IMG/VR virus record: IMGVR_UViG_3300025653_000134
Coordinates: 1 to 33,218 of that record
Source of the DNA: a virus
Lineage: Duplodnaviria > Caudoviricetes
DNA: 33,218 bases
Direction: 5' to 3' (one strand)
Positions 1 through 33,218 of this stretch are shown here, in pieces (positions within the stretch are counted from its first letter, which is position 1; every line of letters starts with the position of its first letter). The translations under genes and the position numbers were made by a program. The notes under the pieces were generated by a model. That model was not told where the DNA came from. It saw only the letters and a list, made by a program, of their open reading frames with translations, and made no database searches.

Positions 1-1
1 G

Positions 2-61
2 GTCATGGATGCACTGCATCGTGTTGAAGATAAGCTAGACAAAGTATTGAGTAGGGAATAA
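2..61 (+). CDS. 3' end of an upstream ORF (…VMDALHRVEDKLDKVLSRE*), small coiled-coil phage protein, truncated by the window
   Basis: Open frame from position 2 to TAA at 59-61, 3 nt before the next ATG. Confidence 0.55.
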   Translation, partial: VMDALHRVEDKLDKVLSRE

Positions 62-64
62 GGT

Positions 65-2077
65 ATGGCAATGTTCAAAGCATTTAAACCTAGTGGCATG
101 GAGAAGATTGCACGTGCCATGGGTTATCAAGGCAATATGCAGGGCTTTCAAGATTACCTTGCTCAAGACCCTATGCGTCAACAGCAGATGCAGACATACC
201 AACAGAAGGCTATGCAGATGGCAAAGGGTGGTGTGGTACGTAAGAAGTATCAAGAGGGTGGCATTGTAGGTGAACCATTAAAGTTTGAACAAGTAGCACA
301 GCCTATGCCGCCTATTCAACCCGTCACAAAACCTGCTGCAAACACTGGTACTGTAGCACAGGGTACACAACAACAACAAGCAGACACACCTGCAGCACAA
401 ACAGAAACACCAGATAATATCGGTGAATCTACTGTACAACGTATGTACCAGCCGGGATTGCCAGCGGGTGGTGTAACACAAGCAGCACTTACTCCTACTG
501 AAGCAGGTCAGTACATACAACCCGGTGCTGGTACAGTGACAGGTGCAGTTGCAGTGCCTACAGCTATGGCTGCAACACAACAAGCTGCTGCCCCACAAGA
601 ACAGCAAGCAAATATCATGGAGGCTGCACAAGCCGCACCAGCCGTTGATGCAGCTATGAATGCTACACAGGCAGCACAAGGTACTGTAGACCCACGTGCG
701 CAGGTCACAGCGGCCCAGCAAACAGCATCCAGTGTTGGAGACTTGACAGCAGCGCAAGGAAATGCTACACTAATAGATAATCCTGTCCAACGTGAAATTC
801 AGCAGGGTGAACTTATCAGTGGTGCAGCGGCAGACGCTACTAAGGCTGCACAGTTTACAGAACAAATTCAAGCAGCAGAAGCTACACCTTCTACACAAGC
901 TACAGTACAAGGTCAGCTTGCTTCTCTTACTGCTAACTTTGATGCTGCCAATCCACCTGCATGGGCTGCTGGTGCTATGCGTAATGCTACAGCACAGATG
1001 GCTGCACGTGGACTAGGCGCAAGTAGCCTCGCTGGTCAGGCAATTGTTCAGGCCACGCTTGAGGCTGCTCTTCCTATTGCACAGGCAGATGCTGCTACAG
1101 TAGCACAGTTTGAAGCACAGAATCTTTCTAACAGACAGCAACGTGCGATGCTTGCTGCACAGCAACGTGCTACCTTTATGGGTATGGAGTTTGATCAAGC
1201 ATTCCAAGCACGTGTGCAGAATGCCGCTAAGATTAGTGACATAGCAAATCAAAACTTTACAGCAGAACAGCAAGTTCAACTTGAGAACTCTCGTGCTGTA
1301 AATACAATGAACTTAAATAATCTATCTAACAGGCAAGCACTTGTAATGTCACAAGCTGCTGCTTTGGCACAGATGGATACACAGAACTTGAACAACCGTC
1401 AGCAAGCCGCAGTACAGAATGCTCAAAACTTCTTGCAGATGGACATGACTAATCTAAGCAATCAACAGCAGACAGAAATGTTCAAGGCGCAGCAGCGTAT
1501 TCAATCTCTGTTTACAGACCAAGCTGCAGAGAATGCTGCGCGTCAGTTTAATGCTACTAGCCAGAATCAAGTTGATCAGTTCTTTGCCAATCTTGCGCAG
1601 CAGACATCACAGTTTAATGCAGCGCAAGTAAATGCACAGGCACAGTTTAATGCTGGTCAAGCCAATACAGTAGAACGCTTTAACGCTGAACTAAACAATC
1701 AACGTGACACATTCAATGCGCAGAACCAACTCGCAATTGCACAAGCGAATGCTGTATGGCGTAGAGAAATTGCTACAGCAGATACAGCAGCTATCAATGC
1801 TGCTAATCAAATCAATGCAGCAGCAGTTCTTGGTATATCAGAAACAGCTTATGAAAATCTATGGCAGTACTATGCTGACACTATGGAGTGGGCATGGGAT
1901 ACTGCAGACAATGAAGCAGACCGTCAAGCAAATCTAGCTATCGCACAAATGCAAGCAGATAACAATCTTGAGGTTGCAAAGTTTAAAGGTGACTATGAGT
2001 CAAGCCAAGCTGTCGGTGGATTTGTTACTGATGTACTCAAGATTGGTTTAAACACAGGATTTAAATTTGGGTTTTAA
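65..2077 (+). CDS. Q/A/N-rich putative internal virion (DNA ejection/pilot) protein
   Basis: 670-aa ORF with 22-aa (NLSNRQx) and 11-aa (xxFNA) periodic repeats; sits in a tightly packed block of large virion-type genes. Confidence 0.65.
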   Translation: MAMFKAFKPSGMEKIARAMGYQGNMQGFQDYLAQDPMRQQQMQTYQQKAMQMAKGGVVRKKYQEGGIVGEPLKFEQVAQPMPPIQPVTKPAANTGTVAQGTQQQQADTPAAQTETPDNIGESTVQRMYQPGLPAGGVTQAALTPTEAGQYIQPGAGTVTGAVAVPTAMAATQQAAAPQEQQANIMEAAQAAPAVDAAMNATQAAQGTVDPRAQVTAAQQTASSVGDLTAAQGNATLIDNPVQREIQQGELISGAAADATKAAQFTEQIQAAEATPSTQATVQGQLASLTANFDAANPPAWAAGAMRNATAQMAARGLGASSLAGQAIVQATLEAALPIAQADAATVAQFEAQNLSNRQQRAMLAAQQRATFMGMEFDQAFQARVQNAAKISDIANQNFTAEQQVQLENSRAVNTMNLNNLSNRQALVMSQAAALAQMDTQNLNNRQQAAVQNAQNFLQMDMTNLSNQQQTEMFKAQQRIQSLFTDQAAENAARQFNATSQNQVDQFFANLAQQTSQFNAAQVNAQAQFNAGQANTVERFNAELNNQRDTFNAQNQLAIAQANAVWRREIATADTAAINAANQINAAAVLGISETAYENLWQYYADTMEWAWDTADNEADRQANLAIAQMQADNNLEVAKFKGDYESSQAVGGFVTDVLKIGLNTGFKFGF

Positions 2078-2079
2078 AA

Positions 2080-2283
2080 ATGCAAACACGTATGACAACT
2101 AACAGTATTATTAATACTAAAAGGTATATGGATAAGGCAAGTAAGGCTAAGCCAGTTGATACACCTAAACCTAAAGGCTTGCTTTTCAAACCTGATCGTG
2201 CTACAATGAAACCTGAAGACGAACCTGAATCTGTTCGTCTAGTCAGATTAGTACAGAAAGCAATGGAAACAGATTATGCGTAA
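2080..2283 (+). CDS. hypothetical protein
   Basis: 67-aa ORF that fills the gap between neighbouring genes and overlaps the next start. Confidence 0.6.
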   Translation: MQTRMTTNSIINTKRYMDKASKAKPVDTPKPKGLLFKPDRATMKPEDEPESVRLVRLVQKAMETDYA

Positions 2284-2788
2284 TAAAAACGAACCTGCCC
2301 CATCCTTTGATGCGCCTATACCCGGACAGTCTTTGACTGCACCTGTAGGTGATAGACCATGGCAACGGCCCCCTCAGTTTCCTACTGCAGATCAGGCATT
2401 GGCCTTTTATGTAGACCGTGTGACGAATGAAAGGCAAGCATCTGAGATGATGGACTTGCTTGAAATGGGTGTGCCTGTTGATACTCTTGTGGATACACTA
2501 CAACTTGGTGGTGTTATGCAAGGATTGCATAGTGTAGATGTCGGCATGATTATCGCCCCTGCACTCACCGAAGTTATTTCAAAGATGGCTGAGAAGTCTG
2601 GAGTTGAGCATACTGTCTTATCTACTGATGTTGATGACAAAGCACCTACGAAAACAGAAGTTGCGCTGACCCTTAGTGAAATGAGATCAAGACGAGAGTT
2701 GCCTAAAGAAGAACCTGTAGAAGAACCACAAGAAGAAGAGGCAATGGAAGACGAAGAGCCTCGCGGCTTAATGGCAAGGAGATCATAA
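2276..2788 (+). CDS. hypothetical virion-associated protein with acidic C-terminus ending in RGLMARRS
   Basis: 170-aa ORF, tightly packed in the operon. Confidence 0.75.
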   Translation: MRNKNEPAPSFDAPIPGQSLTAPVGDRPWQRPPQFPTADQALAFYVDRVTNERQASEMMDLLEMGVPVDTLVDTLQLGGVMQGLHSVDVGMIIAPALTEVISKMAEKSGVEHTVLSTDVDDKAPTKTEVALTLSEMRSRRELPKEEPVEEPQEEEAMEDEEPRGLMARRS

Positions 2789-2789
2789 G

Positions 2790-4019
2790 ATGGCTTTTAT
2801 TATGTCAGCCGCTCTTGGTGGCGCAGCTAAACGTGCTTCAGAAATATTTGAAGAGGAGCGTAAAGAAGCTATTAGCTTGATTGATAGTAGCTTAAAAGAT
2901 TTTGGTAGACTTGGTGTAGCTAAACTTTCAGAGCGCAAGAAAAAACGTAAAGAGTTAGACACAGCAGGGCAGATACTTAAAAATGCAGGTTTCTCTGACG
3001 CGCAGGTCGCTGTAGCTTGGCAGCAAAATAGGCACCAACAGGTTGTAGATCACATAATTCACCAACAAAAGTTGTCAAAAGAAAATCCCGAAATCGCAGC
3101 CATAAAACCAGCAGATATTATTACTCTAGCGGAAGGTCAAGACTTGGGCGGCATGACGTATGATGAATTACTTGACGGTGTAATGGGCAAGGTTTCGTCT
3201 GGCATGACAACTGCAGATGCTATTGCCGATATAGGCGGTACAGGATTGCAAGGTGCGTATATGAAACAACGTGCTGATGCAGCCGCCGCTGCTACAGGTA
3301 TGAACCTTGCTGAATTGAGAGCATTAGCCACAGAAGATTTTGAATATGGTAGTCCTGTTCAGGGTGCTATTAATCTTGTCGATCCTGTAGAATCTGCTAG
3401 GGCTTCAGCAGTTTTGTCTGGCGATGAGGCGGGAATGTTTAGCGGTCCTGCTGCAGACAGTAATCTTAGAAACTATGGTAATCAAATTACCGGAGCAAAA
3501 GGAGTTCCCTCTGCTGGTGTAATGCTCTATGAACACGAAAAAGCAGACCGCAATATTATGGTCAGCACAAAGGTCGCTGAATTAATTGCTAAAAAACAAG
3601 CGGAAGTTAACCGTAATAGACTTAGCGGAACTGAAATACTCGAACTAAAAGCAGAACTGGTATTATGGGCAAAAGATAAGGGTGTCTATGCAGGTGCGCC
3701 GGATCAAAAAGAAGAAGATAAAAGTAATACATCTGATATTCCTATACTTCAAGGTACAGATGATCAAACACTGTTTACAGAAACTCTTGATATGCTTCCT
3801 ACGTTAGAAGGCGATAAAAAGGATGCCTTCATTGATGCTGCATATAATAAAGTATATGAGTACTATAAAGGAAAAGAAGCTACTAACCAAAGGGCCAGAG
3901 AAAAAGCAAATGCTTGGCTTGAAAGAGTTATGACAGAAACAAATAAAACATCTCAAGTTACCACAAATGCTGAAGATGTTCCTGAAGGAATGGGTGCATT
4001 GGTAGGTGCAGGACAGTAG
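2790..4019 (+). CDS. hypothetical protein, putative internal virion protein
   Basis: 409-aa ORF; position in the ejection-protein block. Confidence 0.7.
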   Translation: MAFIMSAALGGAAKRASEIFEEERKEAISLIDSSLKDFGRLGVAKLSERKKKRKELDTAGQILKNAGFSDAQVAVAWQQNRHQQVVDHIIHQQKLSKENPEIAAIKPADIITLAEGQDLGGMTYDELLDGVMGKVSSGMTTADAIADIGGTGLQGAYMKQRADAAAAATGMNLAELRALATEDFEYGSPVQGAINLVDPVESARASAVLSGDEAGMFSGPAADSNLRNYGNQITGAKGVPSAGVMLYEHEKADRNIMVSTKVAELIAKKQAEVNRNRLSGTEILELKAELVLWAKDKGVYAGAPDQKEEDKSNTSDIPILQGTDDQTLFTETLDMLPTLEGDKKDAFIDAAYNKVYEYYKGKEATNQRAREKANAWLERVMTETNKTSQVTTNAEDVPEGMGALVGAGQ

Positions 4020-4027
4020 GTGTAAGT

Positions 4028-7000
4028 ATGTTTAAAGATTATAACAAACGTGATACCCTTACACGTGATGAGTTGGCATCCGATTCTGATTTTATCGCGG
4101 ATGCCACTTATTTTTTGAGAGAGCGTGGCGGTGTAGATGAGTTGATGACTAAGGATGAAGTTATCGATAAGTTTATGGAGCATATGCGTTTTCAAAATAC
4201 AAATGAAATAACAGCCCTGCGTGATCTTGAGTATGCACAGAATGCAGACAGACAAGGTAAGCAGACGTTTGCTCGTTTGATTGATGCCTATGATCGCATC
4301 GATGACTTAGAAGAAGTCGATGACTATGGAAGAATGATGCTGGATTATGCACAAGGCATAGCATCTGCACCGTCTACGTATCTTGGCATCATTACAGGTG
4401 GCACAGGTAAAGCTGCAAGTATTGCTGGCACACAAGCTGCTAAGATTGGCATACGTAAAATTCTATCTTCTGCTATGACTCGTGCGCCATCTGCGCTTAA
4501 AGCGGCAGCAGTAGAAGGTGCTATAGGTACAGGACAAGCACTAGCACAAGAACAGACTCGTGTAGAGACAGGCTTGCAAGAAGATATCCGTGGTGAGCAA
4601 GTAGCCTTAAGCGGTGGTATAGCTGCTCTTACAGGTGGTGGTATTGGATACTTGTCTGGTAGAGCGCAGACAAAAGCAGCATCTAAAGCAGATGAACTAT
4701 ATGAATCTGCGCAGCTTGGTGCAGCTGAGAGGGCTAAAAAAGCTAGCGAAAAAACAAATGAAGTTCTAAGTAAAGCTAGTAAAGAAAGCATCGATGAAGT
4801 TACTGAAACACTCAATGCCCTAAATCCTAATAAAGTTGCAGTGGGCAGACGCCTTAAAAAAGATTTGAATCCAAGTGATACTATGGAAGCTGCACTTGGA
4901 TCAGACGTATTCCGCAATATATCTGCAGCAGCTATTCAAGTTAAAGACAAATTACAGCTAAACAAAGGAGATCGTGTAACTGAGGGTATCACTGATCTAC
5001 TTAGAAAAGGCGAGTTTGAAAAATTAGATGATGTTCGTAGTATTATGCAAGAACACAATCTGACGCTTGATCAATTCTCTCTTATGTATTATGCAGAAAT
5101 GTCAGAAGCAGGTCGCACACTGGTAAGAGCGAGTCAAGTAAAACGTGCTATAGGAGGAAGACCAGCAAAAAATGCTGTTGATCGTATGATTGAAAGCGTA
5201 GATGAATTACACGAAGCTGGCGTATCTGCACTGTCAGGCAAAGAAGCTAAACAACTTACGGAAAATAGAAAATTAATTCAATACGCTCGTGATCTTGACA
5301 GCTTGCGCCTTGGTCTTATGACATCACAGCTTGCAACAACCATGCGTAACAATCTCAACGGAGGTTTTCGTATTGGTATTGACGCAACCACTAGAGCATT
5401 TGATAATATGCTTAACTTTCGTAATCCTCTTGATGGCACATTTGATGTTGCTAAGTATGCTCTTAATCCGTATGAAGCAAGGGTTATTCGGCAAATATAT
5501 GCAGACGAGTTTCCAGAAGAAGCAGCTAGACTTTTTCGAGAGGCAGCAGATTTATCTGCAGCCACAGGGTCAGAGACTGCTATGGCTAAACTAGGGCGCA
5601 AAGCAAACTTCCTTAACACCGCATCTGATAACTTTTTTAAACAAGCAGTCCTTTCTGCATCACTGAAACGTAGACTTGGTGATGAAGGTATTGATTTGTT
5701 TGAACTTATTCGTAAGGGCGAACTTAATACTGTAGATGAAGGTATACTAAAGAAAGCCATGGAAGATGCCTATGACTTTACGTATCAAAACTCTTTCCGT
5801 GGCGATGACTTTTTCAGTAAAAGGACAAGAGAATTTCTACAGGTTCATAGAGATGCGCCATTTCTTATCTCTATGTTTATGCCTTTCCCTAGATTTATTG
5901 CGAATCAAATAAGATTTACATATCAACATGCGCCATTGATAGGTCTGCTTCCACTAGACAGATTAGGTTCAAGGCTACCTGCACGTACTACAAAAGAATA
6001 CCTACAAGAAAAAATGCCAAAACAAATGACAGGTGCATTAATGATGATGGCTGCTTATCAATGGAGAGCGCAGCAAGGTGACGATGTAAATTGGTACGAA
6101 TTTAAAACGAATGATGGCAAGATTGTAGATGGTCGTCCAGTGTACGGTCCCTTTGCACCATTCATGCTTGTTGCTGATGTTATCTATAGACATAAAAATG
6201 GCGCACCTCCTGAGAGCCTTCTCCCAACAATGCGGGATGCAACTCAGGCACTGCTTGGTTCAACTTTTAGAACTGGTATGGGCTTGTACGCTCTTGATCA
6301 GTTGTACCAAGACTTTGGTAATGCAAGTGCAGGTAAAATAATAGGTGAAAGTATTGGTAATTTTTTAAACACCTTTACTCTTCCAGCCTCAATCTTAAAA
6401 GATTTTTACGGTCCTATGGATGAGCGTTACCGTATGATACCTGAAACACGTGATGGCGATTATGGTGTTGATATGTTTGACATCATCTATAACGTAGCTG
6501 CATCACGCGCAGGTAGATCGTTGCCTCCGGGGATTATGGAAAGACCGACACCTGCTCGTTCTCCTTTCCAGACAGGGCCACTACGTTCAGTTAACCCAAT
6601 AGAAAAACAGTTATTTGGTTTTGGTAAAAGAGAAGCAAAGAATGTACTGCAAGCAGAGATGGCGTATCTTGGACTGTCTCCATATGACATATACAAAAGA
6701 CAAAGGAATGAAGTTCTTGATATGTATATGAGGCAGGAACTGTCACGAGAAGAAGGTAAGCTTAACCTCAATGAAACTATGGAGAAGCTGATACGTGATC
6801 CAGAATATAGAAAGAAAAGTGTAGAAGCTAAACGAGTTATGCTAAAGAAAGCCGCTAGTGGTATTATAAGCGAGGCTAAAGATCGTGCTACAACACGCAT
6901 TGAAGTAGAGGCAGCACGTGAAGAATTACCATTTACTACACTGGATGTGACTGCATGGGAGTCAACTCCAAGAAGTATCAAAGCACAAGTAGAGGCAGAG

Positions 7001-7135
7001 TATCGAGATAGATACAGTGACAACTCTGTAATGTCAGATCGTGAACGTAGCGTTGCCATAAGAGGACGCGACATTAATGTTCTGCAGTGGGCGCTTGATC
7101 GTGCTGCACAAATACAGAAAACAGGTAATCTATAA
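4028..7135 (+). CDS. large putative internal virion (ejectosome-like) protein
   Basis: 1035-aa helical-looking ORF with G/A-rich hydrophobic segments near the N-terminus; size and position resemble podovirus core proteins. Confidence 0.7.
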   Translation: MFKDYNKRDTLTRDELASDSDFIADATYFLRERGGVDELMTKDEVIDKFMEHMRFQNTNEITALRDLEYAQNADRQGKQTFARLIDAYDRIDDLEEVDDYGRMMLDYAQGIASAPSTYLGIITGGTGKAASIAGTQAAKIGIRKILSSAMTRAPSALKAAAVEGAIGTGQALAQEQTRVETGLQEDIRGEQVALSGGIAALTGGGIGYLSGRAQTKAASKADELYESAQLGAAERAKKASEKTNEVLSKASKESIDEVTETLNALNPNKVAVGRRLKKDLNPSDTMEAALGSDVFRNISAAAIQVKDKLQLNKGDRVTEGITDLLRKGEFEKLDDVRSIMQEHNLTLDQFSLMYYAEMSEAGRTLVRASQVKRAIGGRPAKNAVDRMIESVDELHEAGVSALSGKEAKQLTENRKLIQYARDLDSLRLGLMTSQLATTMRNNLNGGFRIGIDATTRAFDNMLNFRNPLDGTFDVAKYALNPYEARVIRQIYADEFPEEAARLFREAADLSAATGSETAMAKLGRKANFLNTASDNFFKQAVLSASLKRRLGDEGIDLFELIRKGELNTVDEGILKKAMEDAYDFTYQNSFRGDDFFSKRTREFLQVHRDAPFLISMFMPFPRFIANQIRFTYQHAPLIGLLPLDRLGSRLPARTTKEYLQEKMPKQMTGALMMMAAYQWRAQQGDDVNWYEFKTNDGKIVDGRPVYGPFAPFMLVADVIYRHKNGAPPESLLPTMRDATQALLGSTFRTGMGLYALDQLYQDFGNASAGKIIGESIGNFLNTFTLPASILKDFYGPMDERYRMIPETRDGDYGVDMFDIIYNVAASRAGRSLPPGIMERPTPARSPFQTGPLRSVNPIEKQLFGFGKREAKNVLQAEMAYLGLSPYDIYKRQRNEVLDMYMRQELSREEGKLNLNETMEKLIRDPEYRKKSVEAKRVMLKKAASGIISEAKDRATTRIEVEAAREELPFTTLDVTAWESTPRSIKAQVEAEYRDRYSDNSVMSDRERSVAIRGRDINVLQWALDRAAQIQKTGNL

Positions 7136-9369
7136 TGAAGCGAAGCGAATTTAATTATCTTCAAGATATATCTATGGCTGATCTGATGTATGGTTCAGAC
7201 ACATTAAAAGATGTAGCACCAGAACTAACTGAAGATATGTTTGGTATTGAAGGCGTTGACATTACTGATGAAGAAGCCAAGCAAGCAGTCGGTGTTATAG
7301 CTGATGTTACTCCATTTGTCGGTAGTGCAAAAGCTGCTACTGAATTACCAGAGGATATTTCTTTTGTACAAGACCTTATCTCTGAAGGTTACAGTGAAGG
7401 CGACATCAAGAAGATGGGCTTGGGTGGTGCATATGGCATACTCACTGTAGCTGGCTTTGTTCCGGGTACTAAGATAGCAACTGATCTGGTTAAAAGTTCT
7501 ATTCAACGTGGCGTTAAGGAGACAGCAAGTGACGTAGCTGAGCAAACTGCACGTGCATTCAAAGCTGATCCAGCTTCCATGGATAGTGAAAGAAAGCAAC
7601 GTCTGATTCGTCTGTCAAAAGAATTACCTCCAAGTAGACGTAAGCAGTTTATTAAAGAGGGTCTGCGACCTACACCTAAAGTATTTCACGGTGCGCCAAC
7701 GCTTGGTGATACAGATGAAAGACTGCTTAAAGATAACTACCTAGTCTTCATACTAAATACATATAGAGAAAAGTATGTTGACACACCCGTTAAAGAATTG
7801 AGAGAAAAGTTTGGTAATCAAATCGGTAGTGAAGAACTATCTAAAGAACTTGTTTTAAATCCCGTAAGTATACCTGTTGTCTTACAATCAGAATCTGGTA
7901 AATACGTGTCTACATATGATATAGTGGACGCAGGGGATATAACTCTTCCAAATGGTAAGGGCGCTAAACTGCTTGATCTATATGATGAAGATGGAAAATT
8001 TATAAAGAAAGTACCACTAACTAAAACAGATGACGGTAAAATAAATATGTCAGATATTTCTGCTATGACAGAAAATCAACAATTAGAGACGCAGCTAGAA
8101 ACAGACACATTCTTTAACGATCCTGATCAGATAACTACCTCTTCACGTGCCGCACAGTTAGAAGAAGAGGGTAGATTCCAACCCTATCGTGATCCAACGT
8201 CCGGTGGGTTTGCTGGTGCTAGAGGATTAACAAGTGATATGGCTTCAGGAAGACACGCAGAACTTAAAGAGCAAGCCATTTCTTTGTCTCGTGACCCTCT
8301 CGTATCTATGAAGGGTGCGTTTGGAGGACAAAGACTAGACAACATTGTGGTCTCTGATTTACCTAAATCATTGCAGAGAAATCTTACCCCATCAGATTAT
8401 GATGCTATTGAAAGTGGTCAAGTGAGATTAAGTGACGTGTTAGCTGACTTAGACGTAGATGAAATAGAGAGTTTGTATGCAGAGGCACCAGAGTTTGCTC
8501 AAAAGATACTTGATGGAAAAGTAAACATGTCAAAAATTGGTATTAGCCTACCAAAAAGTAAGCACCTAGAAGCGGAAGTAGCTTCTAAAACACCTGAAGA
8601 ATTAGGTGTTACTCGTTTGTCTAGTACACTAGAGGATAAGGTAACAGAAGCGTATGGTATAGGCAGTCAACGCACAAAGAATATTGGTAAGTTACCTCTT
8701 AAAGAACGAGTGCGAGAAGGCCAGAAGATTGTCAATACTATTGTTAACTCAGGTTCATATATAGAGGGTGTGCCATCTATGTATGCAAATAAATCTTACA
8801 CACAGATGCTTGCTGACAATCCTTACGGTAAGGATAAGGCATTTAGGGAATTAAAGCCATCACAAAAATACAATATAGTTAAGCAGCACTTTAATGATCT
8901 TCAATCCCTTGGACAATTCACTGAACAATATGGTGCGCGTGGAACCTATGACAGCTTACTAGAAACAGCTACCGACAGATCAAAATTTATAAATGCGTTA
9001 GATGAATTGGCAAGAGAATTACCTGCTGGATCAGAGAAAAAAAGAAACATACAAAACCTACAGGCGGTTCTTAAATCAATATCAGAAAAAAAACCCGTGC
9101 TGCCTACAGCAGAGGATATGACAGGTAGATCAGTAGGCAGGATGAAAGACAGAGATTTGTTAGACTTAATAGATAAACAAGTTAAGTACAATAATAAGGT
9201 AGCTAGATGGGAAAGAAAAGCTGCTATTGTTGACGATGAGTTTGTACCGCCGCGCCCAACCCTTGAGACTGATCCTGTATTAGATCAGCTAACATACAAC
9301 GATGCTAAACGTGCAATATTTTTAATGACCCAAAAATTAAATCGTGGTGGGTTGATGGCAAAGAGATAA
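7135..9369 (+). CDS. putative virion-delivered protein with ADP-ribosyltransferase-like motifs
   Basis: 744-aa ORF coupled to the previous gene by TAATG; motifs VFHG, SLSRDPLVS and HLEAEV; C-terminus LNRGGLMAKR. The ORF is solid, the function is inferred. Confidence 0.5.
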   Translation: MKRSEFNYLQDISMADLMYGSDTLKDVAPELTEDMFGIEGVDITDEEAKQAVGVIADVTPFVGSAKAATELPEDISFVQDLISEGYSEGDIKKMGLGGAYGILTVAGFVPGTKIATDLVKSSIQRGVKETASDVAEQTARAFKADPASMDSERKQRLIRLSKELPPSRRKQFIKEGLRPTPKVFHGAPTLGDTDERLLKDNYLVFILNTYREKYVDTPVKELREKFGNQIGSEELSKELVLNPVSIPVVLQSESGKYVSTYDIVDAGDITLPNGKGAKLLDLYDEDGKFIKKVPLTKTDDGKINMSDISAMTENQQLETQLETDTFFNDPDQITTSSRAAQLEEEGRFQPYRDPTSGGFAGARGLTSDMASGRHAELKEQAISLSRDPLVSMKGAFGGQRLDNIVVSDLPKSLQRNLTPSDYDAIESGQVRLSDVLADLDVDEIESLYAEAPEFAQKILDGKVNMSKIGISLPKSKHLEAEVASKTPEELGVTRLSSTLEDKVTEAYGIGSQRTKNIGKLPLKERVREGQKIVNTIVNSGSYIEGVPSMYANKSYTQMLADNPYGKDKAFRELKPSQKYNIVKQHFNDLQSLGQFTEQYGARGTYDSLLETATDRSKFINALDELARELPAGSEKKRNIQNLQAVLKSISEKKPVLPTAEDMTGRSVGRMKDRDLLDLIDKQVKYNNKVARWERKAAIVDDEFVPPRPTLETDPVLDQLTYNDAKRAIFLMTQKLNRGGLMAKR

Positions 9370-9374
9370 AACAA

Positions 9375-9402
9375 AGGGGGCAATTAAGCCCCCTAATTTT
9401 TT
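9375..9402. terminator. bidirectional intrinsic terminator where the two gene blocks converge
   Basis: AGGGGGC-AATTAA-GCCCCCT hairpin (9375-9394), followed by AATTTTTT on + and TTGTTTT on -. Confidence 0.85.
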
Positions 9403-9507
9403 ATCCACCAATTATTTAAATCTCTAGTACAGCCGCAGATATTTTCTAAACCTGCCATGCCTACTACGTACAGTAGCCAACTGATAAGCACCAAGTATAT
9501 AGACCAT

Positions 9508-9891
9508 TTAACGGTTATCCCCGCTGCCTGATAAAGCCCCACGAGCCTTCCTGTCAGCAAGTTTCTGTAAGTTGTTTTCCATGATGTGTCCAAGATTCAT
9601 CCCCATTTCTTCTGCCAGTACTGCACAATACCACAATACGTCACCAATCTCATAGCCAATCTGTATCTTCTTAGCTAGGTACTCATCTTCAGTGGCACCA
9701 TCTCTGATAAACTTCTTGACTTTGTTTGCAATCTCGCCAGCCTCCCCTGTAAGGCCAAGAGTTAGGTACTCCATAGCCTTGTTCTTAGGGAAGATGGCAG
9801 TATCACAAGCCTTCTCTTGATAATAATCTGCTTTTATATCACTCATCCTTTTCTCCTTCATCCATTGTTTAGCTTCTTGCTCCAAGTCCAT
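9508..9891 (-). CDS. mazG: MazG-like nucleoside triphosphate pyrophosphohydrolase
   Basis: LGLTGEAGEIANKVKK…EIGDVLWY motifs and C-terminal GSGDNR, typical of phage MazG-like proteins. Confidence 0.9.
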   Translation of the reverse strand: MDLEQEAKQWMKEKRMSDIKADYYQEKACDTAIFPKNKAMEYLTLGLTGEAGEIANKVKKFIRDGATEDEYLAKKIQIGYEIGDVLWYCAVLAEEMGMNLGHIMENNLQKLADRKARGALSGSGDNR

Positions 9892-10078
9892 TCAGTTTCT
9901 CCAAGTTATCAAAGTATGCTGCATTCCATCCTCTTTGCCACTCACGATGGGATGTAAAGGTACGAGGGTTATTTGCTCGTACTGGATTTGCGTAATGATG
10001 AAACCTTCCATTACGCTGTGAAATTTTATTGAAAGCAGTGTAGCCCTCCTCAAAATGTTTAAGAAGAATTTCGTTCAT
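9869..10078 (-). CDS. hypothetical protein (G-Y…NP…WxRGW pattern, loosely RMF-like)
   Basis: 69-aa ORF with SD GAGGAGG; EEGYTAF…ANP…EWQRGWNAA. Confidence 0.6.
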   Translation of the reverse strand: MNEILLKHFEEGYTAFNKISQRNGRFHHYANPVRANNPRTFTSHREWQRGWNAAYFDNLEKLNGLGARS

Positions 10079-10577
10079 TCATAACCTCCTCGTTAAATTT
10101 GTTTACAGCGTATACATTAAAGATGCTTATGGCTTTAAGTCTATCAATATTAAACCATTCGCCTCTACGTTCTTTAGAAAAGTGCGCAAATGTTTTGTGC
10201 ATTTCTCTTTCTTTATCGTGTCGGTTGTCTGCCTGAAGTGTAGCAATAACTTCATAGTCACGAAAAGGAGATGATGTCTGGTATCCATTCAATCTGTCTT
10301 CTGAACTTACAGCCTTACCTACCTTTACCCAATCAGGCCACGCTTTATTTACAATAACATACACCTCTCCTTGAGTAGTGCTTTCAATCTGCGAATGTGA
10401 CCATGCATCGTCAAGAGATTTGTATCGTCCGGGTTTATGTAAAGGATGTGACTTAGAAATATATTTCCCATTCACCCACATTCTATTTTTATTTCTTCTA
10501 GTCATTGCCTCTGGATTGTCTTTGTAATACATCGGCTTACCAGTGTAAGGGTTTTCTTTAAATCTTTCCATCATCAT
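10059..10577 (-). CDS. T5orf172/MUG113 (GIY-YIG-like) domain protein, copy A
   Basis: GEVYVI…WVKVG…DRLNGYQTSSP…E…H…GEWF motifs; SD AAGGAG. Confidence 0.85.
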   Translation of the reverse strand: MMMERFKENPYTGKPMYYKDNPEAMTRRNKNRMWVNGKYISKSHPLHKPGRYKSLDDAWSHSQIESTTQGEVYVIVNKAWPDWVKVGKAVSSEDRLNGYQTSSPFRDYEVIATLQADNRHDKEREMHKTFAHFSKERRGEWFNIDRLKAISIFNVYAVNKFNEEVMNERNSS

Positions 10578-10707
10578 TTTTCTTCTCCTTTTCTTTTAGT
10601 TTCAACCACTCTTCGTAGCTTGGATGGTGGCGAGGTGGGTTAAACTGAACCCAATCCTCACCCTGTTTCCAAACTAATTTACTCTGCTGCTTTTTCTTCT
10701 GGCTCAC
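10558..10707 (-). CDS. possible small protein, not in the ORF track (MSQKKKQQSKLVWKQGEDWVQFNPPRHHPSYEEWLKLKEKEKKNDDGKI)
   Basis: 49-codon GTG-start frame read by hand; fills an otherwise empty gap. Confidence 0.45.
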   Translation of the reverse strand: MSQKKKQQSKLVWKQGEDWVQFNPPRHHPSYEEWLKLKEKEKKNDDGKI

Positions 10708-10900
10708 TAGGTTTTACCGAATTAATCAGTGCGGCACTGAAGGCATCTTCAGCTGCAACAAGCTGATCTAAATTAAACCTTGCTTCAGCAATACGTGCTT
10801 TCAAGTTACGCACTTGATTGACAAAGTACTGTGACTGCTCACCAAGCGAATCAAAGTCGTACTCTTGATCTTTAATAGTGATTTTATTTTGTTCTGCCAT
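10679..10900 (-). CDS. small coiled-coil hypothetical protein
   Basis: 73-aa ORF with SD AAGGA. Confidence 0.75.
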   Translation of the reverse strand: MAEQNKITIKDQEYDFDSLGEQSQYFVNQVRNLKARIAEARFNLDQLVAAEDAFSAALINSVKPSEPEEKAAE

Positions 10901-10901
10901 T

Positions 10902-11015
10902 TTAATTATCCTTTTCTGTTTGTTTTTCCATCCACTTACGAAGGCTATACATTTCCCACCACAAACCTATTGTGGTTATCCATATAGCTATTAGCATAAG
11001 CATTAAGTTGCTCAT
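10902..11015 (-). CDS. small membrane peptide, not in the ORF track (MSNLMLMLIAIWITTIGLWWEMYSLRKWMEKQTEKDN)
   Basis: 37-aa frame coupled by ATGA to the upstream gene; one hydrophobic helix. Confidence 0.6.
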   Translation of the reverse strand: MSNLMLMLIAIWITTIGLWWEMYSLRKWMEKQTEKDN

Positions 11016-11227
11016 AGTTTATCTGCATCTTCATTAAACGTACCATCTGGTAATGCACTTTCTAGTGTACTCATATTCATTGAGTCAATCTCACCATAGA
11101 TATTCAAGCACTCTTCACCCCAAGATGATTTATTCAGTGTCAAGTCTTTGCAGTATGCATACAGTGTACTGAATGCAGCCGCTGCAGCAGCAACATCCTT
11201 TGTGTGTGTATCAAATTTAATCTTCAT
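11012..11227 (-). CDS. hypothetical protein
   Basis: 71-aa ORF with SD AGGAG. Confidence 0.7.
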   Translation of the reverse strand: MKIKFDTHTKDVAAAAAAFSTLYAYCKDLTLNKSSWGEECLNIYGEIDSMNMSTLESALPDGTFNEDADKL

Positions 11228-11414
11228 CTTTGTTTTCTCCTGCTGTCCAGTTATACTCTTCGTTATGTTTATCTACTGCTTTTTCAATTAAAGACAGTAA
11301 GCCCTCACTAATAAGTGCTTGTCTTGCTTCGTCATTACACTCAAACACTATAGTGGCTGAACCATCTTCGTGTTCGATGTAGTCCTTTATATCAATTTTT
11401 CCCGTCATTGTCAA
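11217..11414 (-). CDS. hypothetical protein (EHEDGSA motif; ATG start probably at 11408)
   Basis: 65-aa ORF with SD AGGAG. Confidence 0.75.
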   Translation of the reverse strand: MTMTGKIDIKDYIEHEDGSATIVFECNDEARQALISEGLLSLIEKAVDKHNEEYNWTAGENKDED

Positions 11415-11430
11415 CTCCTATGTATATGTT

Positions 11431-11473
11431 ATACGCTACAAACGATAAATATAATTTATACTATGTAACGCAT
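11431..11473 (-). other. interrupted RNA hairpin in the intergenic gap (possible RNase III site or terminator)
   Basis: AUGCGUUACA pairs with UGUAGCGUAT with two G-U pairs on the minus strand only; inner AUAAAU/AUUUAU stem. Confidence 0.45.
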
Positions 11474-11479
11474 ATTGCT

Positions 11480-13420
11480 TCATGCTGCGTCCAAGTCTAC
11501 TACTTCACAAACACCAGCAGTACAAGCCAACTCGCGTCCACCTGATGTGGTATCTTCCTTCTCAAACTCCTGTAGTTTTGACCAGTCTACACTCTTTGGC
11601 ATCTTTGCCAAGAACTCTTTGTATTGTTCTGCATCAATGTCCTGATAAGGTGCTTGCTTGTAAACATGGTCATCATATGGAAGGAAACTGATACCTGATA
11701 CCTCATCGAAGTTTTCGTATACCCAAGAACCTACCTCAAACCATTCGTTTTCTTTGACAGTAATTGTAACGCTAGGTTTGTGTTCACACCAGTAACGCTG
11801 ATACATTAGCCACAACTCAAGTTGTTCAATAGCAGTCATATCTGTACGAGTTACAGCACGATCAGGCGACTTCATAGGAAAACTAAATACCGTTGTGCTG
11901 TCTGGCTTCATGTGATCTGGTTCAGCAGGAATACCAGTGCTAATCAGAAACTGTGTAATTGGGTCTTTGTTATCCCCTCGAACAGTCCTGATGTAGTAAG
12001 GGTTATGCCTTGCATGAATACCTGATGCACTATCAACTAACTGACTGACTGTACCACTAGGTTTAACACAAGTAATGGCTGTTGATTGTGGAATACCAAT
12101 CTGTTCAGCCAGTGCTGCATTAGTTTCGACAGCAACGTCACGTAGACGTTCAAGTGTCTGACCGATATTAATACCTAAATGTGCCGACTTACCAGACAAC
12201 AGTTCATTATCCATTATACCTGTAAGGGATACACCAAGCAAGCGTTCTTCCTCTGTGTTTTTCTTCCAGATATTACGAAGATATTTGAAGTCAGTCAGTG
12301 TTGACTGGAATGTACCAAGAATTGTAGCAAGGCGAACCTTCTCAGATAGAGTCTGTTGTGTATCTGATGCACGTGCTACAACCTCTGATAGATTGCAGAA
12401 CTGATATGGGCGTAGGATAATTTCACTACATGGATTACACCCAAACTCATGTTCAGTATCACGCCGACCATTCTTCGATGCTTGCATTTTTGCCGATTGC
12501 CTGTTAAATATACCACGTTCACCTGACCTTGACTCATACAAAGCCAGCCATTCGCGCATGAATGTACCCATCTGTGGCTTCTCTTTGTAAGCAACACTGT
12601 TGTTAGCAAGCATACGCTGTCCTTCATACTTAAACCAATCACCTGCTTTTGCATGACGCATCTGGTCATCGTTAAGATTAGACAACGAAATCAATGCGCT
12701 ACGGCGTACACCACCGACTACAACAACCTCGCCAATCTTACACATAATGTCGTGGCATTCGATTGGATACAGCCTACGTCCTGATGCCGCCTTAAACTTT
12801 TGAATGATAAACTCAAATAGTTCTTCCAGTGGTGCTGGGCCAGATGCCCGACCACCAAATGTTTTAAGACGTGCGCCCGCAGGACGAACTTCTGACACAT
12901 CCCATTTAGGAATTTGCCCAGCATACAACAGAGAGATAAGTTCACGTAGCGCTTTCGCCCAACCTGGGCGGCTATCTCCGACCTTGATTACTGTATCGCT
13001 TTCTTCAAAGTGTTCATTTACAATAGGCAGTTTCTCAACGCAACTGCGTTCCACAGAAAAGCCTACGCCTGTTCCACACATGAGAATATACATTGTCTCG
13101 TCAAATGCACGTGGGCTATCTACAGGCACGTATGAGCAGTTATAGCCACCTACATGGCAACGATCTAGTGCTGGACCTGCAGTCATCAACGCCCTCATGC
13201 TAGGCATGATTTGCTGATTCAGTACAGCCTCTTCTAGTTCAGCCCGTAGTTCATCCGACAAGACGTAGTTATGTTTGTTTGCAAGATGCTTTTCCATATA
13301 GTCAAAGTATCTGGATACAGTTTCAGTCCATGTCTCTCTACGTTGCTCATCTTCTTTCCACCTCGCGTAACGTGAGAGTGCAATAAAGTTTTGGTAGTCT
13401 GTTGGTAAATAGTTGTTCAT
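11480..13420 (-). CDS. nrdJ: class II (adenosylcobalamin-dependent) ribonucleotide reductase
   Basis: NCSY, GGVRRSA, NPCSEI, TCVKPSGTVSQL and C-terminal CTAGVC motifs; 646 aa; no beta subunit gene nearby. Confidence 0.92.
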   Translation of the reverse strand: MNNYLPTDYQNFIALSRYARWKEDEQRRETWTETVSRYFDYMEKHLANKHNYVLSDELRAELEEAVLNQQIMPSMRALMTAGPALDRCHVGGYNCSYVPVDSPRAFDETMYILMCGTGVGFSVERSCVEKLPIVNEHFEESDTVIKVGDSRPGWAKALRELISLLYAGQIPKWDVSEVRPAGARLKTFGGRASGPAPLEELFEFIIQKFKAASGRRLYPIECHDIMCKIGEVVVVGGVRRSALISLSNLNDDQMRHAKAGDWFKYEGQRMLANNSVAYKEKPQMGTFMREWLALYESRSGERGIFNRQSAKMQASKNGRRDTEHEFGCNPCSEIILRPYQFCNLSEVVARASDTQQTLSEKVRLATILGTFQSTLTDFKYLRNIWKKNTEEERLLGVSLTGIMDNELLSGKSAHLGINIGQTLERLRDVAVETNAALAEQIGIPQSTAITCVKPSGTVSQLVDSASGIHARHNPYYIRTVRGDNKDPITQFLISTGIPAEPDHMKPDSTTVFSFPMKSPDRAVTRTDMTAIEQLELWLMYQRYWCEHKPSVTITVKENEWFEVGSWVYENFDEVSGISFLPYDDHVYKQAPYQDIDAEQYKEFLAKMPKSVDWSKLQEFEKEDTTSGGRELACTAGVCEVVDLDAA

Positions 13421-13426
13421 AATATA

Positions 13427-13588
13427 TCACTCCATAATTGTTTTTATATTTCTAATGTTAGCACCCTCTACTTCATAAAAGTATTCTTCTAAACTATCCT
13501 GTATATCCTGCCCTACATTTTCATCAGCTGGTATAGGGTATTCTTCTGGGTCAATGTCAAGTGTAATGTATACTTTAACTCTTGTCAT
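13427..13588 (-). CDS. small acidic protein, not in the ORF track (MTRVKVYITLDIDPEEYPIPADENVGQDIQDSLEEYFYEVEGANIRNIKTIME)
   Basis: 53-aa frame filling the gap between DUF3310 and the RNR gene. Confidence 0.65.
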   Translation of the reverse strand: MTRVKVYITLDIDPEEYPIPADENVGQDIQDSLEEYFYEVEGANIRNIKTIME

Positions 13589-13928
13589 GTCGTTCCCCAT
13601 AAGTTGCTAGACGATTCATATACCAATTAGCCTTTTTAATATCTTGATCGCCGTTCTTATATCTTTCTCGCCATGTGTACTTGATGTTGTTCCCCTTACA
13701 GTACCCACGAAATTCTTCAGGTGTTAGTGCTGCTTCAATAGCCTCAATGCATTCAATACCTGCGTGATTATAGTGAGGTGGATTGTTTACCATATCAGGA
13801 CGTACTCCGTCAAGCCATTTATTATCTGACTGTTGTTCTGCCTGTTCAGTCTTGTCTTCAAAGACAACATCTTTCCACTGTCGCTTCATTTCTATTTCTT
13901 TCATTATCTTATTATAATCTGTCATCAA
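13575..13928 (-). CDS. DUF3310 / T7 gp1.7-like nucleotide kinase family protein
   Basis: DMVNNPPHY…IECIEAI…GNNIKYTWR…K…DIKKANWY signature. Confidence 0.85.
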   Translation of the reverse strand: MMTDYNKIMKEIEMKRQWKDVVFEDKTEQAEQQSDNKWLDGVRPDMVNNPPHYNHAGIECIEAIEAALTPEEFRGYCKGNNIKYTWRERYKNGDQDIKKANWYMNRLATYGERHDKS

Positions 13929-14293
13929 GCGCTACCTTTCGTGTCTGTGTTAAAGTTTATTGTTATTACGTTACCATCTACACCCTGCACAACAGGCTTG
14001 TCACTTCTTTCATCAAACTCGTATGAAAAATAATTCTCCACATAGTTAGCAACAAAGTCTCTGAAAGCCTCATCCTGTTCCATCAAAGGAATTGTTGATA
14101 GCATACACTTTACTACATACTCTAAGTCCTCATATAAAGCCCTTGGTATTTCATTATCCTGTGAACTAATGACAGAGAAACTAGCCTCTCCTGTAAACTC
14201 ACCTTCATCAGTTTTAATTGGACTAACACGAATAAGAAAATCTTCTTCTGTAATCTTAACCACTTCTTTATCTTCTTCGTTTTCCTCTGTCAT
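13925..14293 (-). CDS. hypothetical protein
   Basis: 122-aa ORF with ATGA coupling at both ends. Confidence 0.75.
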   Translation of the reverse strand: MTEENEEDKEVVKITEEDFLIRVSPIKTDEGEFTGEASFSVISSQDNEIPRALYEDLEYVVKCMLSTIPLMEQDEAFRDFVANYVENYFSYEFDERSDKPVVQGVDGNVITINFNTDTKGSA

Positions 14294-14763
14294 TTATTGC
14301 TCCTCTTCACTTTAGTTCCTGTAAATTTAATAAATTTCTGATGCCTATTTTTCCCCTTTTCCTTTAGCCATTCTTCAGGTATGATCCTATCATAATAACG
14401 AAAGCCATACTTTATGCACCACTCTGCGTATGTAGACTTAGCACCCTTGCGTAGCTTTCGTCTGCTGTTTTCAAAGACAAACCGAATATCTAATTTAGGA
14501 TGCTGACGTTTGATTGCAAGGTGCTTTCTTCTGTCAGCCGCTGTAAACATTCCTTTTGTCTCAATGATTATACCATTGGACAGCACGAAGTCTGGAGTAT
14601 ATGTCCTGTAAGCAAGGTCTTCCCATTCAATCTTAATAGACTCGTAATCAAATTTTACTTTCAGGTCTGTAAGATATTCAGAAATCTTATGCTCAAGGCC
14701 ACTACGAAATCCTAACTTACGTGCTGCCCTAAATCGTTTCGCATTATGCACTGCTGTATTCAC
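14290..14763 (-). CDS. T7 endonuclease I-like Holliday junction resolvase
   Basis: RSGLE…YTPDF…IIETKG…DRRKHL…DIRFVF. Confidence 0.9.
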   Translation of the reverse strand: MNTAVHNAKRFRAARKLGFRSGLEHKISEYLTDLKVKFDYESIKIEWEDLAYRTYTPDFVLSNGIIIETKGMFTAADRRKHLAIKRQHPKLDIRFVFENSRRKLRKGAKSTYAEWCIKYGFRYYDRIIPEEWLKEKGKNRHQKFIKFTGTKVKRSNK

Positions 14764-15604
14764 TCGCTAGTTCAACATACGAAACAATCTTTGGTTCCTT
14801 TGCCTGTGACTTCACTGCTGGCAACTCTTTCATGTTAGGCCAACATGCTTTGCGATAGTCACAGAACGAACACTCTTTGGCTAGGACTTTGTTACCAGTC
14901 GGCTTGCCTCTGAATGTTTCTTCTACAGGTTCAAAGCAACGCTGAAACTTATTGTCATCTACAGTCTTGACTGTTTGTACAATCTTCAACATTTCTTTTT
15001 CAGATTCAACATTAGTTGCTGGTACATATTTAAAGTTACCGTTTGCTTTATTAACTACCCACCAGCCACCTGGTTTTAAGCCAGTTGCTGTAGCATAGCC
15101 AACAAGTTGTCCGACATATCCGAAAGCATCTCCATCACGAAGAGTTTCAAATGACTCAAACTTGTTACGATAAGACCAATCAGATGCTGATTTAACATCA
15201 TCAACAGCACCATCAATAACAAGGTCATATGTTCCATTAATGGTATGCTCTCCAATATCAAGAGATACATTTTCGGAATCACCATACTCTACTCCTGCTT
15301 CAGTTAATAAACCTTTGAACACTGCTTCAACGATGTCGCCAAGCATCATGTTCATTACGAATGTGGTTGGGCGAGGCAGGGCAGTCTCTGGTTTATTCTT
15401 CTCAAACCATAACTGGCAGGTTGGCCTACCAATATTTGACATGCGAAGTCTAAACTCTCTACTACCTGACTCACCAAACTGGCGAAGCACAGCCTGTCGG
15501 ACATCTTCCGCAATCTGATTTGCAGTTTTTTCCGACATGGTAGACTTCCCATTGGAAGCCTTCTCCATGTAACTATGCAACGCCAGTTCAGCTGGATGGT
15601 TCAT
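14744..15604 (-). CDS. PD-(D/E)xK exonuclease (Cas4/RecB-like)
   Basis: RMSNIGRPTC, GTYD…DDVKS, Y-x-x-Q-L-x-G-Y and C-terminal CSFCDYRKAC motifs. Confidence 0.8.
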   Translation of the reverse strand: MNHPAELALHSYMEKASNGKSTMSEKTANQIAEDVRQAVLRQFGESGSREFRLRMSNIGRPTCQLWFEKNKPETALPRPTTFVMNMMLGDIVEAVFKGLLTEAGVEYGDSENVSLDIGEHTINGTYDLVIDGAVDDVKSASDWSYRNKFESFETLRDGDAFGYVGQLVGYATATGLKPGGWWVVNKANGNFKYVPATNVESEKEMLKIVQTVKTVDDNKFQRCFEPVEETFRGKPTGNKVLAKECSFCDYRKACWPNMKELPAVKSQAKEPKIVSYVELASEYSSA

Positions 15605-15605
15605 A

Positions 15606-16478
15606 CTATTCTACCTCTTCAACATCAATGTCAACAAAAGATTCAGCGAGTTCTTTCTCTTCTTCTGTTGCTTTTTGTACGTTCTTCTGTTCCCATTCAG
15701 ACAGAACCCAACGATTATGATTCTCAATCACAGCCTGAAAGTCGCGCAGTAGGCTTTGATCTTCATCAGTAATCTCGTGTGTTGTGTTAAGGTCTGCCTC
15801 ACACACAGGAATGTAGTATGGGCCATTAGGTCCAGTTCGTTCTGCAGTGGATACAATTATGTCATGCATAATTGGAAGTCTACGATGCTGCGCAAACTTG
15901 GCTGTAACGTCTGCGAAATTTTTGAACCCTTCCTTTTGGCTAATGTCAAAAACAAAAGGCACGTTCTCAAGTTCTGCTGCATTACCTTCCTCATCCTTTG
16001 CATCAATAAACGTGACAGTACCATATGTAGAACGTGTACGTTTGATTGATCGGATCAAGTCTTGTTTATCCTTCGACAATGCATCAAAGTCCTTGATGTA
16101 CCCAGAAGGTTTGCCACAGTTAAACCCACCATAGTTATCTTTAAGATCAATTTTAAGATTTTCTGACATAACTGTCTTGACATAGTTCTTTGCATTAGGG
16201 TCATACTTCTGGTACATAAATCGTTGCATGAACATACGCATCTTAATCTTCTCTGCGTATATAGTTTTACCCTCAACGTCTGCCATGAAGAATGATCCTG
16301 CAGATACTATATCTACATTCATCATCTTACCATTGACTTCTGCCTTACCCTTGATGGGCTGGCTATGAATTTTGATTCTTGCAAGTGTGCTTGTGTTGTC
16401 ATTGGTATCAGATGACATGCCCAACATTTGGGCCACTGCTGCATAATTATTAGAATCAATTACTGTTAGTTCACTCAT
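15606..16478 (-). CDS. putative single-stranded DNA-binding protein
   Basis: 290 aa with an acidic C-terminal tail; lies between the polymerase and exonuclease; strong SD AAGGAG. Function inferred from context. Confidence 0.5.
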   Translation of the reverse strand: MSELTVIDSNNYAAVAQMLGMSSDTNDNTSTLARIKIHSQPIKGKAEVNGKMMNVDIVSAGSFFMADVEGKTIYAEKIKMRMFMQRFMYQKYDPNAKNYVKTVMSENLKIDLKDNYGGFNCGKPSGYIKDFDALSKDKQDLIRSIKRTRSTYGTVTFIDAKDEEGNAAELENVPFVFDISQKEGFKNFADVTAKFAQHRRLPIMHDIIVSTAERTGPNGPYYIPVCEADLNTTHEITDEDQSLLRDFQAVIENHNRWVLSEWEQKNVQKATEEEKELAESFVDIDVEEVE

Positions 16479-16513
16479 ATGTATTTGCTCCTTTCATTGA
16501 AAATAGAACCGTA

Positions 16514-16542
16514 GTTGTATCACACTACGTCTTTTGTGTCAA
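16514..16542 (-). promoter_or_regulatory. sigma70-type promoter for the SSB-like gene
   Basis: TTGACA-17 nt-TACAAC on the minus strand, overlapping the polymerase stop codon. Confidence 0.6.
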
Positions 16543-18562
16543 GCCAATTATTACCTATTTTTGCCTCAAGTTCTAGTGGTACATTAAACACAATACCCCA
16601 ACGCATTGTAATTAAACCTGGAAGGTCATCATTAGTTTTTTTAATTATGTCCAGTACAGATCGTTCCTCGAATGGGTGTACGTCAATTACAATACTGTCA
16701 TGCACCGTGTTGACAACACATGATCTCATGCCGTGCAATAACTTCTCTATGTGAAGCAGGGCGATGGGAACAATGTCTGCTGTAGCAAACGACTGCACAG
16801 GATAATTCTTAATCTGCGTGAAGTTAGTTACACGACCACTCTCAAGACGCTGTACACCCTCAAACTTAAACTGCCTACCAGAAGGTGTAGTAATCATCTG
16901 TGTGCTTAAAGCCTCTTTAGCCAGTTTGGAATGCCAAGTTGCGATCCCTTTATACTTCTCTGTGAAGTGTTCGTAATATGCTGCCTCTGCTGCTGTTCGT
17001 CCAAAGCCTGTTGCGCCATAGAGTGGAGCAAACGTGTGCGCCTTCGCAGTCTGGCGATCCGTAGGCTGACCAGCATCGGTAATAACCTTCGCGGTGTATG
17101 CGTGTACATCAAATCCAGTAGATACTTCATTTATTGCTACCTCATCTTGTGATAAAAATGCCGCCACTCTGAACTCTAGTTGAGCAAAGTCAGCCTCTAA
17201 TATTTTGCCATCTATAAATCGTGATACAAACACTTTCTTTACGGGGAATGTCTGACCACGTGGCATGTTCTGCATGTTAGGGTCAGCACCTGACAGACGC
17301 CCCGTGGCAACCCTATGTTGTAATAGTCTTACATGTAACTTACCATCCTTCTTGGTGTGTATTCGTATGCCATCAACAAAAGATGACAAGTAGGTTTCAA
17401 CAGCCGATAGCCTACGAATGTCACGCAGGAAATCAACAGCATCGTCCATACCCTTGCTACGTGCGGCCTTCTCTAGCATCTCAAGATTACCCTTGCTTGT
17501 GCTAAAGCCATTGGCACTAGCCCATTTAGCATTAGGTGGCATAAACTTTAAGCCAGCTACCTGCTCAGTAGGTTTGTATAGATAACCACTAGATGCACAT
17601 GGTATACACTTATGTGGTTTAGCAAAGGGTGTTCCGTCCTTCTTTGTCTTACGAATGTATCCAGTACCATTACAATCACTACACTGTTCAGCATACGTTT
17701 TGTAAATACGTTCTGTCTCTCTTCTTATCAAATCCTTAAATGGAGCATCCTTCATGTAGGGATGTATAGCATTAGACCACACAGTCTTATCCTTAACCTT
17801 GCGACTGTAGATAACCCAAGACAATTGCTCTGGGCTATTGAGATTGATAGGCGTGTCACCCATGATACGCTGGATGTGTGTCTTCAAACTCTCATGCAAC
17901 TCAGACTTTTCTTCTTCAAATTCCTGGCGCACCTCGTCTAGTTTTGACAGGTCCACTGTAAATCCTCGCTGATAGATACGAGCAAGACTTACAGCAAACT
18001 GATTTGTTAAATCAACTGTGCCTCGTAAGCCAGCACTTTCTAAACTATTCAAACTCATCATCAACTTATCTGACAACTGCTGTGTTGCATGAAGGTCAGA
18101 AGATAGATAACCACACAACTCTGCATGAGGAATGTCACGAGTTGAATACCCCTTCTTGAAGTATTCTTTCAGTGTGTCCTGCTTCTTGGTGTCCAAGTCG
18201 TATCGTTCAGCACATGCCTCAAGAGACAGTGGTTCTTTTATACCACGCTGTAGTACATACTCTGCCAGCATTGTGTCAAACACAGGCCCATCATACGTAA
18301 AGCCTGATTCCCACAACCACAACAAGTCGTGTGCAGCATTGTGCATGATAAGCACAGTTGCTCTATCCAGCCAGTCCTGTACTATAATGTGACCCTTAGG
18401 AGTCTTATCGACCTCTTTATGATCCAAAGTAACGAGAACCTCTTCTCCTTGGTCACTCAGCATACCAATCATAGTCAGAGAGTTGTCTGGTTCAAAGGGA
18501 TCAAGATGCATCTTGCCATCCCTATGTGTAACAGTATTCTCTACGTCAAGTGTTAGTTTCAT
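16520..18562 (-). CDS. polA: family A DNA polymerase with inserted DnaJ-type zinc finger (HMO-2011-type)
   Basis: Exo motifs LDVE, HNAAHD; polymerase motifs ATGRLS…PNMQN, ADFAQLEFR, AKAHTFAPLYG, NYPVQS, VHDS; insertion CSDCNGTG…CIPCASSG. Confidence 0.95.
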   Translation of the reverse strand: MKLTLDVENTVTHRDGKMHLDPFEPDNSLTMIGMLSDQGEEVLVTLDHKEVDKTPKGHIIVQDWLDRATVLIMHNAAHDLLWLWESGFTYDGPVFDTMLAEYVLQRGIKEPLSLEACAERYDLDTKKQDTLKEYFKKGYSTRDIPHAELCGYLSSDLHATQQLSDKLMMSLNSLESAGLRGTVDLTNQFAVSLARIYQRGFTVDLSKLDEVRQEFEEEKSELHESLKTHIQRIMGDTPINLNSPEQLSWVIYSRKVKDKTVWSNAIHPYMKDAPFKDLIRRETERIYKTYAEQCSDCNGTGYIRKTKKDGTPFAKPHKCIPCASSGYLYKPTEQVAGLKFMPPNAKWASANGFSTSKGNLEMLEKAARSKGMDDAVDFLRDIRRLSAVETYLSSFVDGIRIHTKKDGKLHVRLLQHRVATGRLSGADPNMQNMPRGQTFPVKKVFVSRFIDGKILEADFAQLEFRVAAFLSQDEVAINEVSTGFDVHAYTAKVITDAGQPTDRQTAKAHTFAPLYGATGFGRTAAEAAYYEHFTEKYKGIATWHSKLAKEALSTQMITTPSGRQFKFEGVQRLESGRVTNFTQIKNYPVQSFATADIVPIALLHIEKLLHGMRSCVVNTVHDSIVIDVHPFEERSVLDIIKKTNDDLPGLITMRWGIVFNVPLELEAKIGNNWLDTKDVV

Positions 18563-18564
18563 AA

Positions 18565-19797
18565 TTACACCTCATATCTGCCTATAGTATAGTTTAGTTC
18601 ACAGTGTACTCTACCGTGCCAGCCAGTCAGTTTGTTCTTGACTACGCACAGATGACGCTGTGTGTCTTCTTCGTCCTGCCCATCAACTACAGGGTTTTTA
18701 GCGATCAGCACCATGAGGTCTGCCTCTGCTGCTTTACCAGTTCGTGAACCTTCCATCATACTCTGGTTCAATATTGTCTTACCCTCTGCCTCTGCACTCA
18801 ACTGTGACATATAGAATACAGCACAACCATATTGCTTGGCGATCATCCTAGCATAAATGGCATTAGCCTTGAGTGCTTCGTCAGGCCGTGAGTAGCCAGA
18901 CATTGTAGCGAATTTATCGCCCATGTCAAGGACTAAAACATCAGGCTTGTATGATTTACACACACTCTCTACCCAAGACATGTCTCTGCCTGTAGAATCT
19001 TTGATACGAATCTTATCATACACAGGACGATACAGGTCACGTGCCTTTGCAGGATTTTGCTTAACATCCCACATGGTCAAGCCTGTGGCTGCAGTTAGAT
19101 ATCTTGCGGCAACACGATGGTAACTCTCTTCGTTACAGAGTACAATACAGTTTGCACCTTGTTCAGCAAACCCACCAGGACCAGCGATCAAACTTGCATG
19201 GAAGGATGTCTTACCTGTGTTGGGTCTAGCACCAACCTCAATAAGATGTCCATCGTTGACACCAGAAACTTTGGTTGCAAGCGTTGGGATATTGAACGTC
19301 CATCGTGCTTCAAGATCATTCTTAGAGATGATAGTATCAATCGTAATGTCATCCCACTCAATGTTTAGGTTGGGTGTGAAGTCATCGTTGTATCTTTCAA
19401 GAATGCGCTGTAAGGGTTCTAGGCTGGACTTGTCGCCATTCACATAGTCAAACCCCAACTCTGATATCTCTGCCCCTACAACCTGCTGAAACAGGCGAGA
19501 AAGCACCTCTCCTGCTACATCATTACCTAGTGGGTCAGTGCGCTGGATACGATGGAAGATGTTGCTATATGCTTCTCGTTGCGCTGTAGTAATAGATGGA
19601 TTACTTGATACAAACAAAGCCTGTACTTCCTCTGGGGTTACGCTTCGATTGTACTTATCCATTGCCATGTCAACAACCTTTTTAATCTTACGATTGTCAC
19701 CACTGAATAGTTTGTCTGGGCATTTGGCCCCACGATTGTTGTCATAGAAGTCCTTGTTCATAAGGCTTCGTATCAATGCTAGTTCCATAAGTTCCAT
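18565..19797 (-). CDS. DnaB-like replicative DNA helicase
   Basis: Walker A GARPNTGKT, Walker B VLVLD, SQL, EADL and KNK motifs. Confidence 0.9.
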   Translation of the reverse strand: MELMELALIRSLMNKDFYDNNRGAKCPDKLFSGDNRKIKKVVDMAMDKYNRSVTPEEVQALFVSSNPSITTAQREAYSNIFHRIQRTDPLGNDVAGEVLSRLFQQVVGAEISELGFDYVNGDKSSLEPLQRILERYNDDFTPNLNIEWDDITIDTIISKNDLEARWTFNIPTLATKVSGVNDGHLIEVGARPNTGKTSFHASLIAGPGGFAEQGANCIVLCNEESYHRVAARYLTAATGLTMWDVKQNPAKARDLYRPVYDKIRIKDSTGRDMSWVESVCKSYKPDVLVLDMGDKFATMSGYSRPDEALKANAIYARMIAKQYGCAVFYMSQLSAEAEGKTILNQSMMEGSRTGKAAEADLMVLIAKNPVVDGQDEEDTQRHLCVVKNKLTGWHGRVHCELNYTIGRYEV

Positions 19798-20567
19798 TAT
19801 ATTGCTCCTAGTTTGTTAAGTTTATCTACGTCTGTCGGGTTGCGATACTTCAAGTCTTGTTCAAGGCGCAACACTTTTACTTGTGGCACATAACCACGCA
19901 ATTGTTTACCAATTGAAATAGTCTTTGGTAATGCGTCAGGGTCTAAAGCAACGATAGCCGTTGAGAACCGTGTGAGATAGTGCTTGTGTTCATCAAGCAG
20001 CGTAGTACCCAGCAATGCGACCCCGACAAATTTCTCATTGCCAACTACAGACGCACTCACACAGTCCTCAACAACCACGGCGACATCACCTTGACCACAG
20101 GTATAGGGGAGACTAGAAGACCCATACCTTCGCCATTTAGGGAGTCGCTTTGTCAACGCCCGACCAGTAGCGTCAACAATCTTGTTGTCATGTACGACAG
20201 GAAATACAATACGGTCTTCCTTTACATCATACATCAAGCCACACTCATCAATGTCAATACCCCACTCAGCACACCATTTAATTAGGTGTCTCTGATTACG
20301 ATGGGCCACAACAAATGGTGGCAATACAAATTCTACTTCCTTTTCTTCCTGTTTCTTTTTCATCTGTCTGATATCACTAGGTGTCATACCAACACGTTTG
20401 CCACCACTGATACCACAAGATGCCTTGTAACAATTCCAAACTACATTACCACCAATATTAGAAATTGTAAAGGTTTTATATCCTCTACATGATGGACAAT
20501 TGATGCGCTTAGATTCACCAATATACAATGTAGTCTCATTTATTATATCATTTAATGTATTATACAT
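19797..20567 (-). CDS. DNA primase (Zn finger plus TOPRIM)
   Basis: CPSC…CYKASC zinc finger; VVEDCVSA and ALDPDA TOPRIM motifs; start moved to the ATG at 20567 (SD GAGG). Confidence 0.88.
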   Translation of the reverse strand: MYNTLNDIINETTLYIGESKRINCPSCRGYKTFTISNIGGNVVWNCYKASCGISGGKRVGMTPSDIRQMKKKQEEKEVEFVLPPFVVAHRNQRHLIKWCAEWGIDIDECGLMYDVKEDRIVFPVVHDNKIVDATGRALTKRLPKWRRYGSSSLPYTCGQGDVAVVVEDCVSASVVGNEKFVGVALLGTTLLDEHKHYLTRFSTAIVALDPDALPKTISIGKQLRGYVPQVKVLRLEQDLKYRNPTDVDKLNKLGAI

Positions 20568-21492
20568 TGTATGTATCCTCATCTTTTGCGGCATCTAATG
20601 TGCTTTTACCATGCGCAGTTCGTTTTGTCAATGCATAATTTGCAGCATCGAATGTATTTTTTATGTAAGGTTTTACAGACTGTGGGTTAGCGTGTCCTGT
20701 AACCGACATGATTTGTCCAATTCCAACACCTGCCTGGACCATTTCTGTAGTACCTGTGCGCCGTAAGTCCGACAGTCGGAGAGTGTCAGGCAACCCAGCG
20801 CTACGAATAAGTGTGCGTCCATGCTTGGACATTTTGTATATAGTATAGGGTTCGTACTTACCCTGAATAGGATAAGGACGGGGGGCAACGTACTCCTGAA
20901 AGCCGAAGTCTTCGTGCTGCTGTTCCAGCATATCCATAAGATCGTCAGAGATAGGCAAATAAACCTCTGCCCTACGCTTTGATTGCAGGATATGCACACG
21001 CCTATGCTCAAAGTCTATGCTAGACCATTTGAGTAGGCGCATGTCACCCACACGCTGACACCATTCATATGCCATCTGTGCTATCAACCCAAGGTTGCGT
21101 GTGTTAAAGTCGCTGTATGCTGTGTCCAGTAGTTGGACGATGTGTTCTTTATCCCACAGGGTGGTGCGACTCTTAGGCTTACGCCTGCGAACAGCATTGA
21201 ATGGGTTGTTGTTGACCATCTCCATACGCAAGCCATGATTGTACACGACTCGCGCAATAGCCATTGTCTTGTTAGCGAAGTGGATACCTCTATCGCACCA
21301 TGTGTTGTATGCAAGTTTGCACATCTTAGTTGTCAATTGTTTGACATCTAGGCTACGAAAGATTCTTCCTTCAACTTTTGTATCCAAAACCTGGCCGATT
21401 AGATATTTATAATCTGCTTTAGTTTCATCTCTCAAGTCATTGTATTCATAGGAAGAATAGTAATCACTTACCATGTCATTGAAAGTAGTCAT
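20560..21492 (-). CDS. int: tyrosine recombinase / integrase
   Basis: CQRVGD (R), QSKR (K), SDLRRT (x-x-x-R), TGHAN (H), VKPY (Y); start probably ATG 21492 rather than 21615. Confidence 0.88.
   Translation of the reverse strand: MTTFNDMVSDYYSSYEYNDLRDETKADYKYLIGQVLDTKVEGRIFRSLDVKQLTTKMCKLAYNTWCDRGIHFANKTMAIARVVYNHGLRMEMVNNNPFNAVRRRKPKSRTTLWDKEHIVQLLDTAYSDFNTRNLGLIAQMAYEWCQRVGDMRLLKWSSIDFEHRRVHILQSKRRAEVYLPISDDLMDMLEQQHEDFGFQEYVAPRPYPIQGKYEPYTIYKMSKHGRTLIRSAGLPDTLRLSDLRRTGTTEMVQAGVGIGQIMSVTGHANPQSVKPYIKNTFDAANYALTKRTAHGKSTLDAAKDEDTYNV
20603..20631 (-). promoter_or_regulatory. sigma70-type promoter for the replication operon, inside the 3' end of the integrase gene
   Basis: TTGACA-17 nt-TAAAAG with an extended -10 TG; lies about 35 nt upstream of the primase start. 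Confidence 0.55.
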
Positions 21493-21545
21493 AGCCCAAA
21501 CGCCAACAAGATAATCATACCAATTACTGCAATAATAATGTCCAT
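21489..21545 (-). CDS. 18-aa hydrophobic micropeptide (MDIIIAVIGMIILLAFGL), not in the ORF track
   Basis: Strong SD AGGAG 8 nt upstream; its stop overlaps the integrase start (ATGA). Confidence 0.55.
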   Translation of the reverse strand: MDIIIAVIGMIILLAFGL

Positions 21546-21556
21546 GTATTTTTCTC

Positions 21557-21745
21557 CTAATCGCAAGAATCCCAACGTGACATAACAGCAGTGAACCTAC
21601 CAGTGTTAGGATCATGTGTCATGCGTATAACTCTAGTGTCATATCCAAGGGGGTGATATCTGTTTAGATACCACCTGATCTTTTCGGATAGATCGTCCTT
21701 AGATGTAGCAACAAGTGTCTCCTCTAAGTTTCTAGGCATCGTCAT
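21557..21745 (-). CDS. hypothetical protein (YHPLGYDT motif)
   Basis: 62-aa ORF in the operon. Confidence 0.7.
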   Translation of the reverse strand: MTMPRNLEETLVATSKDDLSEKIRWYLNRYHPLGYDTRVIRMTHDPNTGRFTAVMSRWDSCD

Positions 21746-21956
21746 AACTCAGGTCAAACTCATACCGAAGTGCAGCCATAGCCCTCTTCAAATCTCTTGG
21801 AACATCTGCGCTACAGATTTCATAACATTCAGAGAAGTCAATATCAAATGCGAGCAATGCTTTGAACGCATCATTTACTGCCTTCCATTGTTCAGGCCGC
21901 ATCTCTGAAATCGCTACTGCAATTTCCTGCTTACGTCTTTGCTGTTCTTTACTCAT
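21732..21956 (-). CDS. hypothetical protein
   Basis: 74-aa ORF with SD GGAGG. Confidence 0.7.
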   Translation of the reverse strand: MSKEQQRRKQEIAVAISEMRPEQWKAVNDAFKALLAFDIDFSECYEICSADVPRDLKRAMAALRYEFDLSYDDA

Positions 21957-22132
21957 GTTTTCAAGTCCTCCAATAATTTCTCGACACGACTTTCTAGCAC
22001 ACTGATTGCAGTGTGTATGTGTCCAGTATCGCGGGGTTGCAGTTGTTCTCTTAGGAAATCAATCTCATCCATCAATACAGATGCGTGTTGCATAAGATGC
22101 TTCCTATCTATAAAAGGTTTGTACTCAGGCAT
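21953..22132 (-). CDS. small protein, not in the ORF track (MPEYKPFIDRKHLMQHASVLMDEIDFLREQLQPRDTGHIHTAISVLESRVEKLLEDLKT)
   Basis: 59-aa frame with SD AAGGAG; ATGA coupling to the next gene. Confidence 0.7.
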   Translation of the reverse strand: MPEYKPFIDRKHLMQHASVLMDEIDFLREQLQPRDTGHIHTAISVLESRVEKLLEDLKT

Positions 22133-22640
22133 TGATTGCTCCTTTCATCCAGCCAGGCATATCCCGACCATTGTTGTACCTTGCAAACTTAGATTTATCT
22201 GCAATGTAAAAGTTACGATATGGTGTAATAGGCCAATGTTCTTTTGTCTTCAAGTGATCCATGCCACTAAAACATTGAGGGTGCTTTGTTACATGATTGA
22301 TAGCATGTGCTGGAACAAAGTCTCTACCCTTGGCTAGTGCTAGGAAATGTTTACCTGCTCCATGTTTCTTACTGTAGCGATAGGTATATTCTTTGAGCAT
22401 TGCTGAGTATAGATTGAACGCATATGTGTAGTTTGCACGACTCTCCATAGCCCACAGAGTACATGGATGATTCCGATGTACAGGTCTGTATAAATCATGT
22501 TCCTCTGCATACTCTGGTGCATGATGCCACAGCGCAGTGCATAACATCTGCGCCTCTTCCAATGGCATCTTGACAATGTGTTGATCGCATAACTGTTGGG
22601 CTATTGCGATAGGGTGGTGGTCAATTAAAAACCTATTCAT
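22125..22640 (-). CDS. pyrimidine-dimer DNA glycosylase (endonuclease V)-like protein
   Basis: MNxFxxD…AQxLCDQHIVKMPLEEAQML…HRNHPCTLW…YRNFY; start at 22640 (TAATG coupling). Confidence 0.75.
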   Translation of the reverse strand: MNRFLIDHHPIAIAQQLCDQHIVKMPLEEAQMLCTALWHHAPEYAEEHDLYRPVHRNHPCTLWAMESRANYTYAFNLYSAMLKEYTYRYSKKHGAGKHFLALAKGRDFVPAHAINHVTKHPQCFSGMDHLKTKEHWPITPYRNFYIADKSKFARYNNGRDMPGWMKGAINA

Positions 22641-23179
22641 TAGGCACACTCCTTTGCTTCTTCTGCCCACTCTTGAAGTTGTCGAGTGATATCAAATACC
22701 TCATCTAATTCTGGCGACACTTGCTCTTCGTCAATGTTAAAGGATGCATCTAGGTATTGTTCATCCTCACTTGAGTAGTGCCACTCGCCAGCAAAAGCAC
22801 AGCCATACTCAACATAGTATGCCTCGACATCAAAACCCTGCTCCATGAGTGCTTCATAGATAGGAATGGGGGGCGACCATGCAGTGTCAAAGGTGAATGT
22901 TACATTGTTATCATCACCATGTGACCAATCCATGTGGCAAGCATCCCACTTAGTTCCCCAATTATCTATCGACCAGTCATACCAATTTGGTATGCCCTTG
23001 CGTTCACACTCTTCACGTTCCTCGTTACCAAGTGCGCCGCGAAAGGTATTGTCAGGCATAGGCTTGATGTACTTAAACAAGTCACCGTTCTCGTCTGCAC
23101 GAACCTGTGCCATGAGGTTATCAAGTACGTCAGCATCCTTGTGCCATATCGTCAGTCTGTTCTCACACCAATTTGGCAT
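22640..23179 (-). CDS. YubB/DUF1281-like ferredoxin-fold protein
   Basis: MPNWCENRL…WYDWSIDNWGTKWD…FDTAWSPP signature. Confidence 0.8.
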   Translation of the reverse strand: MPNWCENRLTIWHKDADVLDNLMAQVRADENGDLFKYIKPMPDNTFRGALGNEEREECERKGIPNWYDWSIDNWGTKWDACHMDWSHGDDNNVTFTFDTAWSPPIPIYEALMEQGFDVEAYYVEYGCAFAGEWHYSSEDEQYLDASFNIDEEQVSPELDEVFDITRQLQEWAEEAKECA

Positions 23180-23192
23180 AGTTAAGTCTCCT

Positions 23193-23735
23193 CTACTGGT
23201 TGTTTACTACTGAATCGTCATAGTGATAGAACATATCCTTCACTTTGTCAATGTCTATCTTGAACCATTCATTGCGCCGTTCATCTGCATACTGCTCTAA
23301 TGTACGGTGCATCAGGGTTTCAGCCTTGCGCTTGTCTGCTGTCTCAAAGGTACAGACAATCTCGTAGTCGCGGAATGGTGAGGATGTCTGGTATCCATTG
23401 AGTCTATCTTCTGCAATGGAAGCGCTGCCAATCTTTACCCACTCAGGCCAAGCCTGATTGATGATGGCATATACATACCCCTGTGGCACACTATTGATTT
23501 CTTTGTGTGACCACGCATCATCCAAACTTTTGAAATTTCCTGGCTTATGGAGTGGGTGTGACTTGGGAATGTACTTACCGTTGACAAACATTCGCGTCCG
23601 ATTTTTTCTAGCGTGACTTTCAAGTCGTTCACGATATTTGAACCCTGTTGTAGCAGGACTTACATACCACCATTCACCGTCCTCAAAGACTACGTTGTTT
23701 GATTTGGCATAGTATTGGTCAATCTTCTGTGTCAT
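23193..23735 (-). CDS. T5orf172/MUG113 (GIY-YIG-like) domain protein, copy B
   Basis: GYVYAI…WVKIG…DRLNGYQTSSP…NEWF; start moved to 23735 (SD GAGGAG). Confidence 0.85.
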   Translation of the reverse strand: MTQKIDQYYAKSNNVVFEDGEWWYVSPATTGFKYRERLESHARKNRTRMFVNGKYIPKSHPLHKPGNFKSLDDAWSHKEINSVPQGYVYAIINQAWPEWVKIGSASIAEDRLNGYQTSSPFRDYEIVCTFETADKRKAETLMHRTLEQYADERRNEWFKIDIDKVKDMFYHYDDSVVNNQ

Positions 23736-23859
23736 AGTTAATCTCCTCTTCATAATCGTTAGTGTCAATGTTCTCATCTGTTAGGCCCATGACGCTGGTG
23801 TCCAGCCAATCGTGGTCAAACATAAGTTTCTTCAGTCCTTCTTTCATCAGTTCTTCCAT
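23719..23859 (-). CDS. small acidic protein, not in the ORF track (MEELMKEGLKKLMFDHDWLDTSVMGLTDENIDTNDYEEEINYDTED)
   Basis: 46-aa frame filling the gap; very acidic C-terminus. Confidence 0.55.
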   Translation of the reverse strand: MEELMKEGLKKLMFDHDWLDTSVMGLTDENIDTNDYEEEINYDTED

Positions 23860-23862
23860 AGT

Positions 23863-24192
23863 TTAGTCCATCCTTGTAATAAAGTAGCCGTCATCAGTAG
23901 GCAAGGCAGTGATAGCATAGGGATAGAAGTATACTGTACCATCCTTTGTCTCCATCTTGCCTACATATTCTAGGTCATCATCTTCATCATAGTTACTTTT
24001 ATATGACCCATTCTCTTGTACTTCGCCGCCGAAACGATACAACTCTCCAAAGCCATAGCGTTCTGTCATGTACTGAACAAGGTCTGTCTCACCTAGCAGG
24101 TTGTATTCAACAACCCAATGAGGTAACAAGCCAAGTGATTCAGCGAGATGTTCCTTCGGTGCGTCATAGTGTGTTGTGTTAAGTATTAGCAT
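23863..24192 (-). CDS. hypothetical early protein
   Basis: 109-aa ORF with SD AAGGAG. Confidence 0.8.
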   Translation of the reverse strand: MLILNTTHYDAPKEHLAESLGLLPHWVVEYNLLGETDLVQYMTERYGFGELYRFGGEVQENGSYKSNYDEDDDLEYVGKMETKDGTVYFYPYAITALPTDDGYFITRMD

Positions 24193-25115
24193 GTGATTGT
24201 CTCCTTCATTCCATTGAAGATATGTGATATTACATCAACTGTCCAGCCGTTGCCAAGCATTTTGTAGCGTTGGGTATTGCTGACATGATCTGTGTAACCT
24301 TCTGGCACAGTTTGTAATCTCTCGCATTCAAGTGGGGTAAGTTTGCGCCATGTGGTATCACTTGTTAGTGTCTTGGGTTCACGATGTCCTCCACCCATTG
24401 TTGTCAGGCAGGGTGCTTTACCATCAGGATGATACACTCGTTTGACTGTCTGATTGCCACTGATATCTGCATCACCGACATGGCACAAGCCATCCTTGCT
24501 GAACACAAGTTGCCTACGATGTTTCTCAAAGTATGACTTGAGATTGCCACCCTTGAAATAGTTTGCGTCCAAGCAATGTGACTTGTCACGATCCACAAAA
24601 CCATCCTCAAGAATGTCACGCAGTTTGATGCCTTTATCATCTGGTAATCCATCCATCGGAATGTTTGTCCAGTAATAGCGTTGCCGATTTTGTGCAGACA
24701 CTAGGCTACTGTTGATAAAGATTGGTTCGACACCTAGTGCCTCAGTGATGACATCCATCGACTGCTGTTTCATCTTGACATTCTCAAGCAAGAAATATTT
24801 GGGCTTGCACTCTTTGAGTAAGCGCACAAATTCCCAGAATAATTTACTGCGTGGATCATCAAAGTTCAATTGCTTGCCAGCAAATGAGAACCCTTGGCAT
24901 GGACTGCCACCAATCAGTAGGTCAATCTGTGGCAGGTCATTGGCTGACACATCACGCACATCACCTAGATGTACCATATCAGGATAGTTAGCCTTTGCCA
25001 CTTTGATAGCGTATTTATCTATTTCTGCCGCGAAATATTTGTCAACCTGAAATCCAGATTTCTGTAGTGCAATCTGCCCACATGACATGCCGTCAAACAG
25101 CGATAGTACATTCAT
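24186..25115 (-). CDS. DNA cytosine-C5 methyltransferase
   Basis: Motif I LSLFDG, catalytic GGSPCQGFS, ENV, QNRQRYYW, RLQT and LGNGW; start moved to 25115. Confidence 0.92.
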   Translation of the reverse strand: MNVLSLFDGMSCGQIALQKSGFQVDKYFAAEIDKYAIKVAKANYPDMVHLGDVRDVSANDLPQIDLLIGGSPCQGFSFAGKQLNFDDPRSKLFWEFVRLLKECKPKYFLLENVKMKQQSMDVITEALGVEPIFINSSLVSAQNRQRYYWTNIPMDGLPDDKGIKLRDILEDGFVDRDKSHCLDANYFKGGNLKSYFEKHRRQLVFSKDGLCHVGDADISGNQTVKRVYHPDGKAPCLTTMGGGHREPKTLTSDTTWRKLTPLECERLQTVPEGYTDHVSNTQRYKMLGNGWTVDVISHIFNGMKETITC

Positions 25116-25233
25116 CTGTATCATCCTTTCCATACAGTTCGTCTGCTTGTTCCGGTGACAGGTCAAACCTGCCACACGGTGTTTTCGTTCTGTCTGTAAT
25201 CCAGACGCCTTCAAACTCAAAGCCCTCATCCAT
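25093..25233 (-). CDS. small protein, not in the ORF track (MDEGFEFEGVWITDRTKTPCGRFDLSPEQADELYGKDDTDECTIAV)
   Basis: 46-aa frame with TAATG coupling to the upstream gene. Confidence 0.55.
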   Translation of the reverse strand: MDEGFEFEGVWITDRTKTPCGRFDLSPEQADELYGKDDTDECTIAV

Positions 25234-25598
25234 TATGCAATATCCTTTGCAAACCAACGCTTGGCTGTCATGTCATTGATGACATACTTTGTGCCACTGC
25301 TCATGTCTTGCACAATCCATGGGTTCTTTCTGGCACGTGTCTTGTACCCAACCAATGTGAAAGTCTTACCTTGCTGGTTGGCAATCTTGGTTGTGTCAAG
25401 CCCAATGATGTTGGCAAAAGTTTCTAAGTCGCGTTCTTCTACTGACCCAGCCCCCTGCTCACGTACCTCTACCTTGAAGGTAACTTGTGTGTCATCGAAT
25501 GATGCATTCCCTGCGTGTATCTCATAGCCATCAATGCCATGTTCCGCAAAGATTGCGTTCAGTTTTTCACGTAGTGCTTTTGCTGTTGCTTTGTTCAT
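25233..25598 (-). CDS. hypothetical early protein
   Basis: 121-aa ORF in the operon. Confidence 0.8.
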   Translation of the reverse strand: MNKATAKALREKLNAIFAEHGIDGYEIHAGNASFDDTQVTFKVEVREQGAGSVEERDLETFANIIGLDTTKIANQQGKTFTLVGYKTRARKNPWIVQDMSSGTKYVINDMTAKRWFAKDIA

Positions 25599-25601
25599 GG
25601 T

Positions 25602-25736
25602 CTAGTACCCCATTTTCTGTCGTTGCTGTTTGTCCTGTCGCTGTTGCTTACGCAATGCTGACACAGGCTTTCTCTGTTTATTCGTTATCGCCTTGACCTT
25701 TACTGGTTTGCGATAGGTGATGATCTTTTTCGACAT
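25602..25736 (-). CDS. small basic protein (MSKKIITYRKP…)
   Basis: ORF with SD GAGGG before the ATG at 25736. Confidence 0.55.
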   Translation of the reverse strand: MSKKIITYRKPVKVKAITNKQRKPVSALRKQQRQDKQQRQKMGY

Positions 25737-25840
25737 CTTTTTTATCCCTCTTCCTATCATACCTTTTTTTATTAGGTATAACACTTGCCCTGCGTCTGGA
25801 CAAGGCAAGCGCCTTGGCTACTGGATTGATGCGCGATATC

Positions 25841-26023
25841 TTACGCACGTTTTACAAACTGACCTGTTGCCTCATCACGTGACACCATCAGGTAGCCTTT
25901 GTTGTTGCTGAACGTACCCTTGCGCTTGTACCGTGAAGTGGTACGCCGAAACTGTAGGTTATTCAGCCCCACTGGATTGCGAATGATACCTGCTACGTTC
26001 TTTGTGAATACAGTCTTAAACAT
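25841..26023 (-). CDS. small basic early protein
   Basis: 60-aa ORF with SD AAGGAG; C-terminal RDEATGQFV. Confidence 0.7.
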   Translation of the reverse strand: MFKTVFTKNVAGIIRNPVGLNNLQFRRTTSRYKRKGTFSNNKGYLMVSRDEATGQFVKRA

Positions 26024-26045
26024 GGTTTTAGTCTCCTTGTACTGG

Positions 26046-26222
26046 TTAGAGTGTGGTGTTTGTAAGTTCTATTTCATATCCTAACTTGTCACGAATGTCA
26101 AGCACCTGATACCTATAGAATGTCTTGCGTCCACACAAATCCGCAAGAAACCTGGATTTTTCACACATAGGGTAGAACCTAATCTCACCATAATTTTCTT
26201 TGCGTTCAAACTTTAACGTCAT
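26046..26222 (-). CDS. hypothetical early protein (NYGEIRFYPMC motif)
   Basis: ORF with SD AAGGGG before the ATG at 26222. Confidence 0.7.
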   Translation of the reverse strand: MTLKFERKENYGEIRFYPMCEKSRFLADLCGRKTFYRYQVLDIRDKLGYEIELTNTTL

Positions 26223-26223
26223 T

Positions 26224-26454
26224 TTATTCCCCTTGTCTGAGTTTTTCAATCTCTTCTTCGATTTCTTCTATCTTCATAGCAAAGAAACCCTCCAATGACT
26301 GCGCTTCCATGTATAAGCCATGGCGTTGCTCTTCTGATATCCAATCCTCAGACATATTTAGAAGATCATACATGCCTGCTATTTTACCGTTAAGGCCACA
26401 TACTTTTTGCCTGAGTTTTACAATCTCAACAAGATTGCTTGTTTGCTTATTCAT
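26224..26454 (-). CDS. hypothetical early protein
   Basis: ORF with TAATG coupling at 26454. Confidence 0.6.
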   Translation of the reverse strand: MNKQTSNLVEIVKLRQKVCGLNGKIAGMYDLLNMSEDWISEEQRHGLYMEAQSLEGFFAMKIEEIEEEIEKLRQGE

Positions 26455-26654
26455 TACCATTCCCCATTCATTTCCCATTCTTCTTGGGTTATGTTCATTC
26501 CCCATTCTTCCATTGCACAATCTATCGAATCTTGTGGCGACATACCATCATCAAAAAAGTCTCGCCACATTAAGTCTGGCATATCATGTACACCAACGCC
26601 AATCTCTGACACACAAATTGCGTCACACTCTGTCATAAATTCCTCGAATGTCAT
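26454..26654 (-). CDS. small acidic early protein (DMPD..WRDFFDDGMSP motif)
   Basis: 66-aa ORF with SD GAGGTG. Confidence 0.75.
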   Translation of the reverse strand: MTFEEFMTECDAICVSEIGVGVHDMPDLMWRDFFDDGMSPQDSIDCAMEEWGMNITQEEWEMNGEW

Positions 26655-26663
26655 TTTGTCACC

Positions 26664-27263
26664 TCACTTGATGTTGTGTATTCTGCGCCATGTCACCCAT
26701 GTGATGGCTTGCAATTCAAACGCTTTCAGCGCACGCCCATTAACCCTTGTGCGTTTCGCGGCCTGAACATACTCTGCCTGTAGTGTCCGATATTCCTTGA
26801 CACCAATGTTGGTCTTGTCGTCTGTCAAGCCCACACGTTCCGCATAGGCGATATTACGTGCGTGACCGTCAATTGTGCATGTGTCGTCACCCATGATGTT
26901 ACGATAGAATGAAACAATCTTTTGCCCATTCAGTATAGTAATCACGCCATCATGGTCAGGCATTGCCTCAAGTATTGACCATGCTTTTTCTTTCATTTTG
27001 TGATAGGTACATACCTTCACACTGTCCATACCGTCACCATTTACATTGGCATGGATTAAGTCTTTTGCATTTTGAATATTGCGTTCCCACTTGTTGTTTG
27101 GTGATAGGCTTGCTACCACACCAACGACAATATGCAATGGAACAGATGTATCAAGCGCAATTCGGGTACAGTCACGCAATGCGTCAGCATACCACACAAT
27201 ACCGTCACGCTTTTCTTCCGGTGTTGCCATCTTATATATGGCAAGAATATTTTCAACACTCAT
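26664..27263 (-). CDS. first early gene; putative HhH-GPD-like DNA glycosylase-fold protein (DUF7178-like)
   Basis: GIVWY…ASLSPNNKWERN…KIVSFY…TIDGHA…LQAITW; the IDxH and LQAxxW motifs resemble EndoIII/OGG-type glycosylases. Confidence 0.55.
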   Translation of the reverse strand: MSVENILAIYKMATPEEKRDGIVWYADALRDCTRIALDTSVPLHIVVGVVASLSPNNKWERNIQNAKDLIHANVNGDGMDSVKVCTYHKMKEKAWSILEAMPDHDGVITILNGQKIVSFYRNIMGDDTCTIDGHARNIAYAERVGLTDDKTNIGVKEYRTLQAEYVQAAKRTRVNGRALKAFELQAITWVTWRRIHNIK

Positions 27264-27277
27264 TTTCTAGTCTCCAC

Positions 27278-27660
27278 TCATTGATTGATATAAACCTACC
27301 AAGGTAAGTGGGGTGCTTTTTTTCATGTATATTACCGCACCCCTTAAATAATATACACTACACCTATGTTAAGGGCAAGTCTTACTACGCCCATTCGCTT
27401 CACCATAGGTAGTCCACGAATTGATAGATTTATATCAATCAATGAAAGATGGGGGTTTTGTGCATGGCATACACTACCGCTGCCGATAGTTACACTCTAC
27501 CCCCGTCCTGGCACTCTCCGACCTACTGAATTATACCGACATTTGTTGCGTCTACTGTTATCCTAATCACAAGGTCATCGGGTTTTGGCTTTTGACACCA
27601 CCCCATGCGTTACAGTAGGTCAGGAAACTAGGCGCACTTCTGGTGCATTATGGTCTGTAC
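27278..27660 (-). ncRNA. candidate structured non-coding RNA / early leader RNA
   Basis: Several nested stems, including a 25-bp stem and an H-type pseudoknot, whose mismatches become G-U pairs on the minus strand; no credible ORF. Confidence 0.55.
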
Positions 27661-27804
27661 CACCCACAAGGATTTCATGTGTCCACTTGCCATCGTTCTA
27701 TGCCTATACCTTTTGGGTACTTTTGGGGCTTTTGCTGGTGATGGATACCTAGCATTTTTTGAATATCTGGTTTTTTGGTCCTTTCGTTTTGTTTCAGTCT
27801 CATT

Positions 27805-27850
27805 ACGTTAATTCGGTGGTATTCGGTAGTCAAGTCTTTTTTTATTCGGT
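27805..27850 (-). promoter_or_regulatory. leftward early sigma70-type promoter with A-tract UP element
   Basis: AATAAAAAAAGAC-TTGACT-17 nt-TAACGT; ACCGAAT occurs three times across it. Confidence 0.6.
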
Positions 27851-28505
27851 TTCGAAACTGTATCAATTTGCCGTGGCGTTTAGATATTCAGTTTCTAGAT
27901 GCTTTGGGCTTTATCGGTATCAGATAATCTTTGTAAGACTCTAATCTGTCTTGCCGTTCATCTTGGTTAAATCCTAATCCGAAAGAATAATCAAAAGCAA
28001 CAAAAAAGATTTATAATGTTTTCAATGGGTTAAGATGGTATGCCTGGTTAAGTTTTTGTTTTTATTGATAAAATTATTTTTAAGAAAAATTTTTTATTTT
28101 TTATATATAAAGTATAAAGGGGTTTGTTCATGGTGTGTTCTTAAATGTTAGTCGGTACTTAATTGTTGGGGTATGGCTAAAATTATATGCACCGCCGATA
28201 TAGTTTTGTGTTGTCTTTCATTATTCGATACCTCTATCGACTATGGTATAGGCGTCAATTCATAGGATATCCCTTGCCTATCCACCACCAACCCCTTGAA
28301 AATGCTGCTTTTTTTATGGAATGGTCGCGCAATTTCACCATGCGCTGGCGCGAATAAGATAAAAAGTGTCGCAATCGGGCGCAAATCGCGCGGATCAAAG
28401 GTGGCGGGCAGGGGCCACACCCCAGGTGTACGTACGTATATATGGAGAAATACACAGATTGGGAAAATTAAGTGTTAACCACAAAGGCAACTCATACACA
28501 ACCTA

Positions 28506-28543
28506 TGCACAAGTATTGTGCAACAGTGCCTAAAAAATAGGCA
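28506..28543. promoter_or_regulatory. two tandem 17-bp palindromes (TGC-N11-GCA), NtrC/Fis-family-like operators
   Basis: TGCACAAgtaTTGTGCA (28506-28522) and TGCCTAaaaaaTAGGCA (28527-28543). Confidence 0.5.
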
Positions 28544-28579
28544 ACTTATGATAATTGCTGCGACATATGCAGTTTATGC

Positions 28580-28608
28580 TTGACACGATTTTCGGGGTAT
28601 GGTATAAC
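28580..28608 (+). promoter_or_regulatory. rightward (late-block) sigma70-type promoter
   Basis: TTGACA-17 nt-TATAAC with an extended -10 TG. Confidence 0.75.
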
Positions 28609-28621
28609 ATATATAAAATAA

Positions 28622-28743
28622 AACATTAGATGTTCTACATTAAATAAAGAAACATAGATGTAAGAACATTAGATGTTAAAGACATTAAATGAAAACATTA
28701 AATATAGATAAACTTGTTAAAGACATTTAATGTTACATTCAAT
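28622..28743 (+). repeat. array of 8 degenerate ACATTA(G/A)ATGT quasi-palindromic repeats, about 14-bp period
   Basis: ACAT starts at 28623, 28637, 28652, 28666, 28682, 28695, 28723 and 28735. Confidence 0.8.
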
Positions 28744-28790
28744 ATACCCCATATGGACTAAATTCCGTATTTCCAAAAAAGTAGTTGACA

Positions 28791-29039
28791 ATGGCGAAAA
28801 AATCTGTAAAACTATATACAGACGATGTTCTTGAAGCATTCTATGAAGCAATTAGAACGAACACATTAGATAGATTACACATACCTCATAGCGATGTATT
28901 TTATGTACGTAAGGCAGTAGAAGCCCATTATGGCCGCCCTTTCACATTAGAACACGTAGAGTGGGCAATGCGTATGGAAGGGTGGACAGACGATGCTGAC
29001 AGCAATGGTACTGGTGTGCAGTCTGATGACACGGGATGA
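28791..29039 (+). CDS. hypothetical protein, first gene of the rightward block
   Basis: ORF from ATG 28791 (MAKKSVKLY…). Confidence 0.7.
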   Translation: MAKKSVKLYTDDVLEAFYEAIRTNTLDRLHIPHSDVFYVRKAVEAHYGRPFTLEHVEWAMRMEGWTDDADSNGTGVQSDDTG

Positions 29040-29199
29040 CTGTGTACAGTTTACAGACAATAGAGGCCCGTACAAAACCGAAGAAGAATGTCTAGTCCGT
29101 GTTGAAGAGATGGTGGCAAGTATTACACCGACTCTCCCACGTGTTCCTGTACAATTTATGTGGAAGTGTGAAGAACTAAAAAAAGGTTCATCCGTATGA
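28993..29199 (+). CDS. small Cys-containing hypothetical protein
   Basis: 68-aa ORF with ATGA coupling to the next gene. Confidence 0.65.
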   Translation: MLTAMVLVCSLMTRDDCVQFTDNRGPYKTEEECLVRVEEMVASITPTLPRVPVQFMWKCEELKKGSSV

Positions 29200-29498
29200 C
29201 TATTGAATATCGCGGTACAAAGTTTCCAGGTTATAACAAACCGATTAAGTCAAACCGTGAAGGTAAGAAGATGATGGTTCTTGCCAAAGACGGTGATAAA
29301 GTTAAGTTGATACATTTTGGTGCTACAGGCTATGGTCACAACTATAGTGCTGCGGCGCGTAAGTCGTTTCGTGCTAGGCACAACTGTGATACAGCGAATG
29401 ACAAGTTGACTGCTCGCTATTGGGCATGTCGGCATTTATGGAAAGGTCCGGGTGGCAGTACAAAGTCTAGCCCGAAGTCACGCAAAGGAAAATACTAA
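29196..29498 (+). CDS. small basic phage protein (HFG…RKSFRARHNC…ARYWAC family)
   Basis: 100-aa K/R-rich ORF with a motif common in marine phage late regions. Confidence 0.8.
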   Translation: MTIEYRGTKFPGYNKPIKSNREGKKMMVLAKDGDKVKLIHFGATGYGHNYSAAARKSFRARHNCDTANDKLTARYWACRHLWKGPGGSTKSSPKSRKGKY

Positions 29499-29740
29499 TG
29501 GCTAAGAACAAGAAAGATGATATGGTAACTGTTGTGTCAATCGGTGTTAGTTCTATGCCAAAGGACAAGATTAAAAAGATGAAGAAGGGCATGATGCGCG
29601 GTGGTGTTGCCAATGGTAAAGAGCATATGTATGCTGCTGGTGGCAGTGTTACTGACAAGTTGCCAAACACAGGCTTGCGTAAATTGGCCTCCACATCTAA
29701 AGGACGGGATGCTGTACGTAACATGGGATTTGACGTATAA
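29498..29740 (+). CDS. small basic protein with two xxGG motifs
   Basis: 80-aa ORF with TAATG coupling; MMRGGVA and YAAGGSV. Confidence 0.75.
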   Translation: MAKNKKDDMVTVVSIGVSSMPKDKIKKMKKGMMRGGVANGKEHMYAAGGSVTDKLPNTGLRKLASTSKGRDAVRNMGFDV

Positions 29741-29742
29741 CG

Positions 29743-30345
29743 GTGCATCCTGTAGAAAAAGACATACGTAATTGGTCTAAAAACTTTCTTGAAATACCTA
29801 ACGACAAGTTAAATGGACTACCACCTTGCCCCTATGCTAAACAGGCATGGGCTGATGACAAGGTTACTTTTAGCATCAACACTGGCATAGATGGACTGGT
29901 ACAGTCTGTGCGTGACTTTGATAAACATGACTATGACATAGTTGTGTGGGCTAGTGAATACTTACCCGACATGGAATATCTGGATGGTTTCTGTGACGGT
30001 GTTAACGAAGCAATGTCAGTGTCAGGTACTGACTTACACTTAATGGTATTTCATCCAGACTATGACGCTGAGAAGGCTGGTCTGGACTTTCTCATTGAAG
30101 ATGGGGTAGTTGATAATTCCTTGACATACTGCATGGTATTTGTGCAGAGACTATCTGTGTTGGACGATGCAGCATTGAGTTTAGAAAAGAGTGGCTACTA
30201 CTTAAAGTTTCCCGTAGAAGTATTTCACTCATTAGTTATAGACAGACGGAGATTGAGAAATGAAGGGCAAGACAAAAGTAGCAGCGAAGAAAATGATGCG
30301 TGGAGGAGTTGCCAAGAAGCGAATGCGCGGCGGTGGCATGGCTAA
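29743..30345 (+). CDS. DUF1415-like hypothetical protein
   Basis: PPCPYAK…VFHPD…FVQR pattern; GTG start. Confidence 0.6.
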   Translation: MHPVEKDIRNWSKNFLEIPNDKLNGLPPCPYAKQAWADDKVTFSINTGIDGLVQSVRDFDKHDYDIVVWASEYLPDMEYLDGFCDGVNEAMSVSGTDLHLMVFHPDYDAEKAGLDFLIEDGVVDNSLTYCMVFVQRLSVLDDAALSLEKSGYYLKFPVEVFHSLVIDRRRLRNEGQDKSSSEENDAWRSCQEANARRWHG

Positions 30346-30403
30346 GATGGCTGCTAAAAAGAAAATGATGATGCGTGGTGGGATGGCTAAGAAGAAGAAG
30401 TAA
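30260..30403 (+). CDS. 47-aa K/M/G-rich peptide, not in the ORF track (MKGKTKVAAKKMMRGGVAKKRMRGGGMAKMAAKKKMMMRGGMAKKKK)
   Basis: Read by hand; SD GGAG; three MRGG repeats; TAATG coupling to the next ORF. Confidence 0.75.
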   Translation: MKGKTKVAAKKMMRGGVAKKRMRGGGMAKMAAKKKMMMRGGMAKKKK

Positions 30404-30513
30404 TGGCAAAGCAATACGCCAATAGTTTTATGAAGAAGAAGCGCATTAGGCGTCCGGGTGTTCACAAGAAAAATGTGAATAAGCGGAACAAGCCTAAAGC
30501 ATATTTTGGATAG
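30403..30513 (+). CDS. 36-aa basic peptide, not in the ORF track (MAKQYANSFMKKKRIRRPGVHKKNVNKRNKPKAYFG)
   Basis: TAATG-coupled frame that fills the gap. Confidence 0.65.
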   Translation: MAKQYANSFMKKKRIRRPGVHKKNVNKRNKPKAYFG

Positions 30514-30516
30514 ACA

Positions 30517-31266
30517 ATGAGTATAACAAGCTACCCACAATTGATTGGAATGGGTGGGGGTGTTGGTTACTACCCCTACTTTGTACAGGTATCCCGTGGT
30601 CTTGTAAATGGTCACAAACGCATATTCAAGTTTGGTCACAATCCTGAAATTCAAGACGTGGAAGAAACCATTTGGGATGGTGGTGGTATATACACTTACC
30701 CATCCAGTGCTGTGGCTATGACAGTGACTAGCGGTGCAGGTGCTACGGATAATGGTGTGCAGGTAAATGTAGGTGGTCTGGATGCTGATTATAATGAAGT
30801 CAACGAGACTGTCACACTGGCTGGTAGTGGTACAGCTACAACAACCCAAACATTTCTACGGGTTAATCGCTGTTTCATAGCGGGGTCTACTGCTCCCACT
30901 GATGACGTAACTGTAGCCAATGGTGGCACTACTTATGCACAGATTACCAATGGTGAAAATCAAACCCTGATGACAGTGTGGACTGTACCTGCTGGATATA
31001 CGGCATATCTACTAGCACTAGACGCTACTGCATTTACAGAACAGAACAACAAGGTCGCTACGATGCGCTATCTTACACGAGAAGAGAATGGCGTGTTCCG
31101 TGTTAAAAATAAGTTTGATTTGTTTCAGGCAGCATTTCATCAGAACTACATTACGCCTGAACCTATTTCGGAAAAGACAGACATTGAGTTTCGCGCTGTA
31201 GCCACTAGTTCAAATGCAGACTTACGTGTAGCTGCTTCAATGGACATTCTTTACATAGAGAACTAA
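30517..31266 (+). CDS. putative virion structural protein (beta-rich, T/G-rich)
   Basis: 249-aa ORF; KFGHN…ETIWDGGG…TVPAGYTAY; composition typical of structural proteins. Confidence 0.6.
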   Translation: MSITSYPQLIGMGGGVGYYPYFVQVSRGLVNGHKRIFKFGHNPEIQDVEETIWDGGGIYTYPSSAVAMTVTSGAGATDNGVQVNVGGLDADYNEVNETVTLAGSGTATTTQTFLRVNRCFIAGSTAPTDDVTVANGGTTYAQITNGENQTLMTVWTVPAGYTAYLLALDATAFTEQNNKVATMRYLTREENGVFRVKNKFDLFQAAFHQNYITPEPISEKTDIEFRAVATSSNADLRVAASMDILYIEN

Positions 31267-31267
31267 T

Positions 31268-31606
31268 ATGGAAACAAAGAACCGCACCGTTGGACTTGAA
31301 CTGACCACAAGCAATGCAGATATTTATACTGTGCCATCTAACTATGAAGCAGAGGTAGATAATATCTACATTAATAATGCTAGTTCGTCTAACGTGACAT
31401 TCAGTTTAGATTGGTATGATAACCAAAGTGCTACATACTATACCCTTGCTGAAAATGTTGAATTGCTAGGTAATTCACTGCTTCAGATTAACGATGACCC
31501 ATTGTGGTTGTTTAAGGGTGACAAATTGCGTGGCCTTGCCAGTGTAGGCAGTGCCGTAACTGTTACTGTAAAACTTAAAGAATCATATATGCCGCAACGG
31601 AGTTAA
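31268..31606 (+). CDS. putative small structural protein
   Basis: 112-aa beta-rich ORF (IYTVP…GDKLR). Confidence 0.6.
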   Translation: METKNRTVGLELTTSNADIYTVPSNYEAEVDNIYINNASSSNVTFSLDWYDNQSATYYTLAENVELLGNSLLQINDDPLWLFKGDKLRGLASVGSAVTVTVKLKESYMPQRS

Positions 31607-31611
31607 AGGAG

Positions 31612-31974
31612 ATGCCGCTTACACCTAAAGGAAAAAAGATTAAATCTGCTATGACCAAGCAATATGGGGAGAAAAAAGGTGAGAGAGTTTTCTACGGGGC
31701 AGCACAAAGAGGCACGATTAGCGGCGTGGAGAAGGAACAAAAAGAATACAAGAAAGGTGGCAGCGTTAGAAAAACTAGCAAACCGAAGGTCACTAAAAAG
31801 AAGAGCAAGAGTAGAGTTAATGAAGCTGGCAACTACACTAAGCCAGCATTAAGAAAAAGATTATTTGAAAAGATTAAAGCTGGCAGCAAAGGTGGTAAAC
31901 CAGGTCAGTGGTCAGCACGTAAGGCACAGATGCTGGCACGTGAATACAAAGCAGCAGGTGGTGGCTACAAATGA
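31612..31974 (+). CDS. basic protein; C-terminal half resembles the N-terminal part of DUF5872
   Basis: NYTKPALRKRLFEKIKAGSKGGKPGQWSARKAQMLAREYKAAGGGYK; SD AAGGAG. Confidence 0.75.
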   Translation: MPLTPKGKKIKSAMTKQYGEKKGERVFYGAAQRGTISGVEKEQKEYKKGGSVRKTSKPKVTKKKSKSRVNEAGNYTKPALRKRLFEKIKAGSKGGKPGQWSARKAQMLAREYKAAGGGYK

Positions 31975-31975
31975 T

Positions 31976-32203
31976 ATGGAACATGTATTCCTGCTTCTTG
32001 TGTTTCTAGGTACAGGAGAGTTTAGGCAACCCGTTAGCAACGATATGTACTTTTGGAACATAGAACGGTGCAACTTCTTTGCAAAAGAATTATCAAAGAG
32101 ATACGGTAACTACCAGTACCGTAATCTTGTAGACCCAAAAGACCGGGTGACAGCTTACTGTGTACCCAAATACGTTAACCCCGACAACGTAAGGATATAC
32201 TAA
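31976..32203 (+). CDS. hypothetical protein with hydrophobic N-terminus
   Basis: Start moved to ATG 31976 (MEHVFLLLVFLG…AYCVP). Confidence 0.7.
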   Translation: MEHVFLLLVFLGTGEFRQPVSNDMYFWNIERCNFFAKELSKRYGNYQYRNLVDPKDRVTAYCVPKYVNPDNVRIY

Positions 32204-32683
32204 ATGGACCCGATTACTGCGATGGCGACCGCATCTGCAGCGTTCAATACTATTAAACAAGGCTTTCAAGTAGGCCGTGACATAGAGCAGATGGCGTCAG
32301 ACTTAGGACGCTGGATGGGCGCACTGTCTGATTTGGAACAGGCAGAGAAGGAAGCAAAGAACCCTCCAATATTTAAAAAACTGTTTGCAGGTTCGTCTGT
32401 CGAACAAGAGGCTATGGAAGCCTTTGCTGCAAAGACTAAAGCAGAAAAGCAAAGAGAAGAATTAAAGACGTGGATACAGTATACGATGGGTCAGTCCAAA
32501 TGGGATCAACTTATTCGTATGGAAGCCGACATAAGAAAACAAAGGCAGGAAACTTTGTATCGCCAACGTGAACGTAGGCAGAAGTTTGTAGAGATTGTTG
32601 TAATAATACTATCTAGTATGATAGCAGTGGGTATATTAGGTGGTCTTGTCTATTGGGGAATGGCACGTAGGGGAATGGTGTAA
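32204..32683 (+). CDS. hypothetical membrane protein
   Basis: 159-aa ORF with a C-terminal transmembrane helix. Confidence 0.75.
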   Translation: MDPITAMATASAAFNTIKQGFQVGRDIEQMASDLGRWMGALSDLEQAEKEAKNPPIFKKLFAGSSVEQEAMEAFAAKTKAEKQREELKTWIQYTMGQSKWDQLIRMEADIRKQRQETLYRQRERRQKFVEIVVIILSSMIAVGILGGLVYWGMARRGMV

Positions 32684-32931
32684 TGGCACTTGCAAAGTCA
32701 CAACGAAGCCTGAAAAGATGGACAAAGCAGAAGTGGCGTACAAAGTCTGGTCAACCTTCTGGTAAGACAGGTGAGAGATATTTGCCTGAGAAAGCCATTA
32801 AAGCATTAAGCCCAGCAGAGTATGCAGCAACAACAAAAGCAAAGCGGGAAGGTACACGTGCAGGAAAACAGTTTGTACGACAGCCAAAATCAATTGCAAA
32901 GAAGACTGCAAGATTTCGCAGAGGATCGTAA
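32683..32931 (+). CDS. basic protein resembling the C-terminal part of DUF5872
   Basis: QRSLKRWTKQKWRTKSG…GERYLPEKAIKALSPAEYAATTKAKR. Confidence 0.75.
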   Translation: MALAKSQRSLKRWTKQKWRTKSGQPSGKTGERYLPEKAIKALSPAEYAATTKAKREGTRAGKQFVRQPKSIAKKTARFRRGS

Positions 32932-33008
32932 CATAAAGTTGTTACGTGAAGAGATGCCAGATTGGGAAGACAGACTGGAATATCTCAAATACATTATAGA
33001 GGATCGTT

Positions 33009-33218
33009 ATGCTCAATTTGCTAATAGGACCAGTCGCTGAACTGGCAGGAACTTGGATCAATGGAAAAGTTGAAAAGTCTAAAGCAGAAACTTCTGCAAA
33101 GGTGGCAAAGGCTAAAGCAGAAGCTGTCATCATGGAAAAGAAAGCTACTGGAGAAATTGACTGGGATTTGGAAATGGCTAAAGGCAGTCAGTCTTCGTGG
33201 AAAGACGAGTGGCTTACG
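33009..33218 (+). CDS. putative holin-like membrane protein, 5' part (truncated by the window)
   Basis: MLNLLIGPVAELAGTW…SWKDEWLT open to the window end; SD GAGG; the SWKDEW motif is typical of 3TM holin-like phage proteins. Confidence 0.55.
   Translation, partial: MLNLLIGPVAELAGTWINGKVEKSKAETSAKVAKAKAEAVIMEKKATGEIDWDLEMAKGSQSSWKDEWLT

What the first reader, a model, noticed from the sequence alone, without database searches (positions are those of the whole stretch)
27278..27445. 25-bp RNA stem enclosing a ~118-nt structured cassette directly before the first early gene
Seen: 27278-27302 and 27421-27445 are inverted repeats with two mismatches, and both become G-U pairs on the minus (transcribed) strand: UCAUUGAUUGAUAUAAAUCUAUCAA / UUGGUAGGUUUAUAUCAAUCAAUGA. 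This points to selection at the RNA level. The loop holds a long hairpin (ACUACCUAUG…GGGC-N12-GCCC…CAUAGGUGUAGU) and a pseudoknot. The 3' arm ends 2 nt before the GGAG SD of the glycosylase-like gene. Established: long stems like this are RNase III substrates that release enclosed RNAs, and retron ncRNAs also use flanking inverted repeats. No reverse transcriptase is present in this window. Inference: the phage excises a discrete small RNA immediately after entry, possibly a decoy or antitoxin mimic against host defence, or a partner of the adjacent protein. This is my best candidate for an undescribed system.
Basis: partly seen in the sequence, partly recalled or inferred. Interest (0 to 1): 0.85.

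Follow-up and report, generated by a model that had tools for sequence, protein, structure and literature searches.

The report
Mobile pseudoknotted RNA of marine phages
A marine phage carries a 114-base RNA module with no match in the Rfam catalogue, found in other marine phages usually just ahead of a tryptophan tRNA gene but here clamped inside a 26-base-pair stem, so it is likely cut out of the early transcript as a free RNA and would most plausibly act as a decoy against a host defence protein.

Summary
(1) The inner cassette (27420-27307, minus strand) is a conserved non-coding RNA family. I found 22 distinct variants in marine viral and metagenomic contigs; 99.4% of pair cells are kept and 9 pairs change on both sides, 7 of them in one 12-bp pseudoknot stem. 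There is no Rfam match and no conserved ORF. In 19 of 22 variants it lies 23-24 nt before tRNA-Trp(CCA), and it also occurs in a phage lacking this lineage's polymerase. (2) The outer helix is 26 bp (3 G-U) but surrounds the cassette only in this genome type (1 of 22 loci). Sixteen of 74 relatives place an unrelated 25-26-bp helix at the same Shine-Dalgarno site, around a small ORF instead. The module sits in a promoter-driven leader of other uncatalogued structured RNAs; RNA-library contigs cover that leader in 6 of 6 runs and part of the cassette in 1. Best reading: an accessory RNA released by host nucleases (tRNA processing in relatives, RNase III here), likely a decoy. Excision and function are inferred. 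Retron and partner-of-adjacent-protein readings are not supported.

The parts
27805..27833 (-). sigma70-type early promoter (TTGACT-17-TAACGT); predicted start near 27798
   Evidence: Coordinates; -35 and spacing kept in L001, L004, L018, L025; an X2 RNA-library contig ends at 27801. Function inferred; not among the sites listed by the consensus scan.
27505..27798 (-). Leader module A: a second, uncatalogued structured RNA
   Evidence: Shared with L001, L004, L018, L025, L463. Across module A plus hairpin C, 12 of 49 predicted pairs change on both sides among 6 sequences. Covered by RNA-library contigs in 6 of 6 RNA runs laid.
27449..27504 (-). Hairpin C (G-rich/C-rich closing stem), just before the 5' arm
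   Evidence: z -3.7; pattern present in 9 of 80 gene loci.
27421..27446 (-). 5' arm of the 26-bp outer helix; abuts the invariant first base of the cassette
27307..27420 (-). Conserved 114-nt ncRNA cassette (the core finding)
   Evidence: 22 distinct variants; pair counts; the window scores 96.5 bits with model R1, which was built with it.
27361..27411 (-). 5' domain: P1 (27411-27403 with 27368-27361), purine-rich internal loop (27402-27394), P2 (27393-27385 with 27379-27370) and apical loop
   Evidence: Coordinates. P2 has 2 pairs changed on both sides; P1 has none (7 of 8 pairs otherwise unchanged; the A-U pair is broken in 3 of 22).
27310..27358 (-). 3' domain: predicted H-type pseudoknot, P3 12 bp (27358-27347 with 27336-27325), P4 7 bp (27343-27337 with 27316-27310), A-rich loop 27324-27317
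   Evidence: P3: 7 of 12 pairs changed on both sides. P4: 6 of 7 invariant and 1 one-sided change, so the knot is predicted, not shown by covariation.
27277..27302 (-). 3' arm of the outer helix, in the place where most relatives have an AU-rich linker and tRNA-Trp
27272..27275 (-). Shine-Dalgarno GGAG of the first early ORF
   Evidence: Sequence.
26664..27263 (-). DUF7178 / phrog_3842 gene, 199 aa, weak fold match to HhH 8-oxoguanine glycosylases

Best explanation
The 114-nt cassette is a conserved non-coding RNA module that moves between marine phages; it is likely cut out of the early transcript by host nucleases and would then likely act in trans as a stable decoy for a host RNA-binding defence protein. 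Steps: (1) shown by comparison: one structure kept in 22 variants, no conserved ORF, no fixed neighbour gene. (2) Inferred: it has no promoter of its own and is made as part of the early transcript, here from the promoter at 27833-27805. (3) Inferred: in most relatives RNase P maturation of the downstream tRNA-Trp, plus cuts in the AU-rich flanks, frees it. In this genome the tRNA is absent and a 26-bp helix fitted flush to the cassette would let RNase III cut both strands, predicted near 27435 and 27287, giving about 148 nt before trimming. The same cut would free the Shine-Dalgarno region of the first early gene. (4) Inferred: the 3' pseudoknot blocks exonucleases. (5) Weakest step: the target. 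Odds: real structured ncRNA 0.95; released as a discrete RNA 0.6; anti-defence decoy about 0.3.
For: Covariation: 99.4% of 858 cells paired, 9 pairs with double changes, 0 of 500 shuffles as high, slid controls 25-53% paired. The window differs from the consensus of the other 21 at 16 paired positions and keeps every pair. One P3 pair occurs as C-G, A-U, U-A, U-G and G-C. The internal AUG frame is not conserved: 20 to 46 codons, with early stops and frameshifts. Sharp boundaries occur in 14 different upstream contexts (one is a contig end). tRNA-Trp(CCA) lies 23-24 nt downstream in 19 of 22 variants. L025 has the same leader variant and the cassette at the same place, followed by tRNA-Trp where the window has the helix arm. 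The module is present at 130 bits in G082 (96% complete), which lacks this lineage's PolA and has a different DNA polymerase gene nearby. It is absent from the closest relatives, as expected of accessory counter-defence cargo. RNase III accommodates about 22 bp and prefers G-C at the centre with A-U four positions out (PMC6212723, passages); helix pairs 11, 8 and 15 fit. 16 of 74 relatives have an unrelated 25-26-bp helix ending 10-19 nt before the same gene. Precedents: T4 rnaD and rnaC lie next to tRNA-Arg, role unknown (PMC3014915); phage pseudo-ToxI mimicry (PMC5449768).
Against: No RNA end was observed; only assembled contigs were available. The single RNA-library contig touching the cassette (X1, 27349-27507, identical to the window) runs unbroken across the 5' arm, so uncut precursor, or DNA, is present. 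P1 and P4 show no double changes, and the 21 non-window variants are very close (93% mean column identity over all 22), so invariance of loops is weak evidence. Single variants fold only modestly without the pseudoknot (z -1.5 to -2.6). The cassette is single-copy and 114 nt, unlike type III antitoxin arrays (31-62-nt repeats, 1.9-5.6 copies; PMC3401426). Two tRNA-less loci (L118, L442) have neither tRNA nor a spanning helix, so they need a third release route. No host target was identified.
Confidence: 0.35

Rival explanations
1. Cis-acting stability element: the pseudoknot is an exonuclease roadblock that protects the upstream mRNA after the tRNA is cut away, or protects downstream RNA from 5'-3' decay.
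For: In most loci the cassette starts within about 12 nt of a stop codon and precedes a tRNA; a 12-bp plus 7-bp pseudoknot is mechanically stable (established knowledge).
Against: In the window, L025 and L118 it follows other non-coding modules, not a gene. Inside a cleavable helix it could protect nothing in cis. The conserved 5' domain would be unexplained.
Confidence: 0.2
2. A new class of self-cleaving ribozyme that cuts the early transcript near its invariant 5' edge.
For: Invariant first six bases, conserved unpaired purines, a pseudoknot, and a possible 3-bp pairing of the 5' and 3' ends with two one-sided pair-keeping changes. It inserts between unrelated genes and tRNAs, where phage ribozymes are often found (recalled).
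Against: No ribozyme family in Rfam matches even at E up to 10 or up to 3 on eight loci. A self-cleaver inside a 26-bp clamp would leave both products joined.
Confidence: 0.15
3. The outer helix is the functional unit here: an RNase III-controlled gate on translation of the first early gene. The cassette is a passenger with an unrelated role.
For: 16 of 74 relatives have a 25-26-bp helix ending at or in the Shine-Dalgarno region of the same gene, with another sequence and another payload.
Against: Those 16 are related to each other (shared core visible), so they are few independent cases; 49 of 74 have no helix of 16 bp or more. The window's 5' arm abuts the cassette's first base exactly. This reading is compatible with the best explanation.
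Confidence: 0.15
4. A tRNA-binding RNA: the internal and apical loops form an interdigitated double T-loop that docks on tRNA elbows, shielding or sequestering tRNA.
For: The IDTM consensus is AGAGA plus UGxRA (PMC7583486). The internal loop reads AGCGA in 19 of 22 and the apical loop fits UGxRA in 17 of 22. There is tight linkage to tRNA-Trp.
Against: The window's own loop (AGUAA) and 4 variants (UGUCA) break the consensus. The change at that position is matched across the loop as a Watson-Crick pair. No T-box hit in Rfam. The same tRNA-Trp segment occurs without the cassette in 14 of 25 loci.
Confidence: 0.1
5. RNA partner of the adjacent DUF7178 protein.
For: The cassette lies next to this gene, directly or across the tRNA, in 5 of 14 upstream contexts.
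Against: 75 of 80 records with the gene have no cassette (many are fragments). Other carriers have Gp88-family, other or cell-wall hydrolase neighbours.
Confidence: 0.05

Closest known systems
T4 rnaC / rnaD (species 1 and 2 stable RNAs)
   Same: Phage small RNAs of 139 and 119 nt directly beside a tRNA gene, function unknown (PMC3014915 passages), rnaC seen on Northern blot (PMC9697503 passages).
   Different: No similarity: R1 finds nothing over them with filters off (best score in the locus 6.8 bits, elsewhere). rnaC has a T-arm-like hairpin that the cassette lacks. T4's are classed as late and lie 3' of the tRNA; this one is in the early region and 5' of the tRNA.
Type III antitoxins (ToxI, CptI, TenpI) and phage phiTE pseudo-ToxI
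   Same: Processed H-type pseudoknot RNA with an A-rich loop; a phage-encoded mimic is known (PMC5449768).
   Different: Those are tandem repeats of 31-62 nt before a toxin gene (PMC3401426). This is one copy of 114 nt with an extra 5' domain and no toxin gene.
RNase III processing stems (T7 early RNA, rRNA stalks)
   Same: Helix of at least 22 bp just before an early gene; double cut with 2-nt 3' overhangs expected (PMC6212723; T7 seen only as a reference title there, otherwise recalled).
   Different: A long-range helix that would release an enclosed ncRNA, apparently replacing tRNA-guided processing; cleavage untested.
T-box stem I double T-loop
   Same: Similar pentanucleotides in an internal and an apical loop.
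   Different: No Rfam hit, no specifier or antiterminator, no amino-acid gene downstream; the consensus is broken in the window.
Retron msr-msd
   Same: Flanking inverted repeats around a structured RNA, in this genome only.
   Different: No RT; repeat absent from 21 of 22 loci.

Membership tests
Any Rfam 15 family | Score at gathering threshold | tested here: not met
   0 hits in the window; 3 chance hits at E up to 10 in 27200-28900, none on the cassette; only tRNAs at gathering in 20 loci and 8 loci.
Retron ncRNA | Adjacent reverse transcriptase | tested here: not met
   RVT_1 absent from G000 (record 62% complete).
Retron ncRNA | Conserved a1/a2 inverted repeat | tested here: not met
   Spanning helix in 1 of 22 loci.
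Type III antitoxin or mimic | Tandem 31-62-nt repeats | tested here: not met
   Single copy in G000 and one match per record in 11 of 11 carrier records; definition from PMC3401426.
Type III antitoxin or mimic | H-type pseudoknot | tested here: inconclusive
   Stem 1 covaries; stem 2 is 100% pairable but has no double change.
Type III antitoxin or mimic | Neutralises a ToxN/CptN/TenpN toxin | not testable with these tools
   Needs a protection assay.
T-box riboswitch | AGAGA and UGxRA T-loops | tested here: inconclusive
   AGCGA 19 of 22, UGxRA 17 of 22, window fails.
T-box riboswitch | Full leader model and amino-acid gene downstream | tested here: not met
   No Rfam hit; neighbours.
T4 rnaC/rnaD | Adjacent to a phage tRNA gene | tested here: met
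   19 of 22 variants; not in the window itself.
T4 rnaC/rnaD | Sequence or structure homology | tested here: not met
tRNA / tmRNA | ARAGORN detection | tested here: not met
   0 genes in the window.
RNase III substrate | Uninterrupted helix of about 22 bp or more | tested here: met
   26 bp; requirement from PMC6212723.
RNase III substrate | Actual cleavage | not testable with these tools
   Only contigs available.
Self-cleaving ribozyme | Protein-free cleavage | not testable with these tools
   Needs in vitro transcription.
HMO-2011-type phage | [quoted passage not shown] | tested here: inconclusive
   DnaJ hit at residues 290-330, E 0.0025, below the Pfam cut-off; one exact motif and one degenerate; integrase, primase, helicase, PolA and RNR present.
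Fremin et al. 2023 viral candidate structured RNAs | Match to one of the 8,495 DNA-virus models | not testable with these tools
   Alignment archives could not be read; the tables searched had no hit to 6 motifs or 4 assembly prefixes, and the one opened holds no sequences.

The most novel reading that the evidence does not exclude
HMO-2011-type and unrelated marine phages swap cassettes from a toolkit of undescribed structured RNAs in their early leaders and tRNA clusters. This 114-nt RNA is a new functional class (an RNA-only anti-defence decoy or a new ribozyme fold) whose release has been solved twice, by a neighbouring tRNA and by an RNase III clamp.
Probability: 0.25. Interest if true: 0.85.

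Novelty: new variant of a known kind. Interest (0 to 1): 0.58.

Why it matters
HMO-2011-type phages are described as dominant and broadly distributed in the ocean (PMC9038755, abstract), and a full-text search for them together with 'noncoding RNA' returned no paper. The finding gives a compact, covariation-supported RNA family with a natural experiment attached: the same cassette with a tRNA, with a long helix, or with neither, and near-identical phages without it. Phage RNAs beside tRNA genes (T4 rnaC/rnaD) still have no known role. A 114-nt RNA can be tested in vitro at once for self-cleavage, RNase III release and tRNA or protein binding. The surrounding leader holds further uncatalogued RNAs.

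Tried and rejected
No match in INPHARED phages for the leader or, beyond the tRNA, for the L011 version. R1 found nothing in HMO-2011, CRP-1, ICBM2, SIO1 or G001 (0 of 5), so no cultured carrier was found. The GTDB scan gave 2 hits, both chance. Distant homologues with changed stems may therefore be missed. In the metagenome scan, 30 of 31 stretches were the cassette; L447 was chance, truncated L445 was dropped before counting variants, and L433 appears to be the window's own record and is not independent. A small peptide from the internal AUG was rejected. A 5'-end pairing with the internal loop and one with the 3' end are both 100% pairable and mutually exclusive; unresolved. A TYMV-like tRNA mimic (recalled) was considered because P4 resembles the acceptor stem of the neighbouring tRNA, but the three bases after P4 are ACC in only 9 of 22, so it was not adopted. 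Lack of cassette cover in 5 of 6 RNA runs is no evidence: contigs only, and short RNAs are lost in such libraries (own knowledge). Sequence search of PDB with DUF7178 found nothing significant. Earlier scan findings: none returned.

Full report
Setting. The window is a 62%-complete virus record. It carries integrase, primase, helicase, family A polymerase and ribonucleotide reductase on the minus strand. The polymerase has a weak DnaJ-domain hit with one exact and one degenerate CXXCXGXG motif, which makes it HMO-2011-type-like by the criteria in PMC9038755 (passages). No RNA polymerase appeared among the proteins scanned, so host polymerase is inferred. A TTGACT-17-TAACGT promoter at 27833-27805 is kept in relatives. 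It precedes about 535 nt without a credible ORF before the first gene, DUF7178 at 27263-26664.

Observation. The inverted repeat, the G-U pairs, the hairpin, the pseudoknot stems and the Shine-Dalgarno spacing are all as reported. The helix is really 26 bp on the minus strand and 17 on the plus; 500 shuffles reached at most 19.

Layer one, the cassette. Pattern scans of viral and metagenome contigs and a profile search of the fetched loci gave 22 distinct full-length variants of 27420-27307. For a structure of 39 pairs, 99.4% of cells pair and 9 pairs change on both sides. None of 500 shuffles was as high, and slid controls paired 25-53%. The signal is uneven: 7 double changes in the 12-bp P3, 2 in P2, none in P1 or P4. 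The pseudoknot is therefore predicted from perfect pairability, not shown by covariation. The shuffle control ignores relatedness and the tree is poorly resolved. However, one pair takes five forms, and the window, at most 82% identical to any other variant, keeps every pair across 16 substitutions in stems. The internal AUG frame is not conserved.

Context of the cassette. In 19 of 22 variants tRNA-Trp(CCA) starts 23-24 nt after P4, across an AU-rich linker. The exceptions are the window type, L118 and L442. Upstream there are 14 different contexts: stop codons of DUF7178, Gp88-family or other early genes, or other RNA modules. Four carrier records have the window's polymerase at 72-77% identity. 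G082, 96% complete, has none and encodes another polymerase, so the cassette crosses phage groups. Only 5 of 80 records with DUF7178 carry it, and the 96%-identical L001/L002 do not. The tRNA segment also occurs without the cassette in 14 of 25 loci.

Layer two, the helix. A helix spanning the cassette exists only in the window type (L435 and L451 repeat the same arms); the other 21 loci give 10-14 bp. Yet 25 of 74 relatives with enough upstream DNA have a helix of 16 bp or more before DUF7178, against 8 of 500 shuffles. Sixteen have 25-26 bp with 3-6 G-U pairs, ending 10-19 nt before the gene, and are shorter (10-18 bp) on the other strand. Their arms are unrelated to the window's and enclose a small ORF (read; for L007). 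They are related to one another, so they count as few events. L025 shows the swap most clearly: same leader variant, cassette at the same place, then tRNA-Trp where the window has its 3' arm.

Expression. Seventeen RNA runs hold 5-30% of the words of 26700-28300. Of six laid, all have contigs on the leader at about 27540-27800. The X2 contig stops at the predicted start; the X3 contig goes on to 27932. One contig, in X1, covers 27349-27507 with no differences and crosses the 5' arm. This shows presence in RNA libraries, not strand, ends or level, and DNA carry-over is not excluded. It is compatible with precursor and gives no sign of cleavage.

Mechanism. Without its own promoter, the RNA either acts in cis or is cut out. 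A tRNA neighbour in most genomes and, in this one, an RNase III-sized helix flush with its first base both point to release. The E. coli preferences (PMC6212723, passages) place a cut near 27435 and 27287, giving about 148 nt. A patchy, horizontally moving, highly conserved RNA in the first transcript fits counter-defence cargo, and phage RNA mimicry has a precedent (PMC5449768, passages). I put the whole chain at 0.35. Rivals are a cis roadblock (0.2), a ribozyme (0.15), a translational gate with a passenger (0.15), a tRNA binder (0.1) and a protein partner (0.05).

Known or new. There is no Rfam family, no match in INPHARED and no true GTDB hit. It is not a retron, T-box, type III array or rnaC/rnaD homologue by the tests listed. 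It works most like T4 rnaC/rnaD in placement. Searches behind the claim of no description: 0 papers; listings only. For Fremin 2023 (PMC10690425) I read part 1 of 5 of the text and searched four supplementary files; its alignment archives could not be read, so the motif may already be an unnamed candidate there. PMC7583486, PMC3014915, PMC9697503, PMC3401426 and PMC12409349 were seen as passages only. The resemblances to TYMV tRNA-like structures, CptI and ribozyme contexts are recalled, not tested.

Verdict. A real, apparently uncatalogued phage ncRNA family with a genome-specific processing stem. Interest 0.58.

Noticed in passing
window 27449-27798 (-); L001, L004, L018, L025, L461/L463: Leader module A with hairpin C is a second uncatalogued structured RNA with covariation (12 of 49 pairs), and is the part most consistently covered in RNA runs (6 of 6). 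L461/L463 carry a duplicated two-hairpin subunit. An antitermination element of the HK022 put kind is a recalled, untested possibility. May deserve its own study.
   Followed up: partly
L003, L009, L010, L016, L058, L061, L069, L072, upstream of DUF7178: A different conserved non-coding leader motif (motif B) in 8 of 80 loci; no Rfam hit in the four of them scanned.
   Followed up: no
L007 about 3810-4060, L011, L094, L121, L364, L439, downstream of tRNA-Trp: Arrays of several further small conserved non-coding modules follow the tRNA, shuffled between phages; nothing but tRNA at Rfam gathering score.
   Followed up: partly
L007:4000, L014:2646, L118, L364:688 and 719: Small (about 27-nt) H-type pseudoknot-like motif; two tandem copies occupy the slot before tRNA-Trp in L364 and one lies directly before the cassette in L118. 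Size and tandem form recall type III antitoxin repeats (recalled); a better decoy candidate than the cassette by that criterion.
   Followed up: partly
window 19954-20078 (-), inside the primase gene: An uninterrupted 23-bp RNA helix within coding sequence, part of a longer predicted stem; possible RNase III site or recoding signal.
   Followed up: no
L007, L016-L023, L027, L041-L043, L054-L080, upstream of DUF7178: Long-range 17-26-bp helices enclose a small basic first ORF; in several the 3' arm can also pair locally, and the 5' arm overlaps a TTGAC promoter's -10 region, suggesting a switch.
   Followed up: partly
tRNA-Trp in L007:3737-3810, L011:3736-3809, L025:2905-2978: The phage tRNA-Trp has A at position 8 and U where A14 is usual (alignment); in several loci its acceptor stem repeats the cassette's P4 sequence.
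   Followed up: no
L428:768-1367 (-): Another 199-aa early protein precedes the cassette in several phages; no Pfam or PHROG hit, weak profile match to DUF7178 (E 0.23), with an HhH-like motif by eye.
   Followed up: partly
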